Shown here piece by piece: positions 1 through 64,000 of a stretch of 64,000 bases of DNA. Each line of letters opens with the position of its first letter. Within the stretch, counting starts at the first letter, position 1. The stretch comes from Candidatus Harrisonbacteria bacterium CG10_big_fil_rev_8_21_14_0_10_40_38 (GTDB taxonomy: Bacteria > Patescibacteriota > Minisyncoccia > UBA6257 > 1-14-0-10-40-38). A model generated the notes under the pieces. The model had not been told where the DNA came from and ran no database searches. It saw only the letters and a list, made by a program, of their open reading frames with translations. Where the stretch lies: positions 2,285 to 66,284 of the forward strand of contig PFAZ01000002.1 of NCBI GenBank assembly GCA_002773535.1. The letters run 5' to 3'. Position numbers and translations under genes: made by a program.

Positions 1-1176
1 CTCAACTTTAGAACCGGTCTTCTCGCTCACCACAACACGATAAGGAATGCCTAGCAAGTCAGATGTAGCAAACTTTTCTCCTGCCCGAAGTTCTGTACGG
101 TCATCATATAGTACAGGAATAGCCGCTTTTTGCAAAGCATCATAAACCTTTTTACCTGCAGTAATTTTTTTATCGCGACTAACATCTATAACATGAACTT
201 TAAATGGAGCAACTGACTCAGGCCAAATTATTCCTTTGTCATCATGATAAACCTCCACAAGAGTTCCCATAACTCTAGTAGGCCCTATCCCATAAGAGCC
301 CATCACAACGGGAAGTCTCTCTCCTTTAGAATTGAGATATGTAAGCCCAAATGAATCTGAAAATCTTGTCCCGAGTCTAAATATATTTCCAACCTCAATC
401 GCTCTGGATTCAGAAATTTTTCCTGAACAATCAGCATGATGTTCTGGTTTATAAATTTCTTTATTTTGAGCAAAAGAACATTTATCACAGTGATAAACAA
501 TATCTTCCCCAACCGGATGAATAACCTGAAACTCGTGTGTGTATTCTTTTGTAAACGCGCCGCCACTTGCCTCAACCATCATAGCTTTCAACCCAAGACG
601 CTTAAAAGCCTTGCTATAAGCTTTTGCAACTTTAGCATAAAACTTATTCAAGTCTTCGCTGTCGACATGAAAGCTGTAAAGATCCTTCATTAAAAATTCT
701 CTCCCTCGGAGAAGACCTCCTTGTGCACGAACTTCAGCTCTAAACTTATTTTGAAACTGGTAAACCGCAGAAGGTAAATCTTTATAAGATTGTATATAGT
801 TTACAGCTATAGCCGCGATAACCTCTTCGTGAGTCCAACCCAAGCCATACTCAAAGTCATGCGCATTACTGCTTTTCCCTGTCTTATAGATAATATCCGT
901 GTCCCATCTTTTCGATTTTTCCCAATATTTTTTTTCGACAAGCGCAGGCATTAGCAACTCCTCTGCCCCTAAATCATTCATCTCTTCTCTTATTATCTGA
1001 ACTATATTATTTAGCACCCTAAGACCTAGAGGCAAAATTGAATAAACCCCAGCGGATGCCTTGGAAATAAAACCTCCTCGTATTAAATATTTTGCATTTG
1101 CCGTCTCCTCGCCTTCTGGAAACTGCCTTGCTGCATCTGTAAAAAGATTTGATTGAAGCATAAATCCTGCCGTCAT
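1..1176 (-). CDS. proS: Prolyl-tRNA synthetase, N-terminal ~390 aa; the gene continues past the window start
   Basis: Reverse-strand translation from ATG at 1174-1176 reads MTAGFMLQSNLF...REFLMKDLYSFH...GNIFRLGTRFS...GSYGIGPTR, the class II ProRS motifs. There is no stop before position 1, so it is missing from the ORF track. Confidence 0.85.
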   Translation of the reverse strand, partial: MTAGFMLQSNLFTDAARQFPEGEETANAKYLIRGGFISKASAGVYSILPLGLRVLNNIVQIIREEMNDLGAEELLMPALVEKKYWEKSKRWDTDIIYKTGKSSNAHDFEYGLGWTHEEVIAAIAVNYIQSYKDLPSAVYQFQNKFRAEVRAQGGLLRGREFLMKDLYSFHVDSEDLNKFYAKVAKAYSKAFKRLGLKAMMVEASGGAFTKEYTHEFQVIHPVGEDIVYHCDKCSFAQNKEIYKPEHHADCSGKISESRAIEVGNIFRLGTRFSDSFGLTYLNSKGERLPVVMGSYGIGPTRVMGTLVEVYHDDKGIIWPESVAPFKVHVIDVSRDKKITAGKKVYDALQKAAIPVLYDDRTELRAGEKFATSDLLGIPYRVVVSEKTGSKVE

Positions 1177-1260
1177 TGTAGCAGGATTTTATACAAATAA
1201 AAACTTTACGAGAAAACCAATACACATCCAATCCCCAAACTAAATTTATTCAATAAATCT

Positions 1261-2289
1261 CTACAACACCCTTATAACGTCTTTGATTGTGATAACAATC
1301 ATAAGAAGAAGTAAAAGTATGAACCCCAACGCATTAGCCCAAATTTCAAATTTCTGAGGCAATGGAGATCCTTTGATTTTCTCAAAAATTAGAAAAACCA
1401 ATCGCCCGCCATCCAGCGCAGGAAGAGGCAAGATATTAAGAGCAACAAGATTAAGCGAAATCAAACCAACTAATTGCAACAAATAAACAATTCCAAATTG
1501 GGCGCTTTGACTAGCAATTTGGAAAATACCAACTGGACCAACAAACTGATCAAGTCCGGCAGTTCCCGTAAATATTCCGGCAATAAGGCCAAACAATGCA
1601 GCGAATATTGATCCAAGAAGTTTTAATGAAGCTGTAAAACCTTGGCCAATAGCAGAAAAGAATGAATGCTTTGGAATTCCACCCTCTGCAAGCATTATTC
1701 CAAGAGATCCCTCTCCTTCCGGCGGATTGAGTCGTGGAGTAGTATTAATTTCGATTTTTTCCGATCCTCTTAAAACTTCGAATGCGACGGGATTTCCAGC
1801 AGAGCTTGAGACAAAATCAATAAATGACTGCGTAGTAGAAAACCCGACAATATGATCCCCGGGTTTTATACCGGCAGACTCGGCAGGAGTATTCGGAACA
1901 ACATTAGTCACCACAACCACTTCCGGTATGCCAACCATAAAGATCGAAGATATGATAATCCAGCCGACCAGAAAATTCATAATAACACCCGCAGTTACAA
2001 TCAAAGAGCGTTTCCAAACCGGAAGAAACCAGAAACTCCTCTTCTGAAGCTCCAACGATTCGGGATTTTCTTCATCTTTTTTCTCACCATGTATACGTAC
2101 AAATCCACCAAGTGGCAAAAGGTTGAAACTATAAACAGTTTCGCCTATTTTTTTTGAAAACAAACGAGGCGGAAAACCAAATCCAAACTCCTCAACCAAT
2201 AGACCTGATTTTTTCGCCGCTATAAAATGTCCAAATTCGTGAACGATAATAAGTCCCGAAAGACCTATGATAAAAAGTAATATTGTCAT
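1261..2289 (-). CDS. rseP: RseP-type site-2 zinc metalloprotease (HEFGH motif, PDZ-like region, LDGG)
   Basis: 342 aa: MTILLFIIGLSGLIIVHEFGHF..., multiple TM segments, C-terminal NILPLPALDGGR motif. Confidence 0.8.
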   Translation of the reverse strand: MTILLFIIGLSGLIIVHEFGHFIAAKKSGLLVEEFGFGFPPRLFSKKIGETVYSFNLLPLGGFVRIHGEKKDEENPESLELQKRSFWFLPVWKRSLIVTAGVIMNFLVGWIIISSIFMVGIPEVVVVTNVVPNTPAESAGIKPGDHIVGFSTTQSFIDFVSSSAGNPVAFEVLRGSEKIEINTTPRLNPPEGEGSLGIMLAEGGIPKHSFFSAIGQGFTASLKLLGSIFAALFGLIAGIFTGTAGLDQFVGPVGIFQIASQSAQFGIVYLLQLVGLISLNLVALNILPLPALDGGRLVFLIFEKIKGSPLPQKFEIWANALGFILLLLLMIVITIKDVIRVL

Positions 2290-2840
2290 GATTCATTTAT
2301 TTCAGAAATTTTTTTCTCTAAAAGAGAATCTATTTCCTCATTCGACTTTGTTATTAATTCCTGAACTTTATTTTTTAAAGAAAATTTCTGATCTTCTGTT
2401 ATAACTTTTTCAGATTCCTGTGAAGCAATATTTTTATTTGCATCATCCCTTATCATTCTAAGGTGGATTCTAACTTTCTCAGCAGTCGACTTTACAAACT
2501 TTCCAAGCTCCGTCCTTCGCTCGCTTGTAAGCGGAGGCATGCTTATACGAATCATATTACCATCAACCGAAGGCATTAGTCCCAAGGGAGAATTTTCGAT
2601 TGCATTCGAAACAGCTGAAACCATTGTTTTATCCCACACGGATATCTGTAAATCCCTAGGTGGTGAAACGCTAATAGACCCTAGCTGTTTTATCTTCATG
2701 GGCACCCCAGCGTAATCAACAACTATATCCTCAATTAATTGAGGAGAGGGTCGATTTGTTCTTATTCCGGAAAGTTCAAGCTTCCAGTCATCGATAACAG
2801 ACTTTGTTTCCTGTTCAAATTTTTTTACAACGTCATCCAT
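2286..2840 (-). CDS. frr: Ribosome recycling factor
   Basis: 184 aa with the RRF pattern ...GIRTNRPSPQLIEDIVVDYAG...MIRISMPPLTSERR... Confidence 0.9.
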   Translation of the reverse strand: MDDVVKKFEQETKSVIDDWKLELSGIRTNRPSPQLIEDIVVDYAGVPMKIKQLGSISVSPPRDLQISVWDKTMVSAVSNAIENSPLGLMPSVDGNMIRISMPPLTSERRTELGKFVKSTAEKVRIHLRMIRDDANKNIASQESEKVITEDQKFSLKNKVQELITKSNEEIDSLLEKKISEINES

Positions 2841-2960
2841 ATTTCCTTTATCTTCAAACTATACATTAATCATTATTGCCTGCAAACAAGTGGCAAAAAA
2901 TACAAAAGTAGACCAAAAAAAACGACAAATAAAATAAGACCAAATGCCTTTTCCATAAAT

Positions 2961-3680
2961 TTATTGAAGTTTACTGAGTAAAGCCGCTTCTAACTGAAGC
3001 CGACGATTTGTATTAAAGCGATTGATAAATCCTATCCTCCTTGCAAGCTCCTTCAAAATAGGAGCATTGTGAATAATATCACGCCTAAGCATCAAAACAA
3101 CTCCGTATACAAAATCTGAAAAATCCGGCTCACCCGCCTCAACTATGGACTTTAACAGTTCTGTTTTTTCTTTTGTGACTGAAAGCTTAAAAAAATTTTT
3201 CACATTATTGCGCACACTTTCTGGTAAATCATCAAAATCAAGATACACATCACCAAAATAAAGTTTTTGAAATCGTGAAACCAAGGGCCCTATAAGAGAT
3301 TCTGGATCTGGCACAGAAAGAAAAATTAGTCCATGTGGAGGTGGCTCTTCTGAAATTTTCAAAATCGCCTGCTGTGCCTCAAGAGTCAAATTATCGGCAG
3401 ATGAAACAAAAAGAGTTCTCTTTAAAGACTTAACTGGTTTCTTCCACAAAAAAGAAATGGCTTCTTTCATACTATCTATCCCGCCTGATTTTTTGGCATC
3501 AATAAATTTCGCATCTAAAAAAAACTCACCATCGCTGCCACCCTCTAAAGCAAGGCAAAGCCAATTTATAAAATCTTCGTGAGATTTTTTAGCTCTCCCA
3601 AAAAGAATATACGCATGATGAAGCCGATCATTTTTCAAAAGACGTTCAAAATCTTTTTTAAATCGAATCTCTGCTGCCAT
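2961..3680 (-). CDS. DNA polymerase III delta-prime-like subunit, degenerate (no Walker A)
   Basis: 239 aa; LHHAYILFGRAKK resembles the delta/delta-prime HAYLF motif; no GxxGxGK P-loop is visible. Confidence 0.4.
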   Translation of the reverse strand: MAAEIRFKKDFERLLKNDRLHHAYILFGRAKKSHEDFINWLCLALEGGSDGEFFLDAKFIDAKKSGGIDSMKEAISFLWKKPVKSLKRTLFVSSADNLTLEAQQAILKISEEPPPHGLIFLSVPDPESLIGPLVSRFQKLYFGDVYLDFDDLPESVRNNVKNFFKLSVTKEKTELLKSIVEAGEPDFSDFVYGVVLMLRRDIIHNAPILKELARRIGFINRFNTNRRLQLEAALLSKLQ

Positions 3681-4688
3681 TTATCTCTTATTAAGAAGTG
3701 TTTTCTTATAAATATCTAAGTGAGTAAGTATAAGTCCTGCGCCTTTTGCGACACAAAAAAGAGGTTCTTCAGCAAGATAAGTCGGCACACCAGTCATTCT
3801 TCTAAAAAATTCATCAAGATATTGTATTTGCGCACCGCCTCCGGAAAGAACAATTCCCTTCTCCATGATATCAGCAACAAGTTCAGGAGGTGTTCCATTA
3901 AATACATTCTGCACCGAAGCCGCAATATCCATAATGTGAGGAGTTAACGCTTCGGCTATTTCGTTTGAATGCAAAGTTATATCCTTTGGCAAACCCGAAA
4001 CTAAATCTCTACCCCGTACTGTGTGTTGCTTCTGATCTTTTGCAGACAACGCCGCCCCAATATGAATCTTTACAGATTCGGCAGTCTGCTCACCAATAGA
4101 TAGTGCATACTTTTTCTTGGTGTAATCCATAATTGCCTGATCAAATTTATTCCCTGCAACCCTAAGACTTGCCCAAGAAACAATTCCACCCAAAGAAACC
4201 ACGGCAACCTCAGAAGTTCCTCCGCCAATATTAATAATCATATTACCGGCATAGGCATTTATCGGAATTCCTGCTCCAAGTGCTGCAAGTATCGGCTCTT
4301 TGACAACATATGCTTCTTTTGCGCCAGCCTCTTTTGCCGCATTTATTACAGCACGTCTCTCAGTTTGTGTTATTCCGGCAGGAACAGAAATAGCAATCTC
4401 TGGACGTAAAATATTTAAAGGTCCAATTGCCCTAGATATAAAATATTTAAGCATCGCCTTTGTGATGTAGTAATCAGCTATAACCCCCTCCTTGAGAGGT
4501 TTGTACGCAACAATGCTCTCGGGCGTTCTGCCAATCATCTCTTTTGCCTCGCGACCAACCGCCAAAACTGCATTTTCAGGAACGCTGAGCGCCACAATGG
4601 TCGGCTCGTTTATCACAAAACCTTTCCCTGGAACAAAAACTATAGTATTAGCTGTTCCAAGGTCAATGCCAATTTTTCTAGTAAACAT
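3681..4688 (-). CDS. mreB: Rod shape-determining actin homolog MreB
   Basis: 335 aa: IGIDLGTANT..., ...NIGGGTSEVAV..., LSGGGA; actin-fold phosphate motifs are present. Confidence 0.9.
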   Translation of the reverse strand: MFTRKIGIDLGTANTIVFVPGKGFVINEPTIVALSVPENAVLAVGREAKEMIGRTPESIVAYKPLKEGVIADYYITKAMLKYFISRAIGPLNILRPEIAISVPAGITQTERRAVINAAKEAGAKEAYVVKEPILAALGAGIPINAYAGNMIINIGGGTSEVAVVSLGGIVSWASLRVAGNKFDQAIMDYTKKKYALSIGEQTAESVKIHIGAALSAKDQKQHTVRGRDLVSGLPKDITLHSNEIAEALTPHIMDIAASVQNVFNGTPPELVADIMEKGIVLSGGGAQIQYLDEFFRRMTGVPTYLAEEPLFCVAKGAGLILTHLDIYKKTLLNKR

Positions 4689-4779
4689 AGTAAAAATCTA
4701 AACCACCATAAATGTGGCTAAAAATAAAAAATTAGAAAGCGTCCAAACCTATGAACGCTTCGTATATTACTACGAAAAA

Positions 4780-6084
4780 CTACTTTTCCGCAACACGAGT
4801 AATATCAGCCCCAAGCTGATGTAGTCTTAAATCAATTGATTCATATCCCCTATCTATCTCCTCAACACCATCAATCACCGAATCACCTTTAGCAATTAAA
4901 GCCGCAATAATATTAACCATGCCAGCTCTCAAATCCCTAACCGTAACGTTTGTACCAGAAAGTGGCGTATATCCACGAACCGTCGCCACATGCCTAAATC
5001 CTTTACCGGAATACCTACAAGACTCCTGTGGTGGACAAATATCACTGACTGAGATATCTGCACCCATTGCATTCAGATCACTCGTATAACCAAGTCGATC
5101 TTCATACACGGTTTCATGAATTATCGAAGTCCCATCAACTTGTGTTAAAAGAACCATAAGAGGTTGCTGCCAATCAGTCATAAACCCAGGATGAAAAACT
5201 GTTTGCACGTGTATAGGTAGAAGTTTTTCAGCTCCGGAAAAAACTATTCCGTCAGACAAAACTTCATATTCCGCGCCAAGCTTTCTTACTGTATTTAAAA
5301 AAGTTATCAAATGATCCTGAATTGCTCCCTTTACTAAAACCTTTCCTCCAGTCGCAATAGCAAGACACGCAAAAGAAACCGCTTCATTTCTGTCAGGAAG
5401 AATTCTATGAGTCACTCCTTTCAATTTTTTAACTCCCTCGATATGAAAATCACGTTTTGCACCAAGCTCAATAATGGCACCCATTTTTTGCAACATTTTC
5501 ACAAGATCCATGATTTCCGGCTCGAGTGCTGCGTTATATATTGTCGTTTTACCTTTAGCTAAAACCCCACTCAATATCGCATTTTCAGTCGCCCCAACAC
5601 TTGGAAAATCAAGTTCGATTTTTGTCCCAATAAGACCATTCGGAGCTTTTGCCCTGTAGCTCTCCCCAGTAACAGAAACCTCCACACCCAACAACTCCAA
5701 AACTTTTACATGTTGATCAACTGGCCTAGATCCAATCTTGTCCCCACCCAAGACCGGAACTTCAGCCTCACCAGCTCTTGCCAGAAGCGGACCCAAAGCT
5801 AAAATAGGAATCCTATTTCGCCTAGTTCTTGCCTGCTCAATCTTGCTAGTTATTATCTTTGGAGTATGAATCGAAAGTCTTGATCCAAATAAATCAATTT
5901 TGCTCCCGATTGCCTTACATAAATCAGCAGTTATTTCAGTATCACCAATACGTGGAAAATTCTCCAAAAAGCACTCCTCATCAGTCAGAAGAGACGCAAT
6001 CATCATTTTTGTAGCAGCATTTTTCGCCCCAGAGAGAGTAACTTCTCCCTCGAGTTTGCATCCACCTTTTACAATAAACTTCAT
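4780..6084 (-). CDS. murA: UDP-N-acetylglucosamine 1-carboxyvinyltransferase
   Basis: 434 aa: MKFIVKGG..LEGEVTLSGAKNAA...; full-length MurA/EPSP-synthase fold. Confidence 0.9.
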   Translation of the reverse strand: MKFIVKGGCKLEGEVTLSGAKNAATKMMIASLLTDEECFLENFPRIGDTEITADLCKAIGSKIDLFGSRLSIHTPKIITSKIEQARTRRNRIPILALGPLLARAGEAEVPVLGGDKIGSRPVDQHVKVLELLGVEVSVTGESYRAKAPNGLIGTKIELDFPSVGATENAILSGVLAKGKTTIYNAALEPEIMDLVKMLQKMGAIIELGAKRDFHIEGVKKLKGVTHRILPDRNEAVSFACLAIATGGKVLVKGAIQDHLITFLNTVRKLGAEYEVLSDGIVFSGAEKLLPIHVQTVFHPGFMTDWQQPLMVLLTQVDGTSIIHETVYEDRLGYTSDLNAMGADISVSDICPPQESCRYSGKGFRHVATVRGYTPLSGTNVTVRDLRAGMVNIIAALIAKGDSVIDGVEEIDRGYESIDLRLHQLGADITRVAEK

Positions 6085-6128
6085 AATTCAAATGAACTCT
6101 ATCAAAAAGGCAAAAGAATATCAAAAAT

Positions 6129-6548
6129 CTATTTTTTTGAAGAAAAAATAAAAAGAAGTGATGCCGTCATTCCTCCAACAATATCCGAAAACAAATCACC
6201 CATTGTATCAGCCACTCCTAACTGCGCCTGACGAACTGTTCCCGAACCACCAAAAAACTGATCAAATATAAATTCAAAAAATTCCCACCCAACACTAATA
6301 AGCAAAACAAAACCTATAGAAAATATAAGCGCAGGCAAAAAATTACCTCTAATCGGAAATAACTCTCCACGTGTAAAAAAAATATAGAAAAACAGGAGCG
6401 CAACCCACGCACCGCCTATAAAATGATAAACATTATCTACACCGTCAAAATCCCAATACCAATTAAGATAGATTGCTGTAACGTGCAGAACAAAAATCAA
6501 CGCCAAAAGAGCAAGCAAAAGCAACGGTGAGGAAAGAACACGAAACAT
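6129..6548 (-). CDS. Hypothetical integral membrane protein
   Basis: 139 aa with 4 predicted TM helices; no recognised motif. Confidence 0.35.
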   Translation of the reverse strand: MFRVLSSPLLLLALLALIFVLHVTAIYLNWYWDFDGVDNVYHFIGGAWVALLFFYIFFTRGELFPIRGNFLPALIFSIGFVLLISVGWEFFEFIFDQFFGGSGTVRQAQLGVADTMGDLFSDIVGGMTASLLFIFSSKK

Positions 6549-6555
6549 ATAATTT

Positions 6556-6966
6556 TTAACGCTTTTTCCACTGTGGAGCGCGGCGAGCTTTCTTTAAGCC
6601 ATATTTCTTACGCTCAACAACTCTTGGATCCCTCGTAACAAAACCCGCTTGCCTAAGCTGTTTTTTAAATCCAGAATCAAGTTTTACTAAAGCTTTTGCC
6701 AAAGCATTTCTAATAGCATCTGCTTGAGCATTTATTCCGCCACCAACAACATGCACCGTAGCACTCAAACGACTCTTCGCATCAATAAGATCAAGAGGAG
6801 AACCAACAACTATTCTATTACGAGATGATTGAAAATACTCTTCAAAAGGTTTTTCGTTAACCGTTATTCCACTCCCAGACTGAAAAACACGGACACGCGC
6901 CTTAGCGGTTTTCCGCCCCCCTTTTGCTTCGATATAGCGATCTTTTTGTTCCAAATCTGATTTCAT
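6556..6966 (-). CDS. rpsI: 30S ribosomal protein S9
   Basis: C-terminal ...KKYGLKKARRAPQWKKR is the S9 signature. Confidence 0.9.
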   Translation of the reverse strand: MKSDLEQKDRYIEAKGGRKTAKARVRVFQSGSGITVNEKPFEEYFQSSRNRIVVGSPLDLIDAKSRLSATVHVVGGGINAQADAIRNALAKALVKLDSGFKKQLRQAGFVTRDPRVVERKKYGLKKARRAPQWKKR

Positions 6967-6979
6967 AAATGTTTGAAGA

Positions 6980-7321
6980 TTATAGCTTTATAGTAAGTCT
7001 CTGTAAACGCCCGTTTCTAAGTCTATTTTTTGGAAGCATATTATACACCGCATCTCTAAGCACTCTATCAGGATTCTCTTCAAAAACCTGTTTATAGGTT
7101 TTTTCCTTAAGGTGACCCATATATCCAGTGTGTTTGTAATATGTTTTTTGAGTATATTTATTACCCGTTACTAAAATCTTAGAAACGTGAGTAACCACAA
7201 CTCTTTCAGTTCCGGGAAGTCTAGGATTGTACTTGGGGGAATTTTTTCCCTGAAGAACGACTGCGATATGACTCGCAAGTCTTCCAAGTGGCTGATTTGT
7301 AGCATCAATTACATGTTCCAT
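6980..7321 (-). CDS. rplM: 50S ribosomal protein L13
   Basis: 113 aa: MEHVIDATNQPLGRLASHIAVVLQGK... Confidence 0.9.
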   Translation of the reverse strand: MEHVIDATNQPLGRLASHIAVVLQGKNSPKYNPRLPGTERVVVTHVSKILVTGNKYTQKTYYKHTGYMGHLKEKTYKQVFEENPDRVLRDAVYNMLPKNRLRNGRLQRLTIKL

Positions 7322-7328
7322 GGTGAAA

Positions 7329-7664
7329 TTATTTTACAAACTCAATAACTGCTTTAGGCGCTCCGTCCCTTTTTCTAACTGAAGCCTGTTTTATTATGCG
7401 AAGATAACCACCAGCACGACCCTTGTATCTAAGAGCGATGTCATAAAAAAGTTTATGAGCAGATTTTTCCGGCAAAGATGAAAGAAGTTGTCTATGACTC
7501 GCAAGGCTTTGTTTCTTAGCAATAGTAACAAAGCGCTCCACTACAGGACGTATTTCCTTTGCTCTAGCCTGAGTTGTCATTATTCTTTCACTAACTATCA
7601 GGTTATTTGCGAGCTTTTGTATAAACAGCTTCCTCGGGCCGCGTTTTAGATTAAACTTTCTCAT
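7329..7664 (-). CDS. rplQ: 50S ribosomal protein L17
   Basis: 111 aa: MRKFNLKRGPRKLF... Confidence 0.9.
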   Translation of the reverse strand: MRKFNLKRGPRKLFIQKLANNLIVSERIMTTQARAKEIRPVVERFVTIAKKQSLASHRQLLSSLPEKSAHKLFYDIALRYKGRAGGYLRIIKQASVRKRDGAPKAVIEFVK

Positions 7665-7667
7665 AAA

Positions 7668-8462
7668 TTACTTCTTTGATTTTGTAGATTTCTTTTTCGG
7701 AGCCAAAGACTCATCAGAATCCTTCTCTTTTTTACTCGAAGAAGATTTTACAGACGGCTTCGCTTCCTTTACTTCAACTTCACTTAGCTTAATAAAATGA
7801 TCCTGTAAAATTTTTGTTGACTGATGAAGCGCCTGTGAAGGACTAATACTTCCACTTGTCTCAACCGTTATCCTCAAACGATCATAGTCCGTTCTATCGC
7901 CAACACGCATATTTTCAACATGAGTATGAACCTTTATCACCGGAGAAAAAATCGCATCAAGAGCAATAACACCAATAGGCAACTTCTCTGATCTCCTAAC
8001 CTCAGCAGGAACATATCCAAGACCCTGTTCAACGGTTATTTCCATATCAAACTCAGCACCCTTTTCCGTAACTGTCGCAATATGATGATCAGGGGTAATC
8101 ACTTCAACACTAGGATTAACATCTATGTCTGAAGCCAAAACCTCTCCCTCGCCCTTTTTCCTTATAGAAAGAACCTGTGGCTCATTAGTATTTAATCTAA
8201 ATCTAATTCTTTTTAAGTTAAGCATTATCTCAACCATATCTTCAATCACACCAGGAACAGCAGTAAATTCATGACTGGCGCCTTTTAACTTTACCTGCGT
8301 AATAGCAGCACCCGGAAGAGAGGAGAGTAAAACTCTTCTAAGAGCATTACCGACTGTAGCCCCATATCCCGTATAAAGACCCTCAATCTCAAAAACGCCC
8401 TCTTTTTCATTTTCTGAGACCGTTCTTATTGAAACTGTTTCACTAAGTAGATCGTATTGCAT
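7668..8462 (-). CDS. rpoA: DNA-directed RNA polymerase alpha subunit, N-terminal domain only (no alpha-CTD)
   Basis: 264 aa; a recognisable alpha-NTD, then a Lys/Ser-rich tail ...KPSVKSSSSKKEKDSDESLAPKKKSTKSKK in place of the ~80-aa helix-hairpin-helix CTD. Confidence 0.9.
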   Translation of the reverse strand: MQYDLLSETVSIRTVSENEKEGVFEIEGLYTGYGATVGNALRRVLLSSLPGAAITQVKLKGASHEFTAVPGVIEDMVEIMLNLKRIRFRLNTNEPQVLSIRKKGEGEVLASDIDVNPSVEVITPDHHIATVTEKGAEFDMEITVEQGLGYVPAEVRRSEKLPIGVIALDAIFSPVIKVHTHVENMRVGDRTDYDRLRITVETSGSISPSQALHQSTKILQDHFIKLSEVEVKEAKPSVKSSSSKKEKDSDESLAPKKKSTKSKK

Positions 8463-8480
8463 AAAAAATAAATATATAAA

Positions 8481-9101
8481 TTACTTTACGTATTTTGAAT
8501 AGTAGTCGACGACCTTACTCACATCAAAGATGGCATCAAAATCCTTTGGAAATTCAAGAACTTTTCCTTCAAGCTTTTCCGATGACAGCGAAAGCCATAC
8601 CGATGGATCATATTTTGCCAAGCTCGAAGCTAATTCTACAAATGGTTTAAGTGACTTTGATTGCTCTCTAATGGATATAGTATCTCCTACTTTAACACGG
8701 TAAGAAGGAATGTCAACCTTACGGCCGTTAACGAGAATATGACCATGAGAAGCGTACTGCCTACCCATAGATCTAGAAGGAGCAAATCCAAGACGATATA
8801 CCACATTATCAAGCCTACGCTCTAAAAGCGACATAAATTCATCACCAGTAACTGAAGGGTTTTTAAGAGCCTCAACAAAGAGTTTTCGCACCGTTCTTTC
8901 CTTAAGGCCATAAGACCACTGGAATTTTTGCTTTTCCTGAAGTTGTTGCCCAAAATCAGAAAGTCTACGTCTCATGTTCCCATGAACACCAGGTCTTGTT
9001 GGACGCCTTATATGCGCACATTTCTGAGAAGCACACCTATGAGGCTTCAATCCAAGCTTAATGCCTAACGCTCTTTCTCTTTTTTCTCTGGTATTGAACA
9101 T
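8481..9101 (-). CDS. rpsD: 30S ribosomal protein S4
   Basis: 206 aa; Cys cluster at the N-terminus; S4 domain. Confidence 0.9.
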   Translation of the reverse strand: MFNTREKRERALGIKLGLKPHRCASQKCAHIRRPTRPGVHGNMRRRLSDFGQQLQEKQKFQWSYGLKERTVRKLFVEALKNPSVTGDEFMSLLERRLDNVVYRLGFAPSRSMGRQYASHGHILVNGRKVDIPSYRVKVGDTISIREQSKSLKPFVELASSLAKYDPSVWLSLSSEKLEGKVLEFPKDFDAIFDVSKVVDYYSKYVK

Positions 9102-9106
9102 ATTAT

Positions 9107-9559
9107 TTAAACACGCCTAACTTTTTTTGGCCTCGGACCATTGTGAGGAATCGGCGTCACATCCTTAATCGAATTAAAGGTAAAACCTCTATTCGCAAGA
9201 CTTCTCAAAGCAGAATCTCTACCACCACCAATTCCACTTACGAAAACATCAACATCAAAAGGTCCAGACTTCTGAATTTTCTCATAAAGTGCGGCGACGA
9301 CCTTCGCCGCAGCAAAAGGGGTTGCCTTCTTTGGCCCAGAAAAACCAAGTGATCCAGCGGAACTCCACGCAACAACGTTTCCTTTTTCATCAGTTATTGT
9401 TATGAGAGTATTGTTATAAGAAACAGTAATATAAACCCTTCCTGAGGCAAATTTTTTGCTAACTGATTTTCCCGCAACCTTCGAATAAGCCTCCTCTAAT
9501 TGAGCCTTTTCTTTAAGCGCATCCTCGGTAGTTTGTTTTGCTATTTTTTTCTTTCCCAT
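9107..9559 (-). CDS. rpsK: 30S ribosomal protein S11
   Basis: 150 aa; ...RVYITVSYNNTLITITD...GFTFNSIKDVTPIPHNGPRPKK. Confidence 0.9.
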   Translation of the reverse strand: MGKKKIAKQTTEDALKEKAQLEEAYSKVAGKSVSKKFASGRVYITVSYNNTLITITDEKGNVVAWSSAGSLGFSGPKKATPFAAAKVVAALYEKIQKSGPFDVDVFVSGIGGGRDSALRSLANRGFTFNSIKDVTPIPHNGPRPKKVRRV

Positions 9560-9610
9560 AAAACTTGAAAATTTTTACCCTGAGCTAAGTCAAAAGATTA
9601 TACATTAATT

Positions 9611-9994
9611 TTACTTAAGCTCTATCTTTCTCTTTCCGCTTCCAGCAGTCTTCCTTACATTACCCCTAACAGTTCTGGAATTCGTTTTTGTTCTCTGGCC
9701 TCTAACTGGAAGATGTCTCATGTGTCTAACACCCCTATAGGCTTGAAGATCTTTAAGTAAAGCGATATTTTGTTTTATTTGTTGCCTAAGCTCACCTTCA
9801 ACTTTATAATGTTTATCAATAGATGTCTGAATCTTTCCTACCTCATCAGACGTTAAATCTTTCGCACGTTTTTTAGGATCAATTCCTGTTTCGGACATTA
9901 TTATTGCAGCCGTAGAAGGACCCACGCCATAAATATACGTGAGCGCAACCTCAACTAATTTTTCATCTGGTATATTTACACCTACAATACGCAT
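9611..9994 (-). CDS. rpsM: 30S ribosomal protein S13
   Basis: 127 aa: MRIVGVNIPDEK... Confidence 0.9.
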   Translation of the reverse strand: MRIVGVNIPDEKLVEVALTYIYGVGPSTAAIIMSETGIDPKKRAKDLTSDEVGKIQTSIDKHYKVEGELRQQIKQNIALLKDLQAYRGVRHMRHLPVRGQRTKTNSRTVRGNVRKTAGSGKRKIELK

Positions 9995-10009
9995 AATAAT
10001 TTATATTAC

Positions 10010-10123
10010 TTAACCCTGTCTTTGCTTGTGTTTTGGGTTTACACAAACAACATGCACTCGTTTTCCACGGCGCACAACCTTACACTTCATACACATTTTT
10101 TTTACCGACGAACGAACCTTCAT
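10010..10123 (-). CDS. rpmJ: 50S ribosomal protein L36
   Basis: Found by hand; 37 aa is below the ORF-track cutoff. It reads [37 protein letters not shown], the L36 zinc-ribbon signature, and lies between rpsM and infA as expected. Confidence 0.85.
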
Positions 10124-10128
10124 ATTAT

Positions 10129-10356
10129 TTAAAGCCGCCTAGTAATACGACCCTTGGAAGCATCGTAAGGACTGAGCTCTATCAAAACCCGATCCCCAGG
10201 AAGAATGCGGATCCTATTAAGACGCATCTTACCAGAAAGATAAGCTATTATTTCTACGCCATTTTCAAGACGAACCCGAAATTTTGTTGCGGGAAGTGCT
10301 TCTTCAATCTGGCCTTGTACGCGCAAAACGCCCGAATCCTTCATTGTGTTTACCAA
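10129..10356 (-). CDS. infA: Translation initiation factor IF-1
   Basis: 75 aa with an S1-like OB fold; ...[31 protein letters not shown]... Confidence 0.9.
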
Positions 10357-10452
10357 GCTTCAAAAAGCCGAAAACTGCTACTTAAAAAGCAAAAAATGCT
10401 GCATAGAAAGCACTTTTCAGCAGTGTGGCGAGCATATCATAACCATACTAAA

Positions 10453-12000
10453 TCAGTCAACGGTTACGGTTATTTTATCGTCAGATGGCACAGATCTTAC
10501 CCAAAACGGCCACAAAGACACTTGAGCGCTTTCAAGCCCAGGAACAGAAAAGAGTATAGGTTTTATTTCGTCTTCGGTTTTTCCCGCAATACGCCCTTTA
10601 ATATCCTGAATGTCTATATGTTTTGCAAAAATAGCGTCATAGCTTATAGGCAAACCAATATAACCATCATCAATATTAAATTCTGAATCGCCATATTTTA
10701 GCGTTTCACTCTTTACGTCAAATCCATCCCCTGAATCTTTTTCAAAAGACTCATGAAGAAGTTTAAGAACATCAGCTTCTTTAAAAAGCATAAGAGTAAG
10801 AGACCCTTCTGTGGAAATACTAAAAGTTCCATTAGAATCCGATGAAAGGTTAATAACCTGACTCGTAACCTCAAATCGAGTCGCTCCATCAACTAGTGTA
10901 AATCCAGCTGGGAGTTGAGCCTTAACAAGAGACTTTATAGAATCCTCAAGAGTACCACTTGCCTTCTTTTTCGCTTCCTCAAGCTCAGCATCACTAGGAT
11001 ATGGAGCTTCACCAACAAAGCCTCCCGCCATCTGAGAATCACTCGATCCATAAAAATTTTTAAATTTGGGAGTCCCCGCAAAACCGGGTATTGTAAACCG
11101 CTCAACAGGTCCAATGTTATAAGACTCACCTGGTTTATCAGCAACAACTTCCACTTTTATACTTCCCGGTTCAGAAATCTTTCCATCAACAACTTTTGCA
11201 CCAGGAACAACAACTGACTTCGTAATCCTAAAAATCTTTCCATCAGGAGTTTCAAACCTCGTTGTTGCAACTAACGGTTGAGAGTCAGAGCTAAACTCAT
11301 TAAATATCGTTATAATCCCAGAGGCTTTCTGTGAAACTTGTTTCTTGGAAGTCGCAGGGAATGAAAGCTGTAAATTTTTATTTTGAAAAAAAAGCTGACC
11401 TGGAATCGCCAACTTTTCCGGATCAACATCAGAAATATTTTTATCAACACGCACCGAATCGTTATAGTTCCACGAAGCCTTTACCGCAACAATAGAAACA
11501 TCCGCCTTTGGTAGAGCAACAAGACCAAAAACCAAACCACCTAAAACAACCAAAAAAATTATCGAGAGTAAAAAAGTTTTCCGCGAAAACATAGACTTAC
11601 TAGATCTCTGAGTCTTTGAAGAAACACGAGAAGAACCTCTATTACCTCTAATACGCGAAGTTCTTGATGCTACCAACTCTACACGAGAATCAGGCGCAGA
11701 CGATTTCCCATGACTTATATCAGAAAAATGTCTTGGCGGCTCCCCAAAAAACGGATTAAAGCACTCGATATCAAGTGCCTTGCAAAGCTTTAAAACATCA
11801 TCGTCAATTGACTCAACTAAAAGCTGCGTCCCAACAGATTCCGCCTCCCGTTTTAACAAGGAAAAATTGTGATCTGATTCACCTAGCTTAGAAAATCTTG
11901 GAATGGTAAGAAGCACCGCCTCAGCTTTTGCATCAATTATTTTTTCTGCAATAAAAGCCGGTTCATCGCTTTTTCCAATTGTGATTTTATGTACATTCAT
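10453..12000 (-). CDS. Hypothetical bitopic membrane protein: ~150-aa cytoplasmic N-domain, one TM helix, ~340-aa extracytoplasmic domain
   Basis: 515 aa; a Ser/Arg-rich linker, then TM FLLSIIFLVVLGGLVFGLVAL; no family recognised. It occupies the slot upstream of infA where secY-adk-map normally sit. Confidence 0.5.
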   Translation of the reverse strand: MNVHKITIGKSDEPAFIAEKIIDAKAEAVLLTIPRFSKLGESDHNFSLLKREAESVGTQLLVESIDDDVLKLCKALDIECFNPFFGEPPRHFSDISHGKSSAPDSRVELVASRTSRIRGNRGSSRVSSKTQRSSKSMFSRKTFLLSIIFLVVLGGLVFGLVALPKADVSIVAVKASWNYNDSVRVDKNISDVDPEKLAIPGQLFFQNKNLQLSFPATSKKQVSQKASGIITIFNEFSSDSQPLVATTRFETPDGKIFRITKSVVVPGAKVVDGKISEPGSIKVEVVADKPGESYNIGPVERFTIPGFAGTPKFKNFYGSSDSQMAGGFVGEAPYPSDAELEEAKKKASGTLEDSIKSLVKAQLPAGFTLVDGATRFEVTSQVINLSSDSNGTFSISTEGSLTLMLFKEADVLKLLHESFEKDSGDGFDVKSETLKYGDSEFNIDDGYIGLPISYDAIFAKHIDIQDIKGRIAGKTEDEIKPILFSVPGLESAQVSLWPFWVRSVPSDDKITVTVD

Positions 12001-12010
12001 AAAAGTTTAT

Positions 12011-13204
12011 CTAAGCAAGCCAATGTGCATGCCTACGGGCAACTTTATTTATTCTATCATTCTGATTTATGAAATAAAACTCAATAAGTGCAGAAAGTGA
12101 TGAAAATAAATGAGGCAGGTCCATTTTTGCATCAAAATCAACATCAAAACCAAGTTTTTCAACAACAGATTTAATATCAGCAGGCAAAATATTAACTTTT
12201 CCGGCAATTTTACTTTTAAAAAATCCCCCAAAAATAAAACTTGGTAGACTATCGCCCGAAGAACCAATCACATAAACCGTCGACAAATTATATTTCTGCA
12301 AAAAATCTTTCAAAGACGAGCCAAATAGAGAAGATTCATTTACAAATATTTCTTCAAATTCTTTCTGCATCCTAGAAGAAAGTGACCCTAAAAGATAACG
12401 ATTTAACATTTCATCTGCCACATATTCAGAAACAGCAAAACTTTTACACAAAGCATCTAAAAAACTTCTAGTACCCCAGCGTATAGTTTCAATATGTGAA
12501 ATAGCGCTTCCATCATAAAAAAAGAAAGAGGTCGAATTTTCTGAAAGCTCAGCAAGGAGAAAACCCGTACTAGAAATAGAACGCCTTAAAATATCAACAA
12601 CCGTAACCCCTCTTTCAACAGTTAAACCAACTTTTGGGAAAGCATCCTTTAGATAAGAAAGAAATTGTTTTGGCATAAACGTTTGCGTAAAATGCACCTC
12701 AATAGATCTCGCAGGAAAACCCATAGGGTTAACCACTCGATGTCCATCAATTTTGATATTTCCAACAGAAGCATCTGTTAAAACAACATCCACATCCCTA
12801 ATATTCATCTTTGCTGCAACAAGTCCCCTCTGCTTGTCAAAAAGACGCCAAATACCCTGCGCCACTTTATTATGTAAATCAGTTTCATCAATATGCGTAT
12901 GCGGAGTGTCTCTTATTAGAGATATTGGCATATGTACAGTTGTTGCATAAGACGAATCAACTGAAAGAACGCACTGAACCTTACTCGGTCTAAATTTAAC
13001 TAGTTTTTTAAAACTTTTACGAATCTCATCCGAAAGCGCAGTCGGATCCAAAATAGATTCTGAAAAAAATGAGCCAATGGGTTTTATAAATTTCTCACCT
13101 TGTTGAAACTTAAAAAGAGTAGCGTAAATATGGGTAGGAAAAATCTCCAAAACAAATACCCTGCGCCAAGAAAAAAATCTTCGAATGCGCTGAAACATTT
13201 GCAT
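12011..13204 (-). CDS. Divergent FtsA/PilM-family actin-fold protein with degenerate nucleotide-binding motifs
   Basis: 397 aa; ...FFFYDGSAISHIETIRWGTRSF... and ...VYVIGSSGDSLP... resemble the FtsA/PilM adenosine and phosphate-2 motifs; the N-terminal DxG motif is not conserved (LEIFPT). Confidence 0.4.
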   Translation of the reverse strand: MQMFQRIRRFFSWRRVFVLEIFPTHIYATLFKFQQGEKFIKPIGSFFSESILDPTALSDEIRKSFKKLVKFRPSKVQCVLSVDSSYATTVHMPISLIRDTPHTHIDETDLHNKVAQGIWRLFDKQRGLVAAKMNIRDVDVVLTDASVGNIKIDGHRVVNPMGFPARSIEVHFTQTFMPKQFLSYLKDAFPKVGLTVERGVTVVDILRRSISSTGFLLAELSENSTSFFFYDGSAISHIETIRWGTRSFLDALCKSFAVSEYVADEMLNRYLLGSLSSRMQKEFEEIFVNESSLFGSSLKDFLQKYNLSTVYVIGSSGDSLPSFIFGGFFKSKIAGKVNILPADIKSVVEKLGFDVDFDAKMDLPHLFSSLSALIEFYFINQNDRINKVARRHAHWLA

Positions 13205-13279
13205 AACCCGTTAATTATACACTCTAAAAAATCATGCCTCTAGCTTTAATAAAAGCCTGATATCATATAATTTATAAAC

Positions 13280-14146
13280 ATGGAAAAACTACTAGCTATA
13301 GACGCAAGCGCCCTACTATACCGATTCTTTCACGCACTTCCCCCACTCACAACACCGGAGGGAGAACCCATACAGGCAATCTATGGCCTCACAAACGTCT
13401 TACTGAAAATTTCTATGTACGAAGGCCCAAAATACATAGCCGCAGCCCTGGATAGACCCGAACCGACTTTCAGAAAAGAAAATTTTGAAAACTATAAAAG
13501 TCACAGACCAAAAGCCTCAAATGACCTAATAAACCAAATAAAAAGAATGCCTGACGTTTTTTCTCTATTTGGCATAAAAACATTAAGCGCAAAAGGATTT
13601 GAAGCAGATGATGTCTTAGGAACACTTGCTGAAAAATTTAAAAAAACTCCAGAACTCAACATAGTCATATTCACAGGCGACCTAGATGCCCTTCAACTTA
13701 TAGAAAAAGACAAAGTAACCTGCAGGATAATAAAAACCGGAGTCAGTGAAGCTGATATATACGACGAAAAAAGGGTTTTTGAAAGATTCGGAATTTATCC
13801 AAAAAACCTAAGAGACTACAAAGCCCTAACCGGAGACTCATCCGACAACATCCCAGGAATTCCCGGCATAGGTCAAAAAACAGCCGCCGAGCTTATCAAG
13901 GATTTTGAAAATATCGAAGGCATATATGAAAATCTGGTAATTATAAATTCAAAAGTTGCAAAAAAACTCGAAAACAAAGAAAAAGATGCGCTTCTTTACC
14001 GAGATTTAGTAACAATCAGAAGAGATGTAAAAGAAGTAGAAGAAATAAAACTCGAAGAATTAAAAACACCGCCCCTAGATAAAGAAAATTTAAAAAAATA
14101 TTGTGAAGACATGGGTTTTGAAAGTCTCATAAAAAAACTTAAGTAA
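13280..14146 (+). CDS. 5'-3' exonuclease (FEN / Pol I N-terminal domain family), stand-alone
   Basis: 288 aa: ...LLAIDASALLYRFFHA...; an H3TH region GIPGIGQKTAAELI. Confidence 0.8.
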   Translation: MEKLLAIDASALLYRFFHALPPLTTPEGEPIQAIYGLTNVLLKISMYEGPKYIAAALDRPEPTFRKENFENYKSHRPKASNDLINQIKRMPDVFSLFGIKTLSAKGFEADDVLGTLAEKFKKTPELNIVIFTGDLDALQLIEKDKVTCRIIKTGVSEADIYDEKRVFERFGIYPKNLRDYKALTGDSSDNIPGIPGIGQKTAAELIKDFENIEGIYENLVIINSKVAKKLENKEKDALLYRDLVTIRRDVKEVEEIKLEELKTPPLDKENLKKYCEDMGFESLIKKLK

Positions 14147-14186
14147 TACACTCACAACTTCAAACAAGGTGTAGTATCATTGAGTC

Positions 14187-15479
14187 ATGAAATATGGTTT
14201 TGAAATAATGAACCTTGGTATACTCGTACTCATTACGGCCGCTCTTTTTCTTGGTATTTGGCAATTACCATCAGAGTACAAGGTTCTCAACACCGTAGTA
14301 CTCCTCGCAGCAGCTCTTATTCTCACAATTCCAAACATAAAAAGAAAAGATCCAAAAAAAACAGAAAAAGAATATCTCGAAAAAATCGTTGATACTCTAG
14401 CCGAAGGAGTCATAGTTTATGATGAAAACTTTAAAGTTCTCGTATGGAACAGCGCTTCTGAAAAAATTTTTAAATTAAGTAAAAAAGAGATACTAGGCCA
14501 ATCATTTACATTAAAAATCAAAAAAGACGCCTCCTTAAGATACAGCCGCCTCTTAACAATACTCTTTCCCGCCCTCGCAACATCGATAATCCGCAGATCA
14601 GATCCAGGCGTCTTCCCGCAAGTTGTCGACATTTCATTCGATAATCCTCCATTAGATCTTCGAGTCGTAACCCATAGAATCACAAATGAAATTGGCAAAA
14701 CAAAAGGATTTGCAAAGGTCATCATCGACAGAACACGAGAAATAACCCTCCTTCAGTCAAAAAGCGATTTTATCACTGTCGCATCCCACCAATTACAAAC
14801 ACCTATATCCGGACTATCTTGGGCAATTTCAAATATTCAAGAAGAACCACTTAGTGAAAACCAAAAAAGCCTAGTCGCCAACATGGCCGGAGCAGTAAAT
14901 CGTCTTGTAAAAATAGTTACAGACCTTCTCGATGTCGCAAATATCGAGAAAGCTAGGTTTGGTTACCACTTTGAATCACAAAACCTTATTAGCTTCATTG
15001 AAGAAGCATTAGTAAGCGCAAAACCCATCGCAGAACAATACAACGTAAAACTATACTTCGAAAAGCCTAATGATATCGAAATAAAAGCCATGATAGATCC
15101 TCCAAAACTAGGAATTGTCCTGAGAAACCTTTTAGACAATGCAATCAAATACAACATCCCCAACGGCGAAGTTGTGGTAAGCATCGCCCCAATGAAAGAC
15201 AAGCCCTACGTCGAAATAAGTGTTCGCGACACAGGTATTGGTATCCCAGAAGAACAAATGGGTAAAGTATTTACTCGATTCTTCCGAGGAGAAAACGCCA
15301 TGAAATCAGTTGTTGAAGGAACTGGTTTAGGACTATATATCGCAAAACACATAATCCGCGCCCATGGCGGAGAAATAGGTGTCGCTTCCACGATCAACAG
15401 AGGAAGCACATTTTCGTTTACTCTTCCACTCGATCCAAAACTAGTTCCACAAAAAGAAATTTTCTACGATGAAGAATAA
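14187..15479 (+). CDS. Sensor histidine kinase (2 TM, PAS-like, HisKA, HATPase_c)
   Basis: H-box VASHQLQTPISG; N, G1 and G2 boxes NLLDNAIKYN...RDTGIGIPEE...GTGLGLYIAKHII. No response regulator is adjacent. Confidence 0.85.
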   Translation: MKYGFEIMNLGILVLITAALFLGIWQLPSEYKVLNTVVLLAAALILTIPNIKRKDPKKTEKEYLEKIVDTLAEGVIVYDENFKVLVWNSASEKIFKLSKKEILGQSFTLKIKKDASLRYSRLLTILFPALATSIIRRSDPGVFPQVVDISFDNPPLDLRVVTHRITNEIGKTKGFAKVIIDRTREITLLQSKSDFITVASHQLQTPISGLSWAISNIQEEPLSENQKSLVANMAGAVNRLVKIVTDLLDVANIEKARFGYHFESQNLISFIEEALVSAKPIAEQYNVKLYFEKPNDIEIKAMIDPPKLGIVLRNLLDNAIKYNIPNGEVVVSIAPMKDKPYVEISVRDTGIGIPEEQMGKVFTRFFRGENAMKSVVEGTGLGLYIAKHIIRAHGGEIGVASTINRGSTFSFTLPLDPKLVPQKEIFYDEE

Positions 15480-15607
15480 TACTTTAGCCACTAGAAATTA
15501 GCCAATAGCCGCTAGAAAATAGAACTTTATTGTTAAGATAAATCAAGAAAATAGTGATATACTCTCACGAAACTAATGACTAAACCCTAGTCGCTAGCAG
15601 CTAAAAT

Positions 15608-16444
15608 ATGCCCGAGCTCCCAGAAGTTCAAACAATGGTCAGCGACTTAAATAAAAAAATCTTAAACCGCAAAATAACCGGCTTCTGGTCAGATACCCCA
15701 AGAATCTTCAGATATACCACCATAGAAAAAATCTCAAAAGAAATACCGGAATTTAAAATAACTGAAATAACAAGAAGGGCAAAATACATCTTAATTCACT
15801 TAAAACGCAAAAAAGAAAACAAACTGCTTGCAATTCACCCCAAGCTTACCGGCCACCTACTTATCAAAAACGCAAAAGAAAAAGAAAACCCAAAAAGCTA
15901 CATAAGAGCCAAATTTTTTCTTGATAAAAACTTGGTACTTTCTTTTTCAGACCTAAGAAAATTCGGGAAAATCATGTTCGGCAACAAAGAAGAAATTGAG
16001 AACCTTCCAGACTTAAAAAACCTCGGGCCAGAACCTATTGGGCTAAACCCAAAAATATTTACACAAATAATCTCAAAAAAGAAAAAAGCTATTAAACAAG
16101 TCCTTCTCGACCCAGAAACAATATCCGGTATAGGAAATATTTATTCCGACGAAGCGCTATGGATGTCAAAGATCCATCCATTTAGAGCCGCAAATACACT
16201 CACGAATACAGAATTCAAAAAACTTCACAAATCAATCAAAGAAGTTCTTATAAAGTCCATTGCTCTACGCGGCTCATCAATCAGAAACTATCGCGATACT
16301 GAAGGCAAAGAAGGCGGATATAAAGCAGTTCGCAAAGTCTACAGCCGCGAAGGACTTCCTTGTTATAGATGCAAAACGCCAATAACCAGAGTCAAAATGG
16401 GCGTCCGTTCAGCAAGATTTTGCCCAACCTGCCAAAAAATATAA
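15608..16444 (+). CDS. mutM: Formamidopyrimidine-DNA glycosylase
   Basis: Starts MPELPEV; C-terminal zinc finger CYRCKTPI...CPTCQK. Confidence 0.9.
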   Translation: MPELPEVQTMVSDLNKKILNRKITGFWSDTPRIFRYTTIEKISKEIPEFKITEITRRAKYILIHLKRKKENKLLAIHPKLTGHLLIKNAKEKENPKSYIRAKFFLDKNLVLSFSDLRKFGKIMFGNKEEIENLPDLKNLGPEPIGLNPKIFTQIISKKKKAIKQVLLDPETISGIGNIYSDEALWMSKIHPFRAANTLTNTEFKKLHKSIKEVLIKSIALRGSSIRNYRDTEGKEGGYKAVRKVYSREGLPCYRCKTPITRVKMGVRSARFCPTCQKI

Positions 16445-16446
16445 AT

Positions 16447-18201
16447 TTATTCCACCACTCCCCTGATTCTCCTCAGTCCCGCTCCAACAGATTCTTCTTT
16501 TTTTATCCTAAAATGACCAATTTCCCCTGTATGGGTTACATGCGGTCCTCCGCAAAACTCTTTTGAAAACGCGCTATCTATATCTTTTCCAACAAAATAA
16601 ACATTAACCGGATCAGGATATTTTTCTTTAAAGAAATAAAGAGCACCCGTTTTTTCCGCTTCCTCTTTTGGCATAATAATTTTCTGCACTGGTAAATCCT
16701 CCGCTATTACATCATTTACCAGTTTTTCAACCTTAGAAATTTCCTCCGGTGTAAGTTTTCTAGGGAAAGTAAAATCAAACCTTGTTCTATCAACAGTTAT
16801 ATCAGATCCCGCCTGACCGACTTCAGACCCCAAAACCTTTCTAAGCGCCGCCTGCAAAAGATGTGTGGCAGTGTGAAGTCTCAAAACTTTTTTAAGCTCC
16901 TCTTCATTGCCCGCTTTCAACTCACCCGTGTCGAGAATGAGCCCATGCCCGCCAAACTTTTTCTCTTGCCCAGCCCGAGAAATTTCTTGGTGTTTTTCAA
17001 ATTCCTTATCAAAATCTTCTCTGGTTAAATTTTTTGCTTTTTCAGAACCAACTTCTTTTATAACCTCATAAGGCAATCCATAAGTAGAAAAAAGAGAAAA
17101 AGCAGACACAGCATCAATGTTTTGAAGTTTTTCAAGCTCCTTTATTCCCTTGTCTAATGTTTCCAAAAACTTTTTTCGCTCTTCAGAGAAAACCTCTAAA
17201 ATCAATTCTTTTGAAAGATTGTCATAAAAATCTCCATATTCACGCACAACGCCACCAAGAAGAATATTTGAATCAAATTTATATTTTTCAGAATACATAA
17301 CAAACCTCCTCACAAGTCGTCTCAAAACATAGCCAGCATCTTTATTTGACGGCCTAACTCCATCACTTATCAAAAAAACAATACCTCGCGCATGATCAGC
17401 GGCAATCCTCCTAATCTTTATAGGCATCTCCAACGAGATCTCACTTAAAAAAGAAGCGAACAAATCCGTATCAAAAATAGTCGGAACGTCTTGAGAAACC
17501 ATTACAAGCCGCTCCAGCCCCATTCCGGTATCAACTCCCTGAATTTTGAGAGGAGTTAGTTTCTTTAATGAATCACAGTAAAACTGATTAAAAACAATAT
17601 TCCAAACCTCCACAGGAGGTTTGCCCTGAGCCTGTCGAAGAGCACCATTCACATAAATTTCTGTTGTTGGCCCGCATGGACCCTCACTGCCGGTCGGACC
17701 CCAGAAATTATCAACGCCCTCTCGCCTCACATCCACCTCTGGAGCAATTTTTTTCCAAAAGTTGTATGATTCCTCATCAAACGGAACTCCGGCCCTCCAG
17801 TCGTCGTGAGAAACCTTTTTGGGGTCAAAAACTGTAACATAGTCAATTTCAAGACCCATCACCTTAGTAATAAACTCATACCCATATCTAATCGCCTCCT
17901 CCTTGAAATATCCCCCAAAAGAAAAATTTCCAAACATCTCAAAAAAAGTAAGGTGACTTTCATCTCCTACTTCATCAATATCAGAAGTTCTAAAACTCTT
18001 CTGAATCGAAGTCGTATTAAGACTTCCAAAATCTTTTTCTGCGTCCAACTCCCCCGTAAAATACTTTTTAAATTGTTGCATTCCGGCAGTCGTAAGAAGC
18101 ACCGATGGATCATCCGGCACAAGAGAACTAGAGGTAACAACCTTGTGCCCCCTCTCCTCAAAAAAACTTAAAAATTTCTGCCTGATTTCTCGGGAATTCA
18201 T
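16447..18201 (-). CDS. alaS: Alanyl-tRNA synthetase, short form (584 aa; catalytic and editing domains, no C-Ala domain)
   Basis: MNSREIRQKFLSFFEERGH...FTNAGM-like core; the editing HxxxH motif HTATHLLQAAL and a CxxxH motif near the C-terminus. Confidence 0.9.
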   Translation of the reverse strand: MNSREIRQKFLSFFEERGHKVVTSSSLVPDDPSVLLTTAGMQQFKKYFTGELDAEKDFGSLNTTSIQKSFRTSDIDEVGDESHLTFFEMFGNFSFGGYFKEEAIRYGYEFITKVMGLEIDYVTVFDPKKVSHDDWRAGVPFDEESYNFWKKIAPEVDVRREGVDNFWGPTGSEGPCGPTTEIYVNGALRQAQGKPPVEVWNIVFNQFYCDSLKKLTPLKIQGVDTGMGLERLVMVSQDVPTIFDTDLFASFLSEISLEMPIKIRRIAADHARGIVFLISDGVRPSNKDAGYVLRRLVRRFVMYSEKYKFDSNILLGGVVREYGDFYDNLSKELILEVFSEERKKFLETLDKGIKELEKLQNIDAVSAFSLFSTYGLPYEVIKEVGSEKAKNLTREDFDKEFEKHQEISRAGQEKKFGGHGLILDTGELKAGNEEELKKVLRLHTATHLLQAALRKVLGSEVGQAGSDITVDRTRFDFTFPRKLTPEEISKVEKLVNDVIAEDLPVQKIIMPKEEAEKTGALYFFKEKYPDPVNVYFVGKDIDSAFSKEFCGGPHVTHTGEIGHFRIKKEESVGAGLRRIRGVVE

Positions 18202-18228
18202 AAAACACCTAAAACAAATCTTATTCTT

Positions 18229-19098
18229 TTATTCAATTTCAATCGGCAAAGCTGACGAAGGCAATTTTGAAGGTGCCTCCTCATCAAAAACTGCTCTATT
18301 GCTTTTACTAGAAGAATCAGGAAGTTGTCCATCATCATCAAAAACAGGAAGTAAGTCTTCTATGTCATTCAAAGAATTATCTTCCGAATCGATATCACCA
18401 AATACAGGAACCACCGCATACGGCAAAAACGAATCCCTTATACCAGCAAGATCCATATTTAGTGAAGAATCCAACGATTTCTCAGAAATTTCTGAAACAA
18501 CTCCATAAAACTTAGCTCTCTCTTCCGATTCTAAAGATTCGGAGTTTTGAAGAAGCGCTTTCTGTAGCCTGAAAGAAAATGCGGACATAGGTTCAAGTCT
18601 TTCTGGAATAGAAAGTAAAATATCATCAATTCTTTCCCGAACAGACTTAAGTTCGTTGTCATCTGAAAAATATTCAGATTCAAGACCAATAAAAAATAAA
18701 TTATGCCTTATAGTCGCATCTACAACCCTATCCAAAAGAGCGCTCACGTTCTTGTCATCGCTCGTCCCAGAAAGTGAATCCAAGCTATCAGCAAGATTTA
18801 CAAGCTGATCCTTATAATTCATAACCCCCTTCGACAAAACCTCCTTATCATCTGGGATAATCTCGGTAAGCTTTTCAAGTTCTAAAACCTTATCATCTGA
18901 TATCGAAAGTTCAAGGTCTACTTTCCTGATTTCCTTAAAAGTAAACACACGGTGGATACTCCTTCTAAATTCCTTAAAAAAATAAAAGGGATTTGTAGGT
19001 AATAAGCCAACAATTTTACCCTCTGCCGCCGATGAAATCGCTGGCAAACTAAGTAAAAAAAACACCAAAAACGCTAAAAAACCAATATATTTTCTCAT
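18229..19098 (-). CDS. Hypothetical secreted acidic protein (signal peptide)
   Basis: 289 aa; N-terminal MRKYIGFLAFLVFFLLSLPAISSAA; rich in Asp/Glu/Ser. Confidence 0.5.
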   Translation of the reverse strand: MRKYIGFLAFLVFFLLSLPAISSAAEGKIVGLLPTNPFYFFKEFRRSIHRVFTFKEIRKVDLELSISDDKVLELEKLTEIIPDDKEVLSKGVMNYKDQLVNLADSLDSLSGTSDDKNVSALLDRVVDATIRHNLFFIGLESEYFSDDNELKSVRERIDDILLSIPERLEPMSAFSFRLQKALLQNSESLESEERAKFYGVVSEISEKSLDSSLNMDLAGIRDSFLPYAVVPVFGDIDSEDNSLNDIEDLLPVFDDDGQLPDSSSKSNRAVFDEEAPSKLPSSALPIEIE

Positions 19099-19160
19099 AT
19101 TTTATTTCCACTAAATATACCAGAAAAACCCAAAAGGAGCAATATCGCGAGGGATCAATA

Positions 19161-20384
19161 TTAGTACCCCTCGAGCATGTAAGCTTTCCTGTGTTCTCTT
19201 ATCTTATCAAGTGCCTTTGCCTCAATTTGCCTGATTCTTTCCCTAGTAACCTTAAACTTCTTGCCAACCTCCTCAAGCGTGTGTGGAATATTGTCATCAA
19301 GACCAAACCTCATTTTTAAAATCATCTGCTCACGAGGTGGAAGGTCATCTAATATCTCACGAATTTTTTCCTTCAAAAGACCTTGGGACGCGATTTGTGA
19401 AGGAGTAAGATTTCTTTCATCAGGAATAAACTCGGCAAGAAGCGAGTCTTCATCACTATCCCCTACAGGAGCCTCGAGAGAAACAACCTCTTGAGAAATC
19501 TTCTGTATATGGTGAATCTTAGAAAGAGGCATATCCATTTCAACCGCAATCTCTTCAGGAAGCGGTGGTCGTCCCAATTCCTGCATAAGCTGCCTCTTTG
19601 TTTGTGTATATTTCGCAATCGTCTCAACCATATGGACCGGAATACGAATAGTTCGCGATTGATCTGCAAGGGCTCTCGTTACCGCCTGCCTGATCCACCA
19701 AGTCGCATACGTAGAAAATTTAAACCCTCTTCTATAATCAAATTTATCAACTGCTCGAGAAAGCCCAATATTGCCTTCCTGTATAAGATCCAATAGCGAA
19801 AGATTTGGACTCCTATGAACATATCTCTTTGCAATAGAAACAACTAAACGAAGGTTAGCCTGAATAAATTTCCATCTTGAATCCTCATCACCTGCCTCAA
19901 TTTTTTTTGCCAGATCCTTTTCTTCCTGCGAAGTCAAAAGCGGTGTTTTGCCGATTTCTCTCAAATACATCTGAACAGAATCAGGCAACTCGTTCATATT
20001 TGAAACATTAAGAACGTCTTCCAATTCTTTCACGCTAACCTCATCATCTTTTGGAATTTCGATGAGCTGACTTGTCTCCACAACCTTAATATTTGCTTTT
20101 TCCAACTCGTCATAAACTCTCTCCAAAAACGCAACATCCTCCTCTATATTTGGGAAATAATGAAGAAGCTCCCCGTCCGTAACAAAGCCTCTATTTTTTC
20201 CTCTTGCAACCAACTCTTGAAGAGCCTGTTCATTTATCTCAAGAAGTTTCTCTGCCTTTTTTGAAACTTTTGCAGAAACCGGTTTTTTTAACTTGCTCTG
20301 CTTCTTTGTCTTCTTTAAGACCTTCGGCTTAACCGAAGTCTTTTTTACAACCTTTTTTACTTGTTTTTTCTTTTTTTGTGGCAT
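19161..20384 (-). CDS. rpoD: RNA polymerase primary sigma factor (sigma-70 family) with a Lys-rich N-terminal extension
   Basis: Regions 2-4 are conserved (...[25 protein letters not shown]..., ...[20 protein letters not shown]...); the N-terminus is [34 protein letters not shown]. Confidence 0.9.
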
Positions 20385-20415
20385 AGCATTTTTTATTAAA
20401 AAATAAACAAGAAAC

Positions 20416-20428
20416 CCGCTTTTAGCGG
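20416..20428 (-). terminator. Candidate attenuator/terminator hairpin between dnaG and rpoD
   Basis: CCGC-TTTTA-GCGG stem; on the minus strand it is followed by GTTTCTTGTTTATTTTTT. Confidence 0.3.
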
Positions 20429-20471
20429 TGACCCGTCAAAAACCTAGGATATTTAGAGAATTCCTCAAATC

Positions 20472-22292
20472 TCAACCATTATATAGCTCTTTTGACGCGC
20501 GGTCAAAGTCACGCAGCGCCTCTGAAAGAGCGGCCTCATCCCCACTTACCTCGGCGTTCCTTATACGACTCCTTATAAGTTCCACCTGTTTTTTAAAATG
20601 CTCCCCCCTAAGCTGCTTTGATAAATCATCAAATTCCTCCAAAAGCTCTTTTTGCTCACCGGAAACAAGACCTGCTTTCATCGAAAGCTCATCTAAAACC
20701 GCAGTTATTCTAACAGAGGGCGAAGATTCTTCTCCCAAAAACGCCTTAACCAGTGGTCCATATTCTGCAGAAAAATACGGCGCGCACAAAGAAAATCTAT
20801 TTTTACACTCCTCGCTTGCAAGAGCAAGAATAAATAATCTCTCCGTTATTGCAGCCTGTCTCGACAATTTTTGAATATTTTCAACATTCTTCACAGCTTG
20901 AATATTAGGCGTAGCTGCAGCAAAAGTATTTAAAGAAGGCATTATCGCAAGTTCCTCATTAAGACTCGCCTCGGAAATACCGCTTACTTTAGAAAATTCC
21001 CCCAACCATTGAGAACGCTCAACCGGACTTTGAATCATTTTAATTTTTGAAAGTATCGTCCTAATATTACGTTTTAGACCCTGTGGATTATTTCGTTCTG
21101 CTTCAGAAAAATACGCCCGGAAATAATACTTCATTGCAGGCTCCGGCTTTGAAGCAATTTTTACAAACACACCCGGTACCGTCCTCGCTATATCTGCAGG
21201 ATCTTTACTTGAGGAAATTTCAGGATGTTCCGAAAAAAACATTTGAGGAGCAATAACATAAACAGAAAAATCTAACCCCCCGGCAATATCTATTGCCCTT
21301 TCTGTTGCCGCCATGCCTGCGCTATCGCGATCAAATGCAATAACAATCGTATCGGTAAGCTTTCTAAGGTTTGCGAGATGCTCTCCCGTAAGAGCCGTTC
21401 CGGAAACAGCAACAACATTTTGCACCCCGTCTTGTTTTACCATAAGCAAATCCATCTGCCCCTCAACTAAAATCACGCTTTGAGTATCCCTAATAGCCGC
21501 TTTTGCAAAACATAATCCAAATAGAAGACGTGACTTGTTGTAAATCTGTGTTTCGGGAGAATTAACATACTTCGCACTAGCAATACCCGTAACATTGGGA
21601 TCGTTTTCCGTCTCCGGCATCACCCTTCCGGTAAATGCCACAACTTTCCCAAAGTGATTATGAATCGGAAAAATAATTCTATGCCTGAACCTATCCCAAT
21701 ACGTCCCCCTCTCAGTTTTTATCACAAGACCGGATCGTTCAATATCGGAACGAGAAAACCCAGCCTTTAAAAGATGCTTATTAAGCGCATCCGAATAATT
21801 CAGAGACAATCCAATTTCAAAAAGTTCTAGCGTCTCGTTGTTCAACCCTCGCTCTTTAAGATATTTTCTCGCAGATTCAGCAAGAGGAGAATCCGAATAA
21901 AGATTTGATTTAAAAAAATCAGTTGCCACCCTATGAATATCATAAAGTACCGCATATCTTCTCTCTTCCATTGCCCCTTTAGTCCTCACGTCAACCCCAG
22001 CTTTTTCTCCAAGTATTTTAAGCGCTTCAATAAATTCAATATTCTCGTATTTCATTAAAAAACTAATGATATCCCCGCCAATATTACACCCAAAACAATG
22101 CCAACTCCCCCTCTCCGGAGAAACCATAAAAGAAGGCGTTTTTTCCTTATGAAAAGGACAATTGCCTTTAAAATTCTTCCCGGCTGGAACCAAAGGCACG
22201 TATTGCCTTATAAATTCAGCTATATCAAGTTTTTCTTTAATAAGTTGAGCTGTATCAGACATATCTAGTATCACTCTACCTCTAAGAACCAC
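20472..22292 (-). CDS. dnaG: DNA primase
   Basis: Zinc-ribbon CPFHKEKTPSF...CFGC, then the TOPRIM core. The likely true start is MSDTAQL at 22262; the track start is 22292. Confidence 0.9.
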   Translation of the reverse strand: MVLRGRVILDMSDTAQLIKEKLDIAEFIRQYVPLVPAGKNFKGNCPFHKEKTPSFMVSPERGSWHCFGCNIGGDIISFLMKYENIEFIEALKILGEKAGVDVRTKGAMEERRYAVLYDIHRVATDFFKSNLYSDSPLAESARKYLKERGLNNETLELFEIGLSLNYSDALNKHLLKAGFSRSDIERSGLVIKTERGTYWDRFRHRIIFPIHNHFGKVVAFTGRVMPETENDPNVTGIASAKYVNSPETQIYNKSRLLFGLCFAKAAIRDTQSVILVEGQMDLLMVKQDGVQNVVAVSGTALTGEHLANLRKLTDTIVIAFDRDSAGMAATERAIDIAGGLDFSVYVIAPQMFFSEHPEISSSKDPADIARTVPGVFVKIASKPEPAMKYYFRAYFSEAERNNPQGLKRNIRTILSKIKMIQSPVERSQWLGEFSKVSGISEASLNEELAIMPSLNTFAAATPNIQAVKNVENIQKLSRQAAITERLFILALASEECKNRFSLCAPYFSAEYGPLVKAFLGEESSPSVRITAVLDELSMKAGLVSGEQKELLEEFDDLSKQLRGEHFKKQVELIRSRIRNAEVSGDEAALSEALRDFDRASKELYNG

Positions 22293-22344
22293 CCAATCAA
22301 AGCCCTTGCCTAATTTCTCAAAATCACATATACTGGTGCCTACT

Positions 22345-22545
22345 ATGAGATCATGTGCAATTTGCGGAAAAACATCGCGAATGGGCGGAACAAGACGTTT
22401 GCTCCGTGGTCATTATAATCCGACAAACTGGACTAGGAAGTATCCAAATCTGCAAAAAATGACCCTAGAGAGCGGCGAAAAAATTCTCGCGTGCACCCAG
22501 TGTATGCGCACCCGCACAAAAGCGACTAGAGTAAAGGCGAAGTAA
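22345..22545 (+). CDS. rpmB: 50S ribosomal protein L28 (C4 zinc-ribbon form)
   Basis: MRSCAICGK...NLQK...CTQCMR matches the bL28 pattern. The track ORF starts at 22306; internal Met 22345 gives the canonical length. Confidence 0.75.
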   Translation: MRSCAICGKTSRMGGTRRLLRGHYNPTNWTRKYPNLQKMTLESGEKILACTQCMRTRTKATRVKAK

Positions 22546-22615
22546 AAAACTTCGCCTTTTACTTTATTAGTTTGTAATTTGGTATTTGAAAATTGTAATT
22601 TAAATATAGCGGGCT

Positions 22616-22686
22616 GTCGTATAATGGTAGTACGCAGGGCTGGGGGTCCTGTAGCCCGGGTTCGATTCCCGGCAGCCCGACAGATG
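22616..22686 (+). tRNA. tRNA-Pro (anticodon GGG)
   Basis: Hand-folded. Acceptor CGGGCTG/CAGCCCG with C1-G72 and A73 (the bacterial ProRS identity set); D-stem GTAT/GTAC; anticodon stem CAGGG/TCCTG; loop CUGGGGG; T-arm CCGGG-TTCGATT-CCCGG. No encoded CCA. Confidence 0.8.
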
Positions 22687-22807
22687 TTTTTATGCCCCGC
22701 CGTAGCCCCGCTCTGTGGGGCGAAGGAGGGCAACCTATTTATCATTTGCGCAGCAAAAATGCTCTGAGTTTTATAGAAGAGCAACCTATTGAAATACAGA
22801 GAAAGAT

Positions 22808-23935
22808 CTAAGGAATAACCGTTATAACCTGACCCATTCTACCGTTCTCAACAATAGTCGCCGAATTTCCAGAATCCACACCAATAGCCAAAGGGTTTGA
22901 AATTTCATCATATCCCCAAGCATATTTACCACTTGCACCCGCAATAATATCGCATTTTAAAGTAAGAAATATTACACTATTTTTCTTAAAAACATAACCT
23001 GAATCATTTATGGCATTAGTTGACAAACGAGAATTTAAAATAGGACCCAAATAGTTATCAAAACGAAAAACAATAGATGGACTACCCTCAATAGGATCTA
23101 CAACATTTGCACCCGTCGTAAGCACATTATCACGATCATCATACAGCTTACATCTTCTAAGATTTTTTGGATCCCCCTCCTGAACAGTATATTTAAACGG
23201 CCATGATAAAACTCTTAAATCCTCTCCAGATTGAGTAGTATCAAAACTATAATTTGCAAAAACAAACTGTTCTCTAGGAGCCTGTACAATCTGTGGTGGA
23301 GGATTAGATGAAACACCGATACTAACCGCGGGTACTCTTGCTGTCATTATAGGACCCGTTACAGGATAACCGGGCTCCGGAATTACAATATTTCCACTAT
23401 ATTGGCCAACAACATTTTTCCAATCAACTTTTGGCGTAGTCGATGCCGCAATTAAATCCCCATTTATATAATCAATACCTAGTTTTCCACGAATGACAAC
23501 CTCAGTAGTTCCAATTGGGTATATTATGCTATCAGAAAAAGTAAGCACAGGAGAAGAGACATCAATAGAGACTGGGCCAGCAAGAATTGTCCCATCTTTA
23601 AGTTGAAGAGTCACATCTGTTATATCTCGATCACTAGTATCATCACCGCTCCCAGCCCACCGATTCATTCTAAACACAGTTTTTTGAACCACAACTGGTT
23701 CCCTTGTTACATCAATCACAAATCCCCCCAATGGCTGATTTGGCACATCAATAGCAATATTTTGAGAAGGGAGCCTATAATCTCTTGTAACTCTAAGCGT
23801 GGGTCTTTGCGGTACCAAAATCGGCCTCAAGGATACAGAAGTATTGCCCGCTTTCACAATTATAGGCAATGCAATAACCAGAATACCTGCCAGCAGTAAA
23901 TAATATATAAATGTTTTCATGCCAATATAATACAT
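22808..23935 (-). CDS. Hypothetical secreted/membrane-anchored protein
   Basis: 375 aa with N-terminal hydrophobic segment LLLAGILVIALPIIV; no recognisable domain. Confidence 0.45.
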   Translation of the reverse strand: MYYIGMKTFIYYLLLAGILVIALPIIVKAGNTSVSLRPILVPQRPTLRVTRDYRLPSQNIAIDVPNQPLGGFVIDVTREPVVVQKTVFRMNRWAGSGDDTSDRDITDVTLQLKDGTILAGPVSIDVSSPVLTFSDSIIYPIGTTEVVIRGKLGIDYINGDLIAASTTPKVDWKNVVGQYSGNIVIPEPGYPVTGPIMTARVPAVSIGVSSNPPPQIVQAPREQFVFANYSFDTTQSGEDLRVLSWPFKYTVQEGDPKNLRRCKLYDDRDNVLTTGANVVDPIEGSPSIVFRFDNYLGPILNSRLSTNAINDSGYVFKKNSVIFLTLKCDIIAGASGKYAWGYDEISNPLAIGVDSGNSATIVENGRMGQVITVIP

Positions 23936-24008
23936 AAAATTTAAAAAAAATAAAGCGTCTTAGCGCCAGAGCTACAAAATTAAAAATATAGTAAAATATA
24001 TTTGATAA

Positions 24009-25088
24009 ATGACTAAAAAAATATTTAGCTTCGTTTTTATAACATCGCTTAGCTTCCTCGTCGGCATAGCTATAGCCGGAGGCAAATACATATTCCTAGA
24101 TACCCCAAGCGTCATAAGAACTATTCCAAAAGCTCATGCGACAGACATCGATACAAATTCTTCCATCCACATAAGATTCAGCACGCCAGTCAAAAGACAG
24201 GATATAACCTATTCAATCTATCCGGAAAGTTACGGTGAATGGAGGTTTGAAGACTCGATGATTCCAAGCCACCTCTACAGAGAACTTGTTTTTATTCCTG
24301 CGGTAAATTTTGAACCAAATACAGAATACAAAGTTGTAATTGAAAACATCAAAAATCACGGCACAAACCAAAGCCAAAACACATCGTTTAGTTTCAAAAC
24401 AAAAGAAGGACGCGAGCCAAAACTAGAAACCGTAGATTCTGAAGAAAATAGCGGGATGGAAAAAGCTCTTAGCCTCGTTATAGAAATTCCAAAACCGGGA
24501 ACCGAGCCAATCACCATTCTAAACATTCCCGTAGATTGGCAGGACGATCCCCTCTCATGCGAAGCAGCATCGCTCAAAATGGCTTTGGGATTTAAAGGCG
24601 TAAAAGTATCAGAAAAAGAAATCATGAACAAAATAGGTTTTGATAACACCCCGCATAAAGACGGAGTATGGGGTAACCCAAACGAAGCTTATGTAGGAAA
24701 TATCAAAGGAGAGATCTGCAAAACAGGATACGGCGTATATTGGGATCCCGTTGCAAAAGCGGCAACTCATTGGAACGCAGCTGAAGTGAAAAAAAACTGG
24801 AATATAAAAGATTTAGTTAATGAAATATCAAAAGGAAATCCGGTAATAGTTTGGGGAAAGATGCCGGGTGTCACCACTCATGACTGCTCATGGACAACAA
24901 ACAATGGACTCCACGTTGAAGCTTACAAAGAAACCCATGTACGCCTCGTTATTGGCTACGTTGGATCAAAAGAAAATCCTGAAAAAATAATTTTAAACGA
25001 CCCACTAGCAGGAAGATTATATTGGGACGTGGAAGATTTCTTGACAAATTGGGAAATATTTGGCTATAATGCAGTCGTCTTATTATGA
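24009..25088 (+). CDS. Membrane-anchored protein with an Ig-like N-region and a C39-like (papain-fold) peptidase domain
   Basis: 359 aa; N-terminal TM; candidate Cys in DPLSCEAASLKMAL and His in HVRLVIGY, as in the Peptidase_C39_2 family. Confidence 0.5.
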   Translation: MTKKIFSFVFITSLSFLVGIAIAGGKYIFLDTPSVIRTIPKAHATDIDTNSSIHIRFSTPVKRQDITYSIYPESYGEWRFEDSMIPSHLYRELVFIPAVNFEPNTEYKVVIENIKNHGTNQSQNTSFSFKTKEGREPKLETVDSEENSGMEKALSLVIEIPKPGTEPITILNIPVDWQDDPLSCEAASLKMALGFKGVKVSEKEIMNKIGFDNTPHKDGVWGNPNEAYVGNIKGEICKTGYGVYWDPVAKAATHWNAAEVKKNWNIKDLVNEISKGNPVIVWGKMPGVTTHDCSWTTNNGLHVEAYKETHVRLVIGYVGSKENPEKIILNDPLAGRLYWDVEDFLTNWEIFGYNAVVLL

Positions 25089-25876
25089 AACGCAGATACA
25101 AAGCACTGATCATAATCACGCCTTTGCTGCTCATAGCAGCTTTTTTGTCTTTGAGAAACAGCTCTTCAAATAAGGAAGATTTTTTGGCGAACATAACAGA
25201 AAGCCCATACGCAGACACGATAAGTCCGGCAGCAGAAATTCCAAAATCATCACCCAAAAATCAACTAGACACAATATCCGAGGAAGACTCGGTACTTCCA
25301 TCATCCTATTCAATAAAAGTTCCATTTATAGTCCAAGCTCCCCTCGCAGACTGGAGTGCGCCATTTAATCATGCCTGTGAGGAAGCTTCGATTATTATGA
25401 TTCATCAATATTTCAAAAATCAGTCACTTGCGCCCGATGAGGCAAAAGATGCAATTTTAGCAATGACAAATTTTGAAGTTCAAAAATATGGCTCACACGA
25501 AGACACCGCCTCCGCTCAAACTGTGGAGCTTATCAAAGATTATTACGGCTACGACGCAGAAGTTCGCTACAATATAACCTTAGACGACATAAAAAGAGAA
25601 TTAATTAAAGACAATCCCGTCATTGTTCCGACAAACGGTAAAGTACTTGCCAATCCATATTTCACGCCTCCTGGCCCCGACTATCACATGCTTGTCATAA
25701 CCGGTTACACACCGGACAGATTTATCACAAACGATCCCGGCACAAAACGCGGCGAGAACCTCTCATACACATACGAAAATTTAGAAAAATCCATCCAAGA
25801 CTGGGGACTCATGGATTGGGATACGGGAGACGGCACTCACGGTCCAACAGCCATGATAATTATAAAACGCTCATAA
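25085..25876 (+). CDS. C39-like peptidase domain protein; tandem paralog of the upstream gene
   Basis: 263 aa; N-terminal signal/TM; the same motifs NHACEEASIIMI ... YHMLVITGY; the start overlaps the upstream stop (ATGA). Confidence 0.5.
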   Translation: MKRRYKALIIITPLLLIAAFLSLRNSSSNKEDFLANITESPYADTISPAAEIPKSSPKNQLDTISEEDSVLPSSYSIKVPFIVQAPLADWSAPFNHACEEASIIMIHQYFKNQSLAPDEAKDAILAMTNFEVQKYGSHEDTASAQTVELIKDYYGYDAEVRYNITLDDIKRELIKDNPVIVPTNGKVLANPYFTPPGPDYHMLVITGYTPDRFITNDPGTKRGENLSYTYENLEKSIQDWGLMDWDTGDGTHGPTAMIIIKRS

Positions 25877-25889
25877 AAATGAGCGTTTT
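25864..25889 (+). terminator. Intrinsic terminator hairpin
   Basis: AAAACGCTCAT-AAAA-ATGAGCGTTTT, a perfect 11-bp inverted repeat overlapping the stop codon, followed by ATTTAAATT. Confidence 0.5.
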
Positions 25890-25947
25890 ATTTAAATTAA
25901 GCTAGAGTCTATAATTAAAAAGTCGCAAGAAATAAGTTTTTTTTATT

Positions 25948-26523
25948 ATGTACACACCTAAAAAATTTGATTCACTCTTAGGACTTGAAGGTTTTTCAGA
26001 TAACGCATTAAAAACCCACTTTGGTCTTTACGAAGGATATGTAACAAATACAAACAAAGTTCAGGAACTTCTAGACAAGCTCCGAACCGAAGAAAAAACC
26101 GCCACACCCGAATACGCCGAGCTCAAACGTCGTTTTGCTTGGGAGTGGAACGGCATGAGACTTCACGAAATATATTTTGAAAGTCTTTCAAAAAATCCCA
26201 CCCCTCTCGATGATTCCTCCTCACTAGGAAGCCAAATCAAACAGGATTTCGGTAGTTTTGAAGAATGGCAAAAAGATTTCACAGCAACCGCAGCAATGCG
26301 CGGTATCGGCTGGGCAATCCTCTATTGGGACCCTATCCACAAAAAACTTACCAACAATTGGGTAAACGAACATTATGTTGGTCATATGTCAGGCGCTATC
26401 CCACTCCTACCGTGCGATGTTTTTGAGCATGCCTTTATGATTGATTACGGCACAAAACGAGCCGATTATATCGCCGCATTCCTCAAAGCTGTAGATTGGA
26501 AAACTATAAGCGATCGTTTTTAG
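25948..26523 (+). CDS. sod: Fe/Mn superoxide dismutase
   Basis: 191 aa; C-terminal DVFEHAFMIDYGTKRADYIAAFLKAVDWKTI matches the SOD_Fe_C signature (D-x-W-E-H-A-Y-Y). Confidence 0.85.
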   Translation: MYTPKKFDSLLGLEGFSDNALKTHFGLYEGYVTNTNKVQELLDKLRTEEKTATPEYAELKRRFAWEWNGMRLHEIYFESLSKNPTPLDDSSSLGSQIKQDFGSFEEWQKDFTATAAMRGIGWAILYWDPIHKKLTNNWVNEHYVGHMSGAIPLLPCDVFEHAFMIDYGTKRADYIAAFLKAVDWKTISDRF

Positions 26524-26544
26524 ATAACCACTACAAGTATTAAT

Positions 26545-27087
26545 TTACAAAGTCTCAACTGGCTTCTTCTTGTCAAACCTAATAAGAATTTCCGAAACAA
26601 GAAGACCGCTCACAAGCCCAACAAGTATTCCTCCTAAAATATCTGTCGGCCAATGAACTCCGACAAAAATCCTGGCAACGCCAATAAAGAAAGCTGCTAC
26701 AAAAAGAGCTATTCCCCATTTGTATCGGAGGAAAAAAACTGCCGTAGCAACAGCAAAAAAAACAGCAGTGTGTCCTGATGGAAAACTTGTAGTAGAAGGA
26801 GAAGAGACAAGTGGTTCAAAACCAAAAAACTGAAATGGTCTTTCTCTTGGAAAAATTAAGTTTAAAAGAGGAATAAAAATTCCACGAGATATAAGTATAG
26901 AAAGCGAAACATACAAAACCGAGTATATCCGGCGCCTCCAGTCAGCTTCAAGCATAAAAGCGACGAAAAGTCCGATCAAAATAAAATAAGGCAGATAACT
27001 TGCAAAAAAAATACCCACAATATCAAGCAGCGACGAAGAACCTACAAGGTTATGTATAAACTCAAAAACCGAAATATCAAAAGACAT
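26545..27087 (-). CDS. PAP2-family phosphatase (undecaprenyl-diphosphatase-like)
   Basis: SFPSGHTA ... GVHWPTDILGG; the PAP2 motifs. Confidence 0.8.
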   Translation of the reverse strand: MSFDISVFEFIHNLVGSSSLLDIVGIFFASYLPYFILIGLFVAFMLEADWRRRIYSVLYVSLSILISRGIFIPLLNLIFPRERPFQFFGFEPLVSSPSTTSFPSGHTAVFFAVATAVFFLRYKWGIALFVAAFFIGVARIFVGVHWPTDILGGILVGLVSGLLVSEILIRFDKKKPVETL

Positions 27088-27104
27088 AATAAATTCTCAA
27101 ATAA

Positions 27105-27140
27105 AAAAGACACCCTAAAAACAGTTTAACGCGTCTTAAA
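27105..27140 (-). terminator. Candidate intrinsic terminator downstream of rpsR
   Basis: Minus-strand AAGAC..GTCTT stem followed by TTTTTTATTT. Confidence 0.35.
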
Positions 27141-27164
27141 CCAAGTCATCAACCGCCAAAAAAT

Positions 27165-27398
27165 TTATCTGCGCACGTAAGGGAGAAGCCCCATGAATCG
27201 TGATCGCTTTATAGCACGAGCAAGCCTCCTCTGATGCTTAACGCACGTACCAGTATATCGTGGGTCAACAATCTTCGCCTGACCAGAAACAAACCGCCTA
27301 AGCAGTTCTGATTCTTTATAGTCTATTTCCCTTAAATTCTGGGAACAAAAAAAGCATTGTGTCATAAAATCTATTGTGCTGGATATATTAGCGTACAA
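27165..27398 (-). CDS. rpsR: 30S ribosomal protein S18
   Basis: ...CFFCSQNLREIDYKE...LLRRFVSGQAKI... Confidence 0.9.
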   Translation of the reverse strand: MYANISSTIDFMTQCFFCSQNLREIDYKESELLRRFVSGQAKIVDPRYTGTCVKHQRRLARAIKRSRFMGLLPYVRR

Positions 27399-27401
27399 TC
27401 A

Positions 27402-27860
27402 CTAAAATGGCAAATCCTCGGGTGATATTTCTGAATCAACATCAATTGTTGGTATTTCTTCATGAGGCTGAGGAGATTCTTCTGAACGTTGGCTTTGCTG
27501 ACTAGGCCCAGAAAAACCGCCCCCACTTCCAGCTGGCCTAGGTCCAAGTTGAAGTCTTTCAGCGATTATCTCCGTGGTTCTCCTTTTCTGTCCTTGCTTG
27601 TCATCCCACGCCCTTGTCTGAAGTCTACCCTCAATGAGAACCAAACTTCCCTTTATAAGATATTTTCCTGCTACATCAGCTTGCCTACCCCATACAACTA
27701 CATTGTGATACTCGGTAGATTCTTGTTTCTGGTTATTTCTGTCGTTCCAAACTCTATTCGTTGCTAAAGCAAATGTAGCAACTTGCTGACCGGACGTAGT
27801 CGAGCGAACCTGTGGGTCAGCCGTAAGTCTTCCAAGAATAAATACCTTGTTTAAATTCAT
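27402..27860 (-). CDS. ssb: Single-stranded DNA-binding protein
   Basis: OB-fold N-terminus MNLNKVFILGRLTADPQ...; a Gly/Ser-rich tail ending DLPF. Confidence 0.9.
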   Translation of the reverse strand: MNLNKVFILGRLTADPQVRSTTSGQQVATFALATNRVWNDRNNQKQESTEYHNVVVWGRQADVAGKYLIKGSLVLIEGRLQTRAWDDKQGQKRRTTEIIAERLQLGPRPAGSGGGFSGPSQQSQRSEESPQPHEEIPTIDVDSEISPEDLPF

Positions 27861-27863
27861 GCT

Positions 27864-28322
27864 TTATTTAAGTATTTCTTCAAGTTTTTGTTCCAACGCT
27901 TCATTACTCAAAGACTCAGACCCATTACTCTTAGTAGTTTGAGATTCCTGTGGCCCTGTAGTCTGTGCAACTCTCTTAGGTTTAAGAACACTTTGGATCG
28001 GAGGCGTAATAATCAAAAACCTAATAAGCGGCTCGTAAAAAGAAAGTGCGTTTCTAATATCAGCAATTTTTTCCGGAGATGACGAAATGGTTATAAACCC
28101 GAAAAACGCATGTGTTCGCTTTTTTATTTGATAAGCAAGCTCAATAGAATTGAACGCACTTGCCTGCAATATAACCGCATCATTTTTCTCTAAAAGCTCC
28201 TTTAATCCATCCAAAGATTCTTCAGAAGCGAGAAGGCAGGAAACCTCATATTCGTTCATTGTTTCTGGAACACTTTTTTCTGTTTCTTTCATGTACCCCG
28301 AACTTAGCAAATTATAGACCAA
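27864..28322 (-). CDS. rpsF: 30S ribosomal protein S6 with a C-terminal extension
   Basis: YEVSCLLASEE...IELAYQIKKRTHAFFGFITI matches the S6 core; sits in the conserved rpsF-ssb-rpsR arrangement. The true start is probably the internal MNEYEV. Confidence 0.7.
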   Translation of the reverse strand: MVYNLLSSGYMKETEKSVPETMNEYEVSCLLASEESLDGLKELLEKNDAVILQASAFNSIELAYQIKKRTHAFFGFITISSSPEKIADIRNALSFYEPLIRFLIITPPIQSVLKPKRVAQTTGPQESQTTKSNGSESLSNEALEQKLEEILK

Positions 28323-28336
28323 GCTGTCAATATTTA

Positions 28337-31300
28337 TTAAGAAATAGCCTCAATAGCGGAATCCGCAACCTCACTAACCGACTCTTCTGTTTCAGGTTCA
28401 TGAACATAACCAAAACCCGTTCCCGCAGGAATAAGTCTTCCGATAATCACGTTTTCCTTAAGACCTTTCAAAAGATCAACCTTACCCTCAAGAGAAGCGT
28501 TAATCATTACACGAGTAGTTTCTTGGAAGGAAGCTGCTGAAAGCACACTTTCTGTTGAAAGAGCAACTTTTGTAATACCCATAAGAAGTTGTTGCGCCTT
28601 TGCTGGTACTCCGCCATCAGCCTTAATCTTACGATTTCTCTCCAAGAAAACAGATTTTTCTATTACATCACCTCGCACAAAACCACTATCTCCTGATTCT
28701 GATATTTTCACACGTGAAAACATCTGTTTAACGATAATTTCAATATGTTTATTGTTTATTGGCGCACCTTCAGAAAGGTAAACTTTTTGAACCTCGGTTA
28801 CGATATATTCCTGAACCGCTCTTCCTCCTTTAAGTTTAAATAATTCTCTAAGGTCAAGTGGGCCTTCTGATATTTGATCACCAGCCTTAACCTCATCGCC
28901 AATCTTTACATAAACCCAGGCAGATCTTGGCACTGGATACTCAACGTATTTTTCTTTTTTGGTTTTTGGATTTAAACTCTTAACCCTAACAACTTTGATA
29001 AGACCCTTCTCATCAATTTCGGTAACAACCCCGTCTTCTTCCGCAAGTGATGCCTTTCCTTTTGGCGGTCTTGATTCAAAGATTTCCTCCACACGAGGCA
29101 AGCCACTCGTGATATCAGCTCCAGCGATTCCACCAATGTGAAAAGTTCTCATAGTAAGCTGTGTTCCCGGTTCACCAATAGATTGTGCAGCAACTATTCC
29201 AACCGCCTCACCTACTTTGATCGGCTTATTGTGCCCAAGGTCATAACCATAACACTTAGCGCATACACCATATAAAGACTTGCATGTAATAGGCGAACGA
29301 ACCTTAACCATCTCGACAGTCGATGAATTAATCGCTTCTGCGGTAACCTTGTCAACCATATCACCTGTTTTTGCCAATACTTTGTTTCCAACCTTGACGT
29401 CTTCTAAAATAGTTCTGGAAAAAAGCCTATTTGCAAATGAGTGCCCAAACTCAAGCCCTTGTGCACGATGAATTTCAATGCCCTCTTTTGTTCTGCAATT
29501 TTCCTCGCAAATTATTACGTCCTGTGATACGTCAACCAATCTTCTTGTTAAGTATCCAGCCGAAGCAGTTTTAAGAGCGGTATCCGTAAGACCCTTTCTA
29601 GAACCGTGAGTTGAGATAAAGTACTCAAGCACGTTAAACCCTTCTTTATACGAAGATTTTACAGGAAGCTCAATTGTATCACCCTGCGGATTTTGTACTA
29701 ATCCTTTCATACCCATCATCTGAGCAGATTGAGACCAACTTCCTCGAGCCCCTGAATCAATCATAGAATACACAGAGCTATGAGCATGAAGTGTTTTTGG
29801 AACAACTTCCTTAGAAAGATGATCATTTGTTCTTTTCCATATTTCAATTGACCTCTCTCTCCTTTCAGAATCCGTTAGTAAACCTTCCTCGTATTGCTGT
29901 CTTACAATCAAAGCTTCTTCTTCAGCTTTGGCAAGAATATCTTTCTTTTCGGCAGGAACAATAACATCATCCATCCCCCAACTGATTCCAGATTTTGTTG
30001 CATATTCAAACCCAAGAGATTTTACCGCATCCAAAAAAGTCTTAACTTCTTCATTTGTGTAGTTATTAATAATCTCGCTCGAAATTTTTGAAAGCTCCTT
30101 CTTATTTACCAAAGAATTAACATATCTAAATCCTTTTGGAAGAACTTTGTTAAACATAAGTCTACCAACTGTCGTCTCAAGCACCTCTTTCTTTGGTTCA
30201 TAAACTTTTACATTTGCATTAATAGCAACAACATCATGATGATATGCCATCAAAGCCTCATCAGATCCGCTAAATGTCATACCCTCGCCTTTCGCGCCCT
30301 GTTTACTATTTGTAAGGTAATAACATCCAAGAACTATATCTTGAGTTGGGGTAATTATAGGTTCACCATTTGCAGGCTTTAAAAGATTTAAACTCGAAAG
30401 CATAAGTTCTCTTGCTTCTTTTTGCGCGCCTTCGGAAAGGGGGAGATGAACGGCCATTTGGTCTCCATCAAAGTCAGCATTAAAAGCCACACAAACCAAT
30501 GGTGGAATCTGAATAGCAAATCCCTCGATAAGAACCGGCTTAAATGCCTGAACGCCAAGCCTATGAAGCGTAGGCGCACGGTTTAAAAGCACTTTCCTAT
30601 CAGCAATAACTTCTTCAAGAATAGCCCAAACTTCAGGCGGAGCTTGTTCAATCAAACGATTTGAATTTCTTATATTGTGCGCTAGTCCTCGCTCAATAAT
30701 TTTATTTATTACAAACGGCTTAAATAATTCCAAAGCCATTCTCTTTGGTAGCCCACACTCGTCAATGCTAAGCCTCGAGCCAACTACAATTACAGACCTA
30801 CCTGAATAGTCAACACGTTTTCCAAGAAGATTTTGTCTAAACCTTCCCTGTTTTCCTCGAAGCATGTCCGATAAAGACCTAAGTGGTCTTCGTTGACTAG
30901 AAAGCTGTTGTGAACCGGCACGTGAAGAATTATCTATAAGAGCATCAACAGCCTCCTGAAGCATTCTCTTTTCATTTGTAACAATAACTTCTGGAGCCTT
31001 AAGTTCAATAAGTTTCTTTAGACGATTATTTCTGTTAATAACACGCCTATAAAGATCATTTAAATCAGATGTCGCATATCGTCCGCCATCTAATGCAACC
31101 ATTGGACGAAGATCTGGTGGCAGAACCGGAAGCACCGTAATGATCATCCATTCCGGACGCATGTCGTTAGAAAGAAGCGATTTTACTACTTTAAGACGCT
31201 TCAAAAGTTTTGCTTCTTTAAGCGGATCAGTCACTCCTTCAAGATCTTTTTCTACCTGTTCAGCAATTTTTTCCAAATTATATCCGGACAAAATTTTATA

Positions 31301-31942
31301 AACTGCTTCGGCTCCGCTCCCAGCTTCAAAAATTTCTCCAAACTTCTTTGCAAAGGCATGATATTCAGCCTCACCAATAATCTGCCCAATAGAAATTGAT
31401 TCAATAAGACGCTTCGTTTCAGTCATTGCAGATTTAAGCTGATCAACGTCAACGCCATCTTCAGTAGCAGTTTCCTTTCTCGCCTTAAATTCCCTATCAA
31501 GCTCATCAAGCACCCTAGTTCTAGCAGACTCATCAACACTAGTAATGATATATGCCGCATAATATATAACCTTTTCAAGTTTATTTAGCTGAACATTAAG
31601 AACAGAGCTAAGTTTTGATGGTACATTTCTCAAAAACCATATATGAGCCACTGGAGCTGCAAGCGAAATATGTCCAAGCCTCTCCCTTCTTACAATTGAC
31701 CTAGTAACCTCAACGCCACACTTATCACACACCACCCCCTTATATCTTGCGCGTCGATACTTTCCGCAATAACACTCCCAATCTTTCGTTGGGCCAAAAA
31801 TACGCTCCGAAAAAAGTCCGTCTTTTTCAGGTCTTTGAGTACGATAGTTAATCGTCTCCGGTTTTGTGACCTCTCCATGAGACCACCTAAGTATGTCTTG
31901 AGGAGAAGCGAGTTTAAATTTTATTGCGTCAAAATCAATCAT
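28337..31942 (-). CDS. rpoC: DNA-directed RNA polymerase beta-prime subunit
   Basis: 1201 aa; NADFDGD catalytic motif; zinc-binding Cys clusters. Confidence 0.95.
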   Translation of the reverse strand: MIDFDAIKFKLASPQDILRWSHGEVTKPETINYRTQRPEKDGLFSERIFGPTKDWECYCGKYRRARYKGVVCDKCGVEVTRSIVRRERLGHISLAAPVAHIWFLRNVPSKLSSVLNVQLNKLEKVIYYAAYIITSVDESARTRVLDELDREFKARKETATEDGVDVDQLKSAMTETKRLIESISIGQIIGEAEYHAFAKKFGEIFEAGSGAEAVYKILSGYNLEKIAEQVEKDLEGVTDPLKEAKLLKRLKVVKSLLSNDMRPEWMIITVLPVLPPDLRPMVALDGGRYATSDLNDLYRRVINRNNRLKKLIELKAPEVIVTNEKRMLQEAVDALIDNSSRAGSQQLSSQRRPLRSLSDMLRGKQGRFRQNLLGKRVDYSGRSVIVVGSRLSIDECGLPKRMALELFKPFVINKIIERGLAHNIRNSNRLIEQAPPEVWAILEEVIADRKVLLNRAPTLHRLGVQAFKPVLIEGFAIQIPPLVCVAFNADFDGDQMAVHLPLSEGAQKEARELMLSSLNLLKPANGEPIITPTQDIVLGCYYLTNSKQGAKGEGMTFSGSDEALMAYHHDVVAINANVKVYEPKKEVLETTVGRLMFNKVLPKGFRYVNSLVNKKELSKISSEIINNYTNEEVKTFLDAVKSLGFEYATKSGISWGMDDVIVPAEKKDILAKAEEEALIVRQQYEEGLLTDSERRERSIEIWKRTNDHLSKEVVPKTLHAHSSVYSMIDSGARGSWSQSAQMMGMKGLVQNPQGDTIELPVKSSYKEGFNVLEYFISTHGSRKGLTDTALKTASAGYLTRRLVDVSQDVIICEENCRTKEGIEIHRAQGLEFGHSFANRLFSRTILEDVKVGNKVLAKTGDMVDKVTAEAINSSTVEMVKVRSPITCKSLYGVCAKCYGYDLGHNKPIKVGEAVGIVAAQSIGEPGTQLTMRTFHIGGIAGADITSGLPRVEEIFESRPPKGKASLAEEDGVVTEIDEKGLIKVVRVKSLNPKTKKEKYVEYPVPRSAWVYVKIGDEVKAGDQISEGPLDLRELFKLKGGRAVQEYIVTEVQKVYLSEGAPINNKHIEIIVKQMFSRVKISESGDSGFVRGDVIEKSVFLERNRKIKADGGVPAKAQQLLMGITKVALSTESVLSAASFQETTRVMINASLEGKVDLLKGLKENVIIGRLIPAGTGFGYVHEPETEESVSEVADSAIEAIS

Positions 31943-31956
31943 AATTATTTTGATTT

Positions 31957-34900
31957 TTATTTTTCTTCTTTCGAAGAAGGCATTTTAACAAGTTCGACGT
32001 TGAAGGCTAAAGCCTTTAATTCGTTAATAAGAACATTAAAGGAAGCCGGAATATTTGGATTTTTGATAGGCTCACCACGAATTATCGATTCATAAGCAGA
32101 AGAACGACCAAGAATGTCATCCGATTTTGCAGTGAGCATTTCTTGTAGTGTATGAGCAGCGCCATACCCTTCAAGAGCCCACACCTCCATTTCTCCAAAC
32201 CTCTGACCGCCAAACTGAGCTTTTCCGCCAAGAGGCTGCTGAGTGATCAAAGAGTAAGGGCCAATAGATCTCATGTGCAACTTGTCTTCAACCAAGTGGT
32301 TAAGTTTCATTATGTACATGACGCCAACAGTTACAGCTTGATCAAAAGGTCTACCACTTCTCCCATCATAAAGAGTAACCTTGCCACCTTCTGGAATACC
32401 CGCTTTTTTAAGCTCTTCTTTTATCTGTGCATCAGTTGCTCCAGCAAGAGAGGTAGTCGCAGCTCTATAACCAAGTTTCTTTGCCGCCCATCCCAAATGA
32501 ACCTCCAATATCTGTCCAAGGTTCATACGCGATGCGACACCAAGAGGGTTTAAGACAACATCAACAGGAGTTCCATCTTCAAGATAAGGCATATCCTCAA
32601 CTGGTCTTATTTGTGAAATAACACCCTTATTTCCGTGACGACCTGAAAGTTTGTCCCCTGCTCTTATTTTTCTAAGCTGCGCAACCTGAACCTGAATACG
32701 CGCAATAACACCCGGCTCAAGTTTATCAACATTATCACGTGAAAATATTTTTACTCCGACAATACGGCCATACTTACCATGAGGCAAAGTAAGAGAAGTA
32801 TCCTTTACATCTCTTGCTTGTTCTCCAAATATTGCGCGTAGCAACCTTTCTTCAGAAGTAAGCTCACTCTCACCTTTTGGAGAAATCTTTCCTACAAGAA
32901 TATCGCCAGCTCTTACCTCCGCGCCGATCCTAACTATTCCCTCTTCATCCAAATTACGAAGTTTTTCCTCAGAGACATTAGGAATATCAGGTGTTGTCAT
33001 TTCCGGACCAAGTTTTGTATCTCTTACATCACAATTGTAGTCCTCAATATGAATTGATGTAAATAAATCATTTTGAGCAACTCTTTCCGAAAGAACGATA
33101 GCATCTTCAAAGTTCGCGCCACCCCAAGACAAAAACGCAACCACAAGATTCTGTCCAAGAGCTAAAACTCCATTGTCGATAGAAGGCCCATCTGCAAGAA
33201 CATCGCCCTTCTTAACTTTTTGTCCCTTCTTTACAAGCGGACGCTGCGAAATACACGTAAATTGGTTCGATCTCTTAAATTTAATAAGTGGATATTTTTT
33301 TGTTCCCGACTTAGAACCTTTAAATACGATATGAGTTCCATCAACTTCCGAAATAGTCCCGTCCTCCGGGGCAGTAATGAGATAACCTGAGTCTCGCGCA
33401 ATAAGCTCTTCCATACCCGTTCCGACATACGGCGCTTGAGCGCGAATAGATACAACAGCCTGACGTTGCATGTTTGATCCCATCGCCGCACGACTTGCGT
33501 CATTATGTTCAAGGAAAGGAATGAGTGATGTAGCAATACTAATCGGCTGTCTCGGTGCAACATCAATCAATGTAAGTTCAGCTCTCGTGCATGATCCAGG
33601 TTTTCCATTTATCCTCGCTTCTACAACATCGCTTAGAATATTGCCGTCCGTATCGAATAAAACTCCCGCATGCGCAATTTTATGATGCTCCTCTTCATGT
33701 GCATCAAGCCAGATTAGATCACCTGTTATCTTTCCATTTTTTACCGTTACATATGGAGTCTCAAGAAAACCAAAATCATTCACACGTGAAAAGTTTGAAA
33801 AATAGTTGATCAAACCAATATTCGATCCTTCAGGTGTTTGAATAGGGCAAATTCTTCCATAGTGAGACTGGTGCACGTCACGAACTTCAAAACTGGCTCT
33901 CTGCCTATCAAGTCCCCCAGGACCAAGAACAGAAACACGCCTCTTGTGTTCAACTTCCGCAAGAGGATTAACTTGATCCATGAACTGCGAAAGAGGAGAC
34001 GACGCAAAAAATTCTCTTACAACTGAAATTAACGGCTTTGCATTTACAAGCTGCAAAGGCGTAAGGGTATCAATGCCCATCGTAGACATTCTGTCCTGAA
34101 TAATCCTTCTCATTCTCGCAAGACCAAGTCTAAGACGAGACTGAATGAGTTCGCCTACAGCTCTTACTCTCCTGTTCCCAAGATGATCGATATCGTCAGG
34201 TTCAGCCGAAGGATCATTATTCAACTGAATAATCTCACGAATAAACCCGATTAAATCCTGCAATTGCAAAAGTCTACCATCTACATCCTTAGGAAGAGTT
34301 GAGCTAAGTCGCTGATTTACTTTAAACCTTCCAACATTCGATAAGTCATATCTATCAATCCTATGGAACATAGAATCTATAAGAGTTCTTATGTTATCAA
34401 TTGTAGCTAAATCACCCGGTCTCACACGTTTGTAGATTTCTAAATAGGATTCATCAAGGCTCTTTGCTGCATCCTTCTTGAGAGTCGCCGCAATATAAGA
34501 AACCGAACCATTATCAATGTCGCCAAAATCTTTTTCCGACGAAGAATCCTCCCATCCAAAAACTCGCAAAAGATCCGTTACAGCAACCTTTCTCCTTCTA
34601 TCAATTTTTACCCCAATAAATCCATCTGGATCTGTCTCAAATTCGAGCCAAACACCCCTGCTTGGTATTATTTTCGCTCCAAACAATTTCTTACCTCTCC
34701 ATGTATTAGCAGTAAAATAAACACCGGCACTTCTTATAAGCTGAGAAATAACAACACGCTCAACACCGTTTATAATAAAAGTTCCACGATCCGTCATTAC
34801 CGGAAAATCACCCAAATAAACCTCCTGGTCTTTCTTTTCGTTTGTTTTATGGTTAGTTAACTGAACCTTAACCCTTAATGGAGCTTCATAGGTAAGTTCT

Positions 34901-35133
34901 TTTATTTTTGACTGTTCTTCGTCATACTTCGGCTCATCAAAATAATAATCAAGAAATTCAAGCTCAATTTCCTTTCCAGTATAATCTTTTATAGGCGAAA
35001 TCTCCTCAAATAATTCTTTGAGGCCTGTAGTCTTAAACCATTCATATGATTCAATTTGTACTCTCGCAAGATGGTCTTGATCGGTGAAAGCTCCAGGATG
35101 CGAAGAGAATAATACTGAGGGCAATTTCTCCAT
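31957..35133 (-). CDS. rpoB: DNA-directed RNA polymerase beta subunit
   Basis: 1058 aa; conserved blocks throughout the beta subunit. Confidence 0.95.
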   Translation of the reverse strand: MEKLPSVLFSSHPGAFTDQDHLARVQIESYEWFKTTGLKELFEEISPIKDYTGKEIELEFLDYYFDEPKYDEEQSKIKELTYEAPLRVKVQLTNHKTNEKKDQEVYLGDFPVMTDRGTFIINGVERVVISQLIRSAGVYFTANTWRGKKLFGAKIIPSRGVWLEFETDPDGFIGVKIDRRRKVAVTDLLRVFGWEDSSSEKDFGDIDNGSVSYIAATLKKDAAKSLDESYLEIYKRVRPGDLATIDNIRTLIDSMFHRIDRYDLSNVGRFKVNQRLSSTLPKDVDGRLLQLQDLIGFIREIIQLNNDPSAEPDDIDHLGNRRVRAVGELIQSRLRLGLARMRRIIQDRMSTMGIDTLTPLQLVNAKPLISVVREFFASSPLSQFMDQVNPLAEVEHKRRVSVLGPGGLDRQRASFEVRDVHQSHYGRICPIQTPEGSNIGLINYFSNFSRVNDFGFLETPYVTVKNGKITGDLIWLDAHEEEHHKIAHAGVLFDTDGNILSDVVEARINGKPGSCTRAELTLIDVAPRQPISIATSLIPFLEHNDASRAAMGSNMQRQAVVSIRAQAPYVGTGMEELIARDSGYLITAPEDGTISEVDGTHIVFKGSKSGTKKYPLIKFKRSNQFTCISQRPLVKKGQKVKKGDVLADGPSIDNGVLALGQNLVVAFLSWGGANFEDAIVLSERVAQNDLFTSIHIEDYNCDVRDTKLGPEMTTPDIPNVSEEKLRNLDEEGIVRIGAEVRAGDILVGKISPKGESELTSEERLLRAIFGEQARDVKDTSLTLPHGKYGRIVGVKIFSRDNVDKLEPGVIARIQVQVAQLRKIRAGDKLSGRHGNKGVISQIRPVEDMPYLEDGTPVDVVLNPLGVASRMNLGQILEVHLGWAAKKLGYRAATTSLAGATDAQIKEELKKAGIPEGGKVTLYDGRSGRPFDQAVTVGVMYIMKLNHLVEDKLHMRSIGPYSLITQQPLGGKAQFGGQRFGEMEVWALEGYGAAHTLQEMLTAKSDDILGRSSAYESIIRGEPIKNPNIPASFNVLINELKALAFNVELVKMPSSKEEK

Positions 35134-35204
35134 GAGAGGTTATAAAGAGAAAAACGAGGCAGACAAAAAGGCAAGCCGCCACGTTGACGATTAGTTTAAA
35201 TTAC

Positions 35205-35227
35205 ATTATACCGTACCACACTATCAA
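35205..35227 (-). promoter_or_regulatory. Candidate promoter upstream of rpoB
   Basis: The minus strand reads TTGATA ... TATAAT, but the spacer is only 11 nt (optimal is 17). Confidence 0.25.
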
Positions 35228-35230
35228 TAA

Positions 35231-36229
35231 TTAACGCAAGTATCGAGCTTTATTCCGATTATGCTCAGCAAGAGTAGCCGCAAAAATCGTATTCTTTGTC
35301 TCCGGATCTGAAAGATAATACCAATACTTCGTATTCTGTGGGTTACGCGCTGCAAGAATAGCATCAAGGCCAGGATTTGCAATAGGAGCGGGCGGGAGAC
35401 CCTGATAACGATAAGTATTATAAGGTGATTGTATCAGAAAATCGTCTGGTGTCAAGCGGGGGCAGTTTTCAAAAACCCCATTACATTTTGCATAAATAAC
35501 AGTTGCATCTATCTGCAAACCCATACCGACATCGAGTCTTTTTTTAATAATTCCCGCAACTATTCTCCTATCTTCCGAAAATGGCACTTCCCTCTCTATT
35601 AAAGAAGCTAAAATAAGATCGTTATACCAATCTTTATCCTCTTCCGATGTTTCAAAAGAAAAAGCGGATCCAGCTTTATATTGAAAATTATCCAAAAGCT
35701 TTTTCACTATGTCCTCTGTTGTAGAATCCGTAGAAAACCGATACGTATCAGGAAACAAAAACCCTTCAAGAGTTTTAACTCGTTCCAAAAATGGATATTT
35801 CTGTTTTAATGCCTCCACGTCGTAAGAAGCAAGTGAACCGGCATCAATAAGACCAAGCGAGGCAAATTGAGAATCAACTTCCTTTAACGTTTTACCTTCG
35901 TGTATTAAAACCTCAATATCAGCAGGTCCATCTACCAACAATCTCACAATTTCAGACATGTTGAGAGAAGGCGAAACTATGTATCGACCAGGTTTCAATT
36001 GAGATGAAGCTCCTCTAAAAAAAGTATAAAACTTAAAAGCATAAGAAGATCTTATGAGATTTTCCTCCTCAAGAATCTGCCCTATTTTCCCTACACCATC
36101 ACCGGGCAATATTTTTATATCTCTTGCAGAGCCGATAGAAATTGGGCTCAAAATATAAGTCGTAAACGCCAACATAAAAAAAAGAAATATAAGCGTAAAC
36201 GCAATTAGAAGAGAACGAATGCTAAGCAT
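35231..36229 (-). CDS. mltG: Endolytic murein transglycosylase MltG (YceG-like)
   Basis: ...ASLIEREV...GLQIDATVIY...YNTYRYQGLPPAPIANPG... Confidence 0.85.
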   Translation of the reverse strand: MLSIRSLLIAFTLIFLFFMLAFTTYILSPISIGSARDIKILPGDGVGKIGQILEEENLIRSSYAFKFYTFFRGASSQLKPGRYIVSPSLNMSEIVRLLVDGPADIEVLIHEGKTLKEVDSQFASLGLIDAGSLASYDVEALKQKYPFLERVKTLEGFLFPDTYRFSTDSTTEDIVKKLLDNFQYKAGSAFSFETSEEDKDWYNDLILASLIEREVPFSEDRRIVAGIIKKRLDVGMGLQIDATVIYAKCNGVFENCPRLTPDDFLIQSPYNTYRYQGLPPAPIANPGLDAILAARNPQNTKYWYYLSDPETKNTIFAATLAEHNRNKARYLR

Positions 36230-36234
36230 AAAAT

Positions 36235-37329
36235 TTAAAATCTAGGACGCGCCGGAATAGCTTGAATAATACCAACGAGGAATGCCTTGGTCAATAAACT
36301 TGAGCCGCCATAACTTAAAAATGGAAATGTAACACCAACAACTGGTAAAAGTCCGAGATTCGAACCGACATTAAACAAAAACTCAAGTAAGAAAAGTATA
36401 ACGGCCCCAAGGCAAAGAAATCTAGAAAAATTATCTTCAGCAGAAATCCCTATCTTAATAATACGCAAAAGTACAAAAAGAAAAACCAGAACCAACACAA
36501 ATCCACCCAAAAAACCCCACTCCTCAACAAAAGCCGCAAAAATAAAATCCGTTGCTGGCTCTGTAAGAAACCGAAGTTGTGTTTGTGTCCCCTGACCATA
36601 ACCTTTTCCAAAAATACCAGAAGACCCAATGGCGATCTTCGACTGAATCACGCTATAGTTAATTCCCGAAGGATCATAAGATGGCTGAAGAAACCCAATT
36701 ATTCTTTCTCTCTGATAAGGTTTTAAAAGAAACATCCAACTTGCACCTACAAAAACTGCAAATAACAAAATCCCAATCATAAGATGTCTCCACCTAATAC
36801 CGGAGACCAATAAATAACCGATCCATATCCCGACAAAAATAAGCGCAGACCCCCAGTCAGGCTGAATAAATACAATAATCGCAGGAACAAAAAAATAAAC
36901 AAAACTTGCAGCCAAATTTCCGATATGCGCTATACCAACATGTCTTCTGGCAAAAAAAACCGATAGCATAATCACTAAAGAAACCTTCGCAAGTTCAGAT
37001 GGCTGAAAAGCAAACGAACCAAAAGTTAACCAGCTTCTCGTCTGTCTTACTGTCGGCGCAAAAAAAAGAGTTAAAAATAAAAGCAAAACAGTAACAACGT
37101 AAAATCCTAGAATAATCCACTTATAATTAAGGGCTATTTGCCAATCTATTGAAGAAGATAAAAAAAGTATCAAAAAACCTACCAAAAACCAGATAAGTTG
37201 CTGGTAAAATAAAGATTTTGAAATACTCGAAATCTCAATAAGGCTACAAGATGCAAGCGCCGCAACGCCCGACATGAGTAGCCAATCTAAACGTTTTAAA
37301 CGCAAAAAAGTAAAAAACATAAAAAACAC
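36235..37329 (-). CDS. rodA: SEDS-family peptidoglycan glycosyltransferase (RodA/FtsW)
   Basis: 364 aa, ~10 TM; ...TEPATDFIFAAFVEEWGF... Confidence 0.85.
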   Translation of the reverse strand: MFFMFFTFLRLKRLDWLLMSGVAALASCSLIEISSISKSLFYQQLIWFLVGFLILFLSSSIDWQIALNYKWIILGFYVVTVLLLFLTLFFAPTVRQTRSWLTFGSFAFQPSELAKVSLVIMLSVFFARRHVGIAHIGNLAASFVYFFVPAIIVFIQPDWGSALIFVGIWIGYLLVSGIRWRHLMIGILLFAVFVGASWMFLLKPYQRERIIGFLQPSYDPSGINYSVIQSKIAIGSSGIFGKGYGQGTQTQLRFLTEPATDFIFAAFVEEWGFLGGFVLVLVFLFVLLRIIKIGISAEDNFSRFLCLGAVILFLLEFLFNVGSNLGLLPVVGVTFPFLSYGGSSLLTKAFLVGIIQAIPARPRF

Positions 37330-37336
37330 TATTCTA

Positions 37337-38104
37337 TTACTTTACCGAATCAGCATAGACTCTGACGGATGCAGTGGAAATAGCACTAACGTCAGAAATA
37401 GGAACTATAGCAGTAAAAGCTCTCTCCTCAAAAGAAGAAATTCTCTCAATAAAAGTACTAGACAATCCAATAAGCACATCATTCCTGTCGTAAACAGCAA
37501 CATATATATCCGCGCGAGCCAGAGAAACTGCTTCACGATTCACAAAAAGACCAGTGATAGAAATCTTATTCCCATCAAAGATAGAATCTTGTTCAATTCT
37601 CGCAGAACGAATACTCGTGTCAGGATTTGAAAATTCACTAATAGGTCTCCAAGTCTGATTTTCAATAATCGCTTTTGCATACGAAACACCGCTTATAGAA
37701 ATCGGCACTCCAGCCTCAACGACAGTTTTTATATCTCCCGGATAAATAAATGAGTCTCTAACCACATCGCTCACCACCGTATCGGTATTATCAAAAAAAG
37801 TAACATGATATCTAAAATTTGAAGCGCCGAAAGACGTATTTGGATTTTTAAAACCAAGAAGTGCAGATGTAAAATTTCCGGACCCCACGAGCTTAACAGG
37901 CAACGCTTCAATAGGCTTAAGATTTGCTATCTCGCACGAAACACATGGCCCCCCGCAATCAACCTGCTCTTCCCCTTGATTACGCCTATTATCAAAACAA
38001 GTTCCAAATGAAAAAAAATATCCGTAAATATAATAAATAATTGCGGCAAAAATCGACAAATATAAAACTCCGTAAATAAATTGTTTAATTCCCCTTCTTG
38101 GCAT
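37337..38104 (-). CDS. Hypothetical membrane-anchored protein with an extracytoplasmic 4-Cys motif
   Basis: 255 aa; N-terminal TM, then CFDN...VDCGGPCVSC. Confidence 0.4.
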   Translation of the reverse strand: MPRRGIKQFIYGVLYLSIFAAIIYYIYGYFFSFGTCFDNRRNQGEEQVDCGGPCVSCEIANLKPIEALPVKLVGSGNFTSALLGFKNPNTSFGASNFRYHVTFFDNTDTVVSDVVRDSFIYPGDIKTVVEAGVPISISGVSYAKAIIENQTWRPISEFSNPDTSIRSARIEQDSIFDGNKISITGLFVNREAVSLARADIYVAVYDRNDVLIGLSSTFIERISSFEERAFTAIVPISDVSAISTASVRVYADSVK

Positions 38105-38171
38105 AAAACATATTCATTGTAGCGACATTTAACTCTTTAAAAAAGCGCCACAAAAAAACACCGATGCTTTG

Positions 38172-38290
38172 ATATGCCGGCATATCCTACTTTCCCGCCC
38201 CGAAAACGGAGAAGTATCATCAGATCCAATACGCTTTCACGACTCTGTTCGGAATGGGAAGAGGTGGGGCACGTACGGATAAAATACCGG
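38172..38290 (-). rRNA. rrf: 5S rRNA
   Basis: The reverse complement aligns to the bacterial 5S (…CUGUUCGGAAUGGGAAGAGGUGGG…); helix I is closed by UGCCGG/CCGGCA. The ends are approximate. Confidence 0.7.
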
Positions 38291-38633
38291 CAAATCAAAA
38301 CATCGGTGAGGTACAGCATTCTTACGCTTTCCGTTATGAAGAACGTTGTGGTTATTAAATCAAAACGACTTTTAGTACTCCTTGGCTAAACACGTTACCG
38401 TGCGTACACCTAGAGCCTATCAACGTGGTAATCTTCCACGAGTCGCCACGCACAGAGCACGCAATGATTGATTAAAATCATACACTGCGTGCTCTGCACG
38501 CTAACACCTTATCTTGGGATGGGCTTCGTGCTTAGATGCTTTCAGCGCTTATCCCTTCCGAACATAGCTACTCGGCAATTCACCTGGTGGCAAAGCCGAT
38601 AGACCAGCGGTTCGTTCAGCCCGGTCCTCTCGT

Positions 38634-39417
38634 CACGTAATCCCCTATTTCTAGGAGCGTAGACTATATCTTCACCCTTCTCGCATCGCGAGATTAGGGT
38701 GTCAGCATGTTACCTGCATAAACCTGTCTGAAATTCAGACTTTCCAGTTTACACAAGTCCAATTCGTCAGTTAACGAATTAAGTCGTTACGGGGTCAAAC
38801 CTAAAGTTTTCAATATTTCCCCCTCGGTTCTCTTCTTGCGAGTTTTATAATTCTCATTTTGAACCTTCAAAATATTTTTAGCCAACATCCTAAGCTCTTT
38901 TTCGGAACGAGATCGTTTTTTAAGTATACGAGCTGACTCGATAAGAAGTTTTGCTTGAATTTCTTTAAATTTAATAAATGGGAGTAATTGAACAAGTATT
39001 TTTTCAACCTGCTCGTGTCCATTTATCCGCAATTCAGAAATTCCATCATTTCTTCTCGAAATATACCCAATACCAAACACATCTCTAATCCAAAATAGAG
39101 GCTTTTCATGACGGGAATCTTGATAAAAACAAATCGTTAGCATAAACCTATGCCTGGATTTATTCCCATCTTTGCGCTTCTTGAGTTGAAACATCAAACT
39201 TCCATCACCATCAAGAAAACCCGCAATATAAGCTAAATAAACTTTAAGTCGACTTCCCACGGTATTATCTTAAATATCTTATGGTCCTCAAGTAATATAC
39301 CATATCTAGCAGACCGTTACCAGATAGTTTTTATCCATAGACCAAAAAATATATGAAGACTTCACCGTTATAAGCTGAATTGTCAATCCGCCTTTCGACG
39401 GAAAGTAGCAATTTCTT
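38634..39417 (-). mobile_element. Group I intron 1 in the 23S, inserted between the equivalents of E. coli U2656 and A2657 (sarcin-ricin loop)
   Basis: The exon junction is CCUAGU | ... G | ACGAGAGGACC; the 5' exon ends in U and the intron ends in G, as group I introns require. It contains a LAGLIDADG ORF. Confidence 0.7.
38787..39260 (-). CDS. Single-motif LAGLIDADG homing endonuclease (encoded in intron 1)
   Basis: 157 aa; LAYIAGFLDGDGS motif near the N-terminus. Confidence 0.85.
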   Translation of the reverse strand: MGSRLKVYLAYIAGFLDGDGSLMFQLKKRKDGNKSRHRFMLTICFYQDSRHEKPLFWIRDVFGIGYISRRNDGISELRINGHEQVEKILVQLLPFIKFKEIQAKLLIESARILKKRSRSEKELRMLAKNILKVQNENYKTRKKRTEGEILKTLGLTP

Positions 39418-39479
39418 ACTAGGGCCGACTTCCCTCAAGTGTTCACGCCTGCAGCAGATAGAGACCAACCTGTCTCACG

Positions 39480-40208
39480 CAATAAATTATTATTTACCCA
39501 CCATTACTGATGGTTTGGACTATACCACCACCCCGCACATCGCGGGGGACCGACGTATTAACCGATCTTTAAAGATCGATTCCGTCCCAAATTTATGGAA
39601 CAAGTCTCTAAGGGGTCAATGTACGACGTTTTCGTTTTTTCGAATAATTAAGATCTCTGAAATTATCAACTAACTCTGCCAAGACAAGAAAATCAGATTC
39701 CGTCTTAACTTCATCTTTTTTAGTTAAAATAAGTTTCATAAGCTCAACTTGCTTCTTCTTAAGAAGAACATATGGCTCTATTGCTTCCAAAAGTGTTAAT
39801 ACATCCTGTCTTTTACCGATTATATACTCCAAAATTTCATCTTTTCTTTCTCGTATATATCCCAAACCAACAAGATTGCACACTTTCTCAAAATTTTCCC
39901 GACATTTTGATGATTGAAAAAATACTATGTAAGGCGAAATTTGAAACCCAAATTTATATGATGAATTTGGTTTCATTTGAACATAGATACTTCCATCACC
40001 AACGAGAAAACCAGCAATATATGCCTTTTGATTTGACGAAAAAACCATACACGACTTCCCTCGGTATTATCCTAACATATGACAGGTTAATCAATAAATT
40101 GTTAGGACTTCACCGATATGAGTCAGTTTTTTCCATAGAAAATTGCTTTTCTAGGCCGCCGTGTTCGATTGTCTTTTGCCTTTTTAGGCAAAAAGGGTTC
40201 ATTTTTTG
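39480..40208 (-). mobile_element. Group I intron 2 in the 23S, at the I-CreI / L2593 homing site
   Basis: Exon context ...GGGUUCAAACCGU | intron | CGUGAGACAGGUUGG matches the I-CreI target CAAAACGTC^GTGAGACAGTTTGG; the 5' exon ends in U and the intron ends in G. Confidence 0.8.
39608..40048 (-). CDS. Single-motif LAGLIDADG homing endonuclease (I-CreI-like, encoded in intron 2)
   Basis: 146 aa; AYIAGFLVGDGS motif. Confidence 0.85.
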   Translation of the reverse strand: MVFSSNQKAYIAGFLVGDGSIYVQMKPNSSYKFGFQISPYIVFFQSSKCRENFEKVCNLVGLGYIRERKDEILEYIIGKRQDVLTLLEAIEPYVLLKKKQVELMKLILTKKDEVKTESDFLVLAELVDNFRDLNYSKKRKRRTLTP

Positions 40209-41111
40209 ACGGTTTGAACCCAGCTCGCGTGCCCTTTTAAGTGGCGAACAGCCACACGCTTGGGAGCTTCTCCACCCCCGCGCTAGGGCGAGCCGACATC
40301 GAGGTGCCGAGCTTCGTCGTCGCTGTGGACGCTCGGACGAAACCAGCCTGTTATCCCCGGAGTAACTTTTAGCCGATGTCTTCGGCCTTTCTATAGAGAG
40401 CCGTCGGGTCACTAAGTTCTGCTTTCGCACCTGCTCGACTTGTAGGTCTCGCAGTTAAGCTGGCTTGTGCCTTTACACGTCAAGCGCGATTTCCATCCGC
40501 GCTAAGCCAACCTTAATAAACTCCTCCGCTACCTTTTAGGAGGAAAACGCCCCATTTAAACTGCCCGGCAGGCACTGTCCCTCATGGTTTTTGCCCATGG
40601 GGTTAGACGTTAAAATACAAAAGATGGGTGTTTCATTGGCGACTCCACGTCACCCGAAAGCGACGCTTCAAAGTCTCCCCACTACGCTACGCAAGTGCAT
40701 CCTAAAGCCAATACCAACCTACAGTAAAGCTTCCGGGGTCTTTTCGTCTTGCTGCAGGTACCCCGCGTCTTCACGGGGATCGCATTTTCACCGAGCTCTT
40801 CGCTGAGACAGTTCCCCAGTCGTTACGCCATTCGTGCGCTTCGGAACTTACCCGAAAAGGAATTGCGCTACCTTTGGACGGTTATAGTTACCGCCGACAT
40901 TGACGAGGGCTTCGGGCAGTGGGCAGAACGTATTGCTACATAACACCCCCACCGTTAACCTTCTCGCATCGGTCAGGCGTCACCCCCTATACATAGACTT
41001 ACGTCTTCGCAGGGAGCTGTGTTTTTGATAAACAGTCGCCAGGGATACTTTCGCTGCGGCCTCATCGAAACTGGAAGAAGGAGCGGAACCTCTGTTCCGC
41101 AAAGTTTTTTT

Positions 41112-41190
41112 TGGTAGAGGCGGAAGGACTTGAACCTCCAACCTTCTCGCCTTTAGCGAGACGCTCTAGTCTTTTTTGAGCTACGCCCCT
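41112..41190 (-). ncRNA. tRNA-like element A inside the 23S insertion (anticodon-loop CUAAAGG, encoded CCA)
   Basis: AGGGGCG-TA-GCTC-AAAAAAGACTA-GAGC-G-TCTCG-CTAAAGG-CGAGA-AGGTT-GGAGG-TTCAAGT-CCTTC-CGCCTCT-A-CCA. All four stems pair; the D-loop lacks G18G19; position 34 is A. Confidence 0.5.
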
Positions 41191-41216
41191 ACATAAAAAC
41201 TACAAAATGAAGTAAA

Positions 41217-41291
41217 TGGAGCTGACTGGAGGACTTGAACCTCCACACATGGGGGTTATATCCCAATGCGCTACCATTGAGCTAAGCCAGC
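41217..41291 (-). ncRNA. tRNA-like element B inside the 23S insertion (anticodon-loop AUAUAAC, encoded CCA)
   Basis: GCTGGCT-TA-GCTC-AATGGTA-GCGC-A-TTGGG-ATATAAC-CCCCA-TGTGT-GGAGG-TTCAAGT-CCTCC-AGTCAGC-T-CCA. The T-arm is identical to element A. Confidence 0.5.
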
Positions 41292-42424
41292 TCATTTTTC
41301 CTTCTTCCAGTCCCGATAAGGCAGGCCTTATTGCTAACGTACGGCCGCTTTTTTGCCGAGTTCCTTAGCGAAGAATCACTCGTTCCCCTTGGGCTTCTCG
41401 CCCTATCCACCAGTGTCGGTTTACGGTACGATGCCGAACATACTAACCTTAGAAGCTTTTCTCGGAAGGCTCTTCAGTTTAATTGATTAGGTAAGAACCT
41501 AATCTTTCCTCAATGCGCGAAATTTGCCATTAAAGGCAGACAGCGGGATTTTCCTCACTGCCAAGTCTTAACACAAAGGACGCCAAACCATTAAGACGAT
41601 AAACCTTTTGTCCTCCGTCCCTCCATCGAATATGTCCGGCGGGCAGGAATATTAACCTGCTTCCCATCGCGTTCAGCTTTCGCCATCCGCTTAGGATCGC
41701 CTAACCCGTGGATGATTGCCATTGCCACGGAAACCTTGGATTTTCGGGGTGCCCGTTTCTCACGGACAGTGTGGTTACTCATACCAACATTCTCACCTCC
41801 CAGCGTTCCAGTTGCCCTCGCGGGTCAACCTTCAACACACTAGGAGCGCTCTCCTACCGCTCATGAATTCCACCAAAGAGACATAAATCTCCTCAGTGGA
41901 ATTCACGAACCCGCACCTTCGGTGGCGTGCTTAAGCCCCGATACATTTTCGGCGCCACCAACCGTCGAATAGTGAGTTGTTACACACTCTTTAAAGGGTG
42001 GCTACCTCTAAGCCAACCTCCTATCTGTCACTGGTTGATGACTACCTTTAACACTGAGCACGCACTTAGGGACCTTAGATAGCGGTCTGGGCTGTTCCCC
42101 TCGCGAACATGGAGCTTAGCCCCCACGTTCTAACTACTATTCATCCGTTATGGTATTCGGAGTTTGATCGAACAGTCGAGCTTGCGCCCATTACTGCTCA
42201 TCCAGTGCTCTACCCCCATATCGTTTTTAAATAGCGCTAGCCCTAAAGCTATTTCGGAGAGAACCAGCTATTACCAGGCTCGATTAGCTTTTCACTTCTT
42301 ACCCCAGATCATCCGAGGGTGTTGCACAACCCACCGGTTCGGACCTCCCCCCACTGTTACGTGGGGTTCATCCTGTCCAGGGCAAGCTCGCACTGGCTTC
42401 GGGTCTTACACATGCTGCTTACTA

Positions 42425-42477
42425 CCTATGACTTACGACGTACGGCAAATAAATTGCGCGTAAATCGTAAGTCAAAG
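42425..42477 (-). other. Extended hairpin at the 23S helix-25 position (IVS-like expansion)
   Basis: A 10-bp inverted repeat TGACTTACGA / TCGTAAGTCA enclosing ~28 nt, at the equivalent of E. coli ~nt 545, a known IVS hotspot. Confidence 0.35.
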
Positions 42478-42669
42478 TAGGAATCGCCCTTTTAAGACTC
42501 GCTTTCGCTACGCCTTCTCCCGCTAAGCGGGATTAAACATTGCAACATATATAAACTCGTTGGTTCATTCTTCAATAGGCACCGCGTTACCCGATCCCGC
42601 ATTGCTGCGGGACCCGAGCTTCGCGTCTTTGTAAGCGTATGGTTTCAGATTCTATTTCATCCCCCTTCC

Positions 42670-42712
<43 letters not shown>

Positions 42713-43354
42713 ATCACGAAATGTATTTAGCCTTACCGGATAGTACCGGCAGATTCCTTCAAGGTTGTTTTGCCTCGAAGTACTCAAGAACGAAGAAATT
42801 GGTCGCTACAGCTTTCGCGTACAGGGCTGTCACCTTCTCTGGCCTCGCATTCCAACGAGTTCCACTAGCTGAGCAATTTGTAACCAATCATAGCGACAAG
42901 CGACATAAGACAAACAACAAGAAAATACTTGTCGCAGTTCACATGTCGCATATCGCTAAATTTTCCTCGCCTTACAACCCCCATCAATCTTTCGATAAAT
43001 AGGTTTGGGCTCTTCCCGTTTGGCTCGCCGCTACTCAGGGAATAAACGTTTGTTCTCTTTTCCTCTGCTTACTGAGATGTTTCACTTCAGCAGGTGTACC
43101 TTCTACATTGCTGTAGAATCATGTCGGTTTACGACACGGGGTTTCCCCATTCGGAAATCTTCGGATCAAAGGTCGCTAAGCACCTCCCCGAAGCTTATCG
43201 CAGCCACGCCACGTCCTTCATCGCCATTTCGTGTCAAGGCATCCACCATACGCCCTTACGAGATCAATAACCACATTGTTCTTCATAACGGGAAACGTAT
43301 AAATGCTTTTTTGTACCTGTTACTAATTTGATTCAGATATTCATTTTTAAAAGC

Positions 43355-43372
43355 GCAATCATCCAAATCACA
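43355..43372 (-). promoter_or_regulatory. boxA-like antitermination element in the 23S leader
   Basis: The minus strand reads GCGCUUUUAAAAAU; compare E. coli boxA UGCUCUUUAACAAU. It is preceded by the hairpin CCGCUCCGAAGCGG plus a U-run at 43431-43452 (boxB-like or an attenuator). Confidence 0.3.
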
Positions 43373-43534
43373 TTCGTCTTCGCTTCCGGCCATAAACAGC
43401 AAATTATTGCGGAAAATGGTCGAAAACCAAGAGATTAAAAAAACCGCTTCGGAGCGGCTACACTCAAGGTGCAAAAAAACCAGGAATTAGCCACACCGTT
43501 GAAATTGAAAATATATATTCATCACGTACAAATA

Positions 43535-43562
43535 AGTATACGCACCCCAAAACTACTGTCAA
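43535..43562 (-). promoter_or_regulatory. Candidate sigma-70 promoter for the 23S-5S transcript
   Basis: The minus strand reads TTGACA - 16 nt - TATACT, ~230 nt upstream of the 23S 5' end. Confidence 0.45.
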
Positions 43563-43594
43563 GCGGTAATACCTATACCTTTATATATAAGAAA

Positions 43595-43614
43595 ACCGCC
43601 CTGTATAATCAGGG
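43595..43614 (-). terminator. Terminator hairpin after the upstream membrane-protein gene
   Basis: CGCCCTG-TATAAT-CAGGGCG, a perfect 7-bp inverted repeat ~30 nt past the stop of 43642..44328; followed on the minus strand by GTTTTCTT. Confidence 0.45.
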
Positions 43615-43641
43615 CGATTTCTTTAAAAAAACCAGTGTTTT

Positions 43642-44328
43642 TTATTTGTGATGAGTCATCTCATCTCTTATCTTAGAAAGCCACTGATGAGCATGATCTT
43701 TCCCTCCAAGACCGAAAGCCAATCCCCCAGCCAAAGCAAGCATAGCGACAAGTCCGGTGATAAGAGTATTAATCACCTGAACCGCAACGCCAAGCTGAAC
43801 CAATGCGGCTAAAAATCCAAATACCACAATACCCCACCATGCGATCATGGATAGAGATTTTGCAGCATGAAGTTTTGCACCCATTACAGAAGCGCGCACT
43901 AAACCTTTTACAAAGTTTGCAGCAACCAATGCAACAAGAAGAATGAGAGATGCAACAATTACCCTAGGAATATAATGCAAGACTTCTCGAAGGAAAGCTG
44001 ACAAATCTGAAAGGCCTAAAACGTTTGAAGCCGCAAGGAATGTAAGAACTAAGAAAAACCAGTAAACCAGTCTTCCCAAAAACACTCCCGCATTAAGCCT
44101 CATATTGCTTCTTGCCAGAAAACCATCAAAGCCAGTCTGCCTAAGAAGAGAATCTACTTTAAGGTAATAAACTAGTCTTTCCACCAATCGCTCCAAGCCA
44201 GATGCTACAATGAGTCCAATTATAAGAAGTATAATTGCGCCAATAAGATCAGGAAGAAAACCAGCTACTTGTAAAAGTAATTCCTGAAAAGAACCGACGA
44301 ATGCGTCAATCCATGTTTGAACTGTCAT
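43642..44328 (-). CDS. Membrane protein with repeated conserved-TM-helix modules (MscS-associated TM_helix-like)
   Basis: 228 aa; repeated helices such as LLQVAGFLPDLIGAIILLIIGLIVA. The family assignment is tentative. Confidence 0.4.
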   Translation of the reverse strand: MTVQTWIDAFVGSFQELLLQVAGFLPDLIGAIILLIIGLIVASGLERLVERLVYYLKVDSLLRQTGFDGFLARSNMRLNAGVFLGRLVYWFFLVLTFLAASNVLGLSDLSAFLREVLHYIPRVIVASLILLVALVAANFVKGLVRASVMGAKLHAAKSLSMIAWWGIVVFGFLAALVQLGVAVQVINTLITGLVAMLALAGGLAFGLGGKDHAHQWLSKIRDEMTHHK

Positions 44329-44436
44329 TTATTTGTAAACAAATCTAAATTTTGAACTCGACCTTGCAATACATAAGTAGAGAGCATTTACTAATAAGTA
44401 TAGCAACTTACATATAGCTCGTGTGGATAACTAAAC

Positions 44437-44640
44437 ATGAAAGACAAAATAGAAAACCAAGTTTTAGATTTCCGAAACAAAAAAGGGATAACCCAAGAAG
44501 AACTCGCTGAAGCAGTCGGGGTAACAAGGCAAACTATAATAGCTATAGAAAAAGGAAATTACTCCCCTTCAATATTACTCGCCCTTAAAATTGCAAAATT
44601 TTTTAATGAACCAGTCGAAAAAATTTTTTATCTAGAATAA
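44437..44640 (+). CDS. XRE-family helix-turn-helix transcriptional regulator (small Cro/CI-type)
   Basis: 67 aa; ...GITQEELAEAVGVTRQTIIAIEKG... Confidence 0.8.
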   Translation: MKDKIENQVLDFRNKKGITQEELAEAVGVTRQTIIAIEKGNYSPSILLALKIAKFFNEPVEKIFYLE

Positions 44641-45005
44641 TGAAAAAAACTTTATTACAAGAAATCGGACTCGCAATAATCGTTATAGCTCTTGGCGTGC
44701 TTCTTATTAATCCGTCTGGCTCATGGATGCCAGAAAAAGGAGTCATGGTAGCCTCGCTATCACTTATCATTACATTTGGATTATTCGGCACATTTATTTG
44801 GCGCGAAAGAGCGAGAGATGAACGCGAAAACATGCACCGTCTGATTGCCGGAAGAATTGCGTTTCTTTCAGGCGCAGGAGTTTTAGTGCTTGGAATTACA
44901 GTTGAAAGTATTAGCAAAACCGTTGATCCATGGCTAGTCGCAAGCCTTACAGCTACAATACTCGGAAAAATAATTGCCTCTGTATATCTAAGAGAAAAAA
45001 AGTGA
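44640..45005 (+). CDS. Small integral membrane protein, translationally coupled to the XRE regulator
   Basis: 121 aa; 3-4 TM helices; the start overlaps the upstream stop (TAATG). Confidence 0.5.
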   Translation: MKKTLLQEIGLAIIVIALGVLLINPSGSWMPEKGVMVASLSLIITFGLFGTFIWRERARDERENMHRLIAGRIAFLSGAGVLVLGITVESISKTVDPWLVASLTATILGKIIASVYLREKK

Positions 45006-45026
45006 TTTATTAACATTTTTAATGTA

Positions 45027-45063
45027 AAGTATACTTGACATTAAAAACACATAGCCGATACTA
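45027..45063 (+). promoter_or_regulatory. Candidate promoter with an overlapping 10-bp perfect palindrome (operator-like)
   Basis: AAGTATACTT palindrome at 45027-45036 overlaps the -35 TTGACA (45035-45040); a -10-like GATACT/TACTAA lies ~17-18 nt downstream; it is upstream of the thioredoxin gene. Confidence 0.35.
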
Positions 45064-45093
45064 AAAAAGTCGTACAATTTTTCAAAAACTTTT

Positions 45094-45672
45094 ATGAACT
45101 CAAAAAGATATTTATTAGGAGCTGTCATTCTAGTCGTTGTTGTAGTCGCAATTTACGGAATTTCAAATACAAAAAAACCGGAGGGAAGCAATGAACCAAA
45201 TAAAGAAGATACTGTGATGGATGAAATGAATGACTTGAAAAACCTGGACGAGATGATGGATGGAGAAAACATGATGGACGACACCATGCATGACGCAATG
45301 GAATATAAAGGAAGTATTTTATCCGGAAAAAATTCACCCCTTCTCGATTTCACAAGCTCCGACTACGAAGCGGCGGAAAAAACCGACAAGCTTATAGTTC
45401 TTTATTTCTATGCAAATTGGTGCCCAATCTGCAAAGCAGAATTCCCGCTCATGCAAGAAGCATTTAACGAACTCAAAGGCAATGACGTTATAGGTTTTAG
45501 GGTAAATTACAACGACAGCGACACTGATAAATATGAAGAAAATCTTGCCAGAGAATTTGGCGTCGCCTATCAACACACAAAGGTATTTCTCAAAAATGGA
45601 GAACGCATCCTAAAAGCGCCTGACGGTTGGGACAAAAACCGCTACATCACAGAAATTAACAAAGCGTTATAA
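45094..45672 (+). CDS. Membrane-anchored thioredoxin-like protein (TlpA/ResA-like, CPIC active site) with a Met/Asp-rich N-terminal segment
   Basis: 192 aa; ...LYFYANWCPICKAEFPLM...; the N-terminal region is DTVMDEMNDLKNLDEMMDGENMMDDTMHDAMEY. Confidence 0.8.
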   Translation: MNSKRYLLGAVILVVVVVAIYGISNTKKPEGSNEPNKEDTVMDEMNDLKNLDEMMDGENMMDDTMHDAMEYKGSILSGKNSPLLDFTSSDYEAAEKTDKLIVLYFYANWCPICKAEFPLMQEAFNELKGNDVIGFRVNYNDSDTDKYEENLAREFGVAYQHTKVFLKNGERILKAPDGWDKNRYITEINKAL

Positions 45673-45726
45673 AAAACACATCCCATTTCCATTTAACATG
45701 TCACATTTCCCATTTTACAAACACAT

Positions 45727-46431
45727 ATGACAACAATTCCTCTTACAGTAGCGTTTTTAGCAGGACTGGTTTCATTTTTAGCCCCATGCGTTCTACCAAT
45801 CATTCCGGGCTTCCTCGCCTACTTAGCCGGATCTTCAATCGGAGACTCGAGAAAAAATCGTCTAGAAATATTTTTAAATAGCATCTTTTTTGTTCTTGGC
45901 TTCTCTACTGTGTTTGCAGCGCTTGGAGTGTTACTAAACACACTTTTAGAAGCAGTTGCATACGATACGCAAAGTTGGCTCGCCAGAATCGGCGGAGCAT
46001 TAATAATATTTTTTGGACTATATCTTATCGGTCTCATTAAGCTCCCATTTCTTGAGCGTGAACATAAATTCAAAGTCATCCCGGTAAAATCCAGATACAT
46101 CACATCCTTCCTATTCGGCGCCGCTTTCGCAGCAGGCTGGACACCGTGTGTAGGAGCCGCCCTCGGAGCGATCTTAGGTCTCGCCGCAAGTCATCCGGGT
46201 CTCGCATTTGCGCTCCTACTCTCCTATTCTCTTGGGCTCGGGGTTCCATTCCTTATAGTTGGGCTTTTCGCCGCACAAACTTCAAACATAATAAATAAAT
46301 ACGCCGGAGCATTTAGGTATATCAATATAATTTTTGGTGTCATTTTGATCGGGCTCGGTATTCTCATATTCACGCAAAAGCTTAGCCTCATCGCAAACTT
46401 CGAATTTCTAAACAACATTCTCCTAAAATGA
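45727..46431 (+). CDS. ccdA: CcdA/DsbD-family transmembrane thiol-disulfide electron transporter
   Basis: 234 aa, 6 TM; FLAPCVLPIIPGFLAY and a second Cys in WTPCVGAALGAIL. Confidence 0.85.
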   Translation: MTTIPLTVAFLAGLVSFLAPCVLPIIPGFLAYLAGSSIGDSRKNRLEIFLNSIFFVLGFSTVFAALGVLLNTLLEAVAYDTQSWLARIGGALIIFFGLYLIGLIKLPFLEREHKFKVIPVKSRYITSFLFGAAFAAGWTPCVGAALGAILGLAASHPGLAFALLLSYSLGLGVPFLIVGLFAAQTSNIINKYAGAFRYINIIFGVILIGLGILIFTQKLSLIANFEFLNNILLK

Positions 46432-47510
46432 AGAAAAACATAAAACTGATCATCGCCATACTATTTGTGGCAGGTATTATATGGTTTATTGAGTCAAAGA
46501 CAGTAAACCCAAATCAAGGTATTGAAAAAAACTCAAACATCACCGTCACAAGCCGCAAAACAGCAGAAGAAAAAGAATCGAAATATGAACACGCAAAAGA
46601 AATTGTAAACCCATCAGGGTTTATTAACACGGACGAAAATTTTACTATTCAAAATCTAATAGGGGAAAAAATTATTCTCGTAGACTTCTGGACATATAGC
46701 TGTATAAACTGTCAGCGCACACTTCCCTATCTCACTGCTTGGTATGACAAATACAAAGATCAGGGACTCGCAATTGTAGGCATCCACACACCTGAATTTG
46801 AATTCGAAAAAAAATATGAAAACGTAAAACAGGCAACCGAAAATTACGGCATAGATTACCCGGTAGTCTTAGACAACGACTATGCCACATGGCGCGCCTA
46901 CGAAAATCGCTATTGGCCAAGAAAATATCTTATTGATATAGATGGGTTCATAGTTTACGACCACATCGGTGAAGGCGCCTATGACGAAACAGAAGAAAAA
47001 ATCCAAGAACTCCTCTCTGAGAGAAAACTAGCGCTTGGTTCAAGTGAAAATATAAGCGGAGGAATAGTAGCGCCAAGCGACATGCCGGAGACAAATTTCG
47101 GAAAAATCAAAAGCCCTGAAACATATTTCGGTAGCGCAAGAAACTCAAATCTTGGAAACGGAAAATCCGGACAAGTAGGCATACAAACATTCGAAATACC
47201 AAGTTCATTATCACCAAATACTCTTTATCTAAAAGGAAAATGGGATATACAAAACGAATTTGCCCAAAATAAAGAATCCAGCGCAGAAATAATATTTCGC
47301 TACAGCTCAAAAGATGTCTATATGGTTGCCTCAGCAGATGAACTAATAACCATAAAAGTTTACAGAGACGACAAACTAATTAGTGACTCAATCACTATAA
47401 AAGAAGATAGGCTCTATAAACTAATCGAAGGAAACGATTACGAAGACCACACAATCCGGATAATCATAAACAAACCAAACTTAAAAGCATTTACTTTTAC
47501 ATTTGGTTAA
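46428..47510 (+). CDS. Redoxin/thioredoxin-fold protein (CxxC = CINC) with a ~200-aa C-terminal domain of unknown function
   Basis: 360 aa; ...LVDFWTYSCINCQRTLPYL...; N-terminal TM; ATGA overlap with ccdA. The architecture resembles the thioredoxin part of DipZ-type proteins. Confidence 0.75.
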   Translation: MKKNIKLIIAILFVAGIIWFIESKTVNPNQGIEKNSNITVTSRKTAEEKESKYEHAKEIVNPSGFINTDENFTIQNLIGEKIILVDFWTYSCINCQRTLPYLTAWYDKYKDQGLAIVGIHTPEFEFEKKYENVKQATENYGIDYPVVLDNDYATWRAYENRYWPRKYLIDIDGFIVYDHIGEGAYDETEEKIQELLSERKLALGSSENISGGIVAPSDMPETNFGKIKSPETYFGSARNSNLGNGKSGQVGIQTFEIPSSLSPNTLYLKGKWDIQNEFAQNKESSAEIIFRYSSKDVYMVASADELITIKVYRDDKLISDSITIKEDRLYKLIEGNDYEDHTIRIIINKPNLKAFTFTFG

Positions 47511-47518
47511 ACACTACA

Positions 47519-48334
47519 CTAATTAAGTGTGGCCTTCTTCCATCCATAATTTGAACCACTTGTTAAAACACAAACATAAATACCAGCAACATTAAGACCA
47601 GAATTAACATTGACCTTCATTTTCCCGGCATCAGCTTGAGAAGCACAAGCACCTGCTTCATTTGGAGCTCCGCTTAAACTACTATATGTAGGTAATTGTA
47701 AAAAATTATTAGTAGAAAGAGGAGTGCCAATCTGCATTAAACTACCAGAATTTGGATTATTATTTGCAATCCCAACAACTCCTTCAAAAATCGCCCCGTT
47801 AGAAGGAGCAGAAACACCAGCATATCCCGTTCCCACAACAACCCCAGCAGATCCAACTGACAAACCGCCAAACGTCCCAACACCCACAACATCAAGCGGT
47901 GTCGCAGGATTATTCGTGCCGACACCAACACTCCCCTCAACTATCATCCCACCTGTTGGCGCTGCTGTACCAATATATCCACTCCCCACCGACACACCGC
48001 TCCCCAACCTAACATCACCCTCAACAAGCACTCCATCCACAGGCGCTGCGGTTCCAGCATAACTACTCCCAACACTCATATTTCCAGTAACATCCAAAGT
48101 CGACGCAGGAGCTGAAGGCGCCCCAACATTAAGACCACCACCAGATATTAAGACGTTACCACTCGAATCCACCGAAACAGATCCACTGTCACCCGCAGGA
48201 GGAGAGCCAACCGGGTTTGTCCAACCAAAAACTATATTTGCTCCAAAAAACATTCCGAGCAAAACCAATGCACCCACAAAACCGCCCAAAAAACCTACGA
48301 CGAACGAATTTGATTTTATAATTTTCATATTCAA
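47519..48334 (-). CDS. Gly/Ala/Val-rich repeat protein, N-terminally membrane-anchored, with a C-terminal Cys pair
   Basis: 271 aa; ~24-aa repeats such as GSSYAGTAAPVDGVLVEGDVRLG / GSGYIGTAAPTGGMIVEGSVGVG / GTGYAGVSAPSNGAIFEGVVGIA; C-terminal ...AGACASQADAGKMKVNVNSGLNVAGIYVCVL. Confidence 0.5.
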   Translation of the reverse strand: MNMKIIKSNSFVVGFLGGFVGALVLLGMFFGANIVFGWTNPVGSPPAGDSGSVSVDSSGNVLISGGGLNVGAPSAPASTLDVTGNMSVGSSYAGTAAPVDGVLVEGDVRLGSGVSVGSGYIGTAAPTGGMIVEGSVGVGTNNPATPLDVVGVGTFGGLSVGSAGVVVGTGYAGVSAPSNGAIFEGVVGIANNNPNSGSLMQIGTPLSTNNFLQLPTYSSLSGAPNEAGACASQADAGKMKVNVNSGLNVAGIYVCVLTSGSNYGWKKATLN

Positions 48335-48372
48335 GATAAATTATACAAGATAAATCTATTTCAGTTATTCAC

Positions 48373-51300
48373 TTAAAATCCTGCCACTTTTGCAAGTACC
48401 GCTACAAGCACGACCGCCCCGATAAGCACTATCGTAACAATTACAAGAGTTATGATTGGAGACTCGCCACTAGTTTGCTCAGCGCACGACATCGAGCAGA
48501 TTCCTCCACAATCAACACCATCTTCACCATCATCCTGAACTCCGTTATTACATGCATCCGGCTGAACACCGCAACTCTCATCAATTACACCATCACAATC
48601 ATTATCAAGATCATCACAAGAAGCCTCAATCCTCTGATATGTAGGGTTATTATCAATATATTTCTGATCAGAACATCCATGCCACACCCCATCATCACAA
48701 ACCTCAAACGTACCCGAGCAAACGCCACTTGTAAGAGGACATGATCTGGAGTCCCCCGTAACACATGGACACATTTCATCTACAACGCCGTCACAATTAT
48801 TATCGATAAGATCACAACTTTCACGAACCGCAGGGTTAATACCAGAATTATTGTCATCACAGTCATTGCCACCGGTTGATATAGAAGCATATCCATCCCT
48901 ATCAGCATCTATTCTCGGAGTCGGCGTAGGCGTTGGTCTAAATGACGAGGTTGGGGTTGGCGTACTTCCTGGTGGAAGTGGCGTTGAACTGAAAGTTGGT
49001 GTTGGTGTTGGTGTTGGTGTTGGCGTACTTCCTGGTGGAGGTGGCGTTGGTGTAGCTCCAGACGGCGTTGTAGCCGATGCTTCATTTGAATAAGCAGAAG
49101 TTCCTCCAGAATTATATGCAGCAACCCTATATGCATAAGTCGTACTCGGATTAACTGAAAAATCGTTATAAGCCCTCACGTCACTCTGATCTAATCGAAT
49201 AAGATCAGTAAACGAACCCGATCCAACTTTTCTCTGTATAAGAAACCCGGTTTCATTCGAAGAATTGTCATTCCAGTTGAGGGTTATCCTATTTGATGAA
49301 ACATTGCTTATATTAAGACCAGTCGGAGGTGCCGGAGGTGGAGGAGGAGTTGGGGTCGTTGTAGGTGACGGAGACTCACCACTCTCAACAGCAATATAAG
49401 AACCTCCCCCATCATTTCGAAAAACCAAAGTTCCATTTGAATAACTCTCAACAACACAAGCAGAACAGGTTTGACCGTTTTTCAAAACAGAAGGAGATAC
49501 GAAATTAATATTTTTTAAAGTTATTCTCGAAGGAAGAGAAAACTGGTATTGAACATTATTTGAAGAAATTGTAACCGACGAATCAAGATTTAACGCTTCA
49601 AACGACATACTGCCAAGAAATTCAATTTTCCCGTACTGGTTTTTTTCAAGCACCGCACCAGAAACATTTCTAATATTTCTCACAGTATTAAAATCAGTAG
49701 TCGCACCATCGAAGCCGGCATATGTCGGTAGTTTTACAAGCTCCAAAAAGTCCGCGCCCAAACTCGACACAGTCACACCTAAATTTGAAGTATTTAGAAT
49801 TCCCGCAACCTGAAAATCATTATTTCCCAAAACCTTATATGCGCCATATGCGCCAGACTGAAGCCTCAACTCTCCTCTGTCGACAGTTACGTTAATAGAT
49901 TTCGAGCTATCAGTATAATTTGCAAGATAAATACCAGAAGTATTATCAGATGCAAGCCACGAAGACGCAAAAACATCCGGTACCTTAACTCTAAAAGTCT
50001 GGCCCGTTTTATCCTTTAAAGTAACGGTTCTTACACTCGCAGTTGTCCTAGGTGGGCGCATCATTCGTCCGTATATTAGAAACTTCGAAGCATTCCATCT
50101 ATTGAAAATAAGCTTCTTCAAATACTGAGTATGCGCAACAATTTTCTCTGCCAAAACTCTAAGCGCTGGATCAGATCCAAAACATTCATCACTATCCAAC
50201 TCATAATTCATACAGTTTTTATTATCAACAGTGACATCAAAAGCAGCTTCCTGTGTATTTATGATTTTCCCATAAACAGCTCCCGGTGTAACCCAAAGAT
50301 TATAGTTTGGAATAGATTCTGTAACTCTTAAGTAATTTGATTCAGGGCTAGCGCCGTAGAGCGGAACATAATCATGATATATAGACTCAAAAAGTGGCAC
50401 TGCGTAAAAAGAAGTATGATTATCCATCGAAGCGCTTCCACCCACCCAACTTACATGTCCATAAGAACCGGCTGTTGAAGTTACCGGAATATATCCTTCG
50501 TTTGCTCTTTCGTAAAATTCGACGAAATTTGATCTTATAGTGCGCGCCGCGCGCCTAACAACATCAAAAAGGTTGTAATAACCCTGCATAATAAAATTAC
50601 CCCCAACACCAGTATTGTGGTTACTATGCGCGTAATCACCCGTATAATACGCAAACGGATCATCATAATATATTCCAGTTGCGCCCATCTGATTTAAAAT
50701 ACGATCTTTTACGATTGTCTGAGCATATGCCTGTTGCCAACTACCTTGAGTCGGATCCATAACAACCGCATTAGCATGACCAAGAACATATGTTGCACCA
50801 TTAAATTTTTTCATCGCTGCAGAACTCAGATTATAAGTAGACCAATACGGCGCCGTATCACTTACTCCTTGAGAAAATGTATACAAAATAACCCTTATCC
50901 CATTTTGCTCAAGCCTCTGCACAACATTTTTTAAACCAGGTTTTCGTTCTGTGTAATTGTAATTATTATTCAAATCAGTCCAAGCAAAGTAACTGACTGC
51001 CATCTTGCCATCAGGAATTCCATAATAATTTTTTGCCCTAACCATACCCGCAACGTATTCATCAACTTGAGTTGGATTCGTAAAATCCCACTGAGTTGGA
51101 TCCATCAAAAACAAAACATGTTCCTTCCACCAAGTCGGAATATCTGATCTATTTTGGACAAAACCACTTTTCATCGTTCCCGCTGAACCATTACTCTGCA
51201 TCCAAGCCCTGTATTGTTGACCCGCATCATACCAATCCCCCTCGAAAACACCCACAACCATCGAGTATTCAGAGCTATATGATTGAGAAGGCAAATGATC

Positions 51301-52188
51301 ATTTGGAACTGCATAGTAATGAGAAACCAGATAAGTAGACCCGCTACAATTTTGCGGAGTCGTACCAACACAGTTTAAAATCCTCTTTTTAAAATAAAGC
51401 GTGGAAGCATCATCATATGTAAGATAAATACCACTTCCGTTTGAGCGGTAATATGGAAAAAGCTGCAGTCCCTTTGTTAAAGCAAACCTATTATCAGGAA
51501 ACCCATTACTATCCACATCCAAAGGTAAATTAACTTCAGGATTCTCAATGATTGTGCCCGCTCCAAGATTCGGGTCGACTTGATAACTCGTAAGGGAAAA
51601 ATCACGAGAAAAAGGCAATGTTATTTCCACCTCCCTCACCGCATAATCAACAAATGTATAACTGGTAGATACATCCCACTTAGAATTTTTTGAACTATTA
51701 GGCAAGTCAACAATTAAATTAAGATCCACTCCTCCAGCTCCCGGAACTTGGCACGATTTATATGAAAAAGTAAGTTTCTGGCCACCAGAAGTCGGAACCA
51801 ATGAATTGGTAAGAGACTGACAAGATAAATCATTTAACGCATATTCTTTTTGATCATACGTACCAGTCACTCTAAAAGTAGCCAAATTATTCACCGTAAT
51901 CCTAAGAAAATCGTATTCAGCAAAAGAAAACGGATACCCGGTACTTTTGTTTAATATAGATGTTAGAAATAAATCAGTCCCCCTTTTTAAAAATGAGAAC
52001 TTAGCATAACTATTCTCAAAAACAATCGTTTCTGGAATTATTTGCGCGCGAGAATAAATTGGAAAAAAAATGCCAATTGAAAATAAAATCAGAAAAACCG
52101 AAAAAAAGAACTTACGCATATTCAATACAAATGATAACAAGAAAAATGTATTTAATCCAAAACAAAACAAGAAAAAGCCACAATCCAT
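48373..52188 (-). CDS. Giant cell-surface protein: signal peptide, ~900-aa N-terminal domain (possibly glycoside-hydrolase-like), FN3 domain, Pro/Thr linker, Cys-rich Asp-box repeats, C-terminal TM anchor
   Basis: 1271 aa in the track; the likely start is MRKFFFSVFLILFSIG at 52119. FN3: ...ITLNWNDNSSNETGFLIQRKVGSGSF...YAYRVAAYNSGG...; PTPTPTPTPT linker; repeats of the form CDDNNSGINPAVRESCDLIDNNCDGVVDE; C-terminal IITLVIVTIVLIGAVVLVAVLAKVAGF. Confidence 0.6.
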   Translation of the reverse strand: MDCGFFLFCFGLNTFFLLSFVLNMRKFFFSVFLILFSIGIFFPIYSRAQIIPETIVFENSYAKFSFLKRGTDLFLTSILNKSTGYPFSFAEYDFLRITVNNLATFRVTGTYDQKEYALNDLSCQSLTNSLVPTSGGQKLTFSYKSCQVPGAGGVDLNLIVDLPNSSKNSKWDVSTSYTFVDYAVREVEITLPFSRDFSLTSYQVDPNLGAGTIIENPEVNLPLDVDSNGFPDNRFALTKGLQLFPYYRSNGSGIYLTYDDASTLYFKKRILNCVGTTPQNCSGSTYLVSHYYAVPNDHLPSQSYSSEYSMVVGVFEGDWYDAGQQYRAWMQSNGSAGTMKSGFVQNRSDIPTWWKEHVLFLMDPTQWDFTNPTQVDEYVAGMVRAKNYYGIPDGKMAVSYFAWTDLNNNYNYTERKPGLKNVVQRLEQNGIRVILYTFSQGVSDTAPYWSTYNLSSAAMKKFNGATYVLGHANAVVMDPTQGSWQQAYAQTIVKDRILNQMGATGIYYDDPFAYYTGDYAHSNHNTGVGGNFIMQGYYNLFDVVRRAARTIRSNFVEFYERANEGYIPVTSTAGSYGHVSWVGGSASMDNHTSFYAVPLFESIYHDYVPLYGASPESNYLRVTESIPNYNLWVTPGAVYGKIINTQEAAFDVTVDNKNCMNYELDSDECFGSDPALRVLAEKIVAHTQYLKKLIFNRWNASKFLIYGRMMRPPRTTASVRTVTLKDKTGQTFRVKVPDVFASSWLASDNTSGIYLANYTDSSKSINVTVDRGELRLQSGAYGAYKVLGNNDFQVAGILNTSNLGVTVSSLGADFLELVKLPTYAGFDGATTDFNTVRNIRNVSGAVLEKNQYGKIEFLGSMSFEALNLDSSVTISSNNVQYQFSLPSRITLKNINFVSPSVLKNGQTCSACVVESYSNGTLVFRNDGGGSYIAVESGESPSPTTTPTPPPPPAPPTGLNISNVSSNRITLNWNDNSSNETGFLIQRKVGSGSFTDLIRLDQSDVRAYNDFSVNPSTTYAYRVAAYNSGGTSAYSNEASATTPSGATPTPPPPGSTPTPTPTPTPTFSSTPLPPGSTPTPTSSFRPTPTPTPRIDADRDGYASISTGGNDCDDNNSGINPAVRESCDLIDNNCDGVVDEMCPCVTGDSRSCPLTSGVCSGTFEVCDDGVWHGCSDQKYIDNNPTYQRIEASCDDLDNDCDGVIDESCGVQPDACNNGVQDDGEDGVDCGGICSMSCAEQTSGESPIITLVIVTIVLIGAVVLVAVLAKVAGF

Positions 52189-52193
52189 AGGTC

Positions 52194-52682
52194 ATGGATT
52201 TTAAATTCACAAAATCGTACAATTTATTTCATACAAATAATATGGAAATAGAAAAAGAGATAATTATGACAACTGAAGAAAATTCCTATAAGAGCATGCT
52301 ATCGGCAAAAAATAAACGCGAAATCATTGTATACACCATTGTTGGTTTTGGTGGCGCTATATTAGACTTTTTAATTTTCTATTCACTTATATACGCCAAA
52401 ACTCCGATAATTATCGCCCAATGGTTCGGCGCAAGCGCCGGATTTATTCACAACCATCTTTGGCACCATTATAAAGTATTCACTCATTCAAAAAAGTTTG
52501 GGTTTACCACTACGACATCAGGAACAGCCGCTGTCATTGGAGTTATTTTATCTGGCCCAATGCTCGCCGCACTCGAAAGCATTATCCCAAACCTATTTAT
52601 TAATAAAATAATAATTGTTGGGATAATAACTATCCTACTCTTTATTATAAGAAAAAAATGGATATTTACCTCTTCGAAGTAG
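52194..52682 (+). CDS. GtrA-family membrane protein (polysaccharide synthesis/translocation accessory)
   Basis: 4 TM; ...YTIVGFGGAILDFLIFYSL... The real start is probably the internal Met at 52266. Confidence 0.65.
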   Translation: MDFKFTKSYNLFHTNNMEIEKEIIMTTEENSYKSMLSAKNKREIIVYTIVGFGGAILDFLIFYSLIYAKTPIIIAQWFGASAGFIHNHLWHHYKVFTHSKKFGFTTTTSGTAAVIGVILSGPMLAALESIIPNLFINKIIIVGIITILLFIIRKKWIFTSSK

Positions 52683-53430
52683 AAGAATAAACGCCACGCA
52701 AATTATTTATTCTAATTTTTATAAGGTCACGCATTATCGCAAAAGCCGTTGAAAAAAATTTCAATTTTGTATCCTTATCATTTCGCCAAATAACAGGAAT
52801 CTGTTTTACGCTGTAGCCTAATTTTTTCGCAAGATACAAAACCTCTACATCAAAACTCCAACCATATATAGTAGTTCTGCTAAAAATATTTCTTGCCGCC
52901 TCACGAGAAAACATCTTAAAACCGCATTGTGTATCAGATATTCCTCTAAAAACAAGCATCTGAACAACAAAATTAAAAAACTTACCAGCATACTCCCTAT
53001 ACAAAGGCTGTCTGACTTCTATTTCGCTTCCGCTAATCGCCCTTGAACCTATCACAATATCCGCAGGTAAAACGTCATAAAATTTTTTAAACTCTTCAAT
53101 TGGGGTCGAGTTGTCTGCATCCGTCATAAGAACATAATCATTCTTCGCCATAAGCATACCCCTCCTCACCGCATAACCCTTTCCCCTGTTTGGCTCGCCG
53201 GTCGCAATTATTATGTGAGCGTCACCAATATTTTTTACGACATCCACTGTATCGTCTTTTGAACCGTCATCTACAACAATAATTTCATATTCAAGATTGA
53301 GACCGGAAAGAAAACCGATAGCAACACGAAGAGTCGGCTCAATTCTTTTAGCCTCATTATACGCAGGAACAACAATTGAAATCGAAAATCGAGCGCTTTG
53401 CATATCACAGAGTAGAATACTACGAAACAT
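52666..53430 (-). CDS. Family 2 glycosyltransferase (polyprenyl-phosphate sugar transferase, GtrB/DPM1-like)
   Basis: ...IVVPAYNEAKRIEPTL...IIVVDDGSKDDT...DADNS... Confidence 0.85.
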   Translation of the reverse strand: MFRSILLCDMQSARFSISIVVPAYNEAKRIEPTLRVAIGFLSGLNLEYEIIVVDDGSKDDTVDVVKNIGDAHIIIATGEPNRGKGYAVRRGMLMAKNDYVLMTDADNSTPIEEFKKFYDVLPADIVIGSRAISGSEIEVRQPLYREYAGKFFNFVVQMLVFRGISDTQCGFKMFSREAARNIFSRTTIYGWSFDVEVLYLAKKLGYSVKQIPVIWRNDKDTKLKFFSTAFAIMRDLIKIRINNLRGVYSSTSKR

Positions 53431-53555
53431 ATCTTTTTCTCAACTGAATTAATAAAAAAATATTTTCAAAGTTATTCACAGATAAACGAAAAAAAATATC
53501 GTCTAACATATTTTATTGTTGTATAGTAAGAAAGCGAACAGAAGATCGCGAACAA

Positions 53556-53670
53556 AAATTTTTTTGAAAAAATTTTTTTTGAAAACTCAGTAGCAGAAAA
53601 CGCACAGCCAAAATTTTTTTAAAAATTTTTTTTGCACAAAGGTCGGCACACAGAATTTTTTTAAAATAAA
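53556..53670 (+). repeat. Array of alternating A5-8 / T7-8 tracts upstream of the basic-protein gene
   Basis: gaacA5T7gA6T8g...gccA4T7A5T8g...agA2T7A4...; at least four A-tract/T-tract palindromic units within ~115 nt. Confidence 0.6.
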
Positions 53671-53856
53671 ATGAAGAAAAGAAAAAAAGCAGCGGCAAAG
53701 AAAACAACTAAAAAGAGGACAGTAAAGCGCAGAGTCGCAAAGAAAACAACTAAGAAGAAAACAACGAAACGCCGAACAGCGAAAAAGACCACGAAACGTA
53801 AACCAGCAAAGAAAACAACGAAACGCCGAACAACAAAGCGCCGAAAGAAAAAATAG
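53671..53856 (+). CDS. Small, highly basic Lys/Arg/Thr-repeat protein (histone H1-like / Hc-like candidate nucleoid protein)
   Basis: 61 aa: MKKRKKAAAKKTTKKRTVKRRVAKKTTKKKTTKRRTAKKTTKRKPAKKTTKRRTTKRRKKK; about seven copies of the KKTTK(R/K)R unit. Confidence 0.55.
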   Translation: MKKRKKAAAKKTTKKRTVKRRVAKKTTKKKTTKRRTAKKTTKRKPAKKTTKRRTTKRRKKK

Positions 53857-53872
53857 ATTTTAAAACAAAAAG

Positions 53873-53903
53873 AAAACCCTTACGACAAGGGTTTTCTTTT
53901 TTT
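53873..53903 (+). terminator. Bidirectional intrinsic terminator
   Basis: AAAACCCT-TACGACA-AGGGTTTT followed by CTTTTTTT; there is an A-run on the other side for the convergent Nudix gene. Confidence 0.6.
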
Positions 53904-54350
53904 CATAAGTGAAATAATTTCCTCTACCAAGTAAGAAAGTGATCTAGGAAGATTATCTAAATCAAACCACCTCGCTTCGCGAATCTCAATAGGATCAATA
54001 ATAAAATTATTATTCTCAACTTTAGAATAAAAACAATAAATCATATCACGCTTATACTCCCTCCTATTTTCCAAAAATCCAATCTCCTCAATATTATTTA
54101 ATTTTATTCCAACTTCTTCAAAACACTCTCGCTCTGCAGCATCTTTAAACGACTCATCATTTTTTACGCCACCACCGGGAAAAGTCCACATACCACGACC
54201 ATAATTATTTCTAATAAACAAATACTTGCCATCATTCTCGATAACACATTTAACACCTCGGGTTTTTGGACGAAAAACAAACCAATATACCCTCACAAAA
54301 GGTAAAATTAGCTTGAAAAAATTTCTAACAAATAATCTCTTAGCTTTCAT
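53880..54350 (-). CDS. NUDIX hydrolase
   Basis: Nudix box GGGVKNDESFKDAAERECFEEVGI. Confidence 0.85.
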   Translation of the reverse strand: MKAKRLFVRNFFKLILPFVRVYWFVFRPKTRGVKCVIENDGKYLFIRNNYGRGMWTFPGGGVKNDESFKDAAERECFEEVGIKLNNIEEIGFLENRREYKRDMIYCFYSKVENNNFIIDPIEIREARWFDLDNLPRSLSYLVEEIISLMKKRKPLS

Positions 54351-54855
54351 TATTTTCTATAGACATTTTGACTTGTTTTAAAATTCCGTACTCCCTCCAA
54401 ATAAGCCAAAGAATAAATATATCAACAAAAATTATAAAAACTAAAAAAAGGGAATGCGTGTGAATGACCCTAAATATCTCATAAAGCGTAAAAAATCCCA
54501 CGAACACAAATGCAGCAGGATACGCCCAAAGTTTATATCGCAAAATATTTACTGAAAGAAAAACATCAGCTGCGCCCCACACCAAAAGATAATAAGCAAT
54601 AAAAGCAACCGAATTTAAAGGTACGTGAGAAAACAAAAGCCCAAGTGAACGGATAAAAAGATCATTTGGGTCTTCAATAAGTTCTCCTCTGGAAATAACC
54701 TTAAATAATGACGGCAGGTCAGAAGAAGCAACCATAAGAAGAGCGACACCAGCAGAAAATTTTAACGAACCATAAAAAACCCGCCACCACATTCCAATAC
54801 GAAAGAAAAGCGAAAATGTTCTCGTTTCTGCTTGCATATTAATACATGCAAGCAT
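54340..54855 (-). CDS. Hypothetical integral membrane protein
   Basis: Multi-TM. The track ORF (to 54966) overlaps tRNA-Ala, so the start is placed at an internal Met (MLACINMQ...). Confidence 0.45.
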   Translation of the reverse strand: MLACINMQAETRTFSLFFRIGMWWRVFYGSLKFSAGVALLMVASSDLPSLFKVISRGELIEDPNDLFIRSLGLLFSHVPLNSVAFIAYYLLVWGAADVFLSVNILRYKLWAYPAAFVFVGFFTLYEIFRVIHTHSLFLVFIIFVDIFILWLIWREYGILKQVKMSIENNES

Positions 54856-54893
54856 ACACAAGAAACACAAAAAATCATATAAAAATATCTCCG

Positions 54894-54964
54894 TGGACCT
54901 AGGCAGAATCGAACTGCCGTCTCGACAATGCGAATGTCGCGTCTTACCACTAGACGATAGGCCC
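54894..54964 (-). tRNA. tRNA-Ala (anticodon CGC)
   Basis: Hand-folded. Acceptor GGGCCTA/TAGGTCC with the G3:U70 Ala identity pair and A73; D-stem GTCT/AGAC; anticodon stem CGACA/TGTCG; loop UUCGCAU; T-arm GGCAG-TTCGATT-CTGCC. No encoded CCA. Confidence 0.8.
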
Positions 54965-55040
54965 AAAATTAACTAGCCAGAACTTTTATTGTAATACCCC
55001 TGTCCGCCTACGCTTTTCTGGAGCGTATCGGAACTTTACT

Positions 55041-55580
55041 ATGGGCCCTAAATATCTAGCTCATATACTACCCCACCCTGCAAAACATTGGCAACAAAAT
55101 GATAAAATAAAAACAATGAAAAACAAAAAACTTGTTGTAGAAATTATCCCACTAAAAACCCACCTCGCCCTTATCAAAAACGCCGTCGGCGCAAAACTCT
55201 TCAGAAATATTTACGCGCGTGTAAACGGAAAGCAAAAAGATATTCTTGAAAATGGTTTTCTTTCTTGCGCATTTTTTGTTTCAAGTATTTTAAAAATTGA
55301 AGACTTAATAGAAAAAACTCACGCTACCGTTGACGGCACAGTTAAAGACTTGGAAAAATTTGGCTGGAAAGAAATCAAAAAGCCAAAAATAGGATCTGTT
55401 CTGGTTTGGGAAAAATCAGATTTTGGCGGCGGCAAACCAACAAAACACATCGGTTTCTTTGTTGGAAAAAATCAGGCAATAAGCAACAGTTCAAAAATGG
55501 GATATCCCAAAAAACATCATTACACCTACAACGGGAAAAGAGAAATAGAAAAAATCCTCCACTACGAAAATCTAAAATAA
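55041..55580 (+). CDS. NlpC/P60-like papain-fold protein (putative)
   Basis: Cys in NGFLSCAFFVSSIL and His in KHIGFFVGKN, with P60-like spacing; no signal peptide. The likely start is MKNKKL at 55116. Confidence 0.35.
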   Translation: MGPKYLAHILPHPAKHWQQNDKIKTMKNKKLVVEIIPLKTHLALIKNAVGAKLFRNIYARVNGKQKDILENGFLSCAFFVSSILKIEDLIEKTHATVDGTVKDLEKFGWKEIKKPKIGSVLVWEKSDFGGGKPTKHIGFFVGKNQAISNSSKMGYPKKHHYTYNGKREIEKILHYENLK

Positions 55581-55582
55581 AA

Positions 55583-55607
55583 AAGAGCGGCACTTGTAGC
55601 CGCTCTT
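55583..55607 (-). terminator. Intrinsic terminator (mainly for the minus strand)
   Basis: AAGAGCGGC-ACTTGTA-GCCGCTCTT; a U-run follows on the minus strand (TAAAATAAAA on the plus strand). Confidence 0.5.
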
Positions 55608-55631
55608 GCTTCCTCTGAAAACTAATCCTCC

Positions 55632-55853
55632 TTATTTTTTGAGACCCGAAAGCATTATCCGAAAGCCAAAAATGATGCCAATAATCGCAACCACCGGCTT
55701 GAAAACCGGACCGATCACCGACTCGAAAATCTGGCCGAGGACATACATGACACATGAGAACATCTGTCCGACTGTCCTCTGCAAAATCGCAGGGTCATGC
55801 TCCACAGCTTTTACCAAAACAAAAATCACAATCGCAAGGACAACAATCTTCAC
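55632..55853 (-). CDS. Small membrane protein (hypothetical)
   Basis: 73 aa, 2 TM; the start overlaps the upstream ORF's stop (ATGA). Confidence 0.3.
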   Translation of the reverse strand: MKIVVLAIVIFVLVKAVEHDPAILQRTVGQMFSCVMYVLGQIFESVIGPVFKPVVAIIGIIFGFRIMLSGLKK

Positions 55854-56077
55854 TTCTTCTTCCTCCTTAGCTGTTCAATGAGACAGGATACTAGACCCAC
55901 TGCATTCGAGATGCAAACAATGAGCAACGCGACTAGGACCATAAAAGCCTTAAATGGCCTCGCGTCACGAACGTGCCTTGCAAAACGCTTCAATAAGCTT
56001 TTGAGCCCTTCACTCACATCTATGCCCTCCAAATCGAAGAACTTAATATAGTATACAATATTTAATAAAAAAATCAA
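55850..56077 (-). CDS. Small membrane protein (hypothetical)
   Basis: 75 aa; the start region overlaps a terminator hairpin, so the call is uncertain. Confidence 0.25.
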   Translation of the reverse strand: MIFLLNIVYYIKFFDLEGIDVSEGLKSLLKRFARHVRDARPFKAFMVLVALLIVCISNAVGLVSCLIEQLRRKKK

Positions 56078-56099
56078 GCCCTACATGTGTGGGCTTGAT
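56061..56099 (-). terminator. Intrinsic terminator after the sigma/anti-sigma operon
   Basis: AATCAAGCCC-TACATGTGT-GGGCTTGATT, a perfect 10-bp stem with TTTTTTTATT following on the minus strand. Confidence 0.6.
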
Positions 56100-56113
56100 T
56101 CTTATTCTGATTT

Positions 56114-57271
56114 CTACAAATCCAAATTCAGTTTTACGCTACCTTCCAGTGAATTGTTTTTATCTGTTCCCTCGTTTTCTGATTCCCTTCTTCCAGAATG
56201 GTCATCTTGAGATTCATCTTCCAACTCAAATTCCATTTCATCATCATCGTCATTTTTTGATTTTAATGATGAGGGGCTCTCACTTGGCATTGGAGAATTT
56301 TTTTCGCCAATCCTCACATGAGCATTTGCAAGAACTCTCGCCTCTTGAGCTAACCTTATAGCTTTATTTCCAAGATTAAACGCCTGCCCAAAATTTCCTG
56401 CATCTAAATTTGTTTTTGCGTCAAAAAGTGCATCAGCAGCAGCTTTAATACGTATTGAGACATCGTCACGCGTTTTTTCATCAAGCAAATCATTATTTTT
56501 TTCTATATAATTTTTTGCTGAAGAGATAGCATTTTCTGCCGCCCCAATTTTACCCTTCGCCGCCTGTTCTGATTCGGTTTTAGACTCTGATGTTACACGA
56601 CCCTCAAGCTTACTTCTGGTACCTATAACATCTTCCAAGTCATTACTTACTTTAAGTGAAACAGAATTTATTCTCTCATCAGAATCATCAAAATTTTTAA
56701 TAATCCTGTCATGTGCCTTCAAAACACCTTCCAATCCAGATACCACCCCTAAAGCAGCATGAACATTTTCATCTGCTTCAAATTTACCGATAAGTGTATT
56801 TAGTTTTTCAATCTGAATATCAAAACGCCCTTCCACTTCAGATTTCGTTTCCGAATTAAGCTCCCCCTTGTTTACAAGTTCCTCAAACTCCTGCAGTCTT
56901 TTACTCGCAATTTGAGTTGCGTAATCAGCCTTTCCTTCTTCTGAAAAGTGAAGTAAAGTTCCAACTTTTTCATTTACCCCGACTTTTACAGGATAAAGAA
57001 TATCTCCTGGAATTGTGTTTTCTGCCGCGAAACTGGTTCCGCCGCCTAGCGCTGCAATAAGCGCAATTACAACTAATATATTCATAGGTTTTGTAAATAT
57101 TTTAAGATTAATAATTGACCCTTTAATTTGATGACGTTTAAAAGAAGAAATTCTTTCACCATTGTTCTTCAAAATATTTTCTAAAAGATTATGCCTGATT
57201 TCTGCTTTTCTATCCAAATCAAGCTTAACAGCTTTCATAGAATTATTCAGTTTTTCTAAAAAATTATCCAT
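56114..57271 (-). CDS. Putative anti-sigma factor: short cytoplasmic N-domain, one TM, large extracytoplasmic domain (DUF5667-like), acidic tail
   Basis: 385 aa; lies immediately downstream of the ECF sigma gene with a 4-nt gap; TM ILVVIALIAALGG. Confidence 0.55.
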   Translation of the reverse strand: MDNFLEKLNNSMKAVKLDLDRKAEIRHNLLENILKNNGERISSFKRHQIKGSIINLKIFTKPMNILVVIALIAALGGGTSFAAENTIPGDILYPVKVGVNEKVGTLLHFSEEGKADYATQIASKRLQEFEELVNKGELNSETKSEVEGRFDIQIEKLNTLIGKFEADENVHAALGVVSGLEGVLKAHDRIIKNFDDSDERINSVSLKVSNDLEDVIGTRSKLEGRVTSESKTESEQAAKGKIGAAENAISSAKNYIEKNNDLLDEKTRDDVSIRIKAAADALFDAKTNLDAGNFGQAFNLGNKAIRLAQEARVLANAHVRIGEKNSPMPSESPSSLKSKNDDDDEMEFELEDESQDDHSGRRESENEGTDKNNSLEGSVKLNLDL

Positions 57272-57275
57272 AGTA

Positions 57276-57782
57276 TTACCTCATTTTTTCACCAAGCTTT
57301 TTCAGTGCTCTATTCAGCCTTACAGAGACCTTATTCGCATTCGACCCAGTTACATCCGCAATTTCTTTAGGATCAAGATCGTCCACATATCGAAGAGTAA
57401 CAACCGCCCTATCTTCAGGAGAAAGCTCGGAAAGTTTTTCCATAACTTGGCGAGCCATGATTTTATTCTCTACCCCGATCTTCGTATCAGAAGAAGGTTC
57501 CAAGGAAGGAGATTCTTCGATAATATCCTCTAAACTCAATTCCTTTTTCTTTCTCGATTCATCAATAATCAGGTTATTAGCTACCTTGTATAAAAAGGCT
57601 CTCATGTTTTCAACTTTTCCGTCTTTTTGAGAAACATAGTCCCACGCTTTCATAAAAGTTTCCTGCATAAGCTCTTCTGCTCTCGATTTTGAAAACACAC
57701 GAAAAAAACAATGCCTAAATATCGGCTCAGCATATTTATCATAGCTTTCTAAAAATAATTGCATTTCGGGTTTTTCTGACAT
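57276..57782 (-). CDS. ECF-family RNA polymerase sigma factor (sigma-24 type)
   Basis: 168 aa; region 2 ...ETFMKAWDYV... and region 4 ...EIADVTGSNANKVSVRLNRALKKL... Confidence 0.85.
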   Translation of the reverse strand: MSEKPEMQLFLESYDKYAEPIFRHCFFRVFSKSRAEELMQETFMKAWDYVSQKDGKVENMRAFLYKVANNLIIDESRKKKELSLEDIIEESPSLEPSSDTKIGVENKIMARQVMEKLSELSPEDRAVVTLRYVDDLDPKEIADVTGSNANKVSVRLNRALKKLGEKMR

Positions 57783-57965
57783 AGATGACGATTGATTAGT
57801 GAAATTCTTACACTCTATATATATCTAAAACGAGTCCTATAAAAGCATCAATACAAAAATATAGCAACTCATACAAGAAATTAAACCTGTGAAAAGCAAA
57901 AATGTAACAAACTTAACAGAAAGAAATTAGCCTATAAAACAAAAAAAAGTTTATACTTAAAAAAC

Positions 57966-58886
57966 ATGATAACGATATATCAAAAAACAGTTAGTGAAGC
58001 CGAGATAAAAAAAATCGAAACTTTAAAAAATGGCTCACTCCTTATCGTTGAAGATCCTAAAGAGGAAGAAATATCATTCCTTGAAAAAGAACTTTCCCTC
58101 GAAGACAAAAACCTAAGCGATGCCCTTGATCCTTATGAGGTACCTCGTATAGAAAGCGAAGACAATATCGTTTACTTATTTGTACGAGTTCCTAAACAAG
58201 AAAAAGAAAATATCCGAACCATGCCCGCCTTAATAGCAATAGGTGGAAAATATATTGCAGTAATCTCTAAAGAAAAAATATCCGCCTTTGACAAACTCAT
58301 GAACGGCAAAATACCGTTCGCTACCACACAAAAAACTCGCCTTACCATAACACTCCTCTCGGAGATAACCAGAAACTATCGCAAACTACTCACAAACATA
58401 ACCAAACAAGTAAGAAGCGTAAGTACAAAAATTGAGAATATCGACAACAAAGCTATACTCGCATTTGTAGCACAAGAAGAAATTTTAAACGACTTTTTAG
58501 CCGCGTTAATCCCGATGAATGTATCGCTTGAGCGTTTACTAAACGGAAGAATGATAACCCTATATGACGAAGACAAAGAACTTACAGAAGATCTCGTACT
58601 CGATATTAATCAGTTAATTGCGCTCTCGAAGGCAACTCTAAAAACAATTGTAAACATCCGCGAAGCCTATTCAACTATTATTACAAATAATTTAAACAGA
58701 GTAATCAAACTCCTCACTTCGCTCACTGTTATCCTCGCAGTCCCAACCATGATCGCAAGCTTTTACGGCATGAATGTTAATCTCCCGTTTGCGGACAAGC
58801 CATATGCTTTCGCCGGCATATTAGCAGTTGTAACAGGGGTCACCGCCCTACTCCTCATTGTTTTTGGCAAAAAGAAGTGGTTGTAA
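57966..58886 (+). CDS. corA: CorA-family magnesium transporter
   Basis: YGMNV (GMN) motif before the last TM; two C-terminal TM helices. Confidence 0.9.
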   Translation: MITIYQKTVSEAEIKKIETLKNGSLLIVEDPKEEEISFLEKELSLEDKNLSDALDPYEVPRIESEDNIVYLFVRVPKQEKENIRTMPALIAIGGKYIAVISKEKISAFDKLMNGKIPFATTQKTRLTITLLSEITRNYRKLLTNITKQVRSVSTKIENIDNKAILAFVAQEEILNDFLAALIPMNVSLERLLNGRMITLYDEDKELTEDLVLDINQLIALSKATLKTIVNIREAYSTIITNNLNRVIKLLTSLTVILAVPTMIASFYGMNVNLPFADKPYAFAGILAVVTGVTALLLIVFGKKKWL

Positions 58887-58958
58887 AATAGTTTTTTTCA
58901 ATACAGTTTTTAGTCTTTAGTTAGCAGGAGAGTCGCAGACTCTGAGCTTATCGAAGAG

Positions 58959-59029
58959 TCGGGGAGCCGGGAATTGAACCCGGTCTTCACGCACCCGAAG
59001 CGTGCGTACTGCCGGTATACTACACCCCG
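58959..59029 (-). tRNA. tRNA-Pro (anticodon CGG)
   Basis: Hand-folded. C1-G72, A73; D-stem GTAT/GTAC; anticodon stem CACGC/GCGTG; loop UUCGGGU; T-arm CCGGG-TTCAATT-CCCGG. No encoded CCA. Confidence 0.8.
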
Positions 59030-59079
59030 AAATCAAACTTTCCTTATCCTATAGAACACCAGCAAAAAACACAATTGCC

Positions 59080-60603
59080 TTATTCAACAAAGTATTTCTT
59101 TTTAATACCCACATCTATTCTATCCTGCACCGACGCAGCCTTTTTCTTTGCCTGAAGTGAAAGATCATCCAATTCTTTTTCTGAAAGTTTTGACAATTCT
59201 TTTGCGCGTCTCTCAAGAAACGATTTTTCATTCCTTAAAGGATCATCGAGTACATCTTCAAGAAGTATTAATAATATCTTGCCCACTTTCGGCCCGGGTG
59301 GAATATCTAATACCTTCATCAACTCATCTCCACGAAGCGCAATCATTTTCGGATGAATCGGGTCCTGCTGCACTTTTTCAACCATAGCTCGTAAATGTCT
59401 CAAACGATAAGGCTGTGCCTTGGGCACGCCTGATCCAATCCTATCCGCCTCTCTAACCCTGAAAAGATCATCAACATTTTCAGACCCAACCCTTCTCACG
59501 AGCCTTCTTACGCCTGCAAGAGTAACTGCGTCAGGATCATAAACAAACATATGCTCCCGAACCAAAAGAGCCACAGACTGAATTATGTCTTGTGAAAAAT
59601 GAAGTCTGCTAAGCGCCTTTACTGCCATGCGCTCGCCTACAACCTGATGACCATAAAAAGTACTATCCGGGCCATCTCCCTTTTTTGTTTTTGGCTTACC
59701 AACATCATGTAAAAGAGACGCCAGCCTAACCACCAGCGAATAATTTTTCGAAGCAGAATATTTAAGCGCGCGTAAATTATGTTCAAAGACTGTAAAAACA
59801 TGATGTTTATTTTGCAAAACACCTATCCCATCTTCAAGTTCCGGTAAAATATATTTAAGAAGTCCGAAAGAATAAAGCGCCGTAACACCTCCCGCAGCAT
59901 CCGGCGACATTATAAGTTTTACAAACTCATCTCTTATTCTTTCTTTTGCTATCCGCTCGAGCAGATGCGAATTTTTTCGTAATGCATCAGCCGTCTCCTT
60001 TTCGATTTCAAATCCCAGCTCAACAGAAAACCTCACTGCCCTGAGAAGTCTAAGGGCGTCTTCTGAAAATCGTTTTTGGGGATCTCCCACTGCTTTAATA
60101 AGCTTTGCTTCCAAATCATGTTGTCCATTATAGGGATCAATTAACTTAAAATCTCCATCTTTTAATTTTGAACTTTCATTTTGATTTTTGATTTTCGCAT
60201 TTTTAATTTCCAATGCAATAGCATTAACAGTAAAATCTCTCCTACCAAGATCTTCCTCAATAGTATCTGCAAATTTTATCTCATCAGGATGCCTCGCATC
60301 TGTGTATTTTCCCTCCAACCTAAAAGTTGTTACCTCTACGATTTTTGTCTCACCATCACCATCCCCATTATTATCCTCTCCACTCCTTATTTTTACACCA
60401 ACAGTGCCAAAAGAATTTTCATACACACTATCAGGAAAAACTTTCTGCACCTCATCAGGCTTTGCATTAGTAGCAATATCCCAATCTTTCGGCTCCTTTC
60501 CCAAAATCATATCCCTAACACAACCTCCAACAAGGTATGCCTGAAAACCGCTTTCGGTAAGCGTTTTTGCAACAGCGCTAATATCACTCGGGATTTTCTT
60601 CAT
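59080..60603 (-). CDS. cca: CCA-adding tRNA nucleotidyltransferase (Pol-beta-like nucleotidyltransferase head plus HD domain) with a C-terminal extension
   Basis: ...GFQAYLVGGCVRDMILGKEPKDWDIAT...; HD motif LLHDVGKP; 507 aa. Confidence 0.85.
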   Translation of the reverse strand: MKKIPSDISAVAKTLTESGFQAYLVGGCVRDMILGKEPKDWDIATNAKPDEVQKVFPDSVYENSFGTVGVKIRSGEDNNGDGDGETKIVEVTTFRLEGKYTDARHPDEIKFADTIEEDLGRRDFTVNAIALEIKNAKIKNQNESSKLKDGDFKLIDPYNGQHDLEAKLIKAVGDPQKRFSEDALRLLRAVRFSVELGFEIEKETADALRKNSHLLERIAKERIRDEFVKLIMSPDAAGGVTALYSFGLLKYILPELEDGIGVLQNKHHVFTVFEHNLRALKYSASKNYSLVVRLASLLHDVGKPKTKKGDGPDSTFYGHQVVGERMAVKALSRLHFSQDIIQSVALLVREHMFVYDPDAVTLAGVRRLVRRVGSENVDDLFRVREADRIGSGVPKAQPYRLRHLRAMVEKVQQDPIHPKMIALRGDELMKVLDIPPGPKVGKILLILLEDVLDDPLRNEKSFLERRAKELSKLSEKELDDLSLQAKKKAASVQDRIDVGIKKKYFVE

Positions 60604-60684
60604 AGATTACTAATATATAGTGTACGACAAAAATAAAAAAGCCCGCCATACAAGACGAGACAAACATCACAAAAATCAAAATAT

Positions 60685-61167
60685 CTAGCTCCCTTTTACT
60701 TTAAGCTTTGTAGATTTCATCCTATTAAGTTTGGGGAGTTTTATGGTTAAAACCCCGTTCTTTAGACTGGCATCAGCTTCTTCAGCATCAACTTCATGAG
60801 GAAGAACTATTGACCTAGAAAATCTACCCCAATAACACTCCTGATAAATATAATCATCAGATTTAACATGATTCGATCGCTCTCTCTTTCCTTTAATATT
60901 CACCGTCTCTGGCGTAATCGAAATATCAAGATCATCTGCATTAACTCCTGCGATAGGAACTTCAATTATTACTTCGTTCGCAGTTTGATAAGCATCAATG
61001 ATGAGCTCTCCATCACCCACTTCCTGATCATCAGAAATTGCATGATGCGTCCTTTTGGCAACAGACGAAGCCCGCGCAAGATCCGCCTCTGGCTCACTCG
61101 AAACATAAGCAGGCTCTATGCCGCTATTTTTCGAAGCCAATTCCTCAAAAAATTGTTTGTTATCCAT
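60685..61167 (-). CDS. Hsp20/alpha-crystallin small heat-shock protein
   Basis: ...GVLTIKLPK...; alpha-crystallin domain. Confidence 0.85.
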   Translation of the reverse strand: MDNKQFFEELASKNSGIEPAYVSSEPEADLARASSVAKRTHHAISDDQEVGDGELIIDAYQTANEVIIEVPIAGVNADDLDISITPETVNIKGKRERSNHVKSDDYIYQECYWGRFSRSIVLPHEVDAEEADASLKNGVLTIKLPKLNRMKSTKLKVKGS

Positions 61168-61172
61168 ATAAA

Positions 61173-61895
61173 TTAGGCGAAGTCTTCCTGTTTAAATTTC
61201 TCAAAATCATGAAGAAGAATGAAGGTAACTATTACAAGAAATAAAATCGCAAACCTAGCAGGTCCTGATGTAATAATAAGATAGTTAAAAGTAGCATGCA
61301 ATACGGTGGCTGTGAGCAATCCTATACTAACTAAAGAAAATTCCTTACCATGTTTAAGAACAAAAGACCTCGATCCTTTTATAAAAGCTAACGCCCAAAA
61401 ATAACCGACTATTCCGGAGGCTATGCTATGGAGAAGCGTTGCTCCAACAAAACGCATAGTAAGCGTCTCGGCTACCGCAACCTGAAACAAAGAGCCACCA
61501 GCCGCCTGATACAACGATGCAATATTTTCCGCTGCAGCAAATCCCAAACCCGAAACAATCATATAAATCATCGCATGAAGCGGTTCATCAAAAGCCAGTG
61601 TCTTATGAATAAAAAAATAAACAACCGCAAACTTAAACAACTCCTCAACAAAACCCAACGCCAGAAAAGAAGTGAAACTATACTGTGAAACCGAAAGAGC
61701 TTCAAGATTTCGGTTAATTAAAAGCTGAACAGGTAAAACAAAAAACGTCGCTAGACCCCCTAAGAAAAAAGTGGATGCAATAAGCCTCTTTGGTTCAGGG
61801 TGCCTAAAGTCCTCCCTAGTGTAAAACACCAACCACACAAAGCTTGGCAAAAGTCCCAGAGCTATAAGGAGCGTTGTATAGATTATAGATGACAT
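61173..61895 (-). CDS. PrsW-family intramembrane metalloprotease (CAAX-protease-like)
   Basis: EExxK in GFVEELFKF, plus FxxxH and HATFN (HxxxN) motifs. The start is taken at MSSIIYTT (61895) to avoid a 62-nt overlap with valS. Confidence 0.65.
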   Translation of the reverse strand: MSSIIYTTLLIALGLLPSFVWLVFYTREDFRHPEPKRLIASTFFLGGLATFFVLPVQLLINRNLEALSVSQYSFTSFLALGFVEELFKFAVVYFFIHKTLAFDEPLHAMIYMIVSGLGFAAAENIASLYQAAGGSLFQVAVAETLTMRFVGATLLHSIASGIVGYFWALAFIKGSRSFVLKHGKEFSLVSIGLLTATVLHATFNYLIITSGPARFAILFLVIVTFILLHDFEKFKQEDFA

Positions 61896-61902
61896 AAACC
61901 TG

Positions 61903-64000
61903 TCACCAGCTCGCGTCCATAAGAGAGTCATGGCGCTCGCCAGCAAAAACAAATAGCTCACCAAAAGTGCGATAAATAGTATCTGTCACAAATGGCATAA
62001 AAGGATGAAGCAAAACTAATATCCCATAAAAAATCTTTTTCAAAACCAATATTGCAGAATCCCTTTCTGATTTATCACCACCGGATATCCTCGGCTTCAT
62101 CTCCTCAATTATTTTATCAGCAAATGCATGCCAAGCGTAATGGTATAACTCTTCCGCCGCCAAATGAAACTGAAAAGACTCGATATTTTGGGCAACTCTT
62201 TTCTTTAAATCTTCAAATTCATCCAGAAGTTTTTTATCAGAATCAGACAAAGAACCATCTCCGGAAAAATTTCCCTCCCCACTCATAGAAATAAATCTCG
62301 CAATATTCCAAAGCTTGGTCGAAAAATTTCTATATCCCCGAACCCTGTCTTCAGACAATTTAATATCATTACCGGGCGCAGCCCCAATAATGAGAGAAAG
62401 TCTCGTTGCATCAGCTCCATACTTATCCGCCATAAGAAGCGGATCAATTATATTTCCCAAAGACTTAGACATTTTCCTACCTTTATCATCTCTCACAAGT
62501 CCATGTAAATAAACTGTTTTAAAAGGAATATCGCCTAACAAAAAACCACTCATGAGGATCATCCTTGCTACCCAAAAGAAAATAATGTCATAACCCGTCT
62601 CAAGGATACTCATAGGATGAAAAGCTTTTTCCTTTTCCCACAATTTATCGTCATATCCCCAACCAAGAGTTGAGAATGTCCAAAGCCCTGACGAAAACCA
62701 GGTATCAAGAGTATCCGGATCCTGCTCCATCTCGCACTTGCCGCAAAAAGAGCATTTATCGGGTTTCGAAGATGCAATGATCATATCCTTGTCCTTATTT
62801 TTTTCACAATAAAAAACCGGAATTCTATGCCCATACCAAATCTGGCGCGAAATACACCAATCTCTTAAATTTTCTATCCAATGAAAATATATTTTTTCAA
62901 ATCTCTCCGGCACGAGCTTTATCTGACCATTTTTAACCGCCGCAATCATTATCTCTTTTAGAGTTGTTTCCGATCCCAATGGAACACCCTCAATTTTGGA
63001 ATTTGGAATTTGGAATTTGGAATTTACCGATACAAACCACTGTTTCAATATCTGTGGCTCTATTTTTCCTCCTCCCCTGCTGGAAACTGCAACTCTGTGA
63101 GCATATTTCTCATCAATTTTTTCTATTAGCCCTTTTGATTTAAGTTTTTCAACAATAAGCTCTCTGGCTTCAGTTATTTTTTTCCCCTCAAACTCTTCGC
63201 CGGCAATCGGAAGAAGTTTTCCACGCAAATCAATAATCTGCTCTTTTTCCAAATTATGCCTCTCAGCAATTTCAAAATCAGTTGTATCGTGCCATGGCGT
63301 TATTGTCATAACACCGGTACCAAAATCAGGATCAATCGCTTCATCTTTAACAATGGTTGCTATTATTGACCCGTTTATCCATTCAAGCTCTATTTTTTCA
63401 CCATCTTTATATTTTTTATAACGCTTATCACCTGGGTGCATCACAACATATTTATCGCCAAATTTTGTCTCTGGCCTTGCAGTTCCTATCACAAACGGCC
63501 CGTACTTCAAGTAATAAAAAGGCGTTACCTCGTCCTGCCACTCAACTTCATCATCTGAAACAGTAGTCTGCATTTTCGGATCCCAGTTTACTATCCTATC
63601 ACCACGATAAATAAGACCGGCGTCATACATTTTCACAAATGCTTCGCGCACCGCCTTACTCCTATCGTCATCAAAAGTAAACGCCTCCCGACTCCAATCA
63701 AGAGACGCCCCCATGCGTTTTATCTGTTTAACTATGTAGTCATGGCTTTCACTCGCAAATTCATTAACGCGTTTCAAAAACTCCTCGCGTCCCAAATCAT
63801 GGCGATTTTTCTTCTCCTTCTTATAAATTTCTCTCTCTACTTTCTCCTGTGTAGCAATAGCCGCATGATCAGTCCCAGGAATCCAAAGAGTTATGTCACC
63901 CTTCATCCTATGATATCTAGCTAAAATGTCCTGAATCGCAAGCATTTCAGCGTGTCCCATATGCAAAACACCCGTCACATTAGGCGGGGGTAAAACCATA
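61903..64000 (-). CDS. valS: Valyl-tRNA synthetase, C-terminal ~700 aa; the N-terminus lies beyond the window end
   Basis: HIGH-type HMGH and KMSKS motifs; an anticodon-binding domain; no start codon inside the window. Confidence 0.9.
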   Translation of the reverse strand, partial: MVLPPPNVTGVLHMGHAEMLAIQDILARYHRMKGDITLWIPGTDHAAIATQEKVEREIYKKEKKNRHDLGREEFLKRVNEFASESHDYIVKQIKRMGASLDWSREAFTFDDDRSKAVREAFVKMYDAGLIYRGDRIVNWDPKMQTTVSDDEVEWQDEVTPFYYLKYGPFVIGTARPETKFGDKYVVMHPGDKRYKKYKDGEKIELEWINGSIIATIVKDEAIDPDFGTGVMTITPWHDTTDFEIAERHNLEKEQIIDLRGKLLPIAGEEFEGKKITEARELIVEKLKSKGLIEKIDEKYAHRVAVSSRGGGKIEPQILKQWFVSVNSKFQIPNSKIEGVPLGSETTLKEIMIAAVKNGQIKLVPERFEKIYFHWIENLRDWCISRQIWYGHRIPVFYCEKNKDKDMIIASSKPDKCSFCGKCEMEQDPDTLDTWFSSGLWTFSTLGWGYDDKLWEKEKAFHPMSILETGYDIIFFWVARMILMSGFLLGDIPFKTVYLHGLVRDDKGRKMSKSLGNIIDPLLMADKYGADATRLSLIIGAAPGNDIKLSEDRVRGYRNFSTKLWNIARFISMSGEGNFSGDGSLSDSDKKLLDEFEDLKKRVAQNIESFQFHLAAEELYHYAWHAFADKIIEEMKPRISGGDKSERDSAILVLKKIFYGILVLLHPFMPFVTDTIYRTFGELFVFAGERHDSLMDASW
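62995..63022. repeat. Heptanucleotide microsatellite (TTGGAAT)x4 inside the valS coding sequence
   Basis: ttggaatttggaatttggaatttggaat; it encodes ...KFQIPNSKFQIPNSK... in ValS. Confidence 0.6.

Follow-up and report, generated by a model that had tools for sequence, protein, structure and literature searches.

We analysed a stretch of 64,000 nucleotides from a metagenome-assembled genome (MAG); this whole stretch is called the window below. The RpoB protein encoded in it matched that of a Candidatus Harrisonbacteria MAG at 100% identity, and its near relatives were all CPR (Patescibacteria/Parcubacteria). A 23S-5S rRNA unit lies in the window, and its 23S gene is interrupted by two insertions, named intron A and intron B. 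Along the RNA the intron at position 2593 (A) comes first and the intron in the sarcin-ricin loop (SRL; B) second, and both lie on the minus strand. The features are as follows (^ marks a splice junction):

38345..43269, minus strand: 23S rRNA gene, approximately 4.9 kb including insertions (5' end from Rfam, 3' end approximate)
39480..40208, minus strand: intron A, 729 nt, group I, IA-like with P7.1/P7.2, junction AACCGU^...UUG^CGUGAGACAG
39608..40048, minus strand: open reading frame (ORF) of intron A in L6, 146 aa, ATG start, Pfam LAGLIDADG_1 with 46.7 bits
39418..39479, minus strand: exon between the introns, 62 nt, E. coli 2594-2656
38634..39417, minus strand: intron B, 784 nt, group I with a long P5 extension and P7.1/P7.2, junction CCCUAGU^AAGAAAUUGCUA...ACGUG^ACGAGAGGACC
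38787..39260, minus strand: ORF of intron B in L6, 157 aa, GTG start, Pfam LAGLIDADG_1 with 36.4 bits, its stop UAA abutting P7
38292-38174, minus strand: 5S rRNA

The 23S gene was detected with the Rfam model RF02541 (LSU_rRNA_bacteria; 2042.9 bits, minus strand). Rfam squeezed the whole model into 40139-43269, and BLAST against the annotated E. coli 23S gene showed that the gene extends further: E. coli 1772-2597 aligned down to 40208, 2597-2663 to 39479-39414 and 2660-2768 to 38633-38525 (record numbering). The introns explain this mishandling by Rfam and by gene callers, by which the last 1.8 kb were missed. Record numbering equals standard numbering plus 3, as calibrated on AGUACGAGAGGACC (A2654-C2667) and CGUCGUGAGACAG (C2591...), and the junction numbering was also anchored on the GAGA tetraloop (A2660/G2661) and A2602. 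When 40208-39480 and 39417-38634 were excised, the global MAFFT alignment to E. coli 23S was gap-free across both junctions, and the insertion points fell after U2593 (intron A) and after U2656 (intron B). The junctions read ...GGGUUCAAACCGU^40208..39480^CGUGAGACAGGUUGG for intron A, with the intron 3' end ...UUAUUG, and ...GGCCCUAGU^39417..38634^ACGAGAGGACCGGG for intron B, with the intron 3' end ...UACGUG. On sequence alone each junction could be moved by 1 nt, and only in these registers does the 5' exon end in U and the intron in G.

An earlier note on this DNA had given the same coordinates, junction sequences and ORF sizes, with the strand unstated. These are correct to the base, because the gap-free alignment places the junctions after U2593 and U2656. 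The note had assigned 39480-40208 to the L2593 site of I-CreI and the other insertion to a point between U2656 and A2657 within the SRL, and both placements held against the E. coli alignment. A shift of the exon alignment out of the SRL, which the note had named as a reason to abandon its reading, was not observed. Its boundary rule of U before and G at the end of the intron was obeyed in both introns and in the homologues, all of which have the terminal G next to the 3' exon.

Identical junctions occur in dozens of independent genomes, far above chance. Since the source is a metagenome-assembled genome, an assembly chimera or a dead pseudogene copy of the rRNA gene had to be considered. However, the same DNA was found in independent ENA and JGI assemblies, the same architecture is present in more than 30 other genomes, the exons are completely conserved at functional sites in the alignment to E. 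coli 23S, and a single 23S gene is usual in CPR genomes (PMC11270868). We give this explanation a practically negligible probability.

An Rfam search at the gathering threshold found neither window intron (29.6 and 18.5 versus 50 bits); the gathering score of RF00028 is a detection criterion and not a biochemical definition, and the low scores are presumably caused by the ORF of approximately 450 nt that splits the core. In E-value mode Intron_gpI gave partial matches to intron A (39497-39608, 18.5 bits) and intron B (38641-38785, 29.6 bits, E = 3e-5). The hallmark AAGAUAUAGUC / GGUAUAGUCC and the P9 hairpin lay within both alignments, in which the J8/7-P7-P9 halves were aligned and AAGAUAUAGUC (J8/7) matched the Rfam consensus. 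An ORF-less L2593 homologue (L024) scored 63.7 bits, above the Rfam threshold, and another intron (L025) scored 79.4. In each window intron the region between P7 and P3' is predicted to form hairpins (P7.1/P7.2).

Because the ORF splits each core, the fold was tested comparatively. The intron A family comprised 13 sequences (alignment A2) and the intron B family 25 sequences (alignment A1). Whole-intron MAFFT alignment was unusable in the putative P5 extension and in the putative P7.1/P7.2, and the covariation counts below cover the trimmed cores. Comparison with ORF-less L2593 introns allowed us to recognise the 5' strand of P7 as (G/A)-bulge-GACU and P6 as GGGAAGUC/GACCCC flanking the ORF; by the same comparison downstream AGAC/GGAC motifs were ruled out as P7. 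The assignment of CGACUU (38786-38781) to the P6 3' strand was also ruled out; this helix was invariant and 88.7% paired.

The elements assigned in intron A were:

40195..40201, minus strand: UGAACCC, complementary to 5' exon GGGUUCA (2581-2587)
40156..40163, minus strand: internal guide sequence CACGGCGG, GCGG pairing with 5' exon CCGU (P1) and CACG with 3' exon CGUG (P10)
40060-40053 with 39617-39612, minus strand: P6, GGGAAGUC with GACCCC, flanking the ORF
39517..39530, minus strand: J8/7 and P7 3' strand UGGUGGUAUAGUCC, pairing with P7 5' strand GAGACUU at 39608-39602 (Rfam alignment)

The guide sequence of intron A is the reverse complement of the ligated CCGU^CGUG with one G.U wobble, located at the splice site. 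In the family P1 was 100% paired, with the splice-site U.G in 13/13 sequences, and P10 was 98% paired. The guanosine-binding P7, G(A)GACU/AGUCC, was 100% paired in the family with one compensated pair. Over P1-P10, 93.2% of cells were paired versus 36-41% in slid controls, and 22 of the 50 pairs were compensated. P8 was only 64.7% paired column-wise, its strands having been put in differing registers by MAFFT, and a hairpin was found there in every sequence. The element UGAACCC acts as a putative second exon-binding segment: among 18 related L2593 introns, 12 have a 10/10 partner that follows the exon variants (CAAAC/GUUUG, CAGAC/GUCUG, UAGAC/GUCUA).

In intron B we assigned the following elements:

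39406..39421, minus strand: P1 hairpin, exon UAGU and intron AA, GAAA loop, UUGCUA, with U2656 paired with G
38702..38706, minus strand: P3 3' strand GCUGA, pairing with UCAGC at 39378-39374 (P3/P7 pseudoknot)
39258-39251 with 38796-38791, minus strand: P6, GGGAAGUC with GACCCC (GGG-AA-GUC / GAC-CCC around the ORF)
38661..38672, minus strand: J8/7 and P7 3' strand AAGAUAUAGUCU, pairing with P7 5' strand A-(C)-GACU at 38787-38781 (Rfam alignment)

The splice-site U.G was present in 25/25 sequences of the intron B family and P1 was 100% paired. One locus (L020) showed a compensatory change between exon and intron, exon CAGU and guide GCUG replacing UAGU and GCUA. P3 had double changes in four of its five pairs, with 98.4% of cells paired. 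The guanosine-binding P7, A(C)GACU/AGUCU, was 100% paired, and A-U was replaced by G-C in L005; P6 was compensated from GUC/GAC to GUU/AAC in L011, L012 and L016. For P1, P2, P3, P4, P5, P7 and P9 together, 97.4% of cells were paired versus 29-48% with the partners slid by 1-3 columns, changes on both sides were seen in 22/38 pairs, and the observed covariation score was reached by none of 500 shuffles. Essentially no P10 pairing to the 3' exon was found in intron B.

Over the two families, compensatory changes were carried by P2, P3, P5, P7 and P9, with 93-97% of cells paired against 29-48% in slid controls. On this comparative evidence both insertions are confirmed as group I introns. The claim of two group I introns in the earlier note was thus borne out by a covarying P1-P9 core, an invariant U.G and a terminal G; its proviso that no such core might be foldable did not come true, since the core folds and is supported by covariation.

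These results also bear on a different explanation, in which the insertions would be intervening sequences (IVSs) of the RNase III type, excised without re-ligation, with the fragments of 23S rRNA held together by base pairing. Such IVSs have a long flanking stem and no ribozyme core and lie in helices 9, 25 or 45. A ribosome with a break in the bulged-G motif of the SRL or beside the peptidyl-transferase centre would probably not function, which counts against this explanation. No long flanking stem was present at either element, the positions are 2593 and 2656, and each element shows a group I core that is complete and covaries, along with the invariant 5' splice-site U.G and the terminal G. 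In its favour, IVSs that fragment the 23S rRNA are known from bacteria and have been suspected elsewhere in CPR 23S genes (PMC11270868), and helix 63 of the same 23S gene contains an insertion flanked by a stem. We consider it highly improbable that the two elements are IVSs, and they are treated below as group I introns.

Each of the two encoded proteins contains one LAGLIDADG_1 domain above the Pfam threshold. The best solved relatives of both were I-CreI, I-MsoI and I-CvuI, so that the earlier description of the ORFs as single-motif LAGLIDADG proteins similar to I-CreI agrees with Pfam and with the alignment to these enzymes. The 146-aa protein aligned with I-CreI at E = 6e-21, including the equivalents of GDGS, Q47 and K98, and the 157-aa protein aligned with I-CreI and I-MsoI at E of about 1e-14 to 3e-14. 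The GDGS aspartate and the equivalents of Gln47 and Lys98 are kept in both proteins, which are 33% identical to each other; in the 42-member family alignment D19, Q47 and K99 were invariant. The AlphaFold (AF2) model of the 157-aa protein had a pLDDT of 91. Foldseek matched it to I-CreI with a TM score of 0.84 and an rmsd of 2.2 Å, and the top PDB matches were I-CreI, I-CvuI and I-MsoI (TM 0.78-0.85). In this model the protein is predicted to have the alpha-beta-beta-alpha-beta-beta-alpha core of the I-CreI type.

Enzymes of the I-CreI type cut the intron-less site as homodimers and leave 4-nt 3' overhangs. The intron-less L2593 target CAAACCGTCGT^GAGACAGGTTG is a partial palindrome (7/11) with the same centre as the I-CreI site, and the intron-less SRL target CGGCCCTAGTA^CGAGAGGACCG is a partial palindrome (6/11), its centre lying 1 bp from where the intron is inserted. 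Both centres are 1-3 bp from the insertion points, and such pseudo-palindromic targets would fit homodimeric enzymes. A search with the 157-aa protein at E<=1e-5 gave a family of 2,581 proteins. Identity to the window protein was at least 60% for more than 120 members, and the named ones were labelled Patescibacteria, Parcubacteria or Blackburnbacteria. This family is a ready-made candidate meganuclease. The 20-22 bp sequence GGCCCTAGTACGAGAGGACC, presumed to be its target, occurs almost universally in rDNA.

The reading frames extend into the core helices. The first codons overlap the 5' strand of P6 and the last ones (Thr-Pro-stop, ACCCCGUAA/ACCCCUUAG) overlap the 3' strand of P6 and J6/7, while ACCCGUAGAGACU is still present in ORF-less relatives. 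The GUG start of the intron B ORF lies inside the P4/P6 region, and no obvious Shine-Dalgarno sequence was found upstream of it.

The overlap of the ORF ends with P6 and J6/7 is one of the points in favour of a view in which the ribozymes are no longer self-sufficient and need the LAGLIDADG protein as a maturase, or host factors, and in which one or both endonucleases may have lost cleavage. Some LAGLIDADG proteins are maturases (cited in PMC11270868), intron B is without P10, and a relative (L037) retains the intron without an endonuclease. However, no member of the family deviates at the catalytic Asp, Gln and Lys, which argues that nuclease activity was retained, and the protein does not seem obligatory for the RNA because relatives without an endonuclease keep the core intact. 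We regard this view as very unlikely and prefer that of self-splicing introns encoding active homing endonucleases.

Further, we searched GTDB species genomes with the 157-aa protein and obtained 32 loci, all in CPR-type MAGs. In all of the 31 loci with a readable junction the element was inserted at exactly CCUAGU^...G^ACGAGAGGACC. An intron at 2593 ending in ...G^CGUGAGACAG was also present in 19 of the loci with the intron B endonuclease; most of these introns were ORF-less, with lengths of 288-783 nt. For mobility we compared contigs with 76-81% identical RpoB in which the order 23S-5S-x-ftsW-yceG-rpoB-rpoC was kept. Two of them (L039 and L040) had an 801-nt SRL intron with a 67.5% identical endonuclease, L037 had a 654-nt SRL intron in which no endonuclease was detectable, and L041 and L042 had no SRL intron and an intact TAGTACGAGAGGACC. 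A pattern of introns with endonuclease, introns without it and intron-less genes is expected from invasion, degeneration and loss of a homing element, and would fit such a cycle here. Introns A and B are, judging by their common core motifs, the same placement of the ORF and the 33% protein identity, paralogous.

Insertions in 23S genes of CPR bacteria were described by Tsurumaki et al. 2024 (J Bacteriol, PMC11270868), who found them in 82% of these genes. LAGLIDADG_1 genes were concentrated at 1917, 1931, 1952, 2593, 2604 and 2657. Positions 2593 (23IS12) and 2657 (23IS14) are recurrent sites of group I introns with LAGLIDADG_1 in CPR 23S, and group I introns at 23IS14 were stated to be unreported in other bacteria (PMC11270868). 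The window agrees with 23IS12 and 23IS14 in the CPR host group, the E. coli positions, the group-I-like RNA and the single-domain LAGLIDADG_1 ORF. There is no difference in kind; the published study gives positions and Rfam/Pfam classes only. With its sites 2593 and 2657 the window falls into a class that is already in print, and the element is not of a new kind, since the 2024 study had reported both the site and the LAGLIDADG_1 genes associated with it. The only CPR enzyme assayed in that study, I-ShaI, whose dimerisation was examined by cross-linking, comes from a site other than 2657. The text of PMC11270868 has no mention of the sarcin-ricin loop, and a text search of its supplement for 23IS14, 2657 and Harrisonbacteria gave no match. 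What is added here is the structure at the level of base pairs, the exact splice junction, the target palindrome, and the presence or absence of the intron among relatives.

The impression given in the earlier note was that the SRL position is uncommon. This stands outside CPR, as no SRL (L2656/L2657) intron from there was found in the literature searched, in which Tsurumaki et al. 2024 was the one source. Within CPR it does not stand, since the site is recurrent (2657, PMC11270868) and was found here in 31 further genomes, always at the same phosphodiester bond.

Intron A occupies the L2593 site, a classical one in chloroplasts, as does Cr.LSU with I-CreI (Chlamydomonas reinhardtii chloroplast 23S), I-MsoI and I-CvuI. 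Its enzyme belongs to the same single-motif, homodimer-type family, and the CAAAC...GTTTG-like half-sites are centred alike; the differences are the bacterial host, a protein identity of approximately 30% and the motif LVGDGS instead of VDGDGS in I-CreI. The enzyme of intron B has the same predicted fold as I-CreI, but it is located at another site, which is presumably also the one that it cuts. In cyanobacteria L2593 introns are known from Synechococcus C1/C9 and Thermosynechococcus elongatus (Haugen et al. 2007, PMC1995217). They are approximately 745 nt long and contain one LAGLIDADG gene of the single-motif type; their P2 is short, P7.1/P7.2 are present, and the ORFs extend into core helices. 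Intron A agrees with them in all of this; they belong to another phylum, and those genomes are without an SRL intron. The introns of Coxiella (L1917/L1951), Thermotoga (L1917/L1931) and Simkania (L1931) likewise combine group I with LAGLIDADG in highly conserved 23S segments, but at other insertion sites, none of them in domain VI or the SRL.

Taken together, the data very probably describe two mobile group I introns in the single 23S gene of a Ca. Harrisonbacteria (CPR) genome, which would spread by homing and be removed by splicing. We infer self-splicing, translation from GUG or AUG, dimerisation and DNA cleavage from sequence. The 23S precursor would be transcribed with both introns, and each would adopt the fold of a group I ribozyme. 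The guide CACGGCGG of intron A would align the 5' and 3' exons, and in intron B the compact P1 hairpin UAGU^AA-GAAA-UUGCUA would present U2656 as the U of a U.G wobble. The first attack, after the exon-final U, would come from an external guanosine bound in P7, and the freed exon would then attack after the intron-terminal G, so that the exons are ligated. Ligation would rebuild the peptidyl-transferase-proximal segment (2593) and the SRL (2656/2657), with the predicted junctions ...AACCGU-CGUGAG... and ...CCUAGU-ACGAGAGG.... The product of the gene in L6, an I-CreI-type protein of approximately 150 aa, would cut the intron-less, partly palindromic rDNA site as a homodimer, and repair from an intron-containing copy would spread the intron (homing). 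Several points are counted against this model: the Rfam scores of both introns below the gathering threshold, the near absence of P10 in intron B, the GUG start of its ORF with no obvious Shine-Dalgarno sequence, and, in intron A, the pseudoknot that the second exon-binding element and P1 would form if simultaneous.

This confirms, down to single base pairs, the colonisation by homing endonucleases, in CPR bacteria, of the SRL, which is among the most conserved RNA sequences in biology. Ribosomes with such an element in their SRL would have to rely on precise splicing at a position that is indispensable for the activation of translation-factor GTPases. Because the SRL intron interrupts the bulged-G motif that activates EF-G/EF-Tu, no functional large subunit would arise from the precursor until splicing. 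Splicing of this intron might even serve as a checkpoint that every maturing ribosome has to pass and that is possibly regulated, with the encoded protein perhaps a maturase, which we consider very unlikely. If it were true, the SRL intron would be more than a parasite in CPR bacteria with a single rRNA operon.

In a separate part of the same 23S gene, helix 63 (41291-41112) is replaced by a 12-bp stem with two tRNA-like modules that have encoded CCA ends. No published description of such helix-63 modules was found in the literature searched. A metagenome scan with a tRNA-like D-arm motif was non-specific: 28 of the 29 matches were without a 23S helix-63 flank, and many were ordinary tRNA clusters. 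The sole match in 23S helix 63 (1/29) was L046, and this MAG and L008, both other CPR MAGs, have a homologous stem with two or three tRNA-like modules.

We compared the 23S rRNA gene of the window with that of E. coli and observed that helix 63 (E. coli about 1707-1751) was exchanged for a perfect 12-bp stem, CUGGAAGAAGGA/UCCUUCUUCCAG, at window 41060-41310 on the minus strand. The stem enclosed two tandem tRNA-like modules:

41291-41217, minus strand: tRNA-like unit 1; Rfam tRNA 47.8 bits; ARAGORN Tyr-AUA; encoded CCA end.
41190-41112, minus strand: tRNA-like unit 2; Rfam tRNA 54.2 bits; ARAGORN Phe-AAA; encoded CCA end.

Unit 2 carried G3.U70 and A73, the alanine identity signature, yet its anticodon arm was abnormal. 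In loci from two other CPR MAGs (L008:7-182 and L046:6831-7101) the helix 63 position was likewise occupied by a homologous stem, which enclosed two or three tRNA-like modules, again with degenerate anticodon loops. One possibility is that the modules are processed by RNase P/Z, with fragmentation of the 23S as the result; another is that they serve as surface expansion modules. We did not find a published description of tRNA-like modules in 23S helix 63 in a literature search. In another related locus, helix 63 held a putative GIY-YIG-like ORF (L025:425-834), as judged by reading of the translated sequence.

Several more non-intron insertions relative to E. coli were present in the window 23S gene:

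about 42885-42962, minus strand: insertion of about 80 nt in domain I (Rfam alignment).
about 42600, minus strand: smaller insertion near model position 583 (Rfam alignment).
about 38432-38498, minus strand: expanded hairpin (about 36 nt) around E. coli 2790-2800 (alignment with E. coli 23S).

A tRNA-like sequence was also identified within an intron. Loop L6 of the L2593 intron of the related locus L030 holds such a sequence (L030:1950-2026, Rfam 58.4 bits), with an 8-nt anticodon loop and a CCA end, whereas the same spot in other copies is occupied by an endonuclease gene.

In both introns of the window the endonuclease gene ended with Thr-Pro-stop (ACCCCGUAA / ACCCCUUAG; window 38787-38796 and 39608-39617). 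Within the ribozyme these codons also form the P6 3' strand and J6/7, and the RNA motif ACCCGUAGAGACU is retained in introns that lack the ORF. Therefore the RNA constrains the ends of the ORFs, and the two intron families are paralogous.

Besides the P1 guide, the CPR L2593 introns (L008-L036 and the window) possessed a second exon-binding segment, complementary to 5' exon positions -13..-4 (GGGUUCAAAC). Pairing was 10/10 in 12 of the 18 introns, and the segment tracked the exon variants CAAAC, CAGAC and UAGAC. The L2593 intron of the window had a 7-bp version (40195-40201 with 40222-40216). Since this segment lies upstream of the GGCGG guide, the two pairings would either form a pseudoknot or alternate.

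Further cargo was observed in 23S genes of related loci: an intron following GAGACAG, the 2604 site, in L031, and extra ORFs of the LAGLIDADG_1 and LAGLIDADG_2 types, which lie at upstream positions in L039/L040 (L039:2498-4550).

Neither a 16S gene nor spacer tRNAs adjoined the window 23S (flanks 43642-44328 and 38104-28337). Its upstream neighbour was a mechanosensitive-channel gene, and it was followed on the 3' side by 5S, a 255-aa ORF of unknown function, ftsW, yceG, rpoB and rpoC. Relatives keep the same gene order. In L037/L038, bAvd and reverse-transcriptase genes, which are a diversity-generating-retroelement signature, were located 3' of rpoC (L037:16477-19027).

Follow-up and report, generated by a model that had tools for sequence, protein, structure and literature searches.

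The tip of helix 63 (H63) in the 23S rRNA gene of Candidatus Harrisonbacteria (Parcubacteria/CPR) is replaced by a stem-closed insertion that carries two tRNA-shaped units, each with an encoded CCA. The same frame was identified at a second site in a second species, in the homing-endonuclease slot of a group-I-like intron. On the sequences compared, the conserved item is the framed cassette and not H63 itself. A framed tRNA-like cassette of this sort seems to represent a kind of rRNA insertion that had not been described before.

The gene lies in the 64-kb stretch of DNA that was analysed as a whole, here called the window. It occupies 38365..43269 on the minus strand and is about 4.9 kb long; this length takes in the H63 insertion and, near the 3′ end, two LAGLIDADG-bearing insertions of group-I-like type (733 and 789 nt). 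The Rfam model LSU_rRNA_bacteria scores 2043 bits on the window, and local alignment carries the 3′ end to about 38365; the gene does not end at 40139 but continues through these two further insertions. In the local Rfam alignment, 239 nt are inserted in place of the 3-nt loop of a hairpin at model positions 1751–1777. This hairpin lies directly 3′ of H62 and 5′ of …CGACUGUUUAUCAAAAACACAG, and is therefore H63. The location at the H63 tip, proposed in the earlier note on this DNA, is thus borne out, with both tRNA-like elements lying within the LSU rRNA match. The whole insertion folds at −122 kcal/mol, with z = −8.2 against shuffled sequences. It is no assembly artefact, because a JGI contig from another sample (L089), assembled independently from a metagenome, matches it at 100% identity over 4552 nt that span the insertion. 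Most of the contigs of the same organism (L001–L008) break inside the 23S gene. A group I catalytic core was not detected, as Intron_gpI (Rfam) gives no match in 41050–41330 even at E ≤ 1; a weak match at 38641–38785 belongs to another of the 23S insertions. No promoter-like site was found, and an internal promoter or a split transcription unit is unlikely. A look-up of the spurious ORFs within the rRNA gave no recorded counterparts.

The insertion is closed by 24 continuous base pairs, including three G-U, between a 5′ strand that extends H63 (41299..41322) and a 3′ strand (41059..41082), both on the minus strand; the helix is also present in the minimum free energy fold. The conserved 12-nt cores are CUGGAAGAAGGA (41299–41310) and UCCUUCUUCCAG (41071–41082), and the form common to the carriers of the cassette is CUGRAAGAAGGA/UCCUUCUUYCAG. 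An IVS-like, stem-closed architecture had been suggested and holds, given the replaced tip of H63 and the 24-pair helix. The arms had been recognized correctly (41299–41311 and 41070–41082), but as a stem of 13 bp, which is too short; the 41062 end of the interval then given, 41062–41311, falls in the outer part of the stem. The interior, previously put at 224 nt, is corrected to 216 nt from the positions of the arms. A hairpin of 7 bp with an AGAG loop (GCGGAAC-AGAG-GUUCCGC; 41083..41100, minus strand) abuts the 3′ arm directly. This hairpin scored as terminator-like on both strands and is followed by a pyrimidine tract; a working terminator at this position would mean the loss of the 3′ part of the 23S gene.

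From 5′ to 3′ on the minus strand, the interior starts with the leader of unit B (AAAAUGA, 41292..41298), which pairs with the discriminator, C74, A76 and trailer of B, leaving C75 bulged. Unit B (41217..41291) consists of 72 nt plus the encoded CCA at 41217–41219, and has the anticodon loop AUAUAAC, discriminator U and a short variable loop. An AU-rich spacer (41191..41216, …UUUUUAUGU), delimited from the pair table and the fold, combines the trailer of B with the leader of A, and the latter pairs with the discriminator and CCA of A and the A-run 3′ of it. Unit A (41112..41190) has 76 nt plus the encoded CCA at 41112–41114, with the loop CUAAAGG, G3:U70, discriminator A and a D-loop devoid of GG. 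Its trailer (AAAAAAACUUU, 41101..41111) was assigned from the pair table.

Both tRNA-like elements are real by the covariance-model scan that had been called for. The Rfam tRNA model, whose gathering score is 29 bits, matches unit A at 41115..41190 with 54.2 bits and unit B at 41220..41291 with 47.8 bits, both on the minus strand, scores in line with the 52–63 bits of the window's three ordinary tRNAs. ARAGORN calls A as Phe(AAA) and B as Tyr(AUA). In a permissive Rfam scan of 4227 families the tRNA model alone matched, while YrlA or other Y RNA, tmRNA and mascRNA gave none. The two anticodon loops, the common T-arm and the lack of G18-G19 in unit A are all as first described. The description of two complete cloverleafs holds insofar as both score as tRNA, but element B has a U-C mismatch in the D-stem and another in the anticodon stem. 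As had been noticed, both units encode the CCA and the window's three ordinary tRNAs lack it; counting the closest relatives as well, it is present in 3/3 tRNA-like units versus 0/7 ordinary tRNAs. A protein-coding reading, in which the purine-rich arm and an AUG open a 31-aa ORF over unit B, was rejected as unconserved, the corresponding frames being 1 codon in unit A and 8 codons in the unit of the second species.

The proposed tandem duplication of A and B finds no support. The two units agree at 50 of 75 positions, no more than they do with unrelated tRNAs (Trp or Ile, for example), and their likeness is confined to the T-arm. Assignment to an isoacceptor is ambiguous, as the units match Trp, Ile and Ala equally at 50–56 of about 76 positions. 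Unit A is similar to a relative's tRNA-Ala(UGC) in its anticodon arm and variable loop, and given this likeness a derivation of the units from an Ile-Ala spacer tRNA pair is attractive, though unproven.

The second carrier, represented by two assemblies (L102 and L103), is a relative whose RpoB is 76% identical, and it holds one tRNA-like unit (44.1 bits with Rfam tRNA) in the same frame. The L102 arms, CUGAAAGAAGGA/UCCUUCUUUCAG, differ from those of the window by one compensatory change of G:C to A:U. Leader-trailer pairing, CCA and the AGAG hairpin are likewise present; the hairpin keeps its position, length and loop on a wholly different stem (CGAAACG-AGAG-CGUUUCG). The unit has a 5-nt anticodon loop, UGAUC (or one of 7 nt with C37), and discriminator G. 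Its site is the loop of the group-I-like intron that is occupied by a LAGLIDADG ORF in the window, and in L097 that loop is about 28 nt long, while AT-rich filler of about 100 nt takes it up in L101. A third carrier, L012, has the same arms in H63 around unrelated cargo, in which no tRNA-likeness was found. The frame common to the window and L102 consists of the 12-bp arm core within a perfect helix of 19–25 bp, an A-rich leader that ends in RUGN and pairs with discriminator, C74, A76 and trailer, the CCA and the AGAG hairpin. Three carriers were found in all, with tRNA-like cargo in two.

A comparison of related 23S genes, in line with what the earlier note had advised, shows that insertion at H63 is patchy, with segments of 100–346 nt, which is the sporadic presence expected of an IVS. 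The segment measures 100–120 nt in L097, L009, L094 and L102, and 256–346 nt in L104, L101, L012 and the window. The H63 insertions of L012 and L104 are branched and well folded, with a 3′ hairpin beside the closing stem, and the closing helix spans 19–25 bp across the other carriers of stem-closed insertions. The arm cores occur once in the 64-kb window and are absent from about 1.4 Mb of the relatives' non-rRNA DNA. A pattern placing the T-loop at a fixed distance from conserved 23S sequence, verified on the window, had 0 matches in genome and metagenome contigs, and a pattern of the 3′ arm and its flank had 0 matches in metagenome contigs; both of these nulls are weak, as each pattern also missed the known carrier L089. 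Comparison of the insert with phages by blastn yielded only a generic 44-nt T-arm match, and that of the three units with E. coli genomes yielded no match. Three arm scans of viral contigs produced 35 matches, which were discarded as chance, none having the full 5′ core or a tRNA.

In the three units, 96.8% of the stem cells are paired, and both sides have changed in 11 of 21 pairs, versus at most 3 in slid controls. All three units have U8, A14, A15:U48, A21 and a canonical T-loop. These comparisons suggest that the cloverleaf shape is under selection; yet the covariation count could reflect three separate tRNA captures, because the units overall are no more alike than unrelated tRNAs. The anticodon loops (CUAAAGG, AUAUAAC, UGAUC) and the discriminators (A, U, G) differ. 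Since neither has been kept, the comparative data argue strongly against the units being decoding tRNAs. The cloverleaf scores and the ARAGORN calls would suit a decoding tRNA, whereas a conserved anticodon loop of the bacterial type is missing from all three units, with A34 in A and B and a defective loop in L102. To our knowledge, A34 with the anticodons AAA and AUA is essentially unused in bacteria. The oddity of A34, pointed out before, is upheld by its occurrence in 0/30 other tRNAs of the loci. In neither A nor B do the identity elements agree with the anticodon. Bacterial tRNA-Tyr has a long variable arm; unit B, the nominal Tyr, has a variable loop of 5 nt and U73. G3:U70 and A73 are determinants for Ala; in unit A, the nominal Phe, they occur together with the anticodon AAA, and A36 is followed by G37. 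The AlaRS gene is located in the window at 16447–18201.

The explanation that we prefer, with confidence falling somewhat short of even, is a stem-closed, IVS-type cassette that some Parcubacteria carry in terminal, dispensable loops of the transcription unit for 23S rRNA, and whose cargo is one or two non-decoding tRNA-shaped RNAs. Classical 23S IVSs are excised by RNase III without religation. The cassette would be transcribed within the pre-23S rRNA. By analogy, RNase III would cleave the long perfect helix, so that the cassette is released and the mature 23S rRNA is left in two pieces that only the H63 base holds together; the L102 cassette would depart with its intron. RNase P may cut the extended acceptor helices, and 3′ trimming to the encoded CCA would yield CCA-ended tRNA mimics of about 75 nt. 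Such mimics might stabilize the excised RNA, titrate or recruit tRNA-binding enzymes, or serve propagation of the cassette. We infer both cleavages and the free 75-nt species solely from the architecture. CPR genomes generally keep rnc (PMC12641178), and in MALAT1 an acceptor stem extended by leader-trailer pairing promotes RNase P processing of the tRNA-like element (PMC8457004). A search of the 64-kb window for the RNase III signature motif gave no match. Alternatively, the pairing between CCA and leader may signify a 3′ end that is never released.

A more far-reaching form of the proposal, which we put forward tentatively and hold to be doubtful, is that in some CPR bacteria a mobile cassette framed by a stem lets the rRNA transcription unit give rise to tRNA mimics of a new class, which end in CCA and do not decode. 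The 23S rRNA would be punctuated internally when the cassette is excised, with RNase III cutting at the conserved arms and RNase P at the units, and a dedicated factor or the cassette's own spread would make use of the arm core and the AGAG hairpin as recognition sites. If true, bacteria would have an equivalent of mitochondrial tRNA punctuation and of MALAT1/mascRNA.

The cassette may instead be a functionless passenger, which we judge rather unlikely. On this reading a selfish or accidental insertion, whether a MITE-like element bounded by terminal inverted repeats or the end and terminator of a tRNA operon that had been captured, would persist because its loops are dispensable and it is removed with the stem or the intron; the tRNA shape would come from source tRNA genes and would not have decayed yet. 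The arms are indeed inverted repeats, with the conserved 12-bp core lying within repeats of 19–24 bp in three carriers and at two unrelated sites. However, no target-site duplications accompany them, the flanks being complementary and not direct repeats, and no dispersed copy was seen in the 64-kb window or outside the 23S genes of the loci examined. The terminator-like hairpin with its pyrimidine tract would fit a source at the 3′ end of a tRNA operon. The Ala-like anticodon arm, variable loop, G3:U70 and A73 of unit A are in keeping with a passenger, as are the two stem mismatches of unit B and the variation of cargo by carrier, which is tRNA-like in the window and L102 and unrelated in L012. 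Against simple inheritance, the CCA, leader-trailer helix, T-stem and nucleotides of the tertiary contacts have been kept though the units differ at about one third of the positions, with covariation at −1:73, and the stem of the hairpin is fully compensated between carriers around an unchanged loop.

It is improbable, in our estimation, that the cassette is retained in mature 23S rRNA as a branched surface extension of H63. The tRNA-shaped arms would then be tethered covalently to the ribosome, with the CCA and the leader-trailer pairing acting as anti-determinants against RNase Z and RNase P. The location by local Rfam alignment agrees with such an expansion segment, as H63 is the site of the eukaryotic ES27L, insertions at H63 are tolerated in E. 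coli, and engineered tRNA-like tags in 23S helices are visible on ribosomes (PMC2441807). The leader is base-paired to discriminator, C74, A76 and trailer in each of the three units, and hence no free 3′ end is present in the primary fold. The branched insertions of L012 and L104 also accord with retention. Nevertheless, a perfect duplex of 19–25 bp is a typical substrate of the RNase III that CPR genomes keep, and close relatives lack any H63 extension. The L102 cassette is not expected to stay in the ribosome, and display on the ribosome cannot be a shared function, as that cassette lies in an intron loop. That the units are expressed genes akin to spacer tRNAs, decoding UUU and UAU with unmodified A34, is very improbable on the features of loop, discriminator and identity described above, even though their scores resemble those of real tRNAs of the genome, the CCA is encoded, and both codons are expected to be common from the composition of 39% G+C.

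The cassette shares several features with the classical 23S IVSs of Salmonella, Campylobacter, Leptospira and Coxiella. In both, the tip of a surface helix is replaced, a long near-perfect stem closes the insertion, presence is patchy among close relatives, and a fragmented but functional 23S rRNA is expected. The classical IVSs differ in their site, which is H25 or H45, and in enclosing an unstructured loop or an S23p-type ORF, whereas the present cassette encloses one or two cloverleaves with CCA and the AGAG hairpin, and its frame also occurs inside an intron. Insertions are carried by 82% of CPR 23S genes (Tsurumaki et al. 2024, PMC11270868). The survey reports LAGLIDADG introns near positions 2593–2657, as in the window, and a class of short ORF-less non-intron insertions of unassigned nature, among which the IVS type was already suspected; tRNA content is mentioned 0 times and a conserved framed cassette is not described in it (PMC11270868). 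The earlier view that the arrangement is without precedent agrees with what we found in this survey and in the other literature searched.

Parallels of other kinds do exist. The mitochondrial LSU rRNA of Tetrahymena pyriformis has a tRNA gene between its two parts (Heinonen et al. 1987, as cited in PMC2996981). As far as that citation describes it, a tRNA-shaped element likewise lies between two LSU parts and would provide sites for RNase P and 3′-end processing; that case, however, is organellar, with a real decoding tRNA-Leu and rearranged pieces, whereas the present one is bacterial, collinear and non-decoding, with a closing stem. MALAT1/mascRNA and NEAT1/menRNA also embed a tRNA-like fold in a long non-coding transcript, and pairing of an A-rich leader with the 3′ trailer extends the acceptor stem with a single bulge (PMC8457004). 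Those elements are RNase P processing signals that give a small tRNA-like by-product; unlike the units described here, they are eukaryotic and nuclear, the anticodon arm of mascRNA is reduced, and its CCA is added after cleavage (PMC8457004). Similarly, bacterial Y RNAs of the YrlA type join a long closing stem to a non-decoding tRNA-like domain, which is recognised by tRNA enzymes for RNase P cleavage, CCA addition and modification (PMC4201824). YrlA is a free-standing gene next to rsr whose stem binds Ro60 (PMC4201824), in contrast to the present units, which lie within an rRNA gene and have a complete anticodon arm.

In genomes of this kind, the Phe(AAA), Tyr(AUA) and Ile(GAU) genes that tRNA finders report will be spurious, and the 23S gene will be cut short by rRNA finders. 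A large share of the CPR 23S insertions is unclassified, and one class now has an anatomy, with arms, tRNA-like CCA-bearing cargo and an AGAG hairpin, in a cassette that shifts from one loop of the rRNA transcription unit to another, unrelated one. Should processing take place as proposed, the units would be the first bacterial tRNA-shaped processing signals within rRNA, and would supply tRNA mimics from a new source in organisms whose RNA-processing machinery is minimal.

The 23S rRNA gene of the window, on the (-) strand (Rfam LSU_rRNA_bacteria, 2043 bits), carries a 239-nt insertion. Local Rfam alignment places it in the 3-nt apical loop of a hairpin at LSU model positions 1751-1777; since this hairpin comes after H62 and before ...CGACUGUUUAUCAAAAACACAG, it is H63, as the earlier note had proposed. 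In RNA order on the (-) strand, the layout starts with the 5′ arm (41299-41322) of the helix that closes it, then a 7-nt leader, tRNA-like unit B with its CCA (41217-41291; tRNA-model match 41220-41291), a 26-nt AU-rich spacer, unit A with its CCA (41112-41190; tRNA-model match 41115-41190), an 11-nt trailer and an AGAG-loop hairpin of 7 bp (41083-41100); the 3′ arm (41059-41082) comes last. The tRNA model gives unit A 54.2 bits and unit B 47.8 bits, the window's three ordinary tRNAs scoring 52-63 bits, and ARAGORN calls Phe(AAA) at 41115-41190 and Tyr(AUA) at 41220-41291. CCA is encoded after the discriminator in all three units (A, B and one from a second carrier), whereas none of the 7 ordinary tRNAs taken from the window (its three) and from its closest relatives encodes it. 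The insertion region folds at -122 kcal/mol, versus -81 +/- 5 for shuffled sequences (z = -8.2). The Rfam, ARAGORN, folding and CCA results therefore confirm the two tRNA-like elements in a stem-closed insertion described earlier, with corrections: the closing helix has 24 unbroken pairs (3 of them G-U) rather than 13, the interior is 216 nt rather than 224, and the cloverleaves both fold but are not fully paired in B, where a U-C mismatch interrupts the D stem and another the anticodon stem. NCBI names proteins of the window as Candidatus Harrisonbacteria bacterium CG10_big_fil_rev_8. Most metagenome contigs of this host, a Parcubacteria-group CPR organism of 39% G+C whose nearest recorded relatives share 76-81% RpoB identity with it, end within the 23S gene. 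L089, a contig from another JGI sample, spans the insertion at 100% identity over 4552 nt; a single faulty assembly does not account for it.

A second carrier (RpoB 76%; assemblies L102 and L103) emerged from the comparison of relatives' 23S genes that the earlier note had suggested. Its tRNA match within the 23S gene scores 44.1 bits and is called Ile(GAU) by ARAGORN. The unit lies in a 484-nt insertion (L102:4522-5005, with a counterpart at L103:450-591) at LSU model position ~2620, the site of the window's first LAGLIDADG-bearing insertion. The A-rich leader, encoded CCA and U-rich trailer are as in the window, and the arms, CUGAAAGAAGGA/UCCUUCUUUCAG, stand in a 19-bp perfect helix with one compensatory change, G:C to A:U, relative to the window. 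A 7-bp AGAG-loop hairpin again abuts the 3′ arm; its loop is identical, whereas every stem position differs (CGAAACG/CGUUUCG versus GCGGAAC/GUUCCGC in the window). When four homologous introns (window, L102, L097, L101) are aligned, the cassette fills a peripheral, variable loop that is flanked by ...CCGAGGGAAG and CCCCKUAGAGACUU.... In the window a LAGLIDADG ORF takes up this loop. The L097 and L101 introns are ORF-less, the loop having ~28 nt in the former and being filled by ~100 nt of AT-rich sequence in the latter; in L102 the framed tRNA-like cassette stands in place of a homing-endonuclease gene. What is conserved is therefore the framed cassette: the H63 tip of the window and the intron loop of L102 are unrelated, dispensable loops of the 23S transcription unit, and it occurs in both.

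Of the stem cells of the three units, 96.8% are paired, and 11 of 21 pairs are changed on both sides, with at most 3 in slid controls. Every unit has U8, A14, A15:U48, A21 and a canonical T-loop, and the T-stem is nearly invariant (GRAGG/CCUYC). The units are thus tRNA-shaped and retain the L-shape. In each, the 3′ end of the leader (AUGA, AUGU, GUGU) forms pairs with the discriminator, with C74 and with A76, leaving C75 bulged; this pairing extends into the trailer over 6-8 pairs, with covariation at -1:73 (A-U, U-A, U-G). Identity between units is 50-52 of 75 positions, no higher than to unrelated tRNAs, so the tandem duplication of A and B suggested in the earlier note is unsupported and an isoacceptor origin is not assignable. 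For the same reason the covariation count may reflect separate tRNA-gene captures and not long constraint; the common frame, T-stem and CCA argue for constraint.

Relatives' 23S genes could be retrieved through their RpoB because the order MS-channel, 23S, 5S, 255-aa protein, rodA, mltG, rpoB, rpoC is kept to ~70% RpoB identity. L101 is an exception: a tRNA-Ala(UGC) immediately precedes its 23S gene. Measured from GGAACUCGGCAAA to CUGUUUAYC, the H63 segment is 100 nt in L097 (a 6-bp stem with a GCAA loop), 104 nt in L009 and 120 nt in both L094 and L102 (all with short tips), 256 nt in L104 (another insertion, closed by a long stem of its own), 271 nt in L101 (AT-rich insertion), 277 nt in L012 (the window's arms, other cargo) and 346 nt in the window (two tRNA-like units). 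The insertions at L104:5155-5345, L101:2520-2700 and L012:2165-2360 measure 150-190 nt. By the segment lengths and tips of these eight loci, the H63 tip is a hot spot for insertions in the clade. A perfect closing stem of 19-25 bp and a hairpin beside the 3′ arm are present in both L104 and L012, with no tRNA-like cargo in their H63 insertions. In L012 (Ca. Liptonbacteria, RpoB 69%) the arms CUGGAAGAAGGA...UCCUUCUUCCAG are those of the window and the outer stem is compensated; the arms enclose ~145 nt unlike the window's cargo, in which no tRNA signal was found. Among these loci and the matches listed by the collection scans, only three carriers were found.

Classical 23S intervening sequences are RNase III substrates, and the perfect helices of 19-25 bp would be cut likewise. 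Excision would leave the 23S rRNA in two pieces; RNase P would then act on the units, and their 3′ ends would be trimmed to the CCA. We hold this whole chain tentatively, as somewhat short of an even call. The rnc gene is generally retained in CPR genomes (PMC12641178), and H63 of E. coli tolerates insertions (PMC2441807). In MALAT1/mascRNA an extended leader-trailer acceptor helix promotes RNase P cleavage (PMC8457004), and bacterial YrlA RNAs are stem-closed tRNA mimics handled by tRNA enzymes (PMC4201824). Alternatively, the cassette may be a functionless passenger or relic, which is unlikely. In its favour, the arms are inverted repeats, the cargo varies among carriers, and the AGAG hairpin at 41083-41100 scores as intrinsic-terminator-like on both strands, with a T-run following on the antisense strand; this hairpin may go back to the end of a tRNA operon. 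Against it, neither target duplications nor dispersed copies were found in the window and the fetched loci, and the conservation comes with compensatory changes. Less probable still is an H63 expansion segment retained in the ribosome with tethered tRNA-like arms, a reading weakened by the position of the L102 cassette in an intron.

That the units are real decoding tRNAs is very improbable; they have lost decoding features. The anticodon loops are CUAAAGG in A (A34, and G37 after A36), AUAUAAC in B (A34) and, in the L102 unit, UGAUC (5 nt, alternatively 7 nt long and then with C37); A34 occurs in none of 30 other tRNAs of the fetched loci. Unit A has A as discriminator, unit B has U and the L102 unit G. 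Bacterial tRNA-Tyr has a long variable arm and unit B has none. Unit A combines G3:U70 and A73, which are alanine determinants, with anticodon AAA, and is similar to the tRNA-Ala(UGC) of a relative in its anticodon arm and variable loop. Relevant to these determinants, the window encodes a short alanyl-tRNA synthetase (584 aa, 16447-18201, (-) strand) with catalytic/tRNA-recognition domains and a SAD domain, beyond which no Pfam domain match was found.

The whole-window Rfam match stops the 23S gene at 40139, and local alignment carries it on to ~38365. The 3′ part (38365-40207, (-) strand) contains a 733-nt insertion (39475-40207) after model position ~2620 and a 789-nt insertion (~38623-39411) after ~2688, each with one single-domain LAGLIDADG ORF (39608-40048 and 38787-39260); a weak group I match lies at 38641-38785, and a further 46-nt insert near position 2820. 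The gene will be truncated by rRNA finders. The Rfam scan of the window places the 5S gene at 38174-38292 and finds no 16S gene; 16S and 23S genes are unlinked. Among the genes beside the rRNA genes (window 43270-44328 and 31957-38104) is a small MS-channel-like one, separated by 373 nt from the 23S gene on its upstream side. A few kb downstream of rpoC in a close relative (RpoB 80%), a reverse transcriptase gene stands beside a bAvd gene (L092:17603-19027, L093:16689-18111), a pair that looks like a diversity-generating retroelement.

Pattern scans of the metagenome_contigs collection missed JGI contig 3300025850|Ga0210050_1001380, which carries the insert and matches the patterns, so negative scans of this collection carry little weight. 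A survey of CPR rRNA insertions found many short, ORF-less, non-intron insertions of unclassified nature and suspects RNase III-type intervening sequences among them, with tRNA never mentioned (PMC11270868). Organellar rRNA interrupted by tRNA genes is reported in a reference within PMC2996981. The cassette has parallels in classical intervening sequences, tRNA-interrupted organellar rRNA, mascRNA and YrlA, yet none of the four unites a bacterial 23S rRNA, complete non-decoding CCA-encoding cloverleaves and a conserved two-site frame. We take the cassette as a form of rRNA intervening sequence or insertion.

Follow-up and report, generated by a model that had tools for sequence, protein, structure and literature searches.

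The 64-kb stretch of DNA analyzed here (the window) carries, at positions 53671..53856 on the + strand, an ORF for a 61-residue polycation. We conclude that this ORF is a real protein-coding gene under purifying selection because of its substitution pattern relative to a homolog, its gene-like architecture, and the occurrence elsewhere of homologs that are preceded by a Shine-Dalgarno (SD) sequence. The best explanation of the locus as a whole, to which we give an even chance of being correct, is that the product is a nucleic-acid-binding polycation, probably a nucleoid protein, and that its gene lies downstream of an AT-only promoter region.

Polycation gene and its genomic context

The ORF runs from an ATG start codon to a TAG stop codon and translates to MKKRKKAAAKKTTKKRTVKRRVAKKTTKKKTTKRRTAKKTTKRKPAKKTTKRRTTKRRKKK, in agreement with the 61-residue Lys/Arg/Thr/Ala reading frame reported in a preliminary description of this DNA. 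The ATG at 53671 is the sole possible in-frame start, and the frame is shut upstream by an in-frame stop at 53662. The protein contains 26 Lys, 11 Arg, 14 Thr, 6 Ala, 2 Val, and 1 Pro but no acidic residue. Lys and Arg together account for 61% of its residues and Thr for 23%, and it has ~37 positive and 0 negative side chains. TRF detected an intragenic tandem repeat at 53755..53838 (+) with a period of 27 nt (9 codons), 3.1 copies, and 71% matches; at the protein level this corresponds to a 9-residue unit, AKKTTKR(R/K)(T/P). The KKTTK[KR][KR] core occurs five times in exact form and twice in degenerate form (RTVKRRV and RTTKRRK), so that the earlier count of about seven KKTTK(R/K)R copies, although generous, was fair. 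An AlphaFold single-sequence model placed residues 6-42 in a helix (pLDDT 82), a prediction that is not trustworthy for an isolated polycation and that was not counted as evidence.

Codon usage was also analyzed. Avoidance of long poly-A runs by alternation of AAG and AAA was not significant, with 12% of synonymous recodings of the gene being equally good. CGC and CGA make up 64% of the Arg codons, which is atypical of the genome. Codon adaptation was considered as a proxy for expression and set aside as uninformative for this gene, because the CGC-CGA pairs were spread by the DNA repeat.

The host is a Candidatus Harrisonbacteria MAG (CPR/Patescibacteria) of the CG10 Crystal Geyser series, a groundwater bacterium with a genome GC content of ~39%. 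A divergent intergenic region of 240 bp (53431..53670) separates the polycation gene from a GT2 glycosyltransferase gene (52666..53430, - strand), and a NUDIX hydrolase gene identified with Pfam (53880..54350, - strand) is convergent with it. The only + strand ORF between the GT2 and NUDIX genes is 53671..53856, and the polycation gene is monocistronic. Among the matches listed, the locus was 100% identical across four independently assembled contigs. Homologs of the NUDIX protein were at most 53% identical and had unrelated neighborhoods, and a scan of genome contigs with the GT2 protein gave no match above 47% identity; these two scans therefore provided no orthologous locus for comparison. 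No polybasic tails were found in the NUDIX homologs.

Transcription of the polycation and NUDIX genes is predicted to end at a common intrinsic terminator, a hairpin at 53867..53901 that starts 11 nt past the polycation stop codon and has the sequence GAAAACCCTT-ACGAC-AAGGGTTTTC followed by T7. Its stem of 15-16 bp has a predicted dG of -17.3 kcal/mol on the + strand and -18.3 kcal/mol on the - strand (z = -4.7 and -4.6), and no shuffled sequence equaled it. Because an A-run and a T-run flank the hairpin, a stable stem followed by a U-run is present on both strands and the terminator is bidirectional, as had been proposed. The last codons of the NUDIX gene, with the stop codon at 53880-53882, lie within the hairpin. 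A simple terminator scan of the window did not list this hairpin. A 15-nt inverted match (I15) between the start of the ORF and the region encoding the NUDIX C-terminus was judged to be a by-product of the A/T runs of the terminator.

Relatives of the polycation in metagenomes

Relatives were recovered by scanning metagenome contigs with a degenerate DNA pattern (two KKTTK units) and translating the matches. Besides many proteins with tails of the KKTTKK type, this yielded stand-alone relatives of the same composition, 29-57 aa long, on seven contigs (L090, L108, L117, L121, L124, L153, and L193). The closest was an ORF of 46 aa on L108, an unrelated metagenome contig, with the sequence MATKKKSTRKVATKRKTTVKKTTKRKTTKRKPAAKKTTKRRATKRR. 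Across the relatives and the window protein, length (29 to 61 aa) and repeat number vary widely. In six relatives, a GGAGG-type SD is located 6-10 nt before the equivalent ATG, and terminators are present at some of the stand-alone loci. L117 and L124 are Moranbacteria-type as judged by the neighboring LeuRS and PrfA, for whose exact sequence or 90% cluster NCBI gives the name Candidatus Moranbacteria; one neighbor-protein label on L117 reads Bacteroidales. With the window gene, these two contigs place such genes in at least two CPR lineages.

The same repeats are also found as parts of larger proteins. In metagenomes, KKTTKK repeats form tails on the ribosomal proteins L21 (L152) and L24 (L192), RsfS (L103), trigger factor (L100 and L178), NusA (L191), and DksA-like and sigma-like proteins. 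This range of partners suggests a portable nucleic-acid-binding module.

Protein databases were largely blind to these sequences. Searches of Pfam, NCBIfam, PHROGs, and PDB sequences, a word-indexed search of 5.8 billion proteins (E ≤ 1e-3 and E ≤ 10), and an exhaustive phmmer search of 1.84 billion proteins each returned nothing usable. Such empty HMM-based searches are expected because of the extreme composition of the polycation, and composition-bias correction strips all matches in protein searches. The window protein and all six relatives that were looked up had no entry in a clustering that covers 15 billion proteins. Among viral contigs, there were 476 pattern matches, of which 0 were confirmed by tblastn. 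Being absent from the clustering and invisible to HMMER searches, the class is systematically under-counted, and it was recoverable here only via the degenerate DNA pattern scan.

Coding status of the ORF

In BLASTP, the C-terminal 18 residues of the L108 protein were 16/18 identical to the window protein (E = 0.001 for this single comparison). Over 44 aligned codons, 13 were identical, 22 differed only synonymously, and 9 differed non-synonymously, and nucleotide differences numbered 10, 5, and 26 at codon positions 1, 2, and 3, respectively. The antisense frames across the ORF are all open because the sense strand, with only 6 T, is nearly T-free, and one antisense frame shares the wobble position; all six frames were therefore scored against L108. 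The annotated frame was the best (22 synonymous and 9 non-synonymous differences). The wobble-sharing antisense frame followed with 15 synonymous and 14 non-synonymous differences, and in each of the other four, no more than 3 synonymous differences stood against 27 or more non-synonymous ones. This synonymous excess in the annotated frame points to purifying selection on the encoded protein. Repeat units inside the gene likewise diverge mainly at synonymous sites: units U3 and U4 show 5 synonymous and 2 non-synonymous codon differences, and the Arg codon switches from AGG in U1 to CGA in U4.

JGI gene calls include the polycation ORF on four contigs among those listed. The antisense ORF at 53513..53707, which the preliminary description had singled out as one that could be retained if the repeat ORF were lost, does exist mechanically but is omitted by the JGI caller. 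Unrelated loci totaling 624 kb contained essentially no comparable polybasic ORFs. There is no SD before the polycation ATG, which is normal here because the genome as a whole lacks SDs, even a loose SD being found in only 6 of 53 genes. TATAAT-like (-10-like) boxes located 5-12 nt upstream of the ATG are common in this genome.

We consider it very improbable that the ORF is spurious, that is, an open stretch of low-complexity, purine-rich repeat DNA whose function, if any, resides in a DNA or RNA repeat or in antisense ORFs. Open antisense frames over a strand with six T, empty HMM-based searches, the missing SD, and the atypical Arg codon choice would all fit such a reading. It is, however, at odds with the preference of the synonymous/non-synonymous pattern for the annotated frame over the five others, with the SD before the equivalent ATG in six relatives, and with an architecture in which an ATG start is followed by a terminator right after the stop codon. 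Absence of an SD is also ordinary in this genome, and the 5' region has an RNA fold of z = +0.77 and no Rfam match.

A/T array upstream of the gene

Three blocks of A and T tracts upstream of the polycation ATG form an array at 53554-53666. Unit 1 (53554..53580; A5T7-G-A6T8) is a 30-bp near-palindrome (repeat analysis, I16) that holds the UP-element consensus core on both strands. Unit 2 (53610..53633; A4T7A5T8) consists of 24 bp of pure A/T followed by TTGCAC and is homologous to unit 1 (repeats D2/D3), and unit 3 (53654..53670; A2T7A4) runs into TAAAAT at 53662-53667 and belongs to repeat D4, in which 53639-53669 resembles 53542-53572. The units, with spacings of 56 and 44 bp, are tandem copies that have diverged, and behind each comes a spacer that contains G/C and ends in GCACAG or GCACACAG. 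Four of the five matches to AAAATTTTTTT in the window lie in the array, compared with 1.55 expected in the whole window, as do 5 of the 30 window runs of T≥7, and by A/T-run content the 150 bp upstream of the ATG rank within the highest 0.2% of the window. The repeated A/T blocks noted earlier are thus real and far beyond chance. The array is unique in the 64 kb; another A/T pair, at 44595-44629, is part of the coding sequence of an XRE-type HTH protein and is irrelevant to the question.

Two physical properties previously ascribed to the array, phasing and intrinsic curvature, were not borne out. The tracts are spaced 11-15 bp apart rather than the ~10.5 bp of helix phasing. A wedge model, with parameters reportedly those of Bolshoy et al. 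1991, predicted straight DNA, with ~10 degrees per 30 bp compared with a window mean of 19 degrees (6th to 21st percentile). The model reproduced its controls, giving 82 degrees for phased A6 tracts, 62 for the curved (A4T4CG)n, and 5 for the straight (T4A4CG)n. Curved DNA at the array was rejected as improbable under this model with its controls.

Two further readings of the region were rejected. For a structured RNA in the array or leader, the predicted fold was no better than random (z = +0.77 versus shuffled sequences), and Rfam matches were all below the gathering score. For an oriC or DNA-unwinding element, the GC skew was monotonic across the window and there was no DnaA-box cluster.

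The array was also compared with E. coli UP elements, for which the consensus core is reportedly AAAWWTWTTTTNNNAAA (Estrem et al. 1998). Of six matches to this core in the window, five are in 53554-53585, and 0.32 would be expected in the whole window. UP elements are made of alternating A and T tracts (PMC12641261), and unit 1, with its five exact core matches, agrees with the E. coli consensus at the sequence level. The array differs from an E. coli UP element in its tract period, 11-15 bp versus ~10 bp, and in the RNA polymerase that would read it. RpoA, encoded at 7668..8462 on the - strand (264 aa), contains only PF01000 and PF01193 and ends in a K/S-rich C-terminal tail; the alpha-CTD (PF03118), the domain by which UP elements are read, had no Pfam match in it, in line with the earlier statement that this domain is missing.

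UP elements occupy positions -40 to -60 relative to the transcription start. No convincing, well-spaced -35/-10 pair was found downstream of the array. The sole good -10 near it is the TAAAAT at 53662-53667, which stops 3 nt short of the ATG. The best sigma-70-like promoter, TTCACA-16-TATCGT at 53475..53502 (+), is a consensus match only and overlaps a DnaA-box-like 9-mer with 1 mismatch at 53472-53480. If this promoter is used, the whole array would lie within a 5' UTR of ~160 nt. We propose that local tandem duplication produced this AT-only series of A and T tracts in alternation and that the array would form straight, easily melted DNA with a narrow minor groove. It is most likely the promoter or leader part of the divergent gene pair, UP-element-like in sequence, rather than a nucleation site of curved DNA.

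Relationship between the array and the polycation

In the model that follows from the preliminary description, the polycation would bind the array preferentially and with high affinity, or nucleate there, and would thereby autoregulate its own promoter. We rate this model, with its specific autoregulatory site, as unlikely. The minor groove of long A/T tracts is narrow and electronegative and attracts Lys and Arg, and the array, unique in the 64 kb, directly adjoins the polycation gene, its units lying 56 and 44 bp, or roughly whole helical turns, apart. Repeated A/T-tract palindromes are also present upstream of relatives. L124 carries three copies of a ~24-nt T6-8-C-A5-8 element, and L108 carries two copies of CACAAAAATATTTTT together with a perfect 40-bp A/T-cored palindrome. 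Of the instances of the motif T6+N?A4+, 4 of the 7 in the window and 4 of the 8 in L124 lie upstream of the gene.

These observations would fit autoregulation, but others argue against it. The array DNA is predicted to be uncurved, and a fold-less peptide is unlikely to discriminate strongly among the AT-rich sites of a ~39% GC genome. At the homolog loci, the upstream A/T-run content is in the top 2-9% per locus, which is typical of intergenic DNA, and each locus has upstream motifs of a different sequence. An A/T array as extreme as that of the window is not a conserved feature at the homolog loci, and the comparative link between array and gene is suggestive only.

Proposed function of the polycation

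The polycation is probably intrinsically disordered, or helical only once bound, and would most likely act as a sequence-unspecific electrostatic binder of nucleic acids and as a charge neutralizer. Its target is most probably chromosomal DNA, as with the H1 C-terminal tail, Hc2/BpH1, or protamines, and the polycation would then be a small nucleoid-associated compaction protein. From composition and context, binding to nucleic acids is the favored reading, with DNA preferred over RNA. The earlier suggestion of a nucleoid- or ribosome-associated role is a reasonable inference, given that KKTTKK repeats are fused to ribosomal and other nucleic-acid-handling proteins.

CPR ribosomes lack some universal proteins, and the tiny ribosomal proteins bS22, bL37, and Thx, of 25-60 aa, are extremely basic and easily missed by annotation. 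The polycation might similarly be ribosome- or RNA-associated, either as a tiny ribosomal protein or as an RNA chaperone, specific to the lineage, that fills CPR rRNA pockets, a role that we regard as unlikely. The fusions to L21, L24, RsfS, trigger factor, and NusA are consistent with it, as is the use of AAG for Lys, which at 42% is near that of the window ribosomal-protein set (41%) and not that of bulk genes (28%). Lys-rich repeat proteins of Chlamydia and Bordetella bind both DNA and RNA, the RNA binding of Hc2 being strong (PMC2848022). However, no ribosomal-protein match was found in Pfam or NCBIfam, and the gene lies outside any ribosomal operon, between glycosyltransferase and NUDIX genes. 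Variation in length (29-61 aa) and repeat number would be unusual for a structurally integrated ribosomal protein. Beside DNA as the more probable target, the ribosome alternative keeps substantial weight.

Purely charge-driven binding would also be compatible with another polyanion such as polyphosphate. AlgP, a Lys-rich H1-like repeat protein, is located on polyphosphate granules and spaces them (PMC9239181). A role of this kind for the polycation seems highly improbable, given that no polyphosphate kinase or related gene adjoins the locus and that the KKTTKK repeat type otherwise occurs on nucleic-acid-handling proteins.

A DNA-binding role would be of interest in these organisms. CPR bacteria are ultra-small and uncultivated and have reduced genomes, in this case with a truncated RNA polymerase alpha subunit and almost no SD sites. 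To our knowledge, DNA organization in CPR bacteria is almost uncharted. A tiny polycation kept by purifying selection offers a definite candidate for a counter-ion of the nucleoid or ribosome, one that could be tested at low cost; the peptide can be synthesized. The proposed mechanism of the polycation is, on the other hand, generic.

A broader reading, which we consider decidedly unlikely, is that stand-alone KKTTK polycations of 30-60 residues constitute a widespread CPR/Patescibacteria chromatin class unseen by databases. Its members would be protamine-like counter-ions that pack the DNA of ultra-small cells, with A/T-tract operator arrays controlling their expression, joined in some lineages by a DnaA box. 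Both L108 and L124 have a perfect TTATCCACA (DnaA box) upstream of the polycation gene. Such an arrangement, if true, would mirror in bacteria the coupling of histone supply to replication.

Comparison with known systems

Profile searches did not assign the polycation to a known family. Pfam HC2 (PF07382) gave no match to the window protein at E ≤ 10 (0 bits; gathering score, 40 bits); the L108 and L121 proteins scored ~10 bits, and only the distant P0040 reached 26 bits, below the cutoff of 40. There was no Pfam match at E ≤ 10 to Hc1 (PF07432) or linker histone H1 (PF00538), the whole protein being repeat, and zero families were hit among the ribosomal-protein models of Pfam and NCBIfam (bL34, bL36, bS21, bS22, bL37, and others). 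Because membership in the Hc1, Hc2, linker-histone, and ribosomal-protein families failed, we infer that the polycation is a functional analogue of the H1-tail/Hc2/protamine kind and not a family member. The kinship with Hc2, BpH1, and H1 that had been proposed is compositional only, and the repeat geometry differs.

Like chlamydial Hc2 (HctB) and Bordetella BpH1, the polycation is built of short Lys/Arg-rich tandem repeats whose remaining positions are taken by Ala, Thr, Val, and Pro. As in those proteins, the repeats vary through duplication and deletion of DNA, and electrostatic binding to DNA and RNA would be expected of the polycation as of them (PMC2848022). Hc2 consists of consecutive pentamers with two basic residues each, organized into 36-aa elements (PMC2848022), whereas the polycation has a period of 9 aa with 5-6 basic residues per unit. 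The polycation is also smaller than Hc2 (61 aa versus 165-237 aa), Thr-rich rather than Ala-rich, much more charged (~61% basic), and without non-repetitive flanking domains.

A second set of likenesses is with the disordered, Lys-rich, charge-neutralizing modules of the H1 C-terminal domain, HupB/Ku (PAKKA), DdbA, and AlgP (PMC3553676, PMC3643593, PMC9239181). DNA is bound by the H1-like domain of DdbA and by the PAKKA tails of mycobacterial Ku and HupB (PMC3643593, PMC3553676), and Streptomyces carries fusions of DksA with H1-like domains (PMC3643593). Like these H1-type modules, the KKTTK repeat is used both stand-alone and as a tail. Unlike H1, the polycation has no globular winged-helix domain, and its repeat is KKTTKRR rather than (S/T)PKK or PAKKA. 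Basic residues make up ~61% of the polycation, compared with a density of roughly 40% in H1 tails.

The tiny ribosomal proteins bS22, bL37, and Thx resemble the polycation in size, in extreme basicity, and in escaping annotation; the polycation differs from them in being repetitive and variable in length and in having no NCBIfam or Pfam match. Protamines are very small, ~60% basic proteins that compact DNA by charge neutralization. The polycation is likewise a very small peptide of similar charge density, and by this analogy DNA compaction would be expected. It differs from protamines in being dominated by Lys (26 Lys and 11 Arg) rather than Arg, in having no Cys, in being bacterial, and in showing no detectable homology to them. 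The polycation is of the bacterial H1-like, Lys-rich repeat kind, and what is new is a member that is unusually small, highly charged, Thr-rich, and stand-alone, in a CPR bacterium.

Composition and codon usage of the polycation gene

In the gene encoding the 61-aa Lys/Arg/Thr-rich polycation (53671-53856, + strand), T is avoided at synonymous sites of the sense strand. Between 53671 and 53853 (+), 6 T were counted, whereas the codon usage of the genome would predict 13.3 +/- 2.6 (P about 0.002). As a consequence of the scarcity of T, the mRNA contains almost no U, which leaves it unstructured, and every antisense frame stays open. Arginine codons are also skewed: CGC and CGA account for 64% of them in this gene, compared with 16% or less elsewhere in the window.

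The start of the gene (53671-53685, +) matches, in inverted orientation, a 15-nt segment at 53892-53906 (-), with 14 of 15 bases identical. Both copies encode M-K-K-R-K in frame, one at the polycation start and the other near the C-terminus of the convergent NUDIX protein. No comparable M-K-K-R-K ending was found in NUDIX homologues, and the match is probably a by-product of the A and T runs of the terminator.

Sequences upstream of polybasic genes

In two independent metagenome loci, L124 (4044-4052, -) and L108 (685-693, -), the stand-alone polybasic gene is preceded by one perfect DnaA box (TTATCCACA). In L124, 10 bp separate this box from a TTGCAA-16-TATAAT site downstream of it. The polycation locus of the window carries a box with one mismatch at 53472-53480 (+), overlapping a -35-like TTCACA. 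An origin of replication at these sites was considered and rejected because no clusters of DnaA boxes were present. The sole perfect DnaA box of the window is found elsewhere, at 44422-44430 (-), where it precedes the ATG of a gene encoding a 67-aa XRE-type HTH protein (44437-44640) by 7 nt.

Three independent assemblies of the window locus (L002, L003, and L004) start within 20 bp of one another (53447-53467), just upstream of the A/T-tract array, and two of the three end at 54593. These shared ends may mark a strain-variable boundary beside the block that carries the glycosyltransferase gene GT2, GtrA, and a 1271-aa surface protein; they may instead reflect a drop in coverage in AT-rich DNA.

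Transcription, translation starts, and RNA gene calls in the window

All 53 gene starts of the window were considered, and only six were associated with even a loose Shine-Dalgarno motif. Many of the 53 genes carry a TATAAT-like box 5-12 nt 5' of the ATG, which suggests that their mRNAs have no leader or hardly any. A canonical TTGACA-16-TATACT is present in the promoter region of the 23S rRNA. RpoA (7668-8462, -; 264 aa) has the PF01000 and PF01193 domains and ends in a Lys/Ser-rich tail, KPSVKSSSSKKEKDSDESLAPKKKSTKSKK; the alpha-CTD (PF03118) gave no match in this protein, even at E<=1.

No 16S gene adjoins the 23S rRNA gene (40139-43269). Within the latter, ARAGORN and Rfam called two tRNA-like elements, 'tRNA-Phe(aaa)' and 'tRNA-Tyr(ata)', at 41112-41291 (-); these resemble an inserted segment of the rRNA rather than genuine tRNA genes. 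For the DUF2127 protein, the mechanically derived ORF (54340-54966, -; 208 aa) begins with a TTG lying within the overlap with tRNA-Ala(cgc) (54893-54964, -). Since the JGI call for this product is 171 aa, translation probably starts downstream of the tRNA.

Database coverage and occurrence of KKTTKK repeats

None of the tiny polybasic proteins of the window (53671-53856), L108, L117, L124, L121, L153, and L090 was present in a clustering of 15 billion proteins. Despite this absence, the window polycation was located on six contigs in a gene-position index. The protein collection appears to lack low-complexity mini-proteins systematically.

In other metagenome loci, KKTTKK-type repeats form N- or C-terminal tails on other proteins, whose identities were read from translations by eye. 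These include the ribosomal proteins L21 (locus L152) and L24 (L192), RsfS (L103), trigger factor (L100 and L178), and NusA (L191), as well as DksA/TraR-like zinc-finger (L176), sigma-like (L170), and topoisomerase-like (L099) proteins.
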